DNA of 64,000 nt, from NCBI GenBank assembly GCA_964106915.2, contig OZ066914.1, one strand, 5' to 3'. The stretch's first letter is position 1. Each line of letters opens with the position of its first letter. The notes beneath the pieces are model-generated. The model made no database searches and was not told the DNA's origin. It saw only the letters and a program-made list of their open reading frames with translations. Positions 1 to 64,000 of the stretch are shown here, piece by piece. A program made the translations under genes and the position numbers. This stretch comes from Podarcis gaigeae. Taxonomy: Eukaryota.

Positions 1-107
1 TGCAAGGTTTCCATTTGGTATGTCCACCTCAGACAGTGGTGCAGTCTTTATTAGAATACTTCTAAGGGTGATTTTTTTAAAAAAATAACTCATCTCTTTC
101 TCTACAG

Positions 108-410
108 ATGTTCCTAGTGAACCAAAGAACGCACGTGTTACCAAGGTGAACAAGGACTGCGTTTTTGTGGCATGGGACAGGCCAGACAGTGATGGAGGCA
201 GCCCAATAACTGGTTATCTCATTGAACGTAAAGAAAGGAACAGTTTGCTTTGGGTGAAGGCCAATGATACACTTGTGCGATCCACAGAATACCCATGTGC
301 AAATTTAATTGAAGGCCTTGAGTACACATTTAGAATCTATGCTCTGAATAAAGCTGGGGCAAGCAAGCCCAGCAAACCAACAGATTTTATTACAGCAAGA
401 ACACCAGTTG
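108..410 (+). CDS. TTN: TTN exon, Fn3 (A48)
   Basis: ctacag|ATG...TTG|gtaagc; 303 nt, phase 1-1. Confidence 0.93.
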
Positions 411-3400
411 GTAAGCAAAATATTTGCATACATTGCATTATGTATAACTATTATTGTTAATACTGAGCCAACTTAAGTACCGTAACATTAGGAGAATATG
501 GGCAAGACTAAACTTTCTTAAACTGCACTGATTTCAACAAATAAAGTAAGCATTTGCTTATTGAATTCCAATGAAAAGCCTTGATTTTGGCTAGATTGTG
601 CCCAAAGTTTAATTTCTCTGGATTTAAAAAGAAAGAAAGAAATATACCATGTTTGTTCAGTGATATGCATCCTTTGTGTTGTGACATTTTCTATCAAATG
701 CCGTAGAATAAACCTGACCTCATTTGTTTTTAGATCCCCCTGGCAAACCCGAGGTTATTGATGTCACTAAGAGTACTGTGTCTCTTGTCTGGGCAAGACC
801 AAAACATGATGGTGGTAGCAAGATACTTGGCTACTTTGTTGAATCCTGTAAACTGCCTGGAGAAAGATGGGTACGATGCAATACCACTCCCCATCAAATA
901 CCCCTGGAAGAGTACACTGCAACTGGTCTGGAAGAAGGTGCACAGTATCAATTTAGAGCCATAGCAAAAACAGCAGTGAACATTAGCTGGCCTTCTGAAC
1001 CTTCTGATCCAATAACCGTTCAGTCAGAAAATGGTAAGGAACGCATTTGAGTACCATTAGAATTGAGCCATACTTTTATCCTTCTCATGGTTATGTGCTC
1101 ATTGGAATGTATTCCCCCCCCCCTTCTACATTTTTTTTTACACTGCAGTACCACCAAAAATAGAACTCGGTGTAGCTATGAAATCCTTGCTTGTAGTAAA
1201 AGCTGGAACCAATGTTTGTCTTGAGGCTAATGTGTTCGGCAAGCCTATGCCAACTATTAGTTGGAAGAAAGAAGGGGAGATCCTGAAACCAGTTGAAGGA
1301 GTCAAGATAACCACCAAGAGAAATTTATCTACTGTGGAGCTCTTCAGCGTAAATAGAAAGCAAACAGGAGATTATACGATCACAGCTGAAAATGCAAGTG
1401 GTTCCAAATCAGCAACTATTAAACTTAAAGTACTAGGTAGGCTAAAAGTTCATTTGAATCAGTGTATTTAAACTTCAGGAAATGTAGCAGTTGGAAGACT
1501 TCACTCACCGCCTAATTTTTCTTTCCCAGACAAGCCTGGTCCTCCAGCTTCAGTTAAGATTGTAAACATGTACACAGACCGAGCAATGCTTTCTTGGGAA
1601 CCTCCTCTTGAAGACGGAGGCTCAGACATTACTAATTACATTGTCGACAAACGGGAAACAAGCAGACCCAACTGGGCTCAAGTCACCGCCAATGTCCCCA
1701 TCACTAGCTGCAGCGTTGAGAAACTAATTGAAGGACATGAGTACCAATTCCGCATTTGTGCTGAAAACAAATATGGAGTGGGTGACCCCATTTTGACTGA
1801 CTCAGCAGTGGCTAAGAATCCATATGGTAAGCTTCTCTCACTGGAGTTTTCTACCCATTTAGTGTCAATCTATGTTTTAACATTTGCTTAAGAACATTTC
1901 AAATTATTATTTATAGATGTGCCTGGACCATGTGAACCACCGATAATTAGTAACATAACAAAAGATTTCATGTCAGTAAGCTGGAAAGCACCTGCTGATG
2001 ATGGCGGATCCCCTGTAACTGGATATATTGTTGAAAAACGTGAAACGAGGGCAGTTAACTGGACAAAAGTGAATAGAAAGCCTGTCATTGAAAGAACCAT
2101 AAAGGCCACTGGACTCCAGGAAGGAACAGAATATGAGTATAGGGTAACTGCACTGAATAAAGCTGGACCCGGCAAACCTAGCGGAGTATCTAAAGCAGTA
2201 TATGCACGTGATCCTCAGTGTAAGTTGAACACATGCACATTTTCTGGTCTTCTGTGACTTGGTGAGTGTGTGCAAATGGGTTTGCCAGATCATAATTGTG
2301 TAATTTCTTGGTGCTTTCCTTCTCAGATCCTCCTGGCCCACCAGCATTCCCAAAAGTGATTGACACCACCCGTAGCTCTATAACCCTGTCTTGGACCAAA
2401 CCAGCATATGATGGTGGAAGCCCCATTATTGGCTACCTTGTTGAAGTAAAACGAGCAGATACAGATAACTGGGTGCGGTGCAATTTGCCAAGGAATTTGC
2501 CAGATACCCGTTACGTTGTGACTGGACTCACGGAGAACACAGAATACCAGTTCCGCATTTATGCTGTCAATAAGGTTGGATATAGTGACCCAAGTGATGT
2601 GCCAGACAAGCACCTGGCCAAGGACATTTTAAGTAAGTTGTCCTGAAAAGAAATTGACTTGTTGACTTTCGTGCATATTGTGGGTATCAGTATAGAAGGT
2701 TTAGTGGAGGGCCTATGAGAAACTAGGGGCTCTGTGCTGCACTGTTTCATGAACTCACATATGTCTAGTCTTTAAACCACTATTCCCTCAGCTGTTAAAA
2801 ACCACACAATCTAGCCACATGCTCCTCATTCTGCTCTGTTTCTAAAATTTTCTTGAGAATGGAATCCTCAGCTTTTCTTTCCAGCTGCACTATCATGGTT
2901 GTACATTTTCCTCTACCCAGAAACACGCTTGCTCCTTCTCTGTCTTGTGTGAAAGAAAACAATGTCCTCCTTCTGAATAATAATGCAAAGGTATCATGTT
3001 TTGAGTGCAAGGCAAGCACACTTTCCCAATGGGAAGCTCCTAGATAGTTGTAGAAAAGTAGGGACCGCAACTTGACTGAAAGTGTAGAGTGGATTCCTCT
3101 CAAAACAAAGGGAGAGAGAAGAATATGAGAAACCACTGGTGTCTGGCTGGGTGGCATGAAAACTGGCAATTAGGGAAGGAAGGCTAGAGTAACATTTAGA
3201 GAGATTTCCTCTCTTTTACTCATCCACTTGCATTTTCTAAAAAAGAAAAAAGAAAGCCTGAGCTTTATTCCCCCTAACATTGTATTTTTGTATTTTTTCT
3301 CTTTCCTTTCCATTCCCATCCTGCCTCAGCCAGTGACACTGATTTTTTAAATTATATTTTAAATTGCTATCATCAGCAATTTATTTGACATCTACTTTTA

Positions 3401-6400
3401 TTTACAATGCAGTTCCACCTGAGGGAGAGCTTGATGCTGAATTGAGGAAAGTTCTGGTATTACGTGCTGGAGTCACAATGAGGATTTATGTGCCAGTGAG
3501 AGGCCGTCCACCTCCCAAGATTTCTTGGTCTAAAGTGGATGCCAACATAAGAGACAGGCAAGGACTAGATATCAAATCAACTGACTTTGACACTTTCCTG
3601 CGCTGTGAAAATGTAAACAAATACGATTCTGGAAAATATGTCCTGAGTCTGGAGAACGTCTGTGGCAAAAAAGCATACACAATGGTTGTCAAAGTACTTG
3701 GTAAGTGCTACGTGATTGCCTATTATGGTCTTAACTATCCATACACGTTTTATTTTATATATTTTGGTCATTAACTGGAATGGTTTATTTGCGTCTGTAC
3801 AGATACTCCTGGGCCACCTATTAATCTGATTGTAAAAGAAGCATCTAAAGATTCTGCCTTTATTTCATGGGAACCTCCTATAATTGATGGCGGGAGTCCA
3901 GTGAAGAACTATGTGGTTGAAAAACGTGATGCAGAGAGAAAGTCGTGGTCTACAGTAGCCACAGAGTGTCCGAAAACAAGTTTCAGGATCTCTAACTTGG
4001 AGGAAGGCAAATCTTACTTCTTCAGGGTTTTTGCTGAAAATGAATATGGCATTGGCGACCCCTGTGAAACTCGGGATGCGGTTAAAGCTTCTGGTGAGAA
4101 TGTTCACATGATTACCCTATCAGGCTATTGTTAAAAGGCTCTTGTGCATCTAACTTTATATTAGCGATTTGTTCATCATTATATTCTTTCTCCCTGCTAG
4201 AAACACCTGGACCTGTTGTGGACTTAAAGGCTTTGGCTGTGACAAAGTCATCCTGCAATGTATCATGGAAAAAGCCCATTAGCGATGGTGGAAGCCGCAT
4301 TAATGCATATATCGTTGAACTTATGACTGGTGAAAATCAGTGGCAGGAAGTTATGAGGTCAAAGAATCTCCAGTATTCAACAAGAGACTTAACAGAAGGC
4401 AAAGAATATACCTTCAGAGTGAGAGCACAAAATGAAGCTGGGTATGGAACACCTAATGAAATTACAGTGCTGGCAAGAGACGATATAGGTGAGTAGATTC
4501 ATACATTTTCTCGTTCACAGAGCACACTGCATATGTCAGTATAGTGAACGATAGAACTACCCTTAACTACGCTTAAAACGGGGGGGGGCGCCCTTTGCAT
4601 GGATGCGTGCAGCCCCTAGATCTGGAGCGGCTCCAACAGCATAGGCTTGGCTTTGCCTTCCTTCAGGTGGGATACCTGGAGGTCTCTGCCTACCTCAGTC
4701 AGTTGTCCAATCCCACCTGGGGGAAGCGTTGCCAAGGAGACCAGGCCAGGTAGGGGAGGGATTACCTGCCCACACAATACAAAACCTTTCGTTCTTTTAC
4801 AGAACAGAAGTTACTGAAATGAAGCAACTGTATTCACTGCACTGAACATACAATGATAATAACAATAATATAATAATTTATTATTTATACCCCACCCATC
4901 TGGCTGGGTCCCCCCAGCCACTCTGGGCAGCTTCCAACAAAACACTAAAATACAATAACCTATTAAACATTAAAAGCATCCCTAAACAGGGCTGCCTTTA
5001 GATGTCTTCTAAAAGTTTGGTAGTTATTTTTCTCTTTGACATCTGGTGGGAGGGCGTTCCATAGGGCGGGCACCACTACCGAGAAGGCCCTCGGCACTGG
5101 ACCTCAGTGTCCGGGCTGAATGATGGAGGTGGAGACACTCCTTCAGGTATACTGGACCGAGGCCATTTAGGGCTTTAAAGATCAGCACCAACACTTTGAA
5201 TTGTGCTCGGAAATGTACATACAATCATTCAATACCTTTTTGTCTTCCAGTGGCACCTGATCTTGATTTAAAAGACCTGCCAGGCTTGTGCTATTTAGCT
5301 AGAGAAGGAAGCAGTTTCCGCCTGAAAATCCCTATTAAAGGCAAACCAGCACCAACGGTGACATGGAAAAAAGGGGAAGACCTGGCTCTTACTGAGTCAG
5401 GAAGAGTTGCATTTGAAGCTACAGCAGTTAACACCTCACTCCTTGTACGTGATTGTCATAAAGATGATGCTGGGAAATATACAATCAAACTGAAGAACAT
5501 TGCTGGCAGTAAAGAAGCGACTATTTCTGTGAAGGTTGTTGGCAAACCTGGAATCCCAACAGGACCTGTGAAATTTGATGAAGTCACAGCTGATGCCATG
5601 ACATTAAAATGGGCTCCTCCCAAAGATGATGGTGGTTCAGAAATCACTAACTACATTATTGAGAAGAGAGACAATGTGAATAATAAATGGGTCACATGTG
5701 TGTCTGCTGTGCAGAAAACTACCTTCAGAGTCACAAGACTTCATGAAGGCAGTGAATATACTTTCAGAATCAGTGCTGAAAATAAATATGGAGTCGGCGA
5801 AGGTCTTAAATCTGACCCAATAATCGCAAGGCATCCATTTGGTAAGCACAAAAAAATATGTTTGTTGTGAAGCATTCTGTCATTTAAGGTTCAGTCTAAT
5901 TCTCTCTTATATTTATTATATTTCTAGATGTTCCCGATGCTCCACCACCACCCAAAATTGTTGAGATTAGGCGTGATTCTGCCTATTTAACATGGACAGA
6001 CCCCAAAAAGACAGGTGGCTCACCTATCACAGGTATTTCTTTTGACATTTAATTTTGCATAAGATTCCCCAAGGTGTTAAATCCTAGGATCACAAATGCC
6101 AATCATGATGTAACACATGTTCCTACCCTCCACCAGCTTTTGCAATGTCCAGACCCAACTAACGTCAAGGCTCTGGTGTCTGTAAGGCCCGAGGGGGGCA
6201 TGTTGAGAAGCAGCTTAGATTCAAAGCCTTCCAGTGCTACAAATCAGTGAGATACTGAGCCACATTTCCAACGGGAGGGGGAAATACAAGTGACAAAAGA
6301 GTTCAGAGTGTTCCTCTGCCCTACTGGCTTAAGCCTGGCATGGCAATGGATAAGGCAGTAGAGCTATCTTCATATTTCACTACCACCACCTCAGGATTGT

Positions 6401-9400
6401 ACTGCAAAGCTTGTTAAGTAGCCAGTTGCCTGATGTCCTGCGATGATGGCAGAAACTGCTCAGAGATATCAGACAAGGATGCTTTTGCATATTAAAAAAG
6501 TTGGTTCCTATCCACCCCCATTTTTGTTTACCTTTTGAAATACTAAGCATGTGTTTCCTGTGCTTGTATGCTTTTGTAGGTTACCACCTTGAATATAAAG
6601 AAAGAAATAGTATTTTGTGGAAGCGAGCAAACAAGAGCCCACTAAAGATGAGAGACTTCAGAGTGACAGGGTTAACGGAAGGTTTGGAATATGAATTCAG
6701 AGTGATGGCAATCAATCTTGCTGGAGTTGGTAAACCAAGTCTGCCTTCTGAGCCAATTGTAGCCCTTGATCCAATTGGTAAGCTTCCCAAATTAAAGAGA
6801 TAAGTCTTCATGTGTTAGAAAACTGTGATATACATTTTTTACTATTTCTGTATTCTGTTGTTTTCAGATCCTCCTGGGAAGCCTGAAGTTATCAGTGTGA
6901 CTAGAAACTCAGTGACTCTGATCTGGACAGAACCAAAATATGATGGCGGACATAAATTAATTGGCTACATAGTGGAGAAACGTGATCTACCTTCAAAGAC
7001 TTGGATGAAGGCAAACCATGTGAATGTTCAGGAATGTGCATATACAGTAACTGACCTGTTTGAAGGATCTAAATATGAATTCAGAATTAGAGCTAAGAAT
7101 ACCGCTGGTGCTATTAGTCCTCCATCAGAATCTACTGGAGCCATTATATGCAAGGATGAGTATGGTACGTATTCCCTGTAAAGGCACACACCAGTTTTTA
7201 ATGTTTTAAGTATCTTCTTTCCTAAAAGAGATGCGGGTGGCACTGTGGGTTAAACCACAGAGCCTAGGACTTGCCGATCAGAAGGTCGGCGGTTCGAATC
7301 CCCGCGACGGGGTGAGCTCCCGTTACTCAGTCCCAGCTCCTGCCAACCTAGCAGTTCAAAAGCACATCAAAGTGCAAGTAGATAAATAGGTACCGCTCCT
7401 GCGGGAAGGTAAACAGTGTTTCCGTGCGCTGCTCTGGTTCTCCAGAAGCGGCTTAGTCATTCTGGCCACATGACCCGGAAGCTGTACGCCGGCTCTCTCG
7501 GCCAATAAAGTGAGATGAGCGCCGTAACCCCAGAGTCAGTCACGACTGGACCTAATGGTCAGGGGTCCCTTTACCTTTATCTTCTTTCCTAACATATTAA
7601 TTCTCTTTTACAGAGGCACCAACTATTGTTATTGATCCTACTGTCAAAGAAGGCCTGACTGTTAAGGCAGGAGACACCATCTCAATGTCTGCTATTAGCA
7701 TCCGTGGCAAGCCACTTCCAACTTCAGTGTGGTCTAAAGGAGGCAAAGATTTCAAGCTTTCAGAGACCGTTCATATTGAATCAACTCCAACTTCTTCCAC
7801 GCTTTCTGTCAAGTATGCCGCTAGAAAAGATTCTGGTGAATATACGATCACTGCAACCAATCCTTTTGGTACTAAAGAAGAACACGTACATGTAAAAGTT
7901 TTAGATGTACCAGGCCCACCTGGACCAGTTGAAGTGAGCAATGTTTCAGCTGAAAAGGCTACTCTCACATGGACACCCCCAACAGAAGATGGCGGGTCAC
8001 CAATCAAGTCTTATGTACTTGAAAAGAGAGAAACTAGCCGCCTTCTATGGACTCAAGTTGCTGAAGACATTCAGTCTTGTAGGCATGTTGTGACTAAGCT
8101 TATTCAAGGAAATGAGTACCTTTTCCGTGTTTCTGCTGTGAATCAGTATGGCAAAGGAGAACCATCTCAATCAGAGCCAGTTAAAATGGTGGATAGATTT
8201 GGTAAGCAAAACTAGTCAAAAGGTATATGAATTTACTGCTGTATATATAAAAAAACATTTATGTGTTTATCAAAACCTGTTTTCCTCCTTTTAGGGCCTC
8301 CTGGTCCACCTGGTAAACCAGAAGTATCAAATATTACGAAAAACACTGTTACTGTAACCTGGAAAAGGCCAACTGATGACGGTGGCAGCGAAATCACAGG
8401 CTACCATGTGGAAAGAAGAGAAAGAAAAGGCGTGAGATGGGTCAGAGTTACAAAGAAACCAGTATCAGACCTTCGATGCAAAGTGACTGGACTCCTAGAA
8501 GGAAATGAATATGAATTCCGTGTCAGTGCAGAAAACAGGGCAGGAATTGGGCCACCAAGTGATATTTCTCAACCAGTATTAACCAAGGATGCTGCATGTT
8601 AGTATGATTTCTATACTTGGGGGGGGGGGGAATCCCTTTATAAGATGATTATAAGGATTCCAATCAAATAAAATGTGTTGCCTTTTTTCATTATTTATAG
8701 ATCCACCAGGACCTCCTTCCAACCCACGAGTAACTGATACAACAAAGACAACTGCTAGCCTAGCATGGGGTAAACCTCACTATGATGGCGGACTTGATAT
8801 AATCGGCTATATTGTGGAGCACCAAAAAGAAGGAGAAGACACATGGGTGAAAGATACCACGGGGACTGCTCTAAGAATCACAGAATTTGTGGTTGCTAAT
8901 CTCCAGCCAGGAGCAAAATACAACTTTAGAATTATTGCCCTCAATGCTGCTGGCGCTGGTGAACCAGCAATGATAAAAGATGTTGAGATCAGGGAACGTG
9001 AAGTAGCTCCTGATTTTGAATTAGACGCCGAGCTGAGGAAAACTCTTGTTGTTAGAGCTGGACTGACCATTCGGGTATTTGTTCCAATTAAAGGGCGCCC
9101 AGTTCCTGAAATCACATGGACCAAGGATGATATTTCACTTAAAGGACGTGCCAGTATTGAAAATACAGACTCTTTCACACTTCTCATTGTCACAGAATGC
9201 AATAGATATGATGCAGGAAAGTATGTCATGACCCTTGAAAATGCTGCTGGCAAGAAGACTGGTTTTGTAAATGTGAAAGTCTTGGATACACCAGGGCCAC
9301 CAATAAATCTCAAGCCCAGAGACATATCTAAAGATACCATCACCCTACAATGGGATATGCCTCTAATTGATGGTGGTTCACGCATAACAAATTATATAGT

Positions 9401-12400
9401 TGAAAAACGTGAGTCAACACGAAAGGCATATTCAACCATCACAACAAAGTGCCCAAAATGTTCACTTAGGATTCCTAATTTGGCTGAAGGGTGTGAATAT
9501 TACTTCAGAGTATTTGCTGAAAACGAATTTGGAATTGGTGAACCTGCCGAAACTGCTGAACCTGTAAGAGCGTCAGAGGCACCATCACCACCAGAGAGCC
9601 TTAATATCATGGATATCACAAGGAAGACAGTCAGCCTTGCTTGGCCAAAGCCCGAACATGATGGTGGTAGCAAGATTACTGGCTATGTTATTGAAGCCCA
9701 GAAAAAAGGTTCAACTCAGTGGACACATATCACAACTGTGAAAACATTAGAATGTGTGGTAAAGAATCTGACTGAAAATGAAGAATATACTTTCCAGGTT
9801 ATGGCAGTTAATAGTGCTGGAAGAAGTGATCCAAGAGAAAGCAGACCAGTTGTCGTTAAAGAGCAAATGATGCTTCCAGAATTTGATTTGCGTGGCATTT
9901 ACCAGAAAACAGTAATTGCCAGAGCTGGTGACAATATCAAAGTTGAAATACCTGTGCTTGGTCGCCCAAGGCCAACTATTACTTGGAAAAAAGAAGACCA
10001 GTTAATTAAACAAACTCAAAGAGTAAACTTTGAACATACTGCTTCTGCAACCATCTTAACCATTAATGAATGCACTAGAAACGATAGCGGCAGATACCCA
10101 ATCTCAGCTAAAAATATTGTTGGTGAAGTTAGCGATGTTATAACTATACAGGTGCATGATGTTCCTGGACCTCCCACAGGGCCAATCAAATTTGAAGAAG
10201 TTTCATCCGACTATGTCACCTTCTCATGGGAACCTCCACTGAATGATGGAGGGGTGCCAATAAGTAACTATGTTGTAGAAATGCGTAAAACCGACAGTAC
10301 TGCATGGGCTGAGTTAGCAACTACTGTTATACGTACTACTTTTAAAGCTGCTCGCCTCACTACTGGGACAGAGTACCAATTCCGTGTTAAAGCTCAGAAC
10401 AGATATGGTTCAGGACCATCTATCAGTTCAGAGAATGTAATTGCTAACTATCCTTTTAAAGTTCCTGGACCTCCAGGCACTCCTCAAGTGATTGCAGTCA
10501 CAAAAGATGCAATTAGCATTAGCTGGCATGAGCCTCTGACAGATGGAGGAAGCCCCATTTTGGGATATCACATTGAGCAAAAAGAACGAAATAGCATTCT
10601 TTGGCAGACCGTAAGTAAAGCTTTGATATCAGTAAATACCTTCAAATCAAGTGGTCTTACATCTGGCCTTGCCTATGAATTCCGAGTTATAGCAGAAAAT
10701 ATGGCAGGCAAGAGTAAACCAAGCAAGCCATCTGAGCCAGCATTGGCCCTGGACCCTATTGATCCTCCTGGGAAGCCAGTTCCTCTCAATATTACAAGAC
10801 ATGCAGTAGCACTTAAGTGGAAAAAACCTGAATATAATGGAGGTTTTAAGATAACTGGCTATACTGTTGAAAAAAGAGATCTTCCTAATGGCCGATGGCT
10901 AAAGGCTAACTTTGGCAATATACTAGAAACTGAGTTCACTGTTAGTGGTCTCACAGAAGGTGCTGCTTATGAATTCCGTGTGATTGCTAGAAACGCGGCC
11001 GGTGCTGTTAGCCACCCATCCGAACCATCAGATGCAATAACGTGCAGAGATGAGATTGAAGCACCAAGGATAATGGTTGATGCTAAATACAAAGACACTT
11101 TGATATTAAAAGCGGGTGAAATTTTCAAACTTGAAGCTGACGTTTCAGGTCGCCCTCCACCAACTCTGACATGGACGAAAGAAGGAAAGGAGCTTGAAGA
11201 CACAGCAAAATTAGAAATTAAAATAGCTGATTTCTCAACTGTTCTTCATAATAAGGACTCTATAAGAAGAGATGGAGGTGCCTACACACTTACAGCCTCC
11301 AATCCAGGTGGCTTTGCAAAACATATTTTCAATGTCAAAGTACTAGACAGACCTGGTCCTCCAGAAGGGCCTTTGGCTGTGTCTGATGTTACCATAGAAA
11401 AATGTGTCCTGTCATGGTTACCACCTTTGGATGATGGAGGCGCAAGTATTGACCATTATGTTGTTGAGAAACGTGAGACTAGCAGATTGGCATGGACAAC
11501 TGTAGCCACAGAAGTTCCAGTAACAAAATTAAAGGTCACAAAGCTATTGAAAGGCAATGAATATATCTTCCGTGTTATGGCTGTTAACAAATATGGCCTT
11601 GGCGAAGCCCTGGAATCAGAGCCTGTTCTTGCAGTAAATCCTTATGTAGTACCTGATCCACCGAAGACACCTGAAGTTACAGCTGCAACCAAAGATTCTA
11701 TGATTGTGTGCTGGGGACACCCTGATTCTGATGGTGGAAGCCCTATAATCAATTATATTGTAGAACGTCGTGACAGAGCTGGACTACGCTGGGTGAAATG
11801 TAACAAGCGGGTTGTCACAGATTTGCGCTATAAAGTATCTGGACTCACAGAAGGTCATGAATATGAATACCGAGTGAAAGCTGAAAATGCTGCTGGTGTA
11901 AGTGAACCAAGTCTAAGCAGTCCATTCTACAAAGCTGCTGATACTGTATTTAAGCCAGGTCCACCAGGTAATCCTCGTGTATTAGACACAAGCAAGTCCT
12001 CAATTACAATTGCTTGGAATAAGCCAATATATGATGGTGGCTCAGAAATCACAGGCTACATGGTTGAAACAGCATTACCTGATGAAGATGAGTGGAAAAT
12101 TGTAACTCCACCAGCAGGGCTGAAGGCGACTTCCTTTACCATCACTAATCTAAAAGAAAACCAGGAATATAAAATCAGAATATATGCTATGAACTCTGAA
12201 GGCATTGGAGAACCTGCTCTTGTTCCTGGGACACCAAAAGCTGAAGAAAGGGTACTGCCTCCTGAGATTGAACTTGATGCAGACCTACGTAAAGTTGTGA
12301 CCCTCAGAGCTTGCTGCACTTTAAGACTCTTCGTCCCAATTAAAGGAAGACCAGTGCCTGAAGTGAAATGGTCAAGAGAACATGGAGAGTCTTTAGACAA

Positions 12401-15400
12401 AGCCACTATTGAATCCACAAGCTCTTATACACTACTTACAGTTGGAAATGTGAATAGATTTGACAGTGGCAAATATATACTGACTGTAGAAAACAGCTCA
12501 GGCAGTAAATCAGCATTTGTAATTGTAAGGGTTCTTGATACACCTGGCGCCCCACAGAATCTGAAGATAAAAGAGGTTACAAAGTCATCTGTGACTCTCA
12601 CGTGGGACCCTCCCCTCATAGATGGTGGCTCTAAAATTAAAAATTATATTATTGAAAAACGTGAGGCAACAAGAAAAGCATATTCAACAGTTATGGCCAA
12701 TTGCCATAAGACCAGCTGGAAAGTGGACAATCTACAGGAAGGTTGCAACTATTATTTCAGAGTTCTAGCTGAAAATGAATATGGAATAGGGCTTCCTGTT
12801 GAAACATCAGACTCTATTAAGGCATCTGAAAGGCCTCTTCCTCCAGGAAAAATAACTATATTAGATGTGACACGAAAGAGTGTATCTTTGTCTTGGGAAA
12901 AACCTGAACATGATGGAGGAAGCAGAATTTTGGGCTACATTGTAGAAATGCAAAGCAAAGGCAGTGAGAAATGGGCCACATGCACTACTGTAAAAGTTAC
13001 TGAAGCTGTTATAACTGGACTGATCCAGGGTGAAGAATATTCTTTCCGTGTTTCAGCTCAGAATGAAAAAGGAATCAGTGATCCTCGACAATTGAGTGTA
13101 CCAGTTATTGCGAAAGATCTTGTGATACCACCAGCCTTCAAACTGTTATTCACTACCTTCAGTGTACTAGCAGGTGAAGACTTAAAGGTTGATGTTCCAT
13201 TTGTTGGTCGACCCAAGCCATCTGTAACGTGGCTCAAAGATGATGTGCCACTGAGACAAACTACTAGAGTAAACGAAGAAAATACAGACAACAACACTTT
13301 GCTAACAATAAAAGAAGCATGTAGAGAAGATGTTGGACAATATTTAGTAAAACTTTCTAACTCTGCTGGGGAAGCTACTGAAATTCTTAACATTGTTGTC
13401 CTTGACAAGCCAGGACCTCCAACTGGACCAGTGAAGATTGAAGACGTAACTGCAGACAATATTACCATTTCCTGGGGACCACCCAAATATGATGGTGGCA
13501 GTTCTATCAACAATTATATTGTGGAAAAACGAGACACCTCCACTACTACTTGGCAGATTGTTTCAGCTACCGTTGCCCGAACAACTCTAAAAGCAGCTAG
13601 ATTAAAGACTGGAAGTGAGTATCAATTCAGAATTGCTGCTGAAAACAGATATGGAAAGAGTACATATCTCACATCAGAGTCTGTGGTAGCCCAGTATCCA
13701 TACAAACTACCTGGGCCTCCTGGAACTCCTTTTGTACCAAAAGTCTCCAGGGATAGTATGGTTGTACACTGGAATGAACCAGTCAATGATGGTGGCAGCA
13801 AGATTATTGGTTATCATTTGGAGCGCAAGGAAAGAAACAGCATACTCTGGGTTAAATTGAACAAAGCGGCAATTCCTGACACTAACTTTAAAACAACCGG
13901 ACTTGAGGAAGGCCTTGAATATGAATTCAGAGTTTATGCAGAAAATATAGTTGGTATCGGCAAAGCAAGTAAAGGTTCAGAATGCTACAAAGCTTATGAT
14001 CCTTGTGATCCTCCTGGTCGTCCAGAGCCTATCATCGTCACAAGGAACTCTGTTACTCTTCAGTGGAAGAAACCAGCATATGATGGCGGAAGCAAGATCA
14101 CCGGCTACATAGTTGAGAAGAAGGAGCTACCTGAAGGCCGCTGGATGAAAGCAAGCTTTACAAATGTTATTGAGACCCAGTTTGCAGTAACTGGCCTAGT
14201 TGAAGATCAAAGGTATGAGTTCCGTGTCATTGCACGCAACGCTGCAGGCGTTTTCAGTGAGCCATCTGAAAGCTCGGGGGCAGTCACAGCAAGAGATGAA
14301 GTAGAGCCACCTCGCATAAGTATGGACCCCAAATTTAAAGAAACCCTTGTACTGCATGCTGGCGAATCGTTCAAGATTGACGCAGACGTTCACGGTAAGC
14401 CGCTGCCTTCTATTCAGTGGCTAAAAGGCGACAAGGAACTAATGAATACTGCACGCTTGGATATAAAAACGACAGACTTTGCCACAAGCCTAAGCGTCAA
14501 AGAAGCCATTCGCGTTGACAGTGGGCATTATGTATTGCTGGCCAAGAATGCTGCAGGTGAAAAGACAGCTTCTGTTCATGTTAAGGTTCTTGACAAACCT
14601 GGCCCACCTGAAGGTCCAGTTGTTGTAACAGGAGTTACTGCTGAAAAGTGTTACCTGGCATGGAAACCCCCATTGCAAGATGGTGGTAGTGACATTTCAC
14701 ATTATGTAATTGAAAGAAGAGAAACAAGCCGCTTAGTCTGGACTTTAGTTGATGGCAATGTACAAACCCTTAGTTACAAAGTTACTAAACTTTTGGAAGG
14801 CAACGAATATATCTTCCGCATCATGGCTGTAAACAAATATGGGGTTGGGGAGCCTCTTGAATCTGAGCCTGTAATGGCTAAAAATCCATTTGTAGTGCCA
14901 CTTCCACCAAAGGCCCCAGAGGTCTCGGCTGTTACCAAGGATTCTATGATTGTCGTATGGGAAAGACCACCCTCTGATGGTGGCAGTGAAATTTTGGGTT
15001 ATGTACTAGAAAAACGTGATAAAGAAGGCATTCGGTGGACAAGATGTAACAAGCGTTTGATAAGTGAACTTCGATACCGAGTTACTGGACTTATAGAAAA
15101 TCATAATTATGAATACAGAGTTTCGGCTGAAAATGCAGCTGGCCTCAGTGAGCCAAGCCTACCTTCTGTTTATCATAAGGCTTGTGACCCTATATACAAA
15201 CCAGGTCCTCCCAACAATCCTAAAGCAATAGATGTTACAAGATCTTCAGTTTTCCTCTCCTGGAGTAAACCAATCTATGATGGTGGCTCAGAAATCCAAG
15301 GATACATTGTTGAAAAATGTGATGTGAGTGTTGGGGACTGGGCAATTTGTACACCACCAACTGGAATTAAGAAAACAAATATGGAAGTAGAAAAATTGCA

Positions 15401-18400
15401 GGAGAAGCATGAATATAAATTCCGCATTTGTGCTGTTAACAAAGCAGGAGTAGGAGAGCATGCCGACGTTCCTGGGACTATTGTGGTCGAAGAAAAGCTG
15501 GAAGCTCCAGACCTTGATCTTGACTTGGAACTGAGGAAGGTTATCAATGTAAGAGCTGGTGGCTCCTTAAGATTATTTGTTCCAATCAGAGGACGCCCAA
15601 CACCTGAAGTAAAATGGAGCAAGGTGGATGGTGACATCAGAGAGGCAGCTGTTATTGACAGCACTAGCAGCTTCACCTCACTGGTTCTCGACAACGTTAA
15701 CAGATTTGATTCTGGAAAATACACTCTTACTTTAGAAAACAGTGGTGGAACTAAGTCTGCCTTCGTCAGTGTAAGAGTCCTAGATACCCCAGGCCCCCCA
15801 GTGAACCTGAAAATTAAGGAAATCACCAAAGACTCAGTGTCACTTGCCTGGGAACCTCCTTCGATAGACGGTGGAGCTAAAATTAAAAATTATATAATAG
15901 AAAAACGTGAAGCCACAAGGAAAGCCTATGCTGCTGTTGTAACAAACTGCCACAAGACATCGTGGAAAGTGGCTCAACTTCAGGAGGGCTGCTATTATTA
16001 CTTCAGAGTTTGCGCAGAGAATGAATTTGGAATTGGCCTGCCTGCAGAGACAAGTGACCCAGTTAAAGTTGCTGAAGTTCCTCAACCTCCAGGAAAGATA
16101 ACAGTGGACGATGTTACAAGAAACAGTGTTTCATTAAGCTGGGCTAAGCCTGAACATGATGGTGGAAGCAAAATTTTGCAATACATAGTGGAAATGCAAG
16201 TTAAGGGCAGCGAAAAATGGTCAGAATGTACGCGTGTGAAAGTTCTTGAAGCACTTGTTACTAACTTATCTCAAGGACAAGATTATCTCTTCAGGGTAAT
16301 GGCTGTAAATGAAAAGGGTAGGAGTGATCCACGGTCCCTTGCTGTTCCAATAACAGCCAAAGATTTAGTTATTGAACCAGATGTACGACCAGCATTCCAC
16401 AGTTACAGTATACAAGTGGGACAAGACCTAAAGGTGGAAATCCCAATATCTGGTCGACCTACACCTACTATTACTTGGACCAAAGATGGCATGCCATTAA
16501 AACAGACAACTAGAGTTAATGTCATCGATTCACCTAAACTTACTGTGCTGAGTATTAAAGAGGTCACTAAAGAAGACAGCGGGGCGTATGAAATCGCAGT
16601 TGCTAATGTTGTTGGACAGAAATCTGCAGCTGTTGAAATTATAACACTAGACAAGCCTGATCCTCCAAAAGGCCCTGTTAAATTTGATGAAATTAGTGCT
16701 GAAAGTATTACATTATCATGGAACCCTCCAGTATATACAGGTGGCTGCCAAATCACTAACTACATTGTTCATAAGAGAGATACAACCACCACCGTATGGG
16801 AAACAGTTTCAGCTACCGTTGCAAGAACCACTCTCAAGGTGATGAAGCTCAAAACTGGGTCAGAATATCAGTTTAGAATATTTGCTGAAAATAGATACGG
16901 GCAGAGCTTTGCCCTGGAGTCTGACACAGTTGTTGCTCAGTATCCCTATAAAGAACCAGGTCCTCCTGGCACACCATTTGTGACAACAGTTACAAAGGAC
17001 TCTATGGTTGTGCAATGGCATGAACCAGTAAATGATGGTGGAAGTAAAATTTTAGGTTATCATCTTGAAAGAAAGGAAAGAAACAGCATTTTGTGGACAA
17101 AGGTAAACAAGACAGTTATTCAAGACACACATTACAAAACATCTAACCTTGAAGAAGGCATTGAGTATGAATTTAGAGTGGCTGCAGAAAATATTGTTGG
17201 TGTTGGCAAAGCAAGCAAAGCTTCTGAGTGTTACGTAGCGCGTGACCCTTGTGATCCTCCAGGATGCCCTGAAGCTATTATTGTTAAAAGAAGTTCAATT
17301 ACTCTGCAATGGACAAAGCCAGAATATGATGGTGGCAGCAAAATTACAGGCTACGTAGTAGAGAAACGTGATTTGCCTGAAGGTCGTTGGATGAAAGCAA
17401 GCTTCACCAATATAACTGAAACTCAGTTTACCGTAACAGGCCTTACTGAAGACCAACGATATGAATTTAGAGTCATTGCAAGGAACGCTGCTGGAGCAGT
17501 AAGCAAGCCATCTGATAGTACAGGACCAATAACGGCAAAAGATGAAGTTGAGCTTCCAAGAATTTCCATGGATCCCAAATACAAAGATGCAATTGTTGTA
17601 AACGCTGGAGAAACATTCAAACTTGAGGCTGATGTCCATGGGAAGCCAATTCCCACTATTCTGTGGTTGAAAGGAGATAAAGTACTTGAAGATACTGCCC
17701 GATGTGAAGTAAGGAATACAGACTTTAAGGCCTTGATTACTGTTAAAGATGCCATCCGTGTTGACGGTGGGCAATATATTTTGCAGGCCTCTAATGTTGC
17801 AGGAACAAAATCAGTACCAATAACAGTGAAAGTACTGGACAGACCAGGACCTCCAGAGAGTATTCAAGTTTCTGGAGTTACTGCTGACAAGTGTTCCTTA
17901 ACATGGGCGCAACCAATCCATGATGGTGGCAGTGACATTTCTCACTACATAATTGAGAAGAGAGAAACAAGTCGCCTTGCATGGACAGTTGTTGCTTCAG
18001 ATGCTGTAGCCACAATGCTGAAAGTAACAAAACTTCTGGAAGGAAATGAGTATATCTTCCGCATAATGGCAGTTAATAAATATGGAGTTGGGGAGCCTCT
18101 GGAGTCTGCACCAGTATTAATGAAAAACCCATTTGTTGTTCCTGGTCCACCAAAATCCATTGAAGTAACCAACATTACAAAGGATTCCATGACCATCTGC
18201 TGGCATCGTCCAGATAGTGATGGTGGCAGTGAAATAGTTAACTACATTGTCGAAAAAAGGGACAGAGCTGGTATCAGATGGGTGAAATGTAACAAACGCC
18301 GAATTACAGACCTGCGATTAAGAGTCACAGGATTAGCAGAAGATCATGAATATGAATTTAGAGTATCCGCTGAAAATGCTGCTGGAGTTGGTGAGCCAAG

Positions 18401-21400
18401 CCAAATCACTCCCTTTTGGAAAGCATGTGACCCTATGTTCAAACCTGGCCCACCCACTAATGCTCATGCTGTGGATACTACCAAGAATTCAATTACAGTA
18501 GCATGGGGTAAGCCTATTTATGATGGCGGCAGTGAGATCCTAGGATATATTGTAGAAATCTGCAAAGCTGATGAAGAAGAATGGACAATAGTTACCCCAC
18601 AGACTGGTCTGAGAGTCAATCGCTTTGAGATCAAGAAACTCATTGAACACCAAGAATACAAACTTAGAGTCTGTGCTCTTAACAAAATTGGAGTAGGTGA
18701 AGCTGCAGCAGTTCCTGGCACAGTTAAACCAGAAGATAAACTTGAGCCACCTGAACTTGATATTGACTCTGAATTAAGGAAGGGAATTGTGGTTAGAGCT
18801 GGTGGATCTGTCAGGATAAACATACCTTTCAAAGGACGCCCAACTCCTGAAATCATGTGGTCTCGAGAAGAAGGAGAATTTACAGATAAGGTTCAAATTG
18901 AAAAGGGCCTGAATTACACACAGTTATCCATCGATTACTGTGATAGAAATGATGCTGGAAAATATATCCTTAAACTGGAGAACAGCAGTGGCTCTAAGTC
19001 TGCATTTGTCACAGTTAAAGTACTTGACACACCGGGACCACCGCAAAATTTAGTAGTCAAAGAAATAAGGAAAAATTATGCTGTACTAACATGGGAGCCT
19101 CCAGCTAATGATGGTGGGGCAAAGATAAAGAACTATGTGATTGATAAACGCGAATCAACCAGAAAAGCATATGCAAATGTGAGCACAAAGTGCAGCAAAA
19201 CAAGTTTTAGAGTTGATAACCTTATTGAAGGGGCAATTTATTATTTCAGAGTAATGGCTGAAAATGAATATGGAATTGGTGTTCCAGTTGAAACTGCAGA
19301 TGCCTCAAAAGCTTCAGAACCACCTTTGCCTCCTGGAAAAGTGACTCTCACTGATGTGACTCAGAGAAGCGCATCATTTATGTGGGAAAAGCCTGAACAT
19401 GATGGAGGTAGCAGAATTGTGGGGTACGTTGTTGAAATGCAGCCAAAAGGAACTGATAAATGGAGTGTTGTTACTGAAACCAAAGTCTGTAATGCAGTTG
19501 TGTCTGGTTTGAGTTCTGGACACGAATATCAATTCCGTGTCATGGCATATAATGAAAAAGGCAAGAGTGACCCTAGACCACTGGCAGTTCCTGTGATTGC
19601 CAAAGATCTGACCATTCAGCCAAATATCAAACTAATGTTCAATACATACACTGTCCAAGCTGGAGAAGACCTTAAAGTAGAAATACCCTTTATAGCTCGA
19701 CCAAAGCCTACTATCACATGGGAAAAAGATGGTCAGCCTCTAAGACAGACAACCAGGTTACATGTTGAAGATACACCTACATCAACTACTTTGTATATTA
19801 AAGAAAGCAACAAGGATGATTTCGGTAAATATACTGTGACAGTAACCAACACTGCAGGCACAGCAGCAGAACATCTTAATATAATTGTGCTAGAGAAGCC
19901 TGGCCCACCACAAGGACCTGTCCGCTTTGATGAAGTTAGCTCAAATTTTGTTGTTCTGTCATGGGAACCACCAGCATACACAGGTGGCTGTCAAATATCC
20001 AATTACATTGTAGAGAAGCGTGACACTACTACCACTACCTGGCAGATGGTCTCAGCGACTGTTGCAAGAACAACTATTAAAGTAACAAACCTTAAAACGG
20101 GTAGTGAATATCAGTTTAGAATTAGTGCTGAAAACCGATACGGAAAGAGCACCGCGCTGGATTCTAAGCCAGTTCTTGTTCAATATCCCTACAAAGAACC
20201 AGGTCCACCAGGAACACCATTTGTCAGCATCGCTACCAAAGATCATATGATAGTACAATGGAATGAACCAGTTAATGATGGAGGAAGCAAAGTTCTTGGT
20301 TATCATCTAGAACGTAAAGATAAAAACAGCATTCTTTGGACAAAATTGAATAAGGCCCTCATTCAGGACACAAAATATAAATCAGATGGCCTTGAGGAAG
20401 GTCTTGAATATGAGTTCAGAGTTGCCGCTGAAAATATTGTTGGCATAGGTAAGGTTAGCAAATCATCTGAACTGTATGTTGCTCGAGATGCTTGTGATCC
20501 ACCTGGCCGTCCAGATGCCATTGTTATTACAAGAAATTATATAACACTAAAATGGAAAAAACCTGAATATGATGGTGGCAGCAGAATAACTGGATATGTT
20601 GTGGAAAAGAGAGAACTTCCTGAAGGTCGTTGGATGAAAGCCAGTTTTACAAATGTAACAGAAACAGAGTTCACAGTAACTGGTCTTGTGGAAGACCAAC
20701 GATATGAATTCAGAGTAATTGCAAGAAATGCAGCTGGTAGCATAAGTGAACCATCTGAAAGCACAGGACCAATTATTGCCAGAGATGAAATTGAAGCTCC
20801 AAGAGCTTCACTGGATCCAAAATACAAAGATGTCATTGTTGTTCATGCTGGAGAAACATTTGCTCTTGAGGCTGACATCCATGGCAAACCCATTCCTGAT
20901 ATTATATGGTCAAAAGATGGAAAAGAATTTGAAGGAGCAACTGCAAGAATGGAAATTAAGTCTACCATTGAGAGAACAACCCTCACAGTCAAAGATTGCA
21001 TCAGAGTGGATGGAGGCATTTATACACTTAAACTGAGCAATGTTGGTGGCACAAAGTCTATACCAATCACTGTAAAAGTACTTGACAGACCTGGACCTCC
21101 AGAAGGTCCTTTGAAAGTTACAGGTGTGACTGCAGAAAAGTGTTATCTGGCATGGGGACCACCTTTACACGATGGTGGCTCTAACATTTCACATTATATT
21201 ATAGAAAAGAGAGAGACAAGTCGACTTTCATGGACACAAGTGGCATCTGATGTGCAAGCTCTGAACCACAAAGTAACCAGGCTTCTTCCAAACAATGAGT
21301 ACATTTTCCGTGTAATGGCTGTCAACAAATATGGAATTGGTGAACCACTGGAATCCGAGCCTGTGTTGGCATGTAATCCATACAAACCTCCAGGCCCTCC

Positions 21401-24400
21401 TTCAATACCTGAAGTTTCTGCAATCACAAAAGATTCTATGATTGTAACCTGGGGTCGTCCAGAGGATAATGGTGGTGCTGAAATTGAAGGGTACATACTA
21501 GAAAAGCGAGACAAAGATGGTATTCGGTGGACCAAGTGCAATAAGAAGAGACTAACAGACTTAAGACTCAGAGTAACTGGACTTACAGATGGCCATTTCT
21601 ATGAATTTAGGGTTTCTGCTGAAAATGCTGCTGGTGTTGGTGAACCTAGTGAACCATCAGTTTTCTATCGAGCCTGTGATGCAGTGTATCCACCAGGCCC
21701 TCCAAGCAATCCGAAGGTGACAGATACCTCCAGATCATCTGTGTCCCTTGCATGGAACAAGCCCATTTACGATGGTGGTGCACCTGTTAAAGGATACATT
21801 GTGGAATTTAAAGAAGCTACTGCTGATGAATGGACAACTTGCACACCTCCATCAGGGTTACAAGGAAAGCAATTCACAGTAGAAAAACTTAAAGAGAATA
21901 GTGAGTATAATTTCCGCATCTGTGCTATGAACTCTGAAGGAGTTGGAGAACCAGCAACTATACCTGGTAGTGTTGTTGCTGCTGAAAAAATTGAACCACC
22001 TGAAATTGAACTTGATGCAGATCTCAGAAAAGTTGTCACCGTACGTGCTAGTGGCACATTGCGATTGTTTGTCACTATCAAAGGGAGGCCAGAGCCAGAG
22101 GTAAAGTGGGAGAAAGCAGAAGGCACTCTGAGCGACAGAGCCCAGATTGAGGCTACCAGTTCATATACAATGTTGGTCATTGATAATGTAAACAGATTTG
22201 ACAGTGGTAGATATAACTTGACCTTAGAAAACAATAGTGGCAAAAAATCTGCTTTTGTTAACGTGAGAGTGCTTGATACACCAAGTGCACCTGTGAACTT
22301 GAACATCAGAGAAGTGAAGAAAGATTCAGTGACATTAGCTTGGGAGCCCCCACTTATTGATGGTGGTGCTAAAATTACAAATTACATCATTGAAAAACGA
22401 GAAACCACAAGAAAGGCATATGCCACTATTACAAATAACTGTGCCAAGAATGTCTTCAGAATTGATCAGCTACAGGAAGGATGTAGTTACTACTTCCGTG
22501 TCTTGGCGGCAAATGAATATGGAGTTGGTTTGCCAGCAGAAACAACTGAACCAGTTAAGGCTTCTGAACCACCCTATCCACCTGGAAAAGTTACCCTTGT
22601 TGATGTTACACGCCACACTGCTACTATTAAATGGGAGAAACCTGAAAGTGATGGTGGCAGTAAAATAACTGGCTATGTAGTAGAAATGCAAACTAAAGGA
22701 AGTGAAAAATGGAGCACCTGCACACAAGTTAAAACATTAGAAGCAACAGTATCAGGATTAAGTATGGGAGAAGAATACACTTTCCGAGTATGTGCTGTCA
22801 ACGAAAAAGGGAAGAGTGATCCAAGACAGCTTGGGGTTCCAGTAGTTGCGAAGGATATTGAAATCCAGCCTTCAGTTGAGCTCCTTTTCAATACTTTCAG
22901 TGTTAAAGCTGGTGAAGATCTTAAGATTGATGTGCCCATCAGAGGAAGGCCAGTTCCATCAGTTAGCTGGAAGAAGGATGGACTGCCTTTAAGAGAGACA
23001 ACAAGGGTAAATGTCCACACATCAAAGACATCAACCTCACTAACAATCAAGGAAGCATTGAAAGAAGATGTAGGGAGTTATGAATTAAATGTTTCAAACA
23101 GTGCTGGCTCTACAACAGCTTCCATTACTGTAATTGTACTGGACAAGCCAGGACCTCCAACAGCATTGCATATTGACAATGTCAGCAATGATAATGTAAC
23201 CATATCTTGGAAACCCCCAGAGTATGATGGTGGATGTCAAATTAATAATTATATTGTGGAGAAGAGAGAAACAACTACTACAACATGGAGTATAGTGTCT
23301 GCGGCAGTTGCACGAACTTCAATAAAAATAATTCGCTTAACCACAGGATCAGAATATCAATTCCGTGTTTCTGCAGAAAATCGCTATGGCAGGAGCACCT
23401 TCGTTGAAACTGCACCTGTTGTTGCAGAGTATCCATTTAGTCTTCCTGGACCACCTGGTACTCCCCGAGTAACACACGCAACTAAAGCCTTCATGGTTGT
23501 AACCTGGCAAGAGCCAGTTAATGACGGAGGTAGCAGAGTACTTGGTTATCACCTTGAGCGTAAAGAAAGAAGCAGCATCCTTTGGACTAAAGTAAATAAA
23601 ACCCTTATAAGTGACACACAGATGAAGGTCACAGGCCTTGATGAAGGACTAATGTATGAATATCGTGTGTATGCAGAAAACATTGTAGGAATAGGTAAAT
23701 GTAGCAAATCATGTGAGCCTGTTGCTGCAAGGGACCCATGTGATCCTCCTGGCCAACCAGAAGTGACTAACATTACAAGAACATGTGTCTCACTCAAATG
23801 GACCAAACCAGAATATGACGGTGGTGCTAAGATCACAGGCTATATTATAGAGCGGAAAGAGTTACCAGATGGTCGTTGGCTGAAGTGCAACTTCACAAAT
23901 GTGCAAGAAACTTTCTTTGATGTAACAGGACTTACTGAAGACCAGCGATACGAATTCCATGTAATTGCAAGGAATGCTGCTGGACTATTTAGTGAGCCAT
24001 CTGAATCAACTGGACCAGTGACTGTAAAGGATGATGTTGAGGCTCCAAGAATTATGATGGATGTCAAATTCAGGGATGTTGTTGTTGTTAAAGCTGGAGA
24101 GATCTTGAAAATCAATGCCGATATTGCAGGGCGACCCTTACCAGTAGTTTCATGGACAAAGGATGGCAAAGACATTGAAGAGAAAGCAAGAGTTGAAATT
24201 GTTTCAACTGATAGCACTACTGCAATAACTGTCAAAGACTGCATTCGACGTGATTCAGGGCAATATGTGCTAACATTACAAAATGTTGCTGGAGTTAGAT
24301 CATTAGCTGTCAATTGCAAAGTACTTGATAGACCTGGTCCACCAGCAGCCCCACTAGAAATCAAAGGACTTACTGCTGAAAAATGTCATCTGTCATGGGG

Positions 24401-27400
24401 ACCGCCTCAAGAAAATGGAGGTGCAGAGATTGACTATTATATTGTGGAAAAGCGTGAGACCAGTAGAATTGCATGGACTCTTTGTGAAGCAGAGCATCCA
24501 ACAACATCCTGCAAAGTGACAAAACTACTTAGAGGAAATGAATACATCTTCAGAGTGATGGGGGTTAACAAGTATGGTGTTGGTGAACCTTTGGAAAGTG
24601 AAGCTGTCAAGGCCCTTGATCCTTTTACTGTTCCAAGCCCACCTACGTCTTTAGAGATTACTAGTGTGACAAAGGAGTCCATGACTATTTGCTGGGCAAG
24701 ACCCGACAGTGATGGAGGTAATGAAATTTCTGGATATGTGATTGAAAGGCGTGAGAAAAACAGCCTGAGGTGGATACGTGTGAACAAAAAGCCCGTTTAT
24801 GATCTAAGGGTAAAATCTTCAGGCCTTCGGCAAGGATGTGAATATGAATATCGGGTATTTGCAGAAAATGCTGCAGGTCTTAGTCTTCCTAGTGATACTT
24901 CACCACTCATTAAAGCAGAAGATCCTGTTTTCCTTCCATCACCTCCATCTAGGCCTAAGATTGTGGACTCTACAAGGTCACATATAACAATTGGATGGAC
25001 AAAGCCATTATTTGATGGTGGTGCTCCTGTTACTGGATACACAGTTGAATACAAGCTAACCAGTGAAACTGATTGGTCAACTGCTATTCAAAGCTTAAGA
25101 GGTACAGAATACACTGTAATTGGTCTGACATCAGGAGCTGAATATGTTTTCAGAGTAAGGTCTATCAACAAGGTTGGCACTAGTGATCCAAGTGATGTTT
25201 CAGAACCCCAGGTGGCAAAAGAAAGGGAAGAAGACCCTGCATTTGATATTGACAATGAAATGAGAAAGACTTTAGTCGTGAAAGCTGGTGGCTCATTTAC
25301 AATGACTGTACCTTTCAGAGGAAAGCCTATCCCTAATGTAATGTGGAGCAAGCCAGATACTGACCTTCGTACTCGAGCAAGTATTGATACTTCAGATAAC
25401 CGCACCTCAATTACTGTTGAAAAAGCGACAAGGAATGACTCTGGAAAGTATACACTAACATTGCAAAATATTGTAAGCACAGCTACTTTGACATTAGTTG
25501 TCAAAGTGCTTGACTCACCGGGACCTCCATCTAATATCGTTGTAAAAGATGTCACAAAAGAATCAGCCGTGTTATCTTGGGAAGCTCCTGAGAACGATGG
25601 AGGTGCTCCTGTGAAGAACTATTATATTGAAAAACGAGAAGCAAGCAAGAAAGCTTGGGTCACTGTAACCAACAATTGCCATCGTCTTTCCTACAAAGTT
25701 ACCAATCTGCAAGAAGGTGGAATTTATTACTTCAGAGTCTCTGGAGAAAATGAGTTTGGTGTTGGAGTCCCAACTGAAACAAAGGATGGAGTGAAAATAA
25801 CAGGTTTGTTCTTTAAAATATGTTCATTATATATGCATGTGAGTGCATGACTATCTACCCATGCATACACATGCACACTAATTGTTCACAGGACTTTAGT
25901 CTTAATGTGTAATGCTTATATTACTGTTATTAATTTATTGTAAGGCAGTAATCAAATTTTTAGGTGTTTTGAAAACACCTAATAAATCTAATAATATTTT
26001 AATATAGGCATGCAAGATAAAACTTCCCTATTTAGGGACGTTTTAGAGAAGTTTTTAATGTTTAATGCTGTGTTGTGTTTTTAATATCCGATTGGGAGCC
26101 GCACAGAGTGGCTGCTAATAAATTAGTATTAGTATTAGTATTAGTATTATTAAAATGTACTGCTTTCCTGTGGAAACAATGTGCTTGCTGAATACATTAA
26201 AATTAAGTGGAATGCATATGACACATTTGCTCTCGATTGATCTTCTATTTATTAATTTATTGATCATCTTCTCTTTATTTTTCAGAAAAACCAAGTCCAC
26301 CCGAAAAACTGGGAGTATCAAACGTTACTAAAGATAGTGTATCTCTTGTGTGGCTGAAGCCAGAACATGATGGAGGAAGCAGAGTTGTTGGCTACCTTAT
26401 TGAAGCCCTAGAGAAAGGGCAGCAGAAATGGGTCAGATGTGCTGTAGTCAAGACAACTCATCATATTGTCCAGGGTCTCAAGGAGAATGCGGAGTACTTC
26501 TTTAGAGTATTTGCTGAAAACCAAGCTGGTCTAAGTGACCCCAAAGAGCTTCTTCATGCCGTTACAGTTAAAGAACAACTAGGTATGTGGAAATGGTGCA
26601 TTCTCTTTGGAATCACCTCGGTGACACTGATGGCAATTTGGCATCTGCTAAAAACTTTATTCTCCCAGTCGTTTGCTGCATGTTGATACCAGTTGATCAT
26701 AATAACATGTCTGTTTTGATCTAAAGTTGACTGGTATTTTACTTATTCTTTAAGTTTTGATGTAATTTTAATGTGTGTGTGTATACTGCCTTGTAATGTT
26801 TACATGAAAGGTGGTATAGAAATAGTTTTAATTAATAAATAACGAATAGTTAGCATAGAGCTCATACAAATTCATATGAAAATGCACTTGAAAACTATTG
26901 TTTTTAACATTTTGCAAATGTATTTTTTCAGAATCTCCTGAAGTGGACATGAAAGGTTTCCCGAACCACACCGTTTATGTAAGAGCAGGTTCAAACCTAA
27001 AGGTAGAGATTCCAATTTCTGGAAGACCATTGCCAAAGGTGACTTTATCCAGGGACGGCATTCCTCTCAAACCAACGATGAGGTTTAACACTGAAACCAC
27101 AGCTGAAAGTGTCATTGTTAATCTCAAAGAAAGTGTGGCTACTGATTCTGGTAGATATGACATCACAGCTTCCAACTCCAGTGGAACTACTAAATCTTTC
27201 CTTAAGATTGTTGTCCTGGACAGACCAGGCCCTCCAGTTGGTCCTGTTGTTGTAAGTGATATCACTGAACAAGGTCTTACCCTTAAGTGGGAGCCACCTC
27301 GTTATGATGGCGGAAGTCAAGTTACCAACTACATTGTACTGAAAAGAGAAACAAGCACTGCTGTGTGGTCTGAAGTGTCTGCAACTATTGCTAGAAACAT

Positions 27401-30400
27401 GATTAAGATCACGAAACTTACAACAGGAGAAGAATATCAATTCCGTATTAAAGCAGAAAATCGCTTTGGCATAAGTGACCATATTGACTCAGCATGTATA
27501 ACTGTTAAGCTTCCTTACAGTAAGTGACTTTTTGTTTGCTCATTTTCTGAGTTTTTCAGGCATTTATTATGATTTATTTATATTTATTTATTTATGATTT
27601 ATTAACCTGTACTTAATATTCATTTAGCACCCCCTGGACCACCTTCCACACCATGGATCACCAACGTGACTCGAGAAAGCATCGTTGTTGGATGGCATGA
27701 ACCTGTTTCCAATGGAGGCAGTGCAGTCATTGGCTACCATTTGGAAATGAAGGACAGGAACAGTATTTTATGGAAGAAAGCTAACAAAATGATTATACGC
27801 ACAACTCACTTCAAGGCCTCCAATATCACCGCCGGTCTCATTTATGAGTTCAGAGTGTATGCAGAAAATGCAGCTGGTATTGGAAAAGCAAGCCATCCAT
27901 CTGATGCAGTTCTTGCTATAGATGCCTGTGGTATGTAGTCTGTAGTAAAGGATAAGAATCATATTTCAAATAATGAATTTAGTAGAAAATATTTATTTGG
28001 TGAGTCATTGTTGAATGAACACATTAATTCCAAATGTTGTTGCTGTTTCATACTGCAGAGCCGCCAAGAACCCTTCGTGTCAAAGATATTTCCAAAACAT
28101 TTGTCAATCTTTCTTGGACACAGCCAGCTTTTGATGGTGGCAGCAAAATTACTGGATATATTGTTGAGAAACGTGATCTTCCAAATGGAAGATGGACAAA
28201 AGCAAGCTTCACCAATGTCATTGAGACTAATTTCACTGTATCAGGATTGACTCAAAACTCCCAATATGAATTCCGTGTTTTTGCTAAGAATGCTGCTGGT
28301 TCAATTAGCAATCCATCTGATGTTTTAGGCCCTATAACATGCGTGGATACATATGGTAAGAAATTAATAACGCATAAACACTGATATCCAGTTACATGTT
28401 TGAGTTTAAAGTAAATACTGTTAACAGAAATTCTAATTTGAATTCAGAAGCCTTAGCTGGGCAGCACAGTACTGTTTCAAGCTTGCCTTTCACTATCAGA
28501 GGATACTAGGAAATTATTATTTGGCACTGAAAGCTGCTTTGTTATCAATCTTTCTGAGAATTTCAACAATGTTAATATATTTTCTATTCCACTTCTTTTT
28601 CATTAAGGTGCACCTGAAATTGATGTACCTCCAGAATATACAGAAGTAGTCAAATACAAAGCAGACACAGCAATTAAACTGAAACTTGGCATCTCAGGAA
28701 AGCCTGTGCCTACAATTGAGTGGTTCCACAATGGTAAAGAAATACATACCAGTGCCCAGGTATCTATTGAAAACACCACAGAATCTTCAGCTATACTGAT
28801 CAAAGAAGCAACTCGTATTAACAGTGGAAGTTACGAACTGAAATTAAAGAATGCCATGGGTTCTGCATCTGCCACCATTAGGGTACAGATACTTGGTATG
28901 TTTGGAGCATTTTCATATTGTTTTCTTCTGTCAATTCCACTAGCTGTATCCATTATTGCCTATTTAAAATATATAATTTTCTTGCATATTAAACAGATAA
29001 ACCAGGACCACCAGGTGGACCTATACATTTCAAAACGGTCACCGCAGAAAAGATTACCCTCATGTGGCAGCCACCAGCAGATGATGGAGGTGCTGCTGTA
29101 ACACATTACATTGTTGAGAAACGTGAGACGAGTCGTGTGGTATGGTCTGTGGTTTCAGAAAAACTTGAAGAATGCATTGTCACTACCACAAAAGTCATAA
29201 AAGGAAATGAATATATATTCCGTGTGCGAGGCGTAAACAAATTTGGTGTTGGTGAACCACTGGAATCTGACACTGTCATAGCTAAAAATGCATTTGGTAA
29301 GTTAAAGCAGATGGCCATTAATACCTTTTTTATTATCCCTAGGTGATTACCTATTAGTTTATATTGACCTAATGTTATTTTTGTTTCAATAAAAATGCAG
29401 TTACACCTGGACAACCTGGTATACCAGAGGCTTCCATGATAACTAAACAGTCTATGACCATAGTCTGGAGCAGGCCAACTGTAGATGGTGGTAGCGAGAT
29501 AAATGGATATTATCTTGAGAAACGGGATAAGAAAAGTCTAAGCTGGTTCAAGGTGTCTAAAGAAACCATTCGTGACACCAGGCAGAAAGTGACAGGACTA
29601 ACAGAAAACAGTGAATATCAGTTCAGAGTTTCTGCTGTGAATGCAGCTGGGCAAGGTCCCTTCTCTGATGCATCGGACTTCTACAAAGCTGAAGATCCTA
29701 TAGGTAAGAAACCTTTCATTTGATTGTGCAAAAATGCAAAGGTCAAATTATACACATTCTTGAAACTGTACAAGGGCATATATTGCTCTAAGTTATTGCT
29801 ATTAGCTGACGGGGTTGTCAAGTCTCATTTTTGTTACTTGCATTTTGCAGAAAAACCTGGGCCACCTCTTAAGCTAAAAGTTGTGGATACTACAAAGACA
29901 TCTGTCACACTTAGCTGGACTAAACCAGCCTATGATGGAGGAAGTGCAATTACCAGCTATGCTATTGAAAAGAGAGAAGGGGAAGAAGAAGAATGGACTC
30001 TGGTCAGTGCAAGAGGAGAAGTGCGAACCACAGAGTATGTTGTTTCTCACCTTCAGCCAGGAATCAATTACTACTTCCGTGTAGCTGCTATAAATTATGC
30101 TGGACAAGGTGAACCCATTGAAATGACAGAAGCTGTACAGGCTAAAGACATACTTGGTATGTAAATTCTATTATTATATTTAATATTCAGTATTTTCATC
30201 TTTTCCCCAAATACGAATTATTTTTCTTTTAACTTAATTTTATTATTATTTTATTTTTTGCAGAGGAGGCACAGATTGATCTAGATGTTGCTCTCAGAAC
30301 CTCCATTGTGGCTAAAGCAGGTGAAGATGTACAGATAATGATTCCATTCAAAGGAAGACCACCTCCAACTGTCACATGGAGAAAGGGTGAAAAAAATCTA

Positions 30401-32824
30401 GGTGTTGATGAAAGATACAGCATTCAGAACACAGAATCATCCACACTCCTTAGTATTCCTCAAGTCACTCGCAATGACACAGGAAAATATGTCCTCACAA
30501 TTGAGAATGGAGTTGGAAAACCCAAAACCTCATTTGTGAACGTTAAAGTCCTTGACACTCCATCTGCATGCCAGAGACTGCATCTTAAACATGTTTCTCG
30601 TGGAACTGTGACATTGGTATGGGACCCACCACTCATCAATGGTGGTTCTGAAGTAACAAATTATGTCATTGACAAAAGAGATGCCACCAAGAGAGCATGG
30701 TCCTCTGTTACAGCCAAGTGCTCTAATACATCATTTAAGATAACTGACTTGTCAGAGAAGATCCCATACTTCTTCCGTGTTCTTGCAGAAAATGAAAATG
30801 GATTGGGTGAACCATGCGAAACTTCAGAACCAGTGAAAGCAGCAGAAGTCCCTGGACCTGTACGAGATCTGGCCATGAAAGATTCAACAAAGACGTCTGT
30901 CACTTTACAGTGGAGTAAACCTGAATTTGATGGCGGTAGTATCATAACAGATTACGTTATTGAGAAGAAACTGAAGGATGAACATGAATGGTCATATGCA
31001 GGGGCAAGTAAAGCATGCGAATTTGAAGTTGAAAAACTTAAGGAGCTTTCTGTTATGGAGTTCAGAGTTTCTGCAAAGAATGAAAAAGGAAGAAGTGATT
31101 TTTCTGTAATTGGACCCATTACAGTGAAAGACTATGTAATAACACCTGAAGCAGACCTTTCTGATATACCTGGAGGACAAGTAACAGTGAGAATAGGTTA
31201 TAATGTACATGTTGAAATACCATATAAGGGAAAGCCAAAGCCAACTATGAGCTGGCTGAAAGACAATATTCCTCTTAAAGAAAGTGAACAGGTTCGCTTC
31301 AAGAAAACTGAAAACAAAATAACTTTAAGTGTTAAGAATGTGAAAAAAGAAAATGGTGGCAAATATACCTTAATTCTTGATAATGGTGTTCACAGGAAGT
31401 CATTCCCAATCACAGTTATAACACTTGGCCCACCATCTAAGCCCAAGGGACCCATTAAACTAGACGAAATCAGAGCAGATAGTATGGTTCTTTCATGGGG
31501 TGTTCCTGAAGATGATGGTGGAGGAGAAATCACTGGCTACAGCGTTGAGAAGCGTGAAACCTCACAGACCAACTGGAAAATGATCTGTTCTAGTGTGTCA
31601 AGGACAACCTTCAAAGTTTCCAACCTTGTTAAAGATGCAGAATATCAGTTCAGAGTCCGCGCAGAAAACAGATACGGAGTGAGCCCACCACTAAACTCCA
31701 TTGAGGTCATAGCAAAACACCAGTTCAAACCACCAGGTTCACCAGGGAAGCCTGTTGTTTACAATGTGACAGCTGATGGAATGACCATATCTTGGGATGC
31801 TCCAGTCTATGACGGAGGAGCAGAAATTACTGGATACCATGTTGAAAAGAAAGAACGAAATAGCATATTGTGGCAGAAAGTCAATTTGTCACCAATATCT
31901 AATAGAGAATACAGAATTACTGGATTAATGGATGGTTTGGACTACCAGTTCCGTGTATATGCAGAAAACTCTGCTGGATTAAGCTCTGCTAGTGACCCAA
32001 GCAAATTTGCCTTGGCCGTTTCGCCAGTAGGTAAGTGACTGATCACTGAATACAATGCACCTGTCTCAACATGCTGTTGGAATTTATGCTGATTTATATT
32101 ACTATTAATGCACCTGTGTTTCTTTCAGATCCACCTGGCACCCCTGATTATATTGATGTGACTAGGGAGACTATTACTCTGAAATGGACAGAACCTCTGC
32201 GTGATGGAGGCAGCAAGATTGTGGGCTACAGTATTGAGAAACGTCAAGGAAGTGGTGATCGCTGGGTCAGATGCAATTTTATTGATGTCAGTGAATGCCA
32301 GTATACAGCTACAGGACTTAGCCCCGGCGATCGGTATGAATTCAGAATACTTGCAAGAAACGCTGTTGGAACTATCAGCCCTCCTTCTCAGTCTTCAGGC
32401 TATATCATGACCAGAGATGAAGCTGGTAAGCCTTATTTATAAGCATGCTATGTGTAGACTCTCCTAAAGTTTATTGGCCACAGCACTTTACTTACAGCCA
32501 ATGGCTGTATTATTGAATGACTTTGAACTCTGGTGACTATCTCACTATCTGCTAAGCGACTGATTAACACTGTCCATTCCTACTAACACTGTAAATCAGG
32601 AGTAGGCAACCTTTTCCATACAAAGCACACAGTCCCTCATGGATAATCTTCATGGGGACACATGCTTGGTGTGGAGGGCAGAGGCAAAAATGGACAGAGC
32701 AGTGGATGTGGCTCTTACTTTTGTTCAGTAGGCTACATTCCAGACATGCAAAAATAAGAGGCTTCTACTTTTCTCTCTCTCCCTCTCTTATGTCTCTCAG
32801 AAGGAAAATGACTGTGTGTGTGTT

Positions 32825-32863
<39 letters not shown>

Positions 32864-35800
32864 CTTTGTATTAATGTAACATTTTCATATACAGCTGTGT
32901 ATTTTTGTAATATTTTGTTTAAGTTATCTGTTTTTGCTTCAGTTTTCTGTACAGCATTTTGAGCTATTTTTAATATAGTAAGTGATGTACAAATTAGTTA
33001 ATCAATCAATCCTCGATGTAGCCAAGCAAGGGGTATTATCACTCTTCAGAGACACATTCCAGTCATGCAAAAGCACTTGAGCAGACTTCCTCATCCTCAG
33101 CCCTCCAGATGTTTTGAGACTACAATTCCCATCATCCCTCATCACTGATCCTGCTAGCGAGGGATCATGGGAGTTGTAGGCCAAAAATATCTGAAGGGCC
33201 AAGGTTGAGGAAGCCTGCACTTGAGGAATGTGTGAAGCTGCCTCAGAGAGGGTTATGACTTGAGGAGAGTGGAGATGACTGACCAGGGAAAATCCTGAGG
33301 GCTAACTGGAAAGCTTGGGCTTCCTCATCCCTACTGCAAAAGATCATAAACATGAACTGAGTGACTCAATTAAAAAAAACAAACCACAAACTGATATTAT
33401 GCGGAAGACTAGCTGATAAATACTGATAGTTTTGTATTTAATATTAAGTGACACTCTGACATAAAATAACTAGTATAGCTCTTTATATTGTTTTGTAAGA
33501 AAATACATTGCTGACCATTAAGTGAACATATTTTACTTCTTTTTACTCTTTAGTTGCGCCAAATATTGAGTTTGGTGCCGAACATTTCGAAGGTCTTACA
33601 GTGAAAGCTGGGGAAAGCATAAGGTTTAAAGTTTTCATCACAGGCCGGCCAGTTCCTCAGGTGATGTGGTATAAAGATGGACAAGAGATTGACAAGAGGC
33701 TGAATATGGAAATAAACAATGCAATTGGCTATAGCACCTTGTTTGTTAGAGATGCTTCCCGGGAACATCGTGGAGTATACAGAATAGAAGCCAAGAATGC
33801 ATCAGGCACCAGACAGGCAGACATAACCATAAGAGTACACGGTAACTTTCCTCATATGAAATTGAGCAACTTTTATTTAGCATTCTGTTTATTCTATATT
33901 AAAATAAGAACAGATAAAAATAACTGATAATTGACTGTTACAGATACCCCAGGAAAAGTCGGTGGGCCAATACGATTCACCAATGTTACTGAAGAGAAGG
34001 CGTCATTATGGTGGGAGGCTCCTGCTAATGATGGCTGTGCAGCCATTACTCATTACGTGATTGAAAAGCGTGAGACCAGCCGAGTATCCTGGGCATTGAT
34101 TGAAGACCACTGTGAAACATGCAGCTACACAGCACACAAATTAATAAAGGGCAATGAATACCAGTTCCGTATCTCAGCAGCCAACAAGTTTGGTGTCGGC
34201 AGGCCACTGGAATCTGATCCAGTCGTAGCACAGGCACATTATAGTAAGTTTACATTAAATTGAGAAATCTTAAATTACAGTGTTGGCAACCTTGTTGAGG
34301 ATGTTATCTGATTGGCTTCTTTTATTTTACAGCTGTCCCCGAGGCTCCTGGCACTCCAGAACCAAGCAACGTAACAGGAAACAGCATTACACTTACATGG
34401 ACAAGGCCAGCATCAGATGGTGGAAGTGACATTAACCAATATATCTTGGAGAGGAGAGAAAAGAAAAGTATTCTCTGGGTTAAAGTGTCCAGCAAGAGGC
34501 CCATTTCTGAGACACGGTTCAGAGTCACAGGCCTAACCGAAGGCAATGAATATGAGTTCCATGTCATGGCGGAAAATAATGCAGGAGTTGGGCCACCGAG
34601 TGGTGTCTCAAGGCTGATTAAATGCAGAGAGGCAGTTCATCCACCAAGTGCTCCTACTGTTGTCAAAGTGACCGACACATCAAAGACAAGTGTCAGCTTG
34701 GAATGGACCAGGCCTGTTTTCGATGGAGGCCTGGAAATCATTGGCTACATCATCGAAATGTGCAAAGCAGATTTAGGAGAATGGCATAAAGTCAATGCTG
34801 AGACTTGCATTGCTACCAAGTACACTGTGGTTGATCTAGAACCAAACGAAAACTACAAATTCCGAGTCAGTGCTGTAAATGGTGCAGGCAAAGGAGAAAG
34901 CTGTGAAGTTTCTGCTTCGGTGCAAACAATAGATAGACTCTCTTCACCAGAACTTGATATTGATGCTAGCTTCAAGCAGACACATATTGTCAGAGCAGGT
35001 GCAACTATCCGTCTGTTTATTGCCTTCAAGGGCAGACCTGTTCCTACTGCTGTATGGTCCAAAGCAGATTCGTCTCTTAGCCTGCGTGCTGACATACATA
35101 CAACAGACTCATTCAGTACATTAACTGTGGAGAACTGCAACAGAACAGATGCTGGCAAATACATATTGACTGTAGAAAACAACAGTGGTAAGAAATCTGT
35201 TGCTTTCACTGTTAAAGTACTAGACACTCCAGGGCCACCAGGCCCTATTACATTTAAGGATGTGACCAGAAGCTCTATCACTTTAATGTGGGATGCTCCT
35301 ATTTTGGATGGAGGTGCTCGCATCCATCATTATGTCGTGGAGAAGCGAGAAGCAAGCCGTCGCAGCTGGCAGGTTGTCAATGAAAAATGTACTCGTCAAA
35401 TTGCTAAGGTCACAGATCTTGCAGAAGGTGTGCCCTATTTTTACCGTGTTTCAGCAGAAAATGAATATGGAATAGGTGAACCTTGTGAATTAACAGAACC
35501 AGTTGTAGCCACAGAAGAGCCTGCTCCACCTAAGAGATTAGATATTGTTGATACTACCAAGTCATCTGCAATACTAGCTTGGCTGAAACCTGATCACGAT
35601 GGTGGTAGTCGCATCACTGGATACCTCCTAGAGATGAAACAAAAGGGATCTGACTATTGGCTTGAAGCTGGTCAAACTAAACAGCTGACTTTTACAGTTG
35701 AAGGTCTTATAGAGAACAATGAATATGAGTTCCGTGTCAAAGCAAGGAATAATGCTGGCTACAGTCAACCAAGAGAAGCCTTTTCTTCTGTTATTATTAA

Positions 35801-38800
35801 AGAGCCACAGATTGAGCCAACTGCAGATCTCAGTGGAATAACTAAACAACTTATAACTTGCAAAGCTGGTAGCTCTTTCACTATTGACATACCAATTAGT
35901 GGACGTCCTGTTCCAAAGGTAACATGGAAACTTGAAGAAATGAGACTCAAGGAAACAGACAGAGTGACTATAAAGACAACAAAGGAAAGAACCACACTGA
36001 CTGTTAAGGAGAGCATGAGAGGTGACTCTGGTAAATATTATTTGACACTTGAGAACACAGCTGGCGTGAAAACTTTCACTGTCACAGTCGTTGTTATTGG
36101 AAGACCTGGTCCAGTTACACGCCCCATAGAAGTATCATCTGTGACAGCCGAATCCTGTGTGTTGTCATGGAAGGAGCCTGAAGATGATGGTGGCACTGGT
36201 ATTACAAACTATATTGTTGAAAAACGTGAATCTGGTACAACAGCATGGCAATTGGTAAATTCCAGCGTCAAACGTACACAGATCAAAGTAACTCACCTCA
36301 CTAAATATATGGAATACACTTTCCGTGTAAGCTCAGAAAATAGATTTGGTGTCAGCAAGCCAATAGAATCAGTACCGATAGTGGCTGAGCATCCATTTGG
36401 TAAGTAATAATTGTTTTAACAGATGTGCATAAATTAATTCTTTTTTTAAAAAAAAAGCCAAAATCAAACAAACACAGCAGTATTTAACAGTATTTCCCTT
36501 TATTTTCTTTCATCAGTCCCACCAAGCCCACCCACTAGACCCGAAGTCTATTTTGTTTCTGCCAATGCCATGTCCATTCGGTGGGAAGAACCGTATCACG
36601 ATGGCGGCAGCAAAGTTGTTGGATACTGGATTGAAAAGAAAGAACGCAACACAATCCTCTGGGTGAAGGAAAACAAATCTCCATGTATTGAATGTAACTA
36701 CAAAGCTACAGGGCTTGTGGAAGGTCTGGAGTATCAATTCAGAATATATGCATTAAACGCTGCTGGGCTGAGCAAAGCCAGCGAAGCTTCAAGGTCTGTC
36801 TTGGCCCAAAATCCTGTTGGTAAGTATAACTGGTAGAGAGAAAGTGTGTGTCCTATGATTATTTAAAGGAACAATGGAGTGATATTTTTGCATTATGTTC
36901 TCTTACAGATCCACCGGGCAGGCCAGAGGTCACAGATGTAACAAGGTCTTCAGTGTCATTAACCTGGTCCCCCCCACTTTATGATGGTGGAAGCAAAATT
37001 GTTGGCTATATTGTAGAACGCAAACCATACAATGAAGCTGGAGATGGACGTTGGCTGAAATGCAACTATACCATTGTCTCTGAAAACTCCTTTACCGTGA
37101 CAGCTCTTAGTGAAGGAGAGGAATACGAATTCCGTGTTTTGGCAAAGAATGCTGCTGGTGTAATTAGCAAGGGTTCTGAATCTACTGGCCCTGTTGCCTG
37201 TAAAGATGAATACTGTAAGAGATGTTCATGTGGGTTTTTAAATTAGGTCATGAATTGTCCATATTTTAAGAGATCAAAATACATATTTATTTCTTTTGCT
37301 CTTTTTTTTCATAGCACCACCTAAAGCTGAACTGGATGCCAAATTGCAAGGAGATGTTGTAACAGTTAGGGCTGGATCTGACCTGGTTCTTGAGGCATCG
37401 ATTGGAGGAAAACCAGAACCCAAAGTATTTTGGTCTAAAGGTGACAGAGAACTGGACCCAAGCGAAAAGGTCGCTTTGCAATACACAAGCAAGCATGCTG
37501 TTGCAATCATCAAGTTCTGTGACCGAAGTGATACTGGAAAATACACGTTAACTGTTAAAAATGCCAGTGGGACAAAGCAAGTTGCTGTCCTTGTCAAAGT
37601 GCTTGGTGAGTATTTCATAACTGCTAGTTTTCTGTGGCTATTTAACTTCTTTCATTTCAAGTTTTATTTTGAGATTAAAGAATTTCTTTCATTGCAGTAA
37701 TTATCCTTTTACTCTTTGTCAATAGATTCGCCTGGTCCATGCGCTGGCAAAATCACCATAAGCAGAGTTACAGAAGAGAAGTGTACCTTGGCTTGGCGGA
37801 TGCCTCAAGAAGATGGAGGGGCAGAAATTACTCATTACATTGTAGAGAGACGCGAGACAAGCAGACTGAACTGGGTTATTGTTGAACCTGAATGTCCAAC
37901 ACTGTCATGTGTAGTAACCAGACTTATAAAGAATAATGAATATATATTCCGTGTAAGAGCTGTCAACAAATATGGACCAGGTGTTCCACTTGAAACAGAA
38001 CCCATTATTGCTAGAAATTCATTCAGTAAGTACTTCTCTAGCCTTGTGAAGTCTTCCCCCTTTGGGGGGAGGCACATAGTAAGTTGTGTTACACACAATA
38101 AATGTGAAATACCTAATTTTTTTTCCTGCCTTTAATAAATATTTACAGCTATCCCATCACCACCTGGTGTTCCTGAATCAGTGGGTGCTGGCAAAGAGCA
38201 CGTCATTATTCAGTGGCTGAAGCCAGAGTCGGATGGGGGTAACGAGATCAGCACCTATCTTGTAGACAAACGAGAAAAGAAAAGTCTACGCTGGACCCGT
38301 GTTAACAAAGACTACATCATTTATGACACAAGACTGAAAATTACTGGTCTAATGGAAGGAAGCGAATATCAGTTCCGTGTCACTGCGGTAAATGCTGCTG
38401 GCAACAGCGAGCCTAGCGATGCTTCGCAGTACGTTTTGTGCAAAGACCCATCATGTAAGTTCATTCATTTATATTCATTAATTTTGTAGATTAAACAATA
38501 TGAAGACTGCATAGGCCTTGAATCTAGAAGGTCCAGTGGTGCTGTTTGGACCATTCACCACAGCTCCAAAGAGGATATACTTATTTATTTTTAAGCCATT
38601 TTTATGGCGCCAGGATGGATGCCTTAGAATGATAGAATCATAGAACTGTATAGTTGGAAGTGACCCCAAGGGTCATCTAGTCCATCAACCTGCATTGCAG
38701 GAATCTCAACTAAAGCATACATGAACATTGGCTATCCAACCTCCGCCTAAAAACCTCCTGTAAAAGAGAGTCCCAAGGGAGTCTGTTCCACTCTTGAACA

Positions 38801-41800
38801 GCTCTTACCATCAGAAAGTTCTTGCTGGTGTTTAGTCAGGACAAATTGTTCCAATTGGTTTGGTTCCTAGCCTCCAGAGTAGGAGAAAATGAGCTTGCTC
38901 CACTTCCCAGTGACAGTCCTTTAGATATTTGAAAATGGCTATCATATCTCCTGTCAACCTCCCCTTGAACAGCCTAATGCAACTTTGTCTGCAGCAAGGA
39001 AGGCGAGGGCTGAATTTTAAGGAACAGGCTACAAGAGAGAGAAAAAGGAAATAACATGTGAAAGTTCCTTCAAATAATAATAATTATTATTATTATTATT
39101 TATTATTTCTACCCCGCCCGTCTGGATGGGTTTCCCCAGGCACTCTGGGCGGCTTCCAACAGAAGGTTAAAAATATATTAAAACATCTGTCATTAAAAAT
39201 TTCCCTAAACAGGACTGCCTTCAGTTGTCTTATAGTTGTTTATTTCTTTGACATCTGATGGGAGGACATTCCACTCCAAAGTGTTTCGTGTACTCCTGAA
39301 CCTTCTAAGCCCTATTATTTTATTGTATCACTTTCTTACATACCACAAGCTAAAGAAACAGCAGCACCTTAAACGCATCTGCTCCTTGGGAGCAGACTGT
39401 ACTGAAACAGGTAGCCAGTGTTAAAATTATATCCCAATCTGAGTACAGGAGCATATATAATCATAGCTACTACAGAAGTGTTTAAATGATTATTCATTCA
39501 GGTTTTAAGGATCCACTGTAGTAACATGAAGTGTGTATTTTTTTTTCCTTTCCAAAGATACTCCTGCTCCACCTTCACCGCCAAGAGTTGTGGATACTAC
39601 TAGAACTAGCATAAGCTTGGCTTGGACAAAGCCCATGTATGACGGTGGCGTTGATTTATTAGGCTATGTCCTTGAAATGAAAGAAGAAGGAACTGAACAA
39701 TGGTATCGGGCACATAGCACTGCCACCATAAGAAACACCGAATTCACTGTGACTGGTTTGAAAATAAGCCAGAAGTACCGCTTTAGAGTGGCTGCCACAA
39801 ATGTAAATGGTATGAGCGAATACAGTGAGACCCCTGCTGAAATAGAACCTGTGGAAAGGCTAGGTAATGTCAAGATCGAGCCTTCATAAAATATTTGCAA
39901 ACTTACAAATCGCAAATTTGTTCAGAAACATTCAAATGCAACCTAATCTTTTATTTCCATCCCCACCTATAGAAATACCAGAACTTGAGCTTGCTGAAGA
40001 CCTCAAGAAGACTATTACGGTTAGAGCAGGTGGCTCTTTACGTCTAATGGTGTCAGTATCTGGCAGACCAACACCAATGGTTACATGGAGCAAGAAGGGT
40101 GTTGACCTAGCAAGTCGAGGTATTATTGACACCACAGACAGCTACACACTGTTGGTTGTGGATAAAGTGAACCGGTACGATGCTGGAAAATACGTCCTTG
40201 AGGCTGAAAATCAATCAGGAAAGAAATCTGCCACAATTATGGTTAAAGTCTATGGTAAGTGCAAATACTGTTGTTTATTGTTACAGCAATACCTTTGCCC
40301 ATTCCATCACAAATTTTTTTAAAAAGGGGATTTAGTTTGCAGAGTAATGGTAGTCTCCAACTTTAATTTGCTTATGCAGAAAAAATACTATACAAAGTGT
40401 AATGCAGATAAAATATGACAAAGGTCTATTTTGCCGTTTGTTCCACAGATACCCCTGGACCACCAGGAGCAGTGAAAGTTAAAGAGGTTACAAAAGAGTC
40501 TGTGACAATTACTTGGGATATTCCAACTATTGATGGAGGAGCTCCAGTCAACAACTATATAATAGAGAAACGGGAGGCTGCCATGCGAGCATTCAAGACA
40601 GTAACTACTAAATGCAACAAAACCTTTTACAGAATTTCCGGGCTCATTGAAGGAGCGCTATACTACTTCCGAGTACTGCCAGAAAATATCTACGGCATTG
40701 GTGAACCCTGTGAGACAGCAGATGCAGTGCTGGTGTCAGAAGTTCCAAGTGCGCCTCAGAAACTGGAGGTGGTTGATATAACTAAATCTACTGTATCGCT
40801 TGCATGGGAAAAACCACAGCATGATGGTGGCAGCAGATTAACTGGCTATGTAATTGAGGCCAGTAAAGCTGGAACAGAAAGGTGGATGAAAGTTGTAACA
40901 CTGAAACCTACGGTCCTTGAGCACACAATAATTTCATTAAATGAAGGTGAACAGTACCTGTTTAGAGTAAGAGCGCAAAATCAAAAGGGTGTGTCTGAAC
41001 CAAGAGAGATAGTCACAGCAGTGACAGTACAAGAACAAAAAGGTAAGAGTCATAATTACAATGGAAAAAATGGAACATTATTCAAAGTGCTGAGACACAG
41101 TTTAACAAATATTAATAATGTTGGGTTTATTATTATTATTTTAGTTCTACCTGCAATTGACCTTACTGGAATACCTCAAAAGACCATTCATGTACCAGCT
41201 GGCAGACCTATAGAACTAGCTATCCCAATTTCTGGACGACCACCTCCAGCTGTTTCTTGGTTCTTTGCTGGCTCTAAACTACGAGAATCAGACCGGGTCA
41301 AAGTTGAAACAGTTGCTAAGGTAGCTAAATTAACCATACGTGAAACCACAATACATGACACTGGAGAATACACACTTGAACTGAAGAACACAACTGGAAC
41401 AGCTATGGAAAGAATAAAAGTTATTATTCTGGGTAAGAATTTGCTTTGAAAATATAATTGTCCATAATTTTTTCTTGCCTAATTTCCCCAAATTCAAGCA
41501 TTTCCTTGTTTAACTATTTCTTTGATTATATCTCATTTATTTCATTTTCACAGACAAACCTGGACCACCTACTGGACCTATTAAAATTGTTGATATTGAT
41601 TCAACTTTTGTAACCATTTCATGGGAACCACCTGAGATGGATGGGGGTGCAGCACTAAGTGGATATGTGGTGGAGCAACGAGATGCACATCGTCCAGGAT
41701 GGTTACCAGTGTCTGAATCTGTAACCCGGACAACATATAAGTTTTCTAAACTTACTGAGGGTGCTGAATATGTGTTCCGTGTGGCTGCCACAAACCGCTT

Positions 41801-44800
41801 TGGAATTGGATCATACTTGCAGTCTGAAATTGTAGAATGCAAGAGCAGAATTAGTAAGTAAATATTCTTTTTTCTAGTCCTCTGCATTTAAAAAATCCAG
41901 ATCAGTTTACATGGACACATATAGAAGAAACAAGTCTTGATACTATGTACATTCTATTTTCATTTTCCTGAAATAAGAATGAAAGAACTAGTCTACAATA
42001 CCCTGCTTATTCAGACCAAAATATAATTGTAAATGGAATTTTCATCTCATTTAAAAAATCTATTTATTGTAGGTGTTCCTGGTCTTCCTGGTACCCCAGA
42101 AGTGTTTGATATCTCCCGTGATGGAATGACACTTACTTGGTATCCGCCAGAAGAAGATGGTGGTTCACAGGTCACTGGCTATATTGTGGAACGCAAAGAA
42201 GTTAAATCAGAGAGATGGGTCCGTGTAAACAAAGTTGCAGTCACTATGACACGCTATCGTTCCACTGGGTTGATTGAAGGACTGGAGTATGAACATCGTG
42301 TCACAGCTATCAATGCTAGGGGTGCTGGCAAACCAAGCCGAATTTCCAAGCCTGCAGTTGCTAGAGATCCAATTGGTAAATAATTTGCAAAATTCATAAC
42401 ATATACTAGTGACTTCTGTTCAGTCATTTTATTTGCAAAATAGTTGATACTAATATTTTGGACTGCCTTTTAAACATCAAAACTATACCTTTAATATATC
42501 TAACGCGCTCTAATAATATATTTCAGCTCCTCCGGGTAAACCTCAGAATCCAAGAGTGACAGATACTACAAGAACATCTATTTCTTTGGCTTGGAGTCCA
42601 CCAGAAGATGAAGGCGGGTCTAAAGTCACTGGCTACTTGATTGAAATGCAAAAGGTTGATCAGTTTGAATGGACCAAATGCAATACCACCCCCACCAAGA
42701 TCCGTGAATACACTCTAACACATCTTCCACAAGGTGCAGAGTATAGATTCCGTGTTATAGCATGCAATCTCGGTGGCCCCGGTGAACCTGCTGATGTGCC
42801 CGGAACAGCAAAAGTGACTGAAATGCTTGGTAAGATGCTGTAATGAAATACAAATTTTAAAGAACATAGCGCTATTTAGCTTTCTGCATACATAACATGA
42901 TCTCTTTTTCCTCCTCCCAGAAATCCCTGATTATGAACTTGATGAAAAATACCTGGAAGGTGTATTTGTAAGGCAAGGTGGAGTAGTTAAGCTTACAGTG
43001 CCAATTAAAGGTAAACCCATTCCAATATGCAAATGGACTAAAGAGGGACATGATGTCACCAAGAGAGCCATGATTGCGACTTCTGAATCAGATACTGAAC
43101 TTGTGATAAAAGATGCAGAACGAGAAGATTCTGGTACCTATGATTTGACGCTTGAAAATAAATGTGGCAAGAAGGTTGTCTACATCAAGGTCAGAGTGAT
43201 TGGTATTCCAAATCCGCCAGAAGGGCCACTTGAATATGATGACATACAAGCACGCTCTGTTAGAGTCAGCTGGAAGCCTCCAAGTGACGATGGTGGTGCA
43301 GATATAATAGGATACAATATTGAGAGACGTGAAGTACCAAAGACTGCCTGGTACACCGTTGGCTCCAGAGTAAGGGGTACATCACTGGTAGTGAAAGGAC
43401 TCAAAGAAAATGTGGAATACCACTTCCGTGTTTATGCTGAAAACCAGTTTGGTGTAAGCAGGTCCCTGAAATCTGAAGAGCCAGTTGTGCCAAAGACACC
43501 TTTGAGTAAGTATACGGGTTCAGAAAATGCATGTATGTGTGTGCATCTCTCACATACTTTATTTTATTTTCCAAGGTGCTTGGGGGAGTGTACATTGTCT
43601 GCCCCCTTTTTATCCTGATAATAAACCTGTGAGGTAGGTTAGGTTGAGAGAGAATGACTGCCCAAAAGTAACTGAGGTTGCAGTCCTATACAGGCTTATC
43701 TGGGAGTAAGTCCTATTAAAGTTAGGATCTCTTAGTTCTGAGTTGACATGTACAGCACTGTTAGTGAGTTCATGACTGAACGGACATGGGACCCCAGCAT
43801 TCCATGGTTGTGATCCAATACTCTTAACTCCTATGCCAGAAGGACCAATGGTTATTGTTACATTCTTTTCAACAGATCCTCCGGAGCCTCCAAGTTATCC
43901 ACCAGAAATCCTTGATGTCACAAAGAGTTCCATTAGCTTATCTTGGTCCAGACCTAGAGATGACGGTGGCTCTCGCGTCACTGGCTACTATATTGAACGT
44001 AAAGAGACAACTACTGAGAAATGGGTCAGGCACAACAAGACTCACATCACAACTACAATGTATACAGTCACAGGGCTGGTTCCAGATGCTGAATATCAGT
44101 TCCGTATTGTAGCCCAAAATGACATCGGTGAGGGTGAACCCAGCCCTGCTTCTGAACCAGTTGTGTGCAAGGATCCATTTGGTACGTAAATGTAACTTCT
44201 GTGTTAGAGGGCATCAGTATGGCGGGGGTTTTTTTGGAAAATACACTTTTTTAAATGAAAATACTTTGAAATTTTACAGACAAACCAAGCCAGCCTGGAG
44301 AAATTGAGATCACGTCCATATCTAAGGATAGCATTACTTTAGAATGGGAGCGCCCTGAATGCGATGGTGGTAAAGAGATCATCGGATACTGGATTGAATA
44401 TCGCCAATCTGGAGAGTCTACCTGGAAAAAGTGCAATAAAGAACGTAACAAAGACAGGCAGTTTATCATGGGAGGCTTACTGGAAGCTACAGAATATGAA
44501 TTCAGAGTTTTTGCAGAAAATGAGACTGGACTCAGCAGACCTCGTAGAACAGCTATGGCAGTAAAAACAAAACTGACATGTACGTTTAACTATTCCATTA
44601 TATACACTGTGCTTTATGTAGTTGTTGAAAAGATATGACATGTCACAGTAAACTGTGCTATGGTATAAAGCGGTTTTGAAGTAATTTGGCAATTCCATTA
44701 TGTAACTAGGGCACTCTGCTTTCATGTATTTATTTTTCTGAATGGACCTCGAGGAAGGAAATAAGCTATTTCCTACTCCAGGGCTAATAAAATTAATGAT

Positions 44801-47800
44801 TCATTAAATGGGCAGCATAAAAATTATGCTTGGTACCATAGCATTATGGTTTGGGAGGGAATGTGGAATAAAAGACAATGGGAAAAGCTTTCAATACATT
44901 TTTTCTCCCTTTATAAATATAGCTGGAGAAGCACCAGGAGTAAGACAAGAAATGAAGGATGTTACTACTAATCTGGGTGAATCAGCTCAGTTATCATGCC
45001 AGATCCTTGGGAGACCTCTCCCTGATATTAAATGGTATCGTTTCGGCAAAGAATTGGTACAGAGCAGAAAATACAAGATGTCATCAGATGGGCGCACTCA
45101 CACACTGACGGTGCTCACAGAAGAGCAGGAAGATGAAGGAGTTTATACTTGCAAGGCTATCAATGAAGTTGGAGAGGTTGAAAGTAGTGGCAAGCTACTC
45201 TTACAAGCTCCTCCACAATTCCACCCAGGCTTTCCATTGAAAGAGAAATATTGTGCAGGTGTAGGATCCACACTTCGCCTCCATATTGTATACATTGGTC
45301 GTCCAGTGCCTGCTATCACTTGGTTCCATGGCAAGAAACTATTGAAGAGCTCAGAAAACATTACTATTGAGAACACAGAGCATTATACTCACCTTTCCAT
45401 TAAAAACGTACAGCATAAAGCCCACGCAGGACACTACAAAGTACAGCTCAGTAACACGTTTGGAACTGTTGATACTGTACTAAACGTGGAAATACAAGGT
45501 ATGTCTTGGCATTAAATTTTATTGAAATCATGAGAAATACTTCTTCTATTTAACTTTAAACACTGCCTTTTCTTTTTGTAGATAAACCAGATGTGCCAGC
45601 AGGGCCAATTGTTATAGAAGCTTTGCTGAAGAACTCTGTAGTCATCAGCTGGAAGCCACCTGAAGATGATGGAGGTGCTCTAGTAACAAATTATGTTGTA
45701 GAGAAAAGAGAAGCAAAAGAAGGCACAGAGTGGCAGCTGGTTTCTTCAAGCATTTCTGGCACAACCTGCAGAATTGTTAACCTAACTGAAAACGCAGGCT
45801 ATTATTTCCGTGTCTTTGCTCAGAATGCATTCGGCATCAGCGAAGCATTAGAAGTTTCATCTGTTGTTATTATCAAGACTCCATTTGGTAAGTGTGTTCC
45901 GTAAGCCACGTTTCTGTTTACCTGCAGTTCAACAGAGCAAACTGACTTCATGTCCTGAAAATGATTATTTCTTCTTTACAGAAAAGCCAGGCCAACCAAG
46001 TCAGCCAGTTGTATCTGCTGTGACAAGTGAATCCTGTGTTGTTTCTTGGAGGCCACCTGCTAGCGATGGAGGCTCAAAGATCAGAAATTACTTCCTGGAG
46101 AAACGTGAAAAGAAACAAAACAAATGGATTTCTGTAACCACAGAAGAAATCCGCGAAACCGTCTATTCTGTCACAGGTCTTATTGAAGGCCTGGAGTATG
46201 AATTCCGTGTAAAATGTGAAAATCTTGGCGGTGAAAGCGAATGGAGTGAAATTTCACAACCAATCACTCCCAAATCTGATGTAGCAATTCAGGCACCGCA
46301 TTTCAAGGAAGAAATCAGAAACCTAAATGTGAAATTCAGAGGTCATGCCACATTTGTTTGCAAAGTCACTGGTCATCCCAAGCCTGTTGTAAAATGGTTC
46401 AAACAGGGCAAAGAGATTTTGCCAGATGGTGAAAAGGTGAAGGTACAAGAATTTAAGGGCGGCTATTACCAACTGGTAATTACAAATGTAACAGATGATG
46501 ATGCCACTGTATATCAAGTGAGGGCAACCAACCAGGGAGGATCTGTTTCTGGAACTGCTTCCTTGGATGTTGAAGGTAAGTAATGTGCTTCGCTCTTAAA
46601 TTTAGTTTGTATTTAATTTTTCATACAGAGTAAGCTTATGGGCTACAGGGAGGGGGTGGAAACTCTGAGTTTGGAATAGTATTTTCTTAATAGCCTTAAA
46701 GTAAGTCAGATTGTGGCATGGTCATCTAGATATTTATGGTATAGTCCTAGGTGAAGTGGGAGAGATGCGAGATGTTCTACTGGCTCACTCTGACTAGGGA
46801 AAGAAGAAGAGATGTTTTTCTCCTTTTTTGTTCTCATGTTCCCTTTTGGAACATTTCCCCCCCCCCCAAAGGTAATGGGAGGAAATAACTACACCAGCTC
46901 CAAACTGGCATAGTTGATGAGCCTGATCCAGGGTCCTCCAAAAAGAATGAAGGGCTTGTACCCCAGCAGACCCAATGCAGTTTCTGATTTGCCCTCAAAA
47001 TGCCCTCTCTTAGTGCTTAGCCTGGCTACTGCTGGTGAAAACACCACCAGCCAAGTCTAAACCAACAGAGTTTTCTGTGGGCATCAGAAGGGCCTCCATG
47101 TTGGGCATGTCCCCCTACTGATGGAGAAGAAGGACCACCCAAACTTAGCCCTGTCCAGCCAGTGGATTTGGGGGTCAGGATTGTTCTGTTAATCATAATG
47201 GACAGAATTTTCATTTGAACAATGAAAGTATAATAGGATACATATGGATAAACAGTATATGAAAAAAAACATTAAATACAAAACATTCACATTTATACCT
47301 ATGTCTGTGCTCTAGTAGCATTGGTCTGGTGATCAATTTTGTTGAAGATGTTATCAGACTATAAAATGATAAAAGGCTCTTGCACGCACTTGTCTGGTAA
47401 AGAGCTTCTAACATTATTGGGAAGGAGCACTATGACTAGATTAACGTTCCCCTGATGTTGTAATCTGAACAGCTGTTGTTGCTCAGCTGGCTGAGTATAG
47501 CTAAGGGAAGTGTCTGTCTTGTTTGTTTCTATTATTTACATTCCACCTTTCAGGATACAAATCCTTCCACAATAAACAATATTAACATATTAAAAAGTCA
47601 TCAACATCCTTCCCATAGTATAGTTTCTGGTATAAAGGCCCTGTGAGAAAGGCCCTGTAGTCTTCACCTGCTCCCCACTCTCCTGGAATCCTTCCTATTT
47701 AACCATTTAAGGTAGATAGACCAGTGAGGGTAGAAAGTTCAGCTGGAGCAGGCTCTATGAAGGACTTTGCCTGCACCCCTCTTTCTTGAAATCCTTTCCA

Positions 47801-50800
47801 AAGGCAGAGTTGATGGTAGACGGAACTGTGGAGGGTCCAGCTGGAGTAGGGTCCTGGTTTCCTTTGCCTGCATCCCTCTGTCTCAGTTTATGACAAAGGG
47901 TTTGTTGCAAATATTAGCCACTACGCCTGAGATCTTCTGAATCTGTCTCTGTTTAAAGCAGTGTTTCGGTTTATTTAAAAGCAATAGTTTACACTCATTT
48001 TGTTTCTTCCCTTCCCTCTGTGTTTTTTGCTGCAGTTCCTGCTAAGATCCACTTGCCTAAAAATCTTGAAGGCATGGGAGCCGTTCACGCTCTCCGTGGT
48101 GAAGTCATCAGCATCAAAATCCCATTCAGTGGGAAGCCTGATCCAGTGATCACATGGCAGAAAGGGCAAGATCTTATTGATACTAATGGACACTACCAAG
48201 TTATCGTGACACGGTCATTCACATCTCTTGTTTTCCCTAACGGTGTGGACAGGAAAGATGCAGGCTTCTACATTGTCTGTGCTAAAAACAGATTTGGCAT
48301 TGATCAGAAAACAGTTGAATTAGATGTCGCTGATGTTCCTGATCCCCCAAGAGGACTGAAAGCAAGCGAGGTTTCAAGGGACTCGGTCAACCTGACATGG
48401 AATGCTCCAGCAAATGATGGCGGAAGCCGAGTCACACACTATACTGTTGAGAAACGCGCTACCACAGCTGAGAGATGGATTCGTGTTGGCCAGGCTCGTG
48501 ACACTCGATACACTGTGATAAACCTATTTGGCAAGACAAGCTATGTATTCCGCGTTATAGCAGAGAATAAATTTGGACAAAGCCAGCCTTCTGAACCTAC
48601 AGATTCTGTAATAACAAAGGAAGATAAGACCAGAACAGTTAATTATGATGAAGAAGTTGATGAGGCCAGAGAAGTCACTACAGCAAAAGCAGCTCACTCT
48701 AATACAAAAGAACTCTATGACAGATATATGATTGCTGAAGAACTTGGGCGCGGACAATTTGGAATTGCCCACAGGTGTGTTGAGATAGTTTCAAAGAAGA
48801 CTTACCTGGCCAAGTTTGTCAAAGTAAAAGGTGCTGATCAAGTGCTCGTAAAGAAAGAAATTTCCATCCTCAACATTGCTAGGCATAGAAATATCTTACA
48901 GCTTCATGAATCATTTGAAAGCCTAGAAGAACTTATCATGATCTCTGAGTTCATATCTGGAGTTGACATCTTTGAAAGACTTAATATTCCTGCATTTGAA
49001 CTTAACGAAAGAGAAATTATAAGCTATGTACGTCAAGTATGTGAAGCACTTGAATTCCTGCACAGTCATAGCATTGGGCACTTTGATATCAGGCCAGAGA
49101 ACATCATCTATTTCACAAGAAGAAGCTCTATAGTTAAAATCATTGAATTTGGTCAGGCAAGGCAGCTGAAACCTGGTGATAATTTCAGACTCCAGTTTAC
49201 TTCCCCTGAATATTATGCGCCTGAAGTCCATCAGCATGATATGGTCAACACAGCCACAGATATGTGGTCACTTGGAACCCTAGTGTATGTACTTCTAAGC
49301 GGCCTGAATCCTTTCATTGCTGAAACAAACCAACAAACAATTGAAAACATCATAAGTGCTGAATACAATTTTGATGAAGAAGCCTTCAAAGATATCAGTA
49401 TTGAGGCCTTGGACTTTGTTGACCGCCTGCTAGTAAAAGAAAGGAGAGCTCGCATGACTGCTACTGAAGCCCTTGAACATGCTTGGCTGAAGCAAAGGAC
49501 AGAGAAAACAAGCACCAAAGTTATCAAAACACTGAGACACAGACGTTATTATCAAACACTGGTGAAGAAGGAATGGAACACAGTTGTGTCAGCGGCCCGT
49601 GTTGCATGGGGTGGTGCAGTCAGATCTCAGAAGGCCGTTACAGTTGCTAAAGTTAAAGTGGCATCAATTGACATTGGACCCATTACTGGGCAGATAATGC
49701 ATGCTGTTGGAGAAGAAGGTGGGCATGCCAAGTATGTCTGCAAGATTGAAAACTATGATTCATCCACAGAAGTAACCTGGTACTTTGGAGTCAGACAATT
49801 GGAGAACAGTGAAAAACATGAGATCAGCTACCATGAAGGAGTGGCTACAATGTATGTCAAAGACATTGCTAAATCAGATGACGGTACCTACAGGTGTAAA
49901 GTTACAAATGACTATGGTGAAGACAGTTCCTACGCAGAACTGTTTGTTAAAGGTGTGAGAGAAGTTTCTGACTTTTACAGACGCAGAACTGTCAGGAGAG
50001 TGAAGCGCCGAGTAGATACCTTGAGACTTTTGGAGAAGCCACCAGAATTTACGCTGCCTTTATACAACCGTACTGCCTATGTTGGTGAAAATGTCAGGTT
50101 TGGAGTAACAATAACAGTTCACCCAGAACCTCGTGTAACGTGGTTCAGATCGGGCCAGAAGATCAAGCCTGGAGATGATGACAGGAAGTATACCTTTGAA
50201 ACTGATAAGGGTCTTTATCAGCTTCTCATCCATAATGTCAATGAAGATGATGATGCTGAATATACTGTGCTAGCTCGCAACAAATACGGCGAGGACAGCT
50301 GCAAAGCTAAGTTAACCGTTGTTCAGCATGCTCCTCCAGAGGCTACCACGATGAGACCCATGTTCAAAAGACTACTGGCAAATGCAGAATGCCAAGAAGG
50401 CCAGAGTATCTGCTTTGAGATAAGAGTATCTGGAATACCAAAACCAGCACTAAAATGGGAAAAGGATGGACAGCCCTTATCAGCTAGTCCAAATATTGAA
50501 ATTGTACATGAAGGGTTGGATTACTATGCTTTGCATATCAGGGATACTTTACCAGAAGACAGTGGTTATTACAGAGTTACTGCGACAAACAGTGCTGGAT
50601 CAACAAGTTGCCAGGCTTACTTGAAGGTAGAGCGCTCAAAATATATCAAGCGTCAATACAAGAGTGAAGAAGAGCGGCAAAAGCATGTACAGAAGAGCAT
50701 TGACAAGACAGTGAGAATGGCAGAAATCCTTTCTAGAACAGAATCTGTCCCACTGACAGATGTAGCACAGGAAGCTCTCAGACAAGCTGCTATCCTGTAT

Positions 50801-53800
50801 AAACCAGCTGTAAGCACCAAGACTGTCAAAGGTGAATTTGAACTTAAAAAGGAAGAAATTAAAGAAGAAAAGAGACTTCGGATGCCTTATGAGATCCCAG
50901 AGCCTCGCAGACATGCAGCCGCTACTCTGGAAGAAGATCAGAACATCAAACTGTTTGTGCCTATGTCAGACATGAAGTGGTACAAGAAGCTGAGAGACCA
51001 ATATGAAATGCCAGGGAAACTTGATAGAATTGTTCAGAAGCGACCAAAGCGCATTCGCCTTTCCAGATGGGAACAGTTCTATGTGATGCCACTGCCACGC
51101 ATTACTGATCAGTATAAACCTAAGTGGCGGATACCCAAATTGTCACAAGATGATCTCGAGACCGTCAGGCCAGCACGCCGGCGTACACCATCTCCTGATT
51201 ATGAATTTTATTACCGACCAAGAAGACGCTCACTTAGTGACCTGTCAGATGAAGAACTGCTGCTACCGGTTGATGATTATTTAGCCATGAAGAGAACTGA
51301 AGAAGAAAGACTGCGACTTGAAGAAGAACTGGAGCTGGGCTTTTCTGCATCACCTCCAAGCAGAAGCCCTCCACGCTTTGAACTGTCTTCTCTCCATTAC
51401 ACGGCAGCAGATGCTCATATTGCCACAGAGGAATCTAGGCAAAGAGAGCTGAGGTATGGCACTTATCACATACCCTCTAAAGAAGATACCGCTGCATCTT
51501 ATGCACAGCTCCGGCAACGCCATGACAGAGCAATTTATAGACCACCAAAACAAAAACAGAGAATAATGTCCGAGAAAGAGGATGAAGAGCTGCTGCGACC
51601 AGTAAAAACAACCCGCCGGCTTGCTGAATACAAGAGTGAGCTTGAGTATATGTCACAAGAAGAAAAGAGCCGACTGAGAAGAAGGAGAGAGAGAGAAATA
51701 ACTGAGGTCAGATCAGAAGAGGAAGAGGAAGAAATAGAAATGGTGAGGCACGTTCACCGGGAATTTTCTCCTCCCTCAAGATTACTAGGAAGAAGGCGCT
51801 CTCTTTCTCCAACTTACATTGAATTAATGCGTCCTGTGTCTGAATTAATTCGACCCCGATCACACCCTGTGGAAGAAACAGAGAGAAGATCTCCCACACC
51901 AGAGAGAACACGGCCACGCTCACCAAGCCCAGTGTCCAGCGAGAGATCTCTCTCACGATTTGAAAGGACAGCAAGATTTGATATATTTTCCAGGTATGAA
52001 TCCATGAAAGCTGCTTTGAAAACCCAAAAAACAATGGAACGGAAATATGAAGTTCTGACTCAAGAACCTTTCACTCTGGATCATGCCCCACGCATAACTC
52101 TAAGAATGCGCTCACATCGTGTACCGTGTAACACCAACACCAGATTCATTTTGAATGTCCAGTCCAAACCAACTGCTGAAGTGAAATGGTACCACAATGG
52201 TGTTGAAATTCAGGAAAGCCATAAGATTCATTTCACTAATACTAGTGGCGTATTAACCTTGGAGATTCTTGATTGCCATATTGATGATAGTGGTACATAC
52301 CGTGCTGTGTGCACAAATTATAAAGGAGAATGTTCTGACTATGCAACATTAGATGTTACAGGAGGAGACTACACTACATATACCTCCCAGCGAAGAGATG
52401 AGGAAGTACCAAGAACTATTGTACCAGACTTGACAAGGACTGCAGCATATGCAATCTCCTCATTTAAGAAAGTCTCTGAAACAGAAGCAAGTTCTTCGAT
52501 AAGAGCAAGCAAATCAGAACTGACAGAAACCAGAGAATCGCTATCATCGTACGAGCACCATGCTTCTGCTGAAATGAGAGTCAGTACTTCAGAGGAAAAA
52601 TCATTGGAAGAAAGAGCTGTTCATCGGAAGTTTAAGACCACTCTGCCTGCAACAATATTAACAAAGCCACGGTCAATCACTGTCTCTGAAGGGGAGACTG
52701 CAAGATTTTCTTGTGACATTGATGGTGAACCAACACCAACTGTAACATGGATCCGTGCAAGTCAAGCTATTGTTTCTTCTGGACGCTTCCAAGTAACACG
52801 TACGCAGTATAAATCTACCTTTGAAATTTCATCTGTCCAGACCTCAGATGAAGGAAGTTACACTGTTGTGGTAGAAAATTCTGAAGGAAGACAGGAAGCC
52901 CACTTTAGTTTGACTGTACAAAGGAAAAGGGTCCCAGAAAAAGCAATTACATCACCTCCAAGGGTCAAATCTCCTGAGCCTCATGTTAAGTCCCCAGACA
53001 GAGTAAAATCTCCCAAGCGAGTGAAATCCCCCGAACCATCTCCTGCCCACTCTAAAGCCAAGTCAACACCTGCAGGTAAAACAACACCATCAGAGAAAGC
53101 AGACTTGCCTGTTGCTGTTCCCCCTAAGATAAAACAACAGCTGAAAGTGGAAGCTTCTGGGGACAAAGCAAAATTCTTCTGTTCAGTTGAAAGCAGTGTT
53201 CTGAGTGTCCGAGAAGTAGCCTGGTACAAAGATGGCAAGAAACTAAAAGAGGACGATCATTTCAAATTTCATTATGCAGCTGATGGAACATATGAACTTA
53301 AAATCCATAACCTCAAGGAATCTGATCAAGGTGAATATACATGTGAGATTGTTGGGGAAGGTGGCGCCTCCAAAACCAACTTTCAGTTTGTTGGCCAAGC
53401 TTTTAAAAGTATTCATTCTCAGGTGTCAAGCTTAAGCAAAACTCAAAAATCAGTTCAGAAAGAGTCTGAAATACATGAGGTATCTGCCCAGAAAAAATCT
53501 GCAATGACTTCTCAAGAAAAGACAGTGGTTGAAGAAGAATATGTTAAAAAGTCTCTTGTGTCTGATGAAGCTAAAACATCTTACACAGAAGTTAAATCTA
53601 CTACCACTAAAATGACTGTGTCTGAAGGTCAAAAATCTACCCTTAAAGCCAGTATTGCTGGTGCTTCTAATGTAAAATGGTTACTGAATGGAATAGAGCT
53701 AACTAACTCTGAAGATTATAGATATGGTGTATCAGGAAGTGATCATACTCTAACTATCCAAAAAGTGACCCAGAAAGATGAAGGAATACTTACCTGTGAA

Positions 53801-54838
53801 GGAAAGACTGAACAGGGTATCATCAAATGTCACTTTGAAATGAGTCTTTCAAAAGATCAATCAAATGCCCCAGCCTTTATCATACAACCGAAATCTCAAA
53901 ACATCAACGAAGGACAAGATGTGTTGCTTACCTGTGAAGTTTCTGGAGATCCTTCCCCTGAAATCCACTGGTTTAAAGATAACCAGCCAGTAAGTAATTA
54001 CTTATGTCAGCCTTGAAATTAAATGATCCATTCTTAACCCTGAGTATAATTTGATCTTAACAAAGTATCTCTTTCATCATCAGATTGCTCTCTCATCCAA
54101 CATCCGAGTAAATCGCTCCAAGAATGTTTATTCTCTTGCAATCCAAAATGCTTTAGTGAGTGATAGTGGAAAATACACAGTCAAAGCGAAAAACTTCCAT
54201 GGGCAGTGTTCTGCAACAGCATCTCTGACCGTCCTTCGTAAGTTTTTTTAAAGTCTTATCTTAATATGAGTAGGGCTTCTACGATATGGCAAAAGCAGTT
54301 GATTGTTTTGATTCTTTAACGAGCTGTTAGTTTCATTACTGAACCTAAAATGCAATATACATTATAATTACAAAATACTGAATTTAAAATATATGTACTT
54401 ATATGTTTCTCACCCGCTCAGTGTTACCAGAAGGCTTTGAACATCTTGCTATTAACCCGTTGGTTCCAGTGATCACTATTTAATAAACTATCAGAATAAT
54501 TAACGCCCAAAGGGTTAGTTCTCTGAATTTTTTTCTTAGTTTCATTAAACGTCTCAGATACAAACTTGCTGCATTTTAAAATCATCTGGATACCAGGAGC
54601 CAACGGGTTGCTCTATGTTTTGCTGTTGATGTATGTATGTGCTTGTGTTTAAGGAAAACGGCAGTGTTTTTTTTTTATGGTGGTGTAGTAGTTTTAATGG
54701 CAGACTACCTGCCGAGTTATGTAAAATAAGAAGGGGAAACAAAGCACCATCCAAAGGGGCTGTATCTTTTAAAAAGAAGAAGAAGAAGTTTCAACGGGAT
54801 TACATGTTGCTTCTCAACAGCATGCATATTAATTTGAA

Positions 54839-54876
<38 letters not shown>

Positions 54877-55744
54877 TCCATGATTAGGAGCATTATTACA
54901 ATGAAATTCTGTTTTCCTTAAACAGCAAGCCAGTCTCTTTCTCCATCCATAAAGTATATATATTTAAGTCACATGGCTTACCAGTCAACGTGATGTCATT
55001 GGTTTTTCCGTTCTATGTTTGCTGTTGTCCACAGCTCTAATTGAAGAACCTCCAAAAGAGGTAGTGTTGAGAACAAGTGGTGATGCAAGCATGCAGGAAA
55101 GTTTCTCTTCGCAGTCATTTCAAATGTCCGCTTCTAAACAAGAAGCTTCGTTCAGCAGTAGCAGCATGAGTGAGATGAAATTTGCAAGCATGTCTGCCAA
55201 AAGCATGTCCTCCATGCAAGAATCCTTTGTAGAGATGAGTACCAGCAGTATAATGGGGAAATCTAGTCTGACCCAACTGGAGAGTTCTTCTAGTAGAATG
55301 ATTAAATCTGGTATGAGAGGTGAGCAATACTTATTATACGTAGAGTTAGAAAAACACCACAATATCCTAGATATGCAGAATTAGTCATTATAGTAGAACT
55401 TCAGTTTCCGCTAAGAACTAACTTGATTTCCCCCCCTCCCATTTTGCAAAGGAATACCACCCAAAATTGAAGCTCTTCCAAACGATATCTCCATTGAGGA
55501 AGGAAAGGTTCTCACCATATCCTGTGCCTTCACTGGTGAACCTACTCCTGACATAACATGGTCCTGCAAAGGGAAAAGCATTTCTAGTCAAGGTGGTAGA
55601 TTCCACGTTGAAACCAGTGAAGACTTAACCACTCTTATCATCATGGATGTTCAAAAGGACGACGGGGGACTTTATACACTGAATTTAGGAAATGATTTTG
55701 GCACTGACTCTGCCACTGTGAATATTAACATTCGATCAATTTAA
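108..55744 (+). CDS. TTN: Titin (connectin), 3' part of gene: 51 coding exons, A-band C-zone to M10; 5' part lies upstream of the window
   Basis: Ig/Fn3 11-domain super-repeats, titin kinase ([11 protein letters not shown]), KSP repeats, is7 and terminal M10 (...[11 protein letters not shown]). Exons join in frame at GT-AG sites. Confidence 0.99.
734..1033 (+). CDS. TTN: TTN exon, Fn3 (A49)
   Basis: ttttag|ATC...ATG|gtaagg; 300 nt. Confidence 0.93.
1149..1436 (+). CDS. TTN: TTN exon, Ig (A50)
   Basis: ctgcag|TAC...TAG|gtaggc; 288 nt. Confidence 0.92.
1530..1826 (+). CDS. TTN: TTN exon, Fn3 (A51)
   Basis: tcccag|ACA...ATG|gtaagc; 297 nt. Confidence 0.93.
1917..2219 (+). CDS. TTN: TTN exon, Fn3 (A52)
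   Basis: ttatag|ATG...AGT|gtaagt; 303 nt. Confidence 0.93.
2327..2632 (+). CDS. TTN: TTN exon, Fn3 (A53)
   Basis: tctcag|ATC...TAA|gtaagt; 306 nt. Confidence 0.93.
3413..3700 (+). CDS. TTN: TTN exon, Ig (A54, first domain of super-repeat C2)
   Basis: atgcag|TTC...TTG|gtaagt; 288 nt; ELDAELRK motif. Confidence 0.93.
3803..4093 (+). CDS. TTN: TTN exon, Fn3 (A55)
   Basis: gtacag|ATA...CTG|gtgaga; 291 nt. Confidence 0.93.
4201..4488 (+). CDS. TTN: TTN exon, Fn3 (A56)
   Basis: tgctag|AAA...TAG|gtgagt; 288 nt. Confidence 0.92.
4856..5218 (-). mobile_element. L2-type LINE 3' fragment with simple-repeat tail
   Basis: Minus-strand peptide [27 protein letters not shown]...RTLRSS is typical of the L2 ORF2 C-terminus; related copies at 26.0, 39.1, 58.8 and 62.7 kb. 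Confidence 0.8.
5251..5841 (+). CDS. TTN: TTN exon, Ig+Fn3 (A57-A58)
   Basis: ttccag|TGG...TTG|gtaagc; 591 nt. Confidence 0.93.
5928..6032 (+). CDS. TTN: TTN small exon, N-terminal third of Fn3 (A59); absent from the ORF track
   Basis: ttctag|ATG...CAG|gtattt; 105 nt encoding (D)[34 protein letters not shown]. Confidence 0.92.
6580..6777 (+). CDS. TTN: TTN exon, C-terminal part of Fn3 (A59)
   Basis: ttgtag|GTT...TTG|gtaagc; 198 nt (105+198=303, one domain). Confidence 0.92.
6868..7164 (+). CDS. TTN: TTN exon, Fn3 (A60)
   Basis: tttcag|ATC...ATG|gtacgt; 297 nt. Confidence 0.93.
7226..7577 (+). mobile_element. Sauria SINE, full length, 15-bp target-site duplication
   Basis: tRNA-derived head with B box GGTTCGAATCC (7291-7301), (ACCTTT)n-type tail, TSD TATCTTCTTTCCTAA at 7211-7225 and 7578-7592; second copy at 58071. 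Confidence 0.92.
7614..8201 (+). CDS. TTN: TTN exon, Ig+Fn3 (A61-A62)
   Basis: ttacag|AGG...TTG|gtaagc; 588 nt. Confidence 0.93.
8295..8597 (+). CDS. TTN: TTN exon, Fn3 (A63)
   Basis: ttttag|GGC...CAT|gttagt; 303 nt. Confidence 0.92.
8701..25803 (+). CDS. TTN: TTN giant A-band exon, 17,103 nt, 58 domains (A64-A121); orthologue of human exon 326
   Basis: ttatag|ATC...CAG|gtttgt; continuous ORF; super-repeat period of about 3,246 nt (first-Ig motif near 9018, 12270, 15516, 18758, 22008, 25245). Confidence 0.97.
26026..26151 (+). mobile_element. L2-type LINE extreme 3' fragment with (TATTAG)n tail
   Basis: Homologous to the reverse complement of 4915-4992 (ccctatttaggga...taatgtttaat...cagagtggctg). 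Confidence 0.6.
26286..26582 (+). CDS. TTN: TTN exon, Fn3 (A122)
   Basis: tttcag|AAA...TAG|gtatgt; 297 nt. Confidence 0.93.
26932..27519 (+). CDS. TTN: TTN exon, Ig+Fn3 (A123-A124)
   Basis: tttcag|AAT...ACA|gtaagt; 588 nt. Confidence 0.93.
27628..27930 (+). CDS. TTN: TTN exon, Fn3 (A125)
   Basis: atttag|CAC...GTG|gtatgt; 303 nt. Confidence 0.93.
28059..28355 (+). CDS. TTN: TTN exon, Fn3 (A126)
   Basis: ctgcag|AGC...ATG|gtaaga; 297 nt. Confidence 0.93.
28608..28895 (+). CDS. TTN: TTN exon, Ig (A127)
   Basis: attaag|GTG...TTG|gtatgt; 288 nt; AAG acceptor. Confidence 0.9.
28997..29296 (+). CDS. TTN: TTN exon, Fn3 (A128)
   Basis: aaacag|ATA...TTG|gtaagt; 300 nt. Confidence 0.92.
29401..29703 (+). 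CDS. TTN: TTN exon, Fn3 (A129)
   Basis: atgcag|TTA...TAG|gtaaga; 303 nt. Confidence 0.92.
29851..30156 (+). CDS. TTN: TTN exon, Fn3 (A130)
   Basis: ttgcag|AAA...TTG|gtatgt; 306 nt. Confidence 0.93.
30264..32030 (+). CDS. TTN: TTN exon, Ig-Fn-Fn-Ig-Fn-Fn (A131-A136)
   Basis: ttgcag|AGG...TAG|gtaagt; 1,767 nt. Confidence 0.94.
32129..32425 (+). CDS. TTN: TTN exon, Fn3 (A137)
   Basis: tttcag|ATC...CTG|gtaagc; 297 nt. Confidence 0.93.
32813..32861. repeat. (TG)n microsatellite, imperfect
   Basis: Direct reading. Confidence 0.95.
33082..33217. mobile_element. Palindromic non-autonomous hAT-type DNA transposon (MITE), 136 bp
   Basis: About 60-bp inverted arms (CAGACTTCCTCATCCT... / ...AGGTTGAGGAAGCCTG); perfect 8-bp TSD CACTTGAG at 33074-33081 and 33218-33225. 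Confidence 0.9.
33554..33841 (+). CDS. TTN: TTN exon, Ig (A138)
   Basis: ctttag|TTG...ACG|gtaact; 288 nt. Confidence 0.92.
33944..34243 (+). CDS. TTN: TTN exon, Fn3 (A139)
   Basis: ttacag|ATA...ATA|gtaagt; 300 nt. Confidence 0.91.
34333..36399 (+). CDS. TTN: TTN exon, 7 domains (A140-A146)
   Basis: ttacag|CTG...TTG|gtaagt; 2,067 nt. Confidence 0.94.
36517..36819 (+). CDS. TTN: TTN exon, Fn3 (A147)
   Basis: catcag|TCC...TTG|gtaagt; 303 nt. Confidence 0.93.
36909..37214 (+). CDS. TTN: TTN exon, Fn3 (A148)
   Basis: ttacag|ATC...ACT|gtaaga; 306 nt. Confidence 0.92.
37315..37605 (+). CDS. TTN: TTN exon, Ig (A149)
   Basis: tcatag|CAC...TTG|gtgagt; 291 nt. Confidence 0.93.
37726..38025 (+). CDS. 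TTN: TTN exon, Fn3 (A150, the human HMERF hotspot domain)
   Basis: caatag|ATT...TCA|gtaagt; 300 nt; DSPGPC...KCTLAW...NKYGPG. Confidence 0.92.
38149..38454 (+). CDS. TTN: TTN exon, Fn3 (A151)
   Basis: ttacag|CTA...CAT|gtaagt; 306 nt. Confidence 0.93.
38625..38962 (-). mobile_element. CR1 LINE 3' fragment
   Basis: Plus strand begins tagaatgatagaatcatagaa, the complement of the CR1 (ATTCTRTG)n terminal repeat, followed by the typical ggtcatctagtcca segment. Confidence 0.75.
39072..39273 (-). mobile_element. L2-type LINE 3' fragment
   Basis: Clear similarity to 4865-5062 (taccccgccc...cactctgggcggcttccaac...ctttgacatctg). Confidence 0.8.
39558..39863 (+). CDS. TTN: TTN exon, Fn3 (A152)
   Basis: ccaaag|ATA...TAG|gtaatg; 306 nt; AAG acceptor. 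Confidence 0.9.
39973..40254 (+). CDS. TTN: TTN exon, Ig (A153, start of super-repeat C11)
   Basis: ctatag|AAA...ATG|gtaagt; 282 nt. Confidence 0.92.
40449..41042 (+). CDS. TTN: TTN exon, 2 Fn3 (A154-A155)
   Basis: ccacag|ATA...AAG|gtaaga; 594 nt. Confidence 0.92.
41145..41432 (+). CDS. TTN: TTN exon, Ig (A156)
   Basis: ttttag|TTC...TGG|gtaaga; 288 nt. Confidence 0.9.
41554..41853 (+). CDS. TTN: TTN exon, Fn3 (A157)
   Basis: tcacag|ACA...TTA|gtaagt; 300 nt. Confidence 0.93.
42073..42375 (+). CDS. TTN: TTN exon, Fn3 (A158)
   Basis: ttgtag|GTG...TTG|gtaaat; 303 nt. Confidence 0.93.
42527..42829 (+). CDS. TTN: TTN exon, Fn3 (A159)
   Basis: tttcag|CTC...TTG|gtaaga; 303 nt. Confidence 0.93.
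42921..43505 (+). CDS. TTN: TTN exon, Ig+Fn3 (A160-A161)
   Basis: tcccag|AAA...TGA|gtaagt; 585 nt. Confidence 0.93.
43605..43838 (-). mobile_element. Degraded tRNA-derived (MIR/CORE-like) SINE interrupted by a short palindromic element (about 43675-43760)
   Basis: aacctgtgaggtagg...gagagagaatgactgcccaa...gtgagttcatgactga...tccaatactcttaactcctatgcca resembles the antisense of an amniote CORE-SINE; recognised from memory only. Confidence 0.5.
43876..44181 (+). CDS. TTN: TTN exon, Fn3 (A162)
   Basis: caacag|ATC...TTG|gtacgt; 306 nt. Confidence 0.93.
44280..44579 (+). CDS. TTN: TTN exon, Fn3 (A163); correct frame absent from the ORF track
   Basis: ttacag|ACA...CAT|gtacgt; 300 nt; [30 protein letters not shown]... 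Confidence 0.92.
44923..45498 (+). CDS. TTN: TTN exon, 2 Ig (A164-A165, P-zone)
   Basis: atatag|CTG...AAG|gtatgt; 576 nt. Confidence 0.93.
45582..45887 (+). CDS. TTN: TTN exon, Fn3 (A166)
   Basis: ttgtag|ATA...TTG|gtaagt; 306 nt. Confidence 0.93.
45982..46575 (+). CDS. TTN: TTN exon, Fn3+Ig (A167-A168)
   Basis: ttacag|AAA...AAG|gtaagt; 594 nt. Confidence 0.93.
48036..53989 (+). CDS. TTN: TTN fused M-line exon (Mex1+Mex3): A169, A170, titin kinase, M1-M6 with is1-is4, M8, first half of M9
   Basis: ctgcag|TTC...CCA|gtaagt; 5,954 nt open frame, phase 1-0. Confidence 0.95.
48725..49489 (+). other. TTN: Titin kinase catalytic core (CaMK/MLCK family, pseudokinase-type motifs)
   Basis: GRGQFG, TYLAK (K at 48812), HFDIRPEN (49079), EFG in place of DFG (49145), PEYYAPE, DMWSLG. 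Confidence 0.97.
52964..53032 (+). repeat. TTN: Four VKSP repeats of titin is4
   Basis: [23 protein letters not shown]. Confidence 0.93.
54084..54237 (+). CDS. TTN: TTN exon Mex4, second half of Ig M9
   Basis: catcag|ATT...TTC|gtaagt; 154 nt, phase 0-1. Confidence 0.94.
54840..54875. repeat. (TTA)n microsatellite
   Basis: Direct reading. Confidence 0.95.
55035..55319 (+). CDS. TTN: TTN exon Mex5 (is7, Ser/Met-rich; alternatively spliced and calpain-3-binding in mammals)
   Basis: ccacag|CTC...GAG|gtgagc; 285 nt; [20 protein letters not shown]... Confidence 0.93.
55452..55744 (+). CDS. TTN: TTN terminal exon Mex6, Ig M10 and stop; absent from the ORF track
   Basis: gcaaag|GAATA; [31 protein letters not shown]...[14 protein letters not shown]. 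Confidence 0.96.
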
Positions 55745-56760
55745 AAGCTTGATCTTTTTTTATTTTTTGGCACTTGACTTTTGGCAAGTGATTCATATGG
55801 ACTGAAATAATTGATCTGTAAATATATATTAAAAAAACTATTTTTGTACCTACCTGAACCAGACAAAGTCCAAGGATAGACGCTATGACTTATAGTCATT
55901 ATTATTTGACTTTAAAACAATTTTTCATTTGACATGTACATACTGTATATAGCCGCAAATAACGGTTATGGAGCTTTGTACCATTTATTTTATGACATTT
56001 TAAAATGTAACTTTTGGAACAAACCGTTGGTAGGAGAAAGTTTCTTAGGGAACGAATACCCTGCTCAACATTTAACTAATTTTTGTGCCTCAACAAAATG
56101 TTGATGTCTAAGAATGCCTCAACAGGTAGAGAGGCTCCCTGTTGATGACTTATTTTACCGACACCTAAGAGATGATGCTGTGCACGGTTTCATTATACGT
56201 GCACGAATTTATTTTGAATCAGAGACATAAGGCATTGGTGAGGTTTGCAAATACCCTCCTGTAAGCCACACTTTAATATCTTATGTTACATCTGATCAAC
56301 GTCAAAACTATATTTTGCTCATGACTGACTCGCAATACCTTGAACAAAGTGCAAGCGGCCAGCATTTTGTTCAGCACCTATCGTATTGTTTCTGACATGC
56401 CGACTACCCAAATAGCTTTCCAGTAAAGTAACATCACCTGGCCATCCCGTTAAAAAAAAAGCCATTTGGGTACTCGAGTGCAGAAACAGTACCAACTCTT
56501 GGAGGTTCCTAGGATGCAGTGATTGTGTGGTAGCAATTAGGATTTTGGCTTAGATACTGTCAACTGCAGGCAACTAAGATTTGAACCACAGTTTAAGAAA
56601 AGCTAAAACTGTTGTTATAACATCACATCTTGCCCTGAACTTAGAAAAAAAATGAATTAGTTTTATTTTATGTAGTAGTAAGTTGTTCGGTTAGCTGTTT
56701 TGTTGAACCTCCTCGAGATAGTATTGTTCATTTGAAATAAAGCATGCTACCTGCACCTCA
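55745..56760 (+). other. TTN: TTN 3'UTR (about 1 kb; end approximate)
   Basis: Lies between the stop codon and the AATAAA; U/GU-rich sequence follows. Confidence 0.75.
56736..56741 (+). terminator. TTN polyadenylation signal AATAAA
   Basis: First canonical hexamer I found after the stop, followed by tatgtttctggtccttgt (GU/U-rich downstream element). Confidence 0.8.
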
Positions 56761-58070
56761 TCAAGTCTATGTTTCTGGTCCTTGTATGCGCTTTCTTTAT
56801 TTTTGGATGCCTGCCTTAACCACATTCAGCCGCTGTCCATCTTAAGTCAGATTTCTCCCTGCTTATATTCACTCTTCACTACATCCAGCGAAAACTACAT
56901 CTCCTGAGATGCGCAGTATCCATTATTGGAATACATTTGGGGCAATTCCTAATTTATAATGACAAGAGAACAGGTCACATAGGTAGCACATTAGCAATAA
57001 AAGAAGAAGAGAAAGAAAGGGCTCGGCTTCACTAGAGGGATAAGGCCTCAAAGCCAATAGGCTGAGGTAAAAATGGTCATAAAAGTGGAAGGCATTGCCC
57101 AGGGGGGGAAGTGTGGTTTACAAGCGAAATATTATAACCTATAATGACTTCATTAATTTGTACCTTTAAAAAAAAAACTTATTAGGAGGCCCAGAAACCA
57201 AACGCCTAGGCCTGTCAGCACTTCTTGCCGTCCTCAGTCCCAGCCATGCACCAATGGAGGTGTTATGCTGTACTGAAGAGAGAATTAAATGCAGTAGTGT
57301 ATAAATGTTATGCAAAGTATAGATAATGATCCTCACAGGTGTAGATGTTCAGTTGTATTGTAGTGTTAATTCCTGAAGTACAATGAAATGGCAGGGCTGG
57401 GAAGGGAGAGGTAGCAAGAGAGTGGGGTCCCCTTTTGTCAGCTTCTACCCTACAAGCTTCAAGCTTCTATTTTCCTCAAATTCACCCCTCAGCTGATGGC
57501 TCAGCTGCTTAAACTCCCCTGGCAATAACTGTGAGTCGTTATGCAATGATGCCACCACTTAAAGCTATGCAAAAGAAAAAGATCCACAACAGCAAAATGC
57601 AGGAACGCAAATGAACAAACCACTCACTCCCACTCGGACCTTTCCTAGGAAGAGAACTGCTATTTTTACTCACTTGAATTACCAGATTATCTATAAAGAA
57701 GTTCCCCGTACCAAGTCTCATCCTTTATCTTTCAGTCTACTTTTTCACTACATTTCCAAGTACAATGGATTCATAAATCTGCCACCTACATAAAGATGGA
57801 TGGGCGATGCTTTCAAAGGGTCCTTGGCAGGGGATGCCGCCAGAAGCCAGAGATTTGGGTGTCCGTTTGGCTTTCAGGTGCCCCAGCAAATTTGAAAACT
57901 TAGGAACACAGGAAGCTGTCTTATAGCAGAGCAGAATGTTTGTCCATGTGGCCTAGTAGCACCTACACTAACTGGCAGCAGCTCTGCAGGATATCAGGCA
58001 GAGCTTTTTCACTTTGTCTATCTTCCTCCATTTCCCCATTCCTTTTAGCCTGCCCATACCCTTTCAGCTA

Positions 58071-58418
58071 GGGATGCGGGTGGCGCTGTGGTCTAAACCA
58101 CTGAGCCCAGGACTTGGCAATCGGAAGGTCGGCGGTTCAAATCCCCATGACAGGTGAGCTCCTGTCGTTCGGTCCTAGCTCCTGCCAACCTAGCAGTTCG
58201 AAAGCACATCAAAGTACAAGCAAATAAATAGGTACCACTCTGGCAGGAAGGTAAACGGTGTTTCTGTGCGCTGCTCTGGTTTGCCAGAAGCAGCTTAGTC
58301 ATGCTGACCACATGACCCGGAAGCTGTACAACAGCTCCCTCAGCCAATAAAGCGAGATGAGCGCCACAACCCCAGAGTCGTCCATGACTGGAGTTAATGG
58401 TCAGAGGTCCCTTTACCA
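58071..58418 (+). mobile_element. Sauria SINE, full length, older copy
   Basis: Co-linear with 7226-7577; B box decayed to GGTTCAAATCC; TSD TTTCAGCTA at 58062-58070 and 58419-58427. Confidence 0.92.
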
Positions 58419-58844
58419 TTTCAGCTACTTGAACATTGGAAATACGGTACTTTGGATCTCAGCTGGTGTTGACTGTCTATTGGGGCTTTGAGATGAATGT
58501 GAAATAAGTGGGTGGTGTGCCACTAGGATTTAATAACTCACTGGGGCAAAGGTAATGTGTCCAATAGGTCCAAGACTCCTTCCCCATGAGTCAGAGTCTA
58601 TGGGCAATATGAGAGCGATAGGGCACCATTTCATATTTTGATTCAGCTGCAAAATTGTCCTGATTCCAAATTTGAATATGGTGTCATTATTAGCACAGGC
58701 ATTAGCCGGGTGAAGCTGAGGCCCTCTAATTCCCCACCTCCCCCCAAAAGTGTTAGTTTATTTTGCTATCTTTCCTTTCCTACTCATCCCTTGTTCCAAA
58801 ATGCCACGTCATGTATTAGGAGCTGGCATGTGACTTTCAGATTA

Positions 58845-59306
58845 TGGCTATTTATTTTAATCTGTTTATTGAATTTATACACCACCCTATATCCTATATC
58901 CGGAGGTCTCAGGGTGGTTTGCAGAAAATCAAAATATAAAACCACAAAATATATAATCAAAATAAAAACAACCACCCAATAACCCCCCCCCCCAGAAAAA
59001 CCCCCACATTTGAAAAGGTCATAGAATGTCAATCAAATCAATTAAAGGCCTGGTTAAAAAGGAATGTTTTTGCATAGCGCCAAAAGGTGTATAATGAAGG
59101 TGCCAGGCGAACTTCCCTGGGGAGAGCATTCCACAGATGGGGAGCCACTGCAGAGAAGGCCCTGCTCTCGTGTTGCCACCCTCCGTTCCTCTTGAGGAGG
59201 AGCCACATGAAGGAGGGCCTCAAAAGATATCAGGGTCCAGGTAGGCTCATATAGAAAGAGGTGTTCCTTGAGGAATTGCATTCCTGAGCCGTTTAAGGCT
59301 TTATAA
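58845..59306 (-). mobile_element. L2-type LINE 3' fragment, different subfamily
   Basis: Frameshifted ORF2 C-terminus: YKALNGSGMQFLKEHL... and RAFSAVAPHLWNALPREVRLAPSL...KTFLFNQAF. Confidence 0.85.
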
Positions 59307-59793
59307 TCTGCTGCTTTTTCATAGCTCCACAAAATGCAATGAATCTGTACAAAATTGACAAGTCCATGATGATCACTGCGGCTCAAGTAGTAGTAGCAAG
59401 ACCTGGTGAACCAGAGCTGCCATGTCATGCCCTACAAACCATCAGCCAGAAGCTAGTGATATTTTAATTTATTTATTTGGTACAAGAGGCTGGACTAATT
59501 TTTTTTAAAAAAGGCCAAAGACACCATCCCTTTTAGGAGTCTGTGAAAATAGTAAACTCCAACAAACTTTATCTTATGTGTATATCAGTAGAAAAATAGT
59601 GCAGAAAAACAAAACAAAAACAAAAAAGAATGTTAGAAACTTGTGTACGGACTGTGAAGAAAATAAAACAGAAGGCCTGAAACACACACAGGTTCATACT
59701 GGAGTGAAGAGGCCAATAATGTAGTGTATCAGTGGATCTCAGTACTTTATATTAATCACAGCACCAACAATTTATTATAAGCATGCAGAAAGG

Positions 59794-59833
59794 CAGTCAG
59801 TCAGTCAGTCAGACAGATAGACAGACAGACAGA
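59794..59833. repeat. Compound (CAGT)n(CAGA)n microsatellite
   Basis: Direct reading. Confidence 0.85.
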
Positions 59834-60420
59834 AAGAGACACGTGAGAGAGATCTCTGAATGGAGCAGACAATATAATTGAATTTGGAGAAGAAAATGGA
59901 GGAAATGAAACACTCTGAATTTTAGCTGCTATATAATGATGGTGGGAAGCCTATCCAGACAATAATAAGCAAGGTTTCTGGCAGTAGTCAAGCTGTGAAA
60001 TAGCTATATGCAAGTTGGACTTGCAGCGAAGTTCTTGCTGCATATCGTCACCTTAAGGGTATGTTCCTGTTGGTTCCAGCCAGCCATGTCTTCCTGTGGG
60101 ATACTCCATTCTACCTTCTCCCCTGTATTCTTCTGTTCTTTCTTCCAAACTGGCACTCAATTGCGCATGCTCAATCTTCATTGGGACTTTTTTGTTGCTA
60201 CTTGCTTCGTTAATTTAAAAAAATGTGTGTTATTTTACTTCTGCGAGGGACAGAAGAGTGTGATTTCTCTCACCTTGCTGTGCATTACCTTTACACACAA
60301 TGAAGCCCCTCCAAGCAAGCCCTGTGACTACCAAATGAAAACACCCTAACAGGAACCAAATATAGCCGAAAAGATTTGACCAGAAAACAAAGTTGTGCAT
60401 GCCTGCGTGTAAAAACTGTA

Positions 60421-60426
60421 TTTATT
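60421..60426 (-). terminator. Candidate PLEKHA3 polyadenylation signal
   Basis: Minus-strand AATAAA followed by a U/GU-rich tract (ctttgttttctgg); other candidates at 59771 and 59468. Confidence 0.45.
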
Positions 60427-61730
60427 GACCACTTACATTTTAAAAGAAAGCTTCTTCTTTTTTTAACATTTTTTAAAAAGTGCTCCATGGCCAAGACATA
60501 ATATACCAAGTTTATCCCAAAGTGAATACAAAAACAAAGAATTTACATTTCAAAACACTAACAACTTTGGGCTCAATTTGTCAGAAATTTCTGTGCAAAC
60601 CTCGCTGAAATTTAAGCTGCATTTTCCACCTTCGCTTTTTGCAAGGACAGCCTGTGCAAGAAAGGTTTCTGACAAACTGGGCCCAAAATGTATGGTAGGT
60701 GGTGGCTAAGTTACATGGTCCATTCACAGGTTCAGAGCGTGTTTCTCGGCTCAATTAGAAATGAATTCGTATTTGTCATTCAAGTTAACTGAGAGGAGAA
60801 TATTGCTGTACAAGTATGCTCTTCTGAAGTTATTGGGCTCACAATGATAAAAGCCACCCTCCCCCTTTGGTATAAATAGATCATAAATAAATGTACAGCT
60901 GCAGCTATGAATACGTTACAACAGCATCTCAAGAGCATATTTTAGAAACTGGCGCTAAAATAACACTTTGGTAAAAAGACACATCAAGGATATCTTGCTG
61001 TTTAGCGAAAAGGAGGGGCAGAATTCAGCCAAAGTCAAGTATTTCTTAGTCCCATGTGCTTTACATACTCTTCAACTCAAATCAAGTGCACACTTTGGGT
61101 TGGATCATGTCCCACAATTTTTTAAAAAAACTGCTATTTAGTAATGGAACACACCTCAGCAACGATTAAGCACATCTCACCCCCCCCACCCCACCCCCAC
61201 TATTGACAAGGAGGCATTTTGTGGTGCAAAAAGGAATAAATACATCAAAACGTTAAAATACCTTTACCCCATGTATAATGCCTCGGAAATCAGATAATTT
61301 ATATGACTATTTAGAAAAATACTTCACATCTAACACTTTTTTTTTAATTGGCTAGACTTTGGGTGCAAGCCAGAGAAATGCAGGTGTTCTGAGTCCAAGA
61401 AAAGAAAAGGCACAGGAAAGGAATTTAAGAATTTAGAGCAAGATTCTGCCAAACCTAAGCATGCTAAAATCTCATTGGTTTCATTCTCATTAAAACCAAG
61501 AGGGCTTCAGAGGGCTTAATTTTGGCTGGAACATGCCCTGAGACTATACTCAAGTGTCACTAATTCCAACCAGACGGAAGAGATCCAAGTTGCAGAGATT
61601 GCCCTTATGTACACCACGGTTTTTAAGAAGGGGAAAATATTAAATTACCAATAAACCTTGTTTAAGGAATACCATCTCAATCTAAATGTGAGAAAAAGCA
61701 TCCCCTGGCAGGAAAGGTGCAACCACGAGC

Positions 61731-61773
<43 letters not shown>
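61731..61773. repeat. (AAT)n microsatellite
   Basis: Direct reading. Confidence 0.95.
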
Positions 61774-62231
61774 TTACGGTAGCACTGCCACTCAATTCAA
61801 TAGGAAGTGAACTGTGTGCAAGAATAGGATACTGTACCAGCAAAGCAACGATGTGTTCAAGTGAGCAGTCCGGTCTATGGCACAAGTTTTCCTCCCTATC
61901 CCAAATGTAAAACTTTTTTTTTTTTTTTTTGGTCAAGGCTCTAAACGACCATCACACTTTGTAAAAAGGAGGGCTACATTTGCAAAGGTACATTACCTAT
62001 CCGTCGAACCATAATTTGTTTCAAAAATGCACAAACTGAAGGTTGTAGGAAAATATTATTGCAAATAAACTATATAAAGATAAAATACGCTTTGAAGTTA
62101 GTTTTTACATTATTCTATAAAGTGCAGAGAAATCCTTCACACAGGGAACGAACTACCCCCTACGACAACAGGAGAAGTACAGCAGCTTTTGCATAGCATT
62201 ACTTAAGAGAAAGGTGTTTCCCTTCAATTCT

Positions 62232-62356
62232 TCAGGATGTAGGCGGTAGAGTCTCTTCTCGTTCTGATTGTTTCTTTGACACCAACAGGGCTGTGTCGGA
62301 AATGGTTGAAGACGCCAAGTCTCCATTGAGAGTATGCCTGGAACAGTATGTTGGTC
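62232..62356 (-). CDS. PLEKHA3: PLEKHA3 (FAPP1) last coding exon; absent from the ORF track
   Basis: ttgtag|GA CCA...: RPTYCSRHTLNGDLASSTISDTALLVSKKQSEREETLPPTS*; resembles the human C-terminus (..TLNGDLASATI..KKQSE..) as recalled; conserved synteny with TTN. Confidence 0.88.
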
Positions 62357-62743
62357 CTACAAAGAGACAGATCGGGGTTTGTTTTCAACTGCGCCTTTGA
62401 AAATGTTGCATTTAGTCATTTCGGCTTGATGGCACACGTTGCACACAAATGTTGTGCTCCATCCAATGTGCTCAGCACAGAACTCTAGGGTTGGAAGAGA
62501 TCAACATATGGCTGAAAGAAGCTTCTTAATCCCCCTTCATCTTTCCCTGCTAGACCTTGACAAGCTGGGTGCCTTATATAAAGTCAGACTATTTGACCAT
62601 CCAGCCCAGTCTTGTCAACCCTGATTGACTCTTCAGAGGTCCTTTTCCACACCTCCAAATGGGGCAGGGCATAAAGAGAAAGGATCTAAGTTCGCCCCAG
62701 TAAAAATATACAGGAATATTTTCAATTCTTACAAGTTATTAAG

Positions 62744-63250
62744 TGGGGCTACTTTGAAAGTGACTTGGAAACTACAACTAATTCAGAATGTGGCCGCTAG
62801 GCTGGTGACTGGGAGCAGCCACCCAGGACCACATAACACCAGTCCTAAATGATCCACATTGGTTCCAAGTATGTTTCCAAGGACATCAAGGTACTGGTGC
62901 TGACCTTTAAAAGCCTTGTCCCTGTATAATTGAAGGAACATCTCTACCCCCATTGTCTAGCCCAGACACTAAGATCCAGCTCTGAGGGCCTTCTGGTGGT
63001 TCCCTTGTTGTGAGTTGTGACGTGACAGGGAACCAGGCTTCTCGGTAGTGGTGCCCTCCCATCAGATGTCAAGGAGATTAATAACTATACAACTTTTAGA
63101 AGACATCTGAAGGCAGCTCTGTGTAAGGAGGTTTTTAAAGCTCAATGTCTTAGTGTGTTCTTCTATCTGCTGAAAACTGCCCAGAGTGTCTGGGGAAAAC
63201 CTAGTCAGATGGTAAGAGTACAAATAATAATTTTATTATTATTATTACTA
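62744..63250 (+). mobile_element. L2-type LINE 3' fragment in the last PLEKHA3 intron
   Basis: LKVTWKLQLIQNVAARLVTG...HITPVL; 3' part matches the reverse complement of 4856-5218; (ATT)n tail. Confidence 0.85.
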
Positions 63251-63773
63251 ATATTAAAAAGTCTAGAGCAAGTCTCCCAAACCTATTTCCATCAAGCACC
63301 AAATGATGAATACTGATATTTAGATAACCCACATCCCTGAATTTAATTTGTGGTATGTGTGCGCAGAGCAATCACTTGTAGGCAGCACATGTATGTTTAA
63401 TGGCCACATTTCCCTATGAGAAAAACAGGTGTGATCATCATTCCTGTATTTACTGTGAAAAAAACTCACTCCTATAAACTAACATGCACTTCACAATGGG
63501 CAGCAGCATGCCTGTGCTCCTAATTTTTCATTCCTACGTTCAAAAAGTATAGATGGAGTCCACATGGAGGCTCTTGAATGTGCCCAAAGGCACGATGCAA
63601 ATTCCTTGAGCACCCAGCTTGGCTAGGGCAATGCAGGAGACTATGTTGCTTGTTTCTGTAGCTGATTTGTTATAGGATAGATAATGGCCACGGAGTCTTC
63701 TATCTCAACGTAGAACAAGAATCCAACTGAAGCACAAAGATAGTAGAATGCACATGGGTACACCAGAACTTAC

Positions 63774-63889
63774 TGTCTATATCATCAGGGGGAACATCTA
63801 CAGAATGTTCTGGATCTAAGACTGTCCTTCTCCACCTTTGGGATAACCGGTGAGAGGATGAATTTGGTTCTTTTACAGAGTGACTGCTC
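63774..63889 (-). CDS. PLEKHA3: PLEKHA3 penultimate coding exon
   Basis: ttgcag|G AGC...GAC A|gtaagt; SSHSVKEPNSSSHRLSQRWRRTVLDPEHSVDVPPDDID; in phase with the last exon. Confidence 0.88.
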
Positions 63890-64000
63890 CTGCAAATGAA
63901 ATAGCATTGCACATTTCATTACGTGTCCTTAACACCCAAAGTTCTCTCCAGCTCATCTTACTTAATTTTAAAAATGGTCTTTGTTTGGTACACTTTCCTG

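What the first reader, a model, noticed from the sequence alone, without database searches (positions are those of the whole stretch)
53380..53620. Titin lacking Ig domain M7: Mex2 and two introns are absent, Mex1 is fused in frame to Mex3
Seen: after M6 (...[34 protein letters not shown]) the frame runs with no intron straight into [12 protein letters not shown]... and M8 ([19 protein letters not shown]). Only about 65-70 low-complexity residues separate M6 from M8. Only four exons follow A168. Known (recalled): mammals have six M-line exons, with M7 (..KPVIVTGLQD..WTKDGK | AITQGGKY..CKLTIK) split over Mex1/Mex2 and a longer is6 in Mex3. No M7-like sequence is visible anywhere in the window. 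Upstream, the count from giant exon to Mex1 (32 steps) matches human 326 to 358, so this is the only exon-count difference I can see from the giant exon onward. Inference: a genomic in-frame deletion with a junction near 53461 (or a gain in mammals) shortens titin's M-band crossing segment by roughly 170 aa. That would move the is7/M10 sites for calpain-3 and obscurin closer to the myomesin site on M4. I do not know whether this has been reported for reptiles.
Basis: partly seen in the sequence, partly recalled or inferred. Interest (0 to 1): 0.85.

Follow-up and report, generated by a model that had tools for sequence, protein, structure and literature searches.

The report
Ancient reptile-bird loss of titin M7
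This lizard's giant muscle protein titin really lacks one small building block near its end, but geckos, turtles, birds and frogs lack it too, so it is an old and apparently harmless deletion rather than a peculiarity of this genome.

Summary
In detail: one 5,954-nt exon (48036-53989) runs from Mex1 into Mex3, with no M7, no Mex2 and the junction at 53461/53462. It is not lizard-specific. A gecko, three more squamate contigs, a turtle gene model and birds share the junction and a 75-76 aa spacer, which also makes assembly collapse very unlikely. It is a loss, not a mammalian gain: sturgeon, Alaska blackfish and hagfish have M7, and blackfish and fin whale share a 157-nt Mex2 with identical intron phases. 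Against sturgeon 104 aa are gone; the ~170 aa gap to mammals includes mammal-specific linker expansion. M7 was also lost separately in frogs, an unnamed non-tetrapod and teleost paralogues. In the published immuno-EM map M7 lies beyond the M-band crossing, in a slack 16-nm stretch, so the shift of M8-M10 is probably small. Fish titins missing M7-M9 are published (PMC6922384). I recall, but could not retrieve, a 1996 chicken cDNA paper reporting 168 aa and one Ig domain missing; bird versus primate spacers differ by exactly 168 here. No earlier scan note covers this feature.

The parts
48036..53989 (+). Fused exon Mex1+Mex3 of TTN (end of A band, kinase, M1-M6, hybrid linker, M8, first half of M9), 5,954 nt
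   Evidence: Open frame and AG/GT ends
52646..52921 (+). Ig domain M5
   Evidence: Best PDB match titin M5 1NCT, E 8e-41; domain tree
52922..53119 (+). is4 linker with KSP repeats
   Evidence: Translation
53120..53395 (+). Ig domain M6 (not M7)
   Evidence: Groups with mammal, sturgeon, frog and bird M6 at 100/100; alignment score 364 to hamster M6 versus 72 to hamster M7
53396..53461 (+). Remnant of is5 (about 22 codons, ending SVQK)
   Evidence: Aligns without gaps to the first 21 residues of sturgeon is5; score 64 to primate is5, 0 of 500 shuffles reach it
53461..53462 (+). Deletion junction K|E: the end of is5, M7, Mex2, two introns and the first 2-4 codons of Mex3 are missing here
   Evidence: Alignments to sturgeon and primate linkers and to whale DNA
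53462..53605 (+). is6 linker from Mex3, single-copy ancestral form
   Evidence: Aligns without gaps to sturgeon is6 from its residue 6 on
53606..53848 (+). Ig domain M8
   Evidence: Domain tree, M8 clade 99/95
54084..54237 (+). Mex4, second half of M9 (154 nt)
55035..55319 (+). Mex5, is7 (285 nt)
55452..55744 (+). Mex6, M10 and stop codon

Best explanation
Ordinary squamate titin carrying a deletion fixed in the common ancestor of lizards, turtles and birds. Ancestral bony vertebrates had M5-M6-M7-M8-M9-M10, with M7 split over Mex1 and a 157-nt Mex2 (shown). In the sauropsid stem the stretch from is5 (after SVQK) to the start of Mex3 was removed in frame: about 104 codons, Mex2 and two introns (extent and shared junction shown; timing inferred). 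The likeliest route is one DNA deletion between two similar Lys/Thr/Glu-rich stretches flanking M7 (inferred, about 0.65). It was tolerated because M7 is a spacer: the papers read here give it no ligand, and it sits in a slack stretch past the M1 crossing, so M8-M10 and their obscurin and calpain-3 sites can stay near their usual place (inferred, about 0.7). The same tolerance would explain separate losses in frogs, an unnamed non-tetrapod and teleost paralogues.
For: Same 75-76 aa spacer without M7 in the window, three Logan squamate contigs, Sphaerodactylus, Chrysemys and five bird sequences; 12 named bird proteins show no M7. DNA across 53100-54000 is colinear with squamate L007 (86%, 3 gap bases) and bird L001 (74%, 9 gap bases). 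M7 is present in Huso (53% to hamster), Dallia, Eptatretus and mammals and forms one clade with an amphioxus domain (88/90). Whale and Dallia share both introns (phase 0, phase 1) and a 157-nt Mex2. The kinase-M3 tree puts the window among squamates (100/99), these with birds (97/93), mammals as their sister (94/94), frogs outside. Frog (58-59 aa) and P0385 (61 aa) spacers have different 3' ends. A spliced frog contig runs M6-M8-M9-is7-M10 without M7 (L006). Geometry from PMC2121001.
Against: Crocodilians, tuatara, salamanders, caecilians, monotremes, marsupials and named coelacanth, lungfish or shark were not sampled. The turtle, sturgeon and hagfish rows are gene models without DNA in hand. 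The M7 clade has moderate support only (88-94 bootstrap, unstarred). After about 300 million years (own knowledge) any DNA microhomology cannot be read. The tolerance argument rests on one immuno-EM study of rat muscle, which also allows a U-turn model.
Confidence: 0.85

Rival explanations
1. Same ancient loss by a splice-led route: a donor inside is5 was first spliced to the Mex3 acceptor, skipping M7, and the skipped DNA was later erased by recombination with a cDNA.
For: The 3' side of the junction is within 2-4 codons of the Mex3 acceptor. One teleost paralogue has a phase-1 donor within one or two codons of this same place in is5 (ORFs ending ...KG|GT). Both introns are gone without trace, and the gene's 3' end is where cDNA-mediated loss is expected (own knowledge).
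Against: The first Mex3 codons (A-V in mammals, A-S-K-A in sturgeon) are missing, so the junction is not at the acceptor. SVQK is also in frog and mammal is5, so it is not the start of Mex3. The three downstream introns are kept.
Confidence: 0.25
2. The loss is functional: it pulls M8-M10, is7, obscurin and calpain-3 sites measurably towards the myomesin site on M4 and alters sauropsid M-band architecture.
For: Maximum contour from M6 to M8 falls from about 66-72 nm in mammals to about 33 nm (arithmetic at 0.38 nm per residue); one 4-nm Ig domain is removed; spacer length is held at 75-76 aa across sauropsids.
Against: Only about 16 nm separates is4 from M8 in rat (PMC2121001), far below either contour. 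Sturgeon has only about 42 nm with M7. Linker length varies freely among mammals (is5 41-54 aa, more in whale). M7 has been lost several times.
Confidence: 0.2
3. M7 is a mammalian gain and the window shows the ancestral state.
For: Frogs, birds, turtles, lizards and P0385 all lack it; zebrafish and salmon ttn.2 lack M7-M9 (PMC6922384).
Against: Sturgeon, blackfish and hagfish have an orthologous M7, and blackfish and whale share both introns and the exon length.
Confidence: 0.02
4. Assembly collapse, or a deletion private to this species or individual.
For: No reads could be laid on the junction.
Against: Independent assemblies of other squamates and a bird are colinear across the junction. 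The frame is kept, there is no N, and the junction 45-mer occurs once in the window.
Confidence: 0.01

Closest known systems
Mammalian TTN M-band region (Mex1-Mex6, exons 358-363; Ig M1-M10), PMC6922384
   Same: Kinase, M1-M6, M8-M10, is2, is4 KSP, is7; last three exons and their phases
   Different: No M7, no Mex2, four M-band exons instead of six; M6-to-M8 spacer 76 aa versus 243-257 aa
Bird titin C-terminus (cluster of P0005; chicken connectin cDNA, Yajima et al. 1996 Zool Sci 13:119, recalled from memory and not held in the library)
   Same: Same fused exon and junction, spacer 75 aa. My recollection of that abstract is 168 aa including one Ig motif missing against human; bird versus primate here is 243 - 75 = 168
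   Different: One more codon in is6 in the window; otherwise only substitutions
Teleost ttn.2 (M7-M9 missing; PMC6922384) and ttn.1 (M6 missing; PMC12854356)
   Same: Loss of whole M-band Ig domains between M5 and M10 in viable vertebrates
   Different: Other domains, other breakpoints, and a second titin gene that keeps the complementary domains
Frog titin (cluster of P0007, with Staurois parvus)
   Same: M6 joined to M8 in one exon, 5' side ending at or near SVQK
   Different: About 17 more residues of is6 missing; must be an independent event if mammals inherited M7

Membership tests
Vertebrate titin (TTN orthologue) | A-band Ig/Fn3 super-repeats followed by titin kinase and M-band Ig domains in order | tested here: met
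   Colinear with hamster titin at 63-93% identity from 27789 to 55741; M5 best PDB hit
Vertebrate titin (TTN orthologue) | Gene tree of kinase to M3 follows the vertebrate tree | tested here: met
   Window among squamates 100/99, with birds 97/93
Ten-Ig, six-exon (mammal and sturgeon type) M-band titin | Ig M7 between M6 and M8, split over Mex1 and Mex2 | tested here: not met
   No M7 orthologue on either strand of the window
Sauropsid nine-Ig M-band titin | M6 joined to M8 in one exon by a 75-76 aa spacer with the junction after QK/EK | tested here: met
Sauropsid nine-Ig M-band titin | M7-less transcript expressed in this species' muscle | not tested
Lineage-specific (lizard-only) deletion | M7 present in birds and turtles | tested here: not met
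   Absent in 12 named bird proteins and in two turtle genera
Mammal-specific exon gain | M7 and its introns absent from all non-mammals | tested here: not met
   Present in Huso, Dallia and Eptatretus; shared introns in Dallia and whale
Precise intron loss | Flanking coding sequence joined without loss of codons | tested here: not met
   104 codons missing against sturgeon
M-band length ruler segment | Removal shifts distal epitopes along the filament | not testable with these tools
   Needs immuno-EM or cryo-ET; PMC2121001 suggests slack

The most novel reading that the evidence does not exclude
The M5-to-M9 part of titin is a recurrent deletion hotspot, with M7 lost at least four or five times (sauropsids, frogs, an unnamed non-tetrapod, both teleost paralogue lines), while mammals alone lengthened the linkers, and these changes measurably reposition the obscurin and calpain-3 end of titin in the M-band. 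I found no paper that states this pattern. Recurrent loss is well supported here (about 0.8); a structural consequence is not. The probability given is for both together.
Probability: 0.15. Interest if true: 0.55.

Novelty: new member of a known kind. Interest (0 to 1): 0.3.

Why it matters
It corrects the usual picture of ten M-band Ig domains in higher vertebrates: in every bird, turtle, squamate and frog sequence examined there are nine. It is a natural experiment suggesting M7 is dispensable, which bears on reading in-frame or missense variants in human M7 and on placing chicken or frog M-band data on mammalian maps. It also gives a ready test of whether this segment acts as a ruler. It does not reveal a new mechanism, and the bird case was probably noted in 1996.

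Tried and rejected
My first reading, a mammalian gain (note), was dropped when hagfish, sturgeon and blackfish M7 appeared. No contig was available for the sturgeon (too long), hagfish, hamster or Eleginops proteins. P0385 could not be named: two accession searches gave nothing relevant. Yajima 1996, Granzier 2007 and Lindstedt and Nishikawa 2017 are not held. Literature searches found no report for reptiles. The elephant shark paper says only that the domain structure is almost identical to human. I did not search metagenome contigs with M7, to avoid pulling human contigs. Human PDB chains P0076-P0078, listed unasked, were not used as evidence. The unnamed mammal protein P0099 may be human or another primate: it was in the local BLAST tables and the tree before I noticed, I fetched no DNA for it, looked no further, and nothing depends on it. 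The spliced model was translated locally only and not sent to a search. The hagfish model and P0270 lack M6 but are incomplete gene models, so I drew nothing from that. The two nearby scan notes concern other features.

Full report
Observation. The window is the 3' third of a TTN gene on the + strand and has no N. A stop-free frame spans 47957-54013. The exon inside it is 48036-53989 (5,954 nt, AG/GT). Three exons follow, 54084-54237, 55035-55319 and 55452-55744, and the four give one open frame ending at the titin stop. The exon holds the kinase, M1-M6, a linker of about 70 residues, M8 and half of M9. M5 is confirmed by its PDB match. A domain tree puts the Ig at 53120-53395 with M6 of hamster, sturgeon, frog and bird at 100/100. 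Four M7 queries find no orthologue on either strand: best hits are at most 41% identical and fall on other Ig domains, while true M7 halves in whale give 51-85%.

Not lizard-specific, not an artefact. A protein search returned genomic ORFs with the same fusion from three squamate contigs, the gecko Sphaerodactylus, a bird cluster and frog contigs. Twelve named bird proteins and turtle models (Chrysemys, Gopherus) also go from M6 to M8. Counted from the end of M6 to the GQ motif of M8, the spacer is 76 aa in the window, 75-76 in other squamates, 76 in Chrysemys and 75 in birds, in register throughout. DNA over 53100-54000 is colinear with a squamate contig (L007, 86%) and a bird contig (L001, 74%).

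Polarity. I first read this as a mammalian gain, because frogs lack M7 too. Outgroups overturn that. Sturgeon (Huso huso, P0259) has M5-M6-M7-M8-M9-M10, its M7 53% identical to hamster M7. Alaska blackfish (Dallia, P0393) and hagfish (Eptatretus, P0155) have M7 before M8, and amphioxus has an M7-like domain in the same place. These group with mammalian M7 (88-94 bootstrap, unstarred), and pairwise scores favour M7 over every other domain tested. The strongest evidence is exon structure: in fin whale (L004) and Dallia (L003) M7 is cut after the same K-D-G-K in phase 0, Mex2 is 157 nt in both, and it ends in phase 1. So M7, Mex2 and both introns were in the common ancestor of bony vertebrates. 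A kinase-to-M3 tree places the window among squamates (100/99), these with birds (97/93), mammals as their sister (94/94) and frogs outside. The loss therefore falls on the sauropsid stem, and the frog loss is separate. Crocodilians and tuatara were not sampled; their state is inferred.

Anatomy of the deletion. The first 21 spacer residues align without gaps to sturgeon is5, and residues 22-76 align without gaps to sturgeon is6 from its sixth residue. Against sturgeon 104 aa are missing (180 - 76): 8 of is5, 92 of M7 and about 4 of is6. Against a primate 167 are missing and against hamster 181. The surplus is mammalian: is6 carries an internal duplication (the window's is6 matches both halves, scores 103 and 97, 0 of 500 shuffles; the halves match each other at 60, 1 of 500), and is5 has a short tandem repeat of variable number. 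Frogs (58-59 aa) and the unnamed P0385 lineage (61 aa; outside tetrapods and ray-finned fish) lack more of is6. In teleosts one paralogue keeps M6 and skips to is7, and the other lacks M6 and, in Tetraodon and P0011, M7 as well. That makes four or five separate losses of M7.

Mechanism. Shown: extent, frame, shared junction, ancestral presence. Inferred: one DNA deletion between similar stretches flanking M7 (is5 continues Q-K-T-T-E-S, Mex3 starts V-K-D-T-E-A), favoured because codons are missing on both sides. A splice-then-cDNA route remains possible: the 3' breakpoint is near the Mex3 acceptor and one teleost paralogue has a donor near the 5' breakpoint. Why it was tolerated: in rat immuno-EM the kinase is at 52 nm, is4 at 32 nm, M8 at 48 nm and M9 at 52 nm from M1, and the favoured model has is2 crossing the centre (PMC2121001). 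M7 thus lies past the crossing, in a 16-nm interval that mammals fill with two Ig domains and 150-165 linker residues, far more than needed. M6 plus the window's linker has a maximum contour near 33 nm. The binding partners listed for this region map to is2, is4, M9-M10 and M10, none to M7 (PMC6922384). This part is inference from one study.

What is known. M7-M9 are reported missing in zebrafish and salmon titin (PMC6922384), and M6 in zebrafish Ttn.1 (PMC12854356). From memory, Yajima et al. 1996 (Zool Sci 13:119) reported that chicken connectin lacks 168 aa including one Ig motif relative to human. I could not retrieve it, but bird versus primate here is 243 - 75 = 168. I found no report for reptiles or of the polarity. 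No earlier scan note covers it. One unnamed mammal protein (P0099) may be human; I fetched no DNA for it and nothing rests on it.

Verdict. Real, ancient and shared by every sauropsid examined; a loss, not a gain; probably neutral and probably already noted in chicken. New member of a known kind, interest 0.3. The part worth following is the repeated loss of M6/M7 across vertebrates and the simple test of whether M8-M10 move.

Noticed in passing
P0334, P0415, P0379-P0427 versus P0393, P0297, P0011: The two teleost titin paralogues lost complementary M-band domains: one keeps M6 and goes from a donor in is5 to is7 (no M7-M9); the other lacks M6, and in Tetraodon and P0011 also M7. Partly published (PMC6922384, PMC12854356).
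   Followed up: partly
L005:75-5972 (P0385, P0483, P0484): An unnamed vertebrate outside tetrapods and ray-finned fish has its own Mex1-Mex3 fusion without M7 (61 aa spacer). It could be a cartilaginous fish, coelacanth or lungfish; runs SRR089296 and SRR17051962.
   Followed up: partly
L004:11772-12080: Mammalian is6 contains an internal duplication of roughly 45-50 aa absent from sturgeon and sauropsids.
   Followed up: yes
L004:10347-10620: Mammalian is5 carries a tandem repeat of about 13 aa whose copy number varies (about six in fin whale, one or two in a primate).
   Followed up: partly
window 55035-55319: Mex5 (is7) is 285 nt, with a shorter serine run than gecko or mammals.
   Followed up: no
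window 53528-53545: The window has one more codon in is6 than gecko and birds, shared in length with P0003 and Chrysemys.
   Followed up: no
window 54840-54875: (TTA)n microsatellite in the intron between Mex4 and Mex5.
   Followed up: no
P0155, P0270, P0299: The hagfish model lacks M4 and M6, a frog-like model lacks M6, and a pipefish model lacks M6-M8; these are gene models without DNA in hand and may be annotation errors.
   Followed up: no
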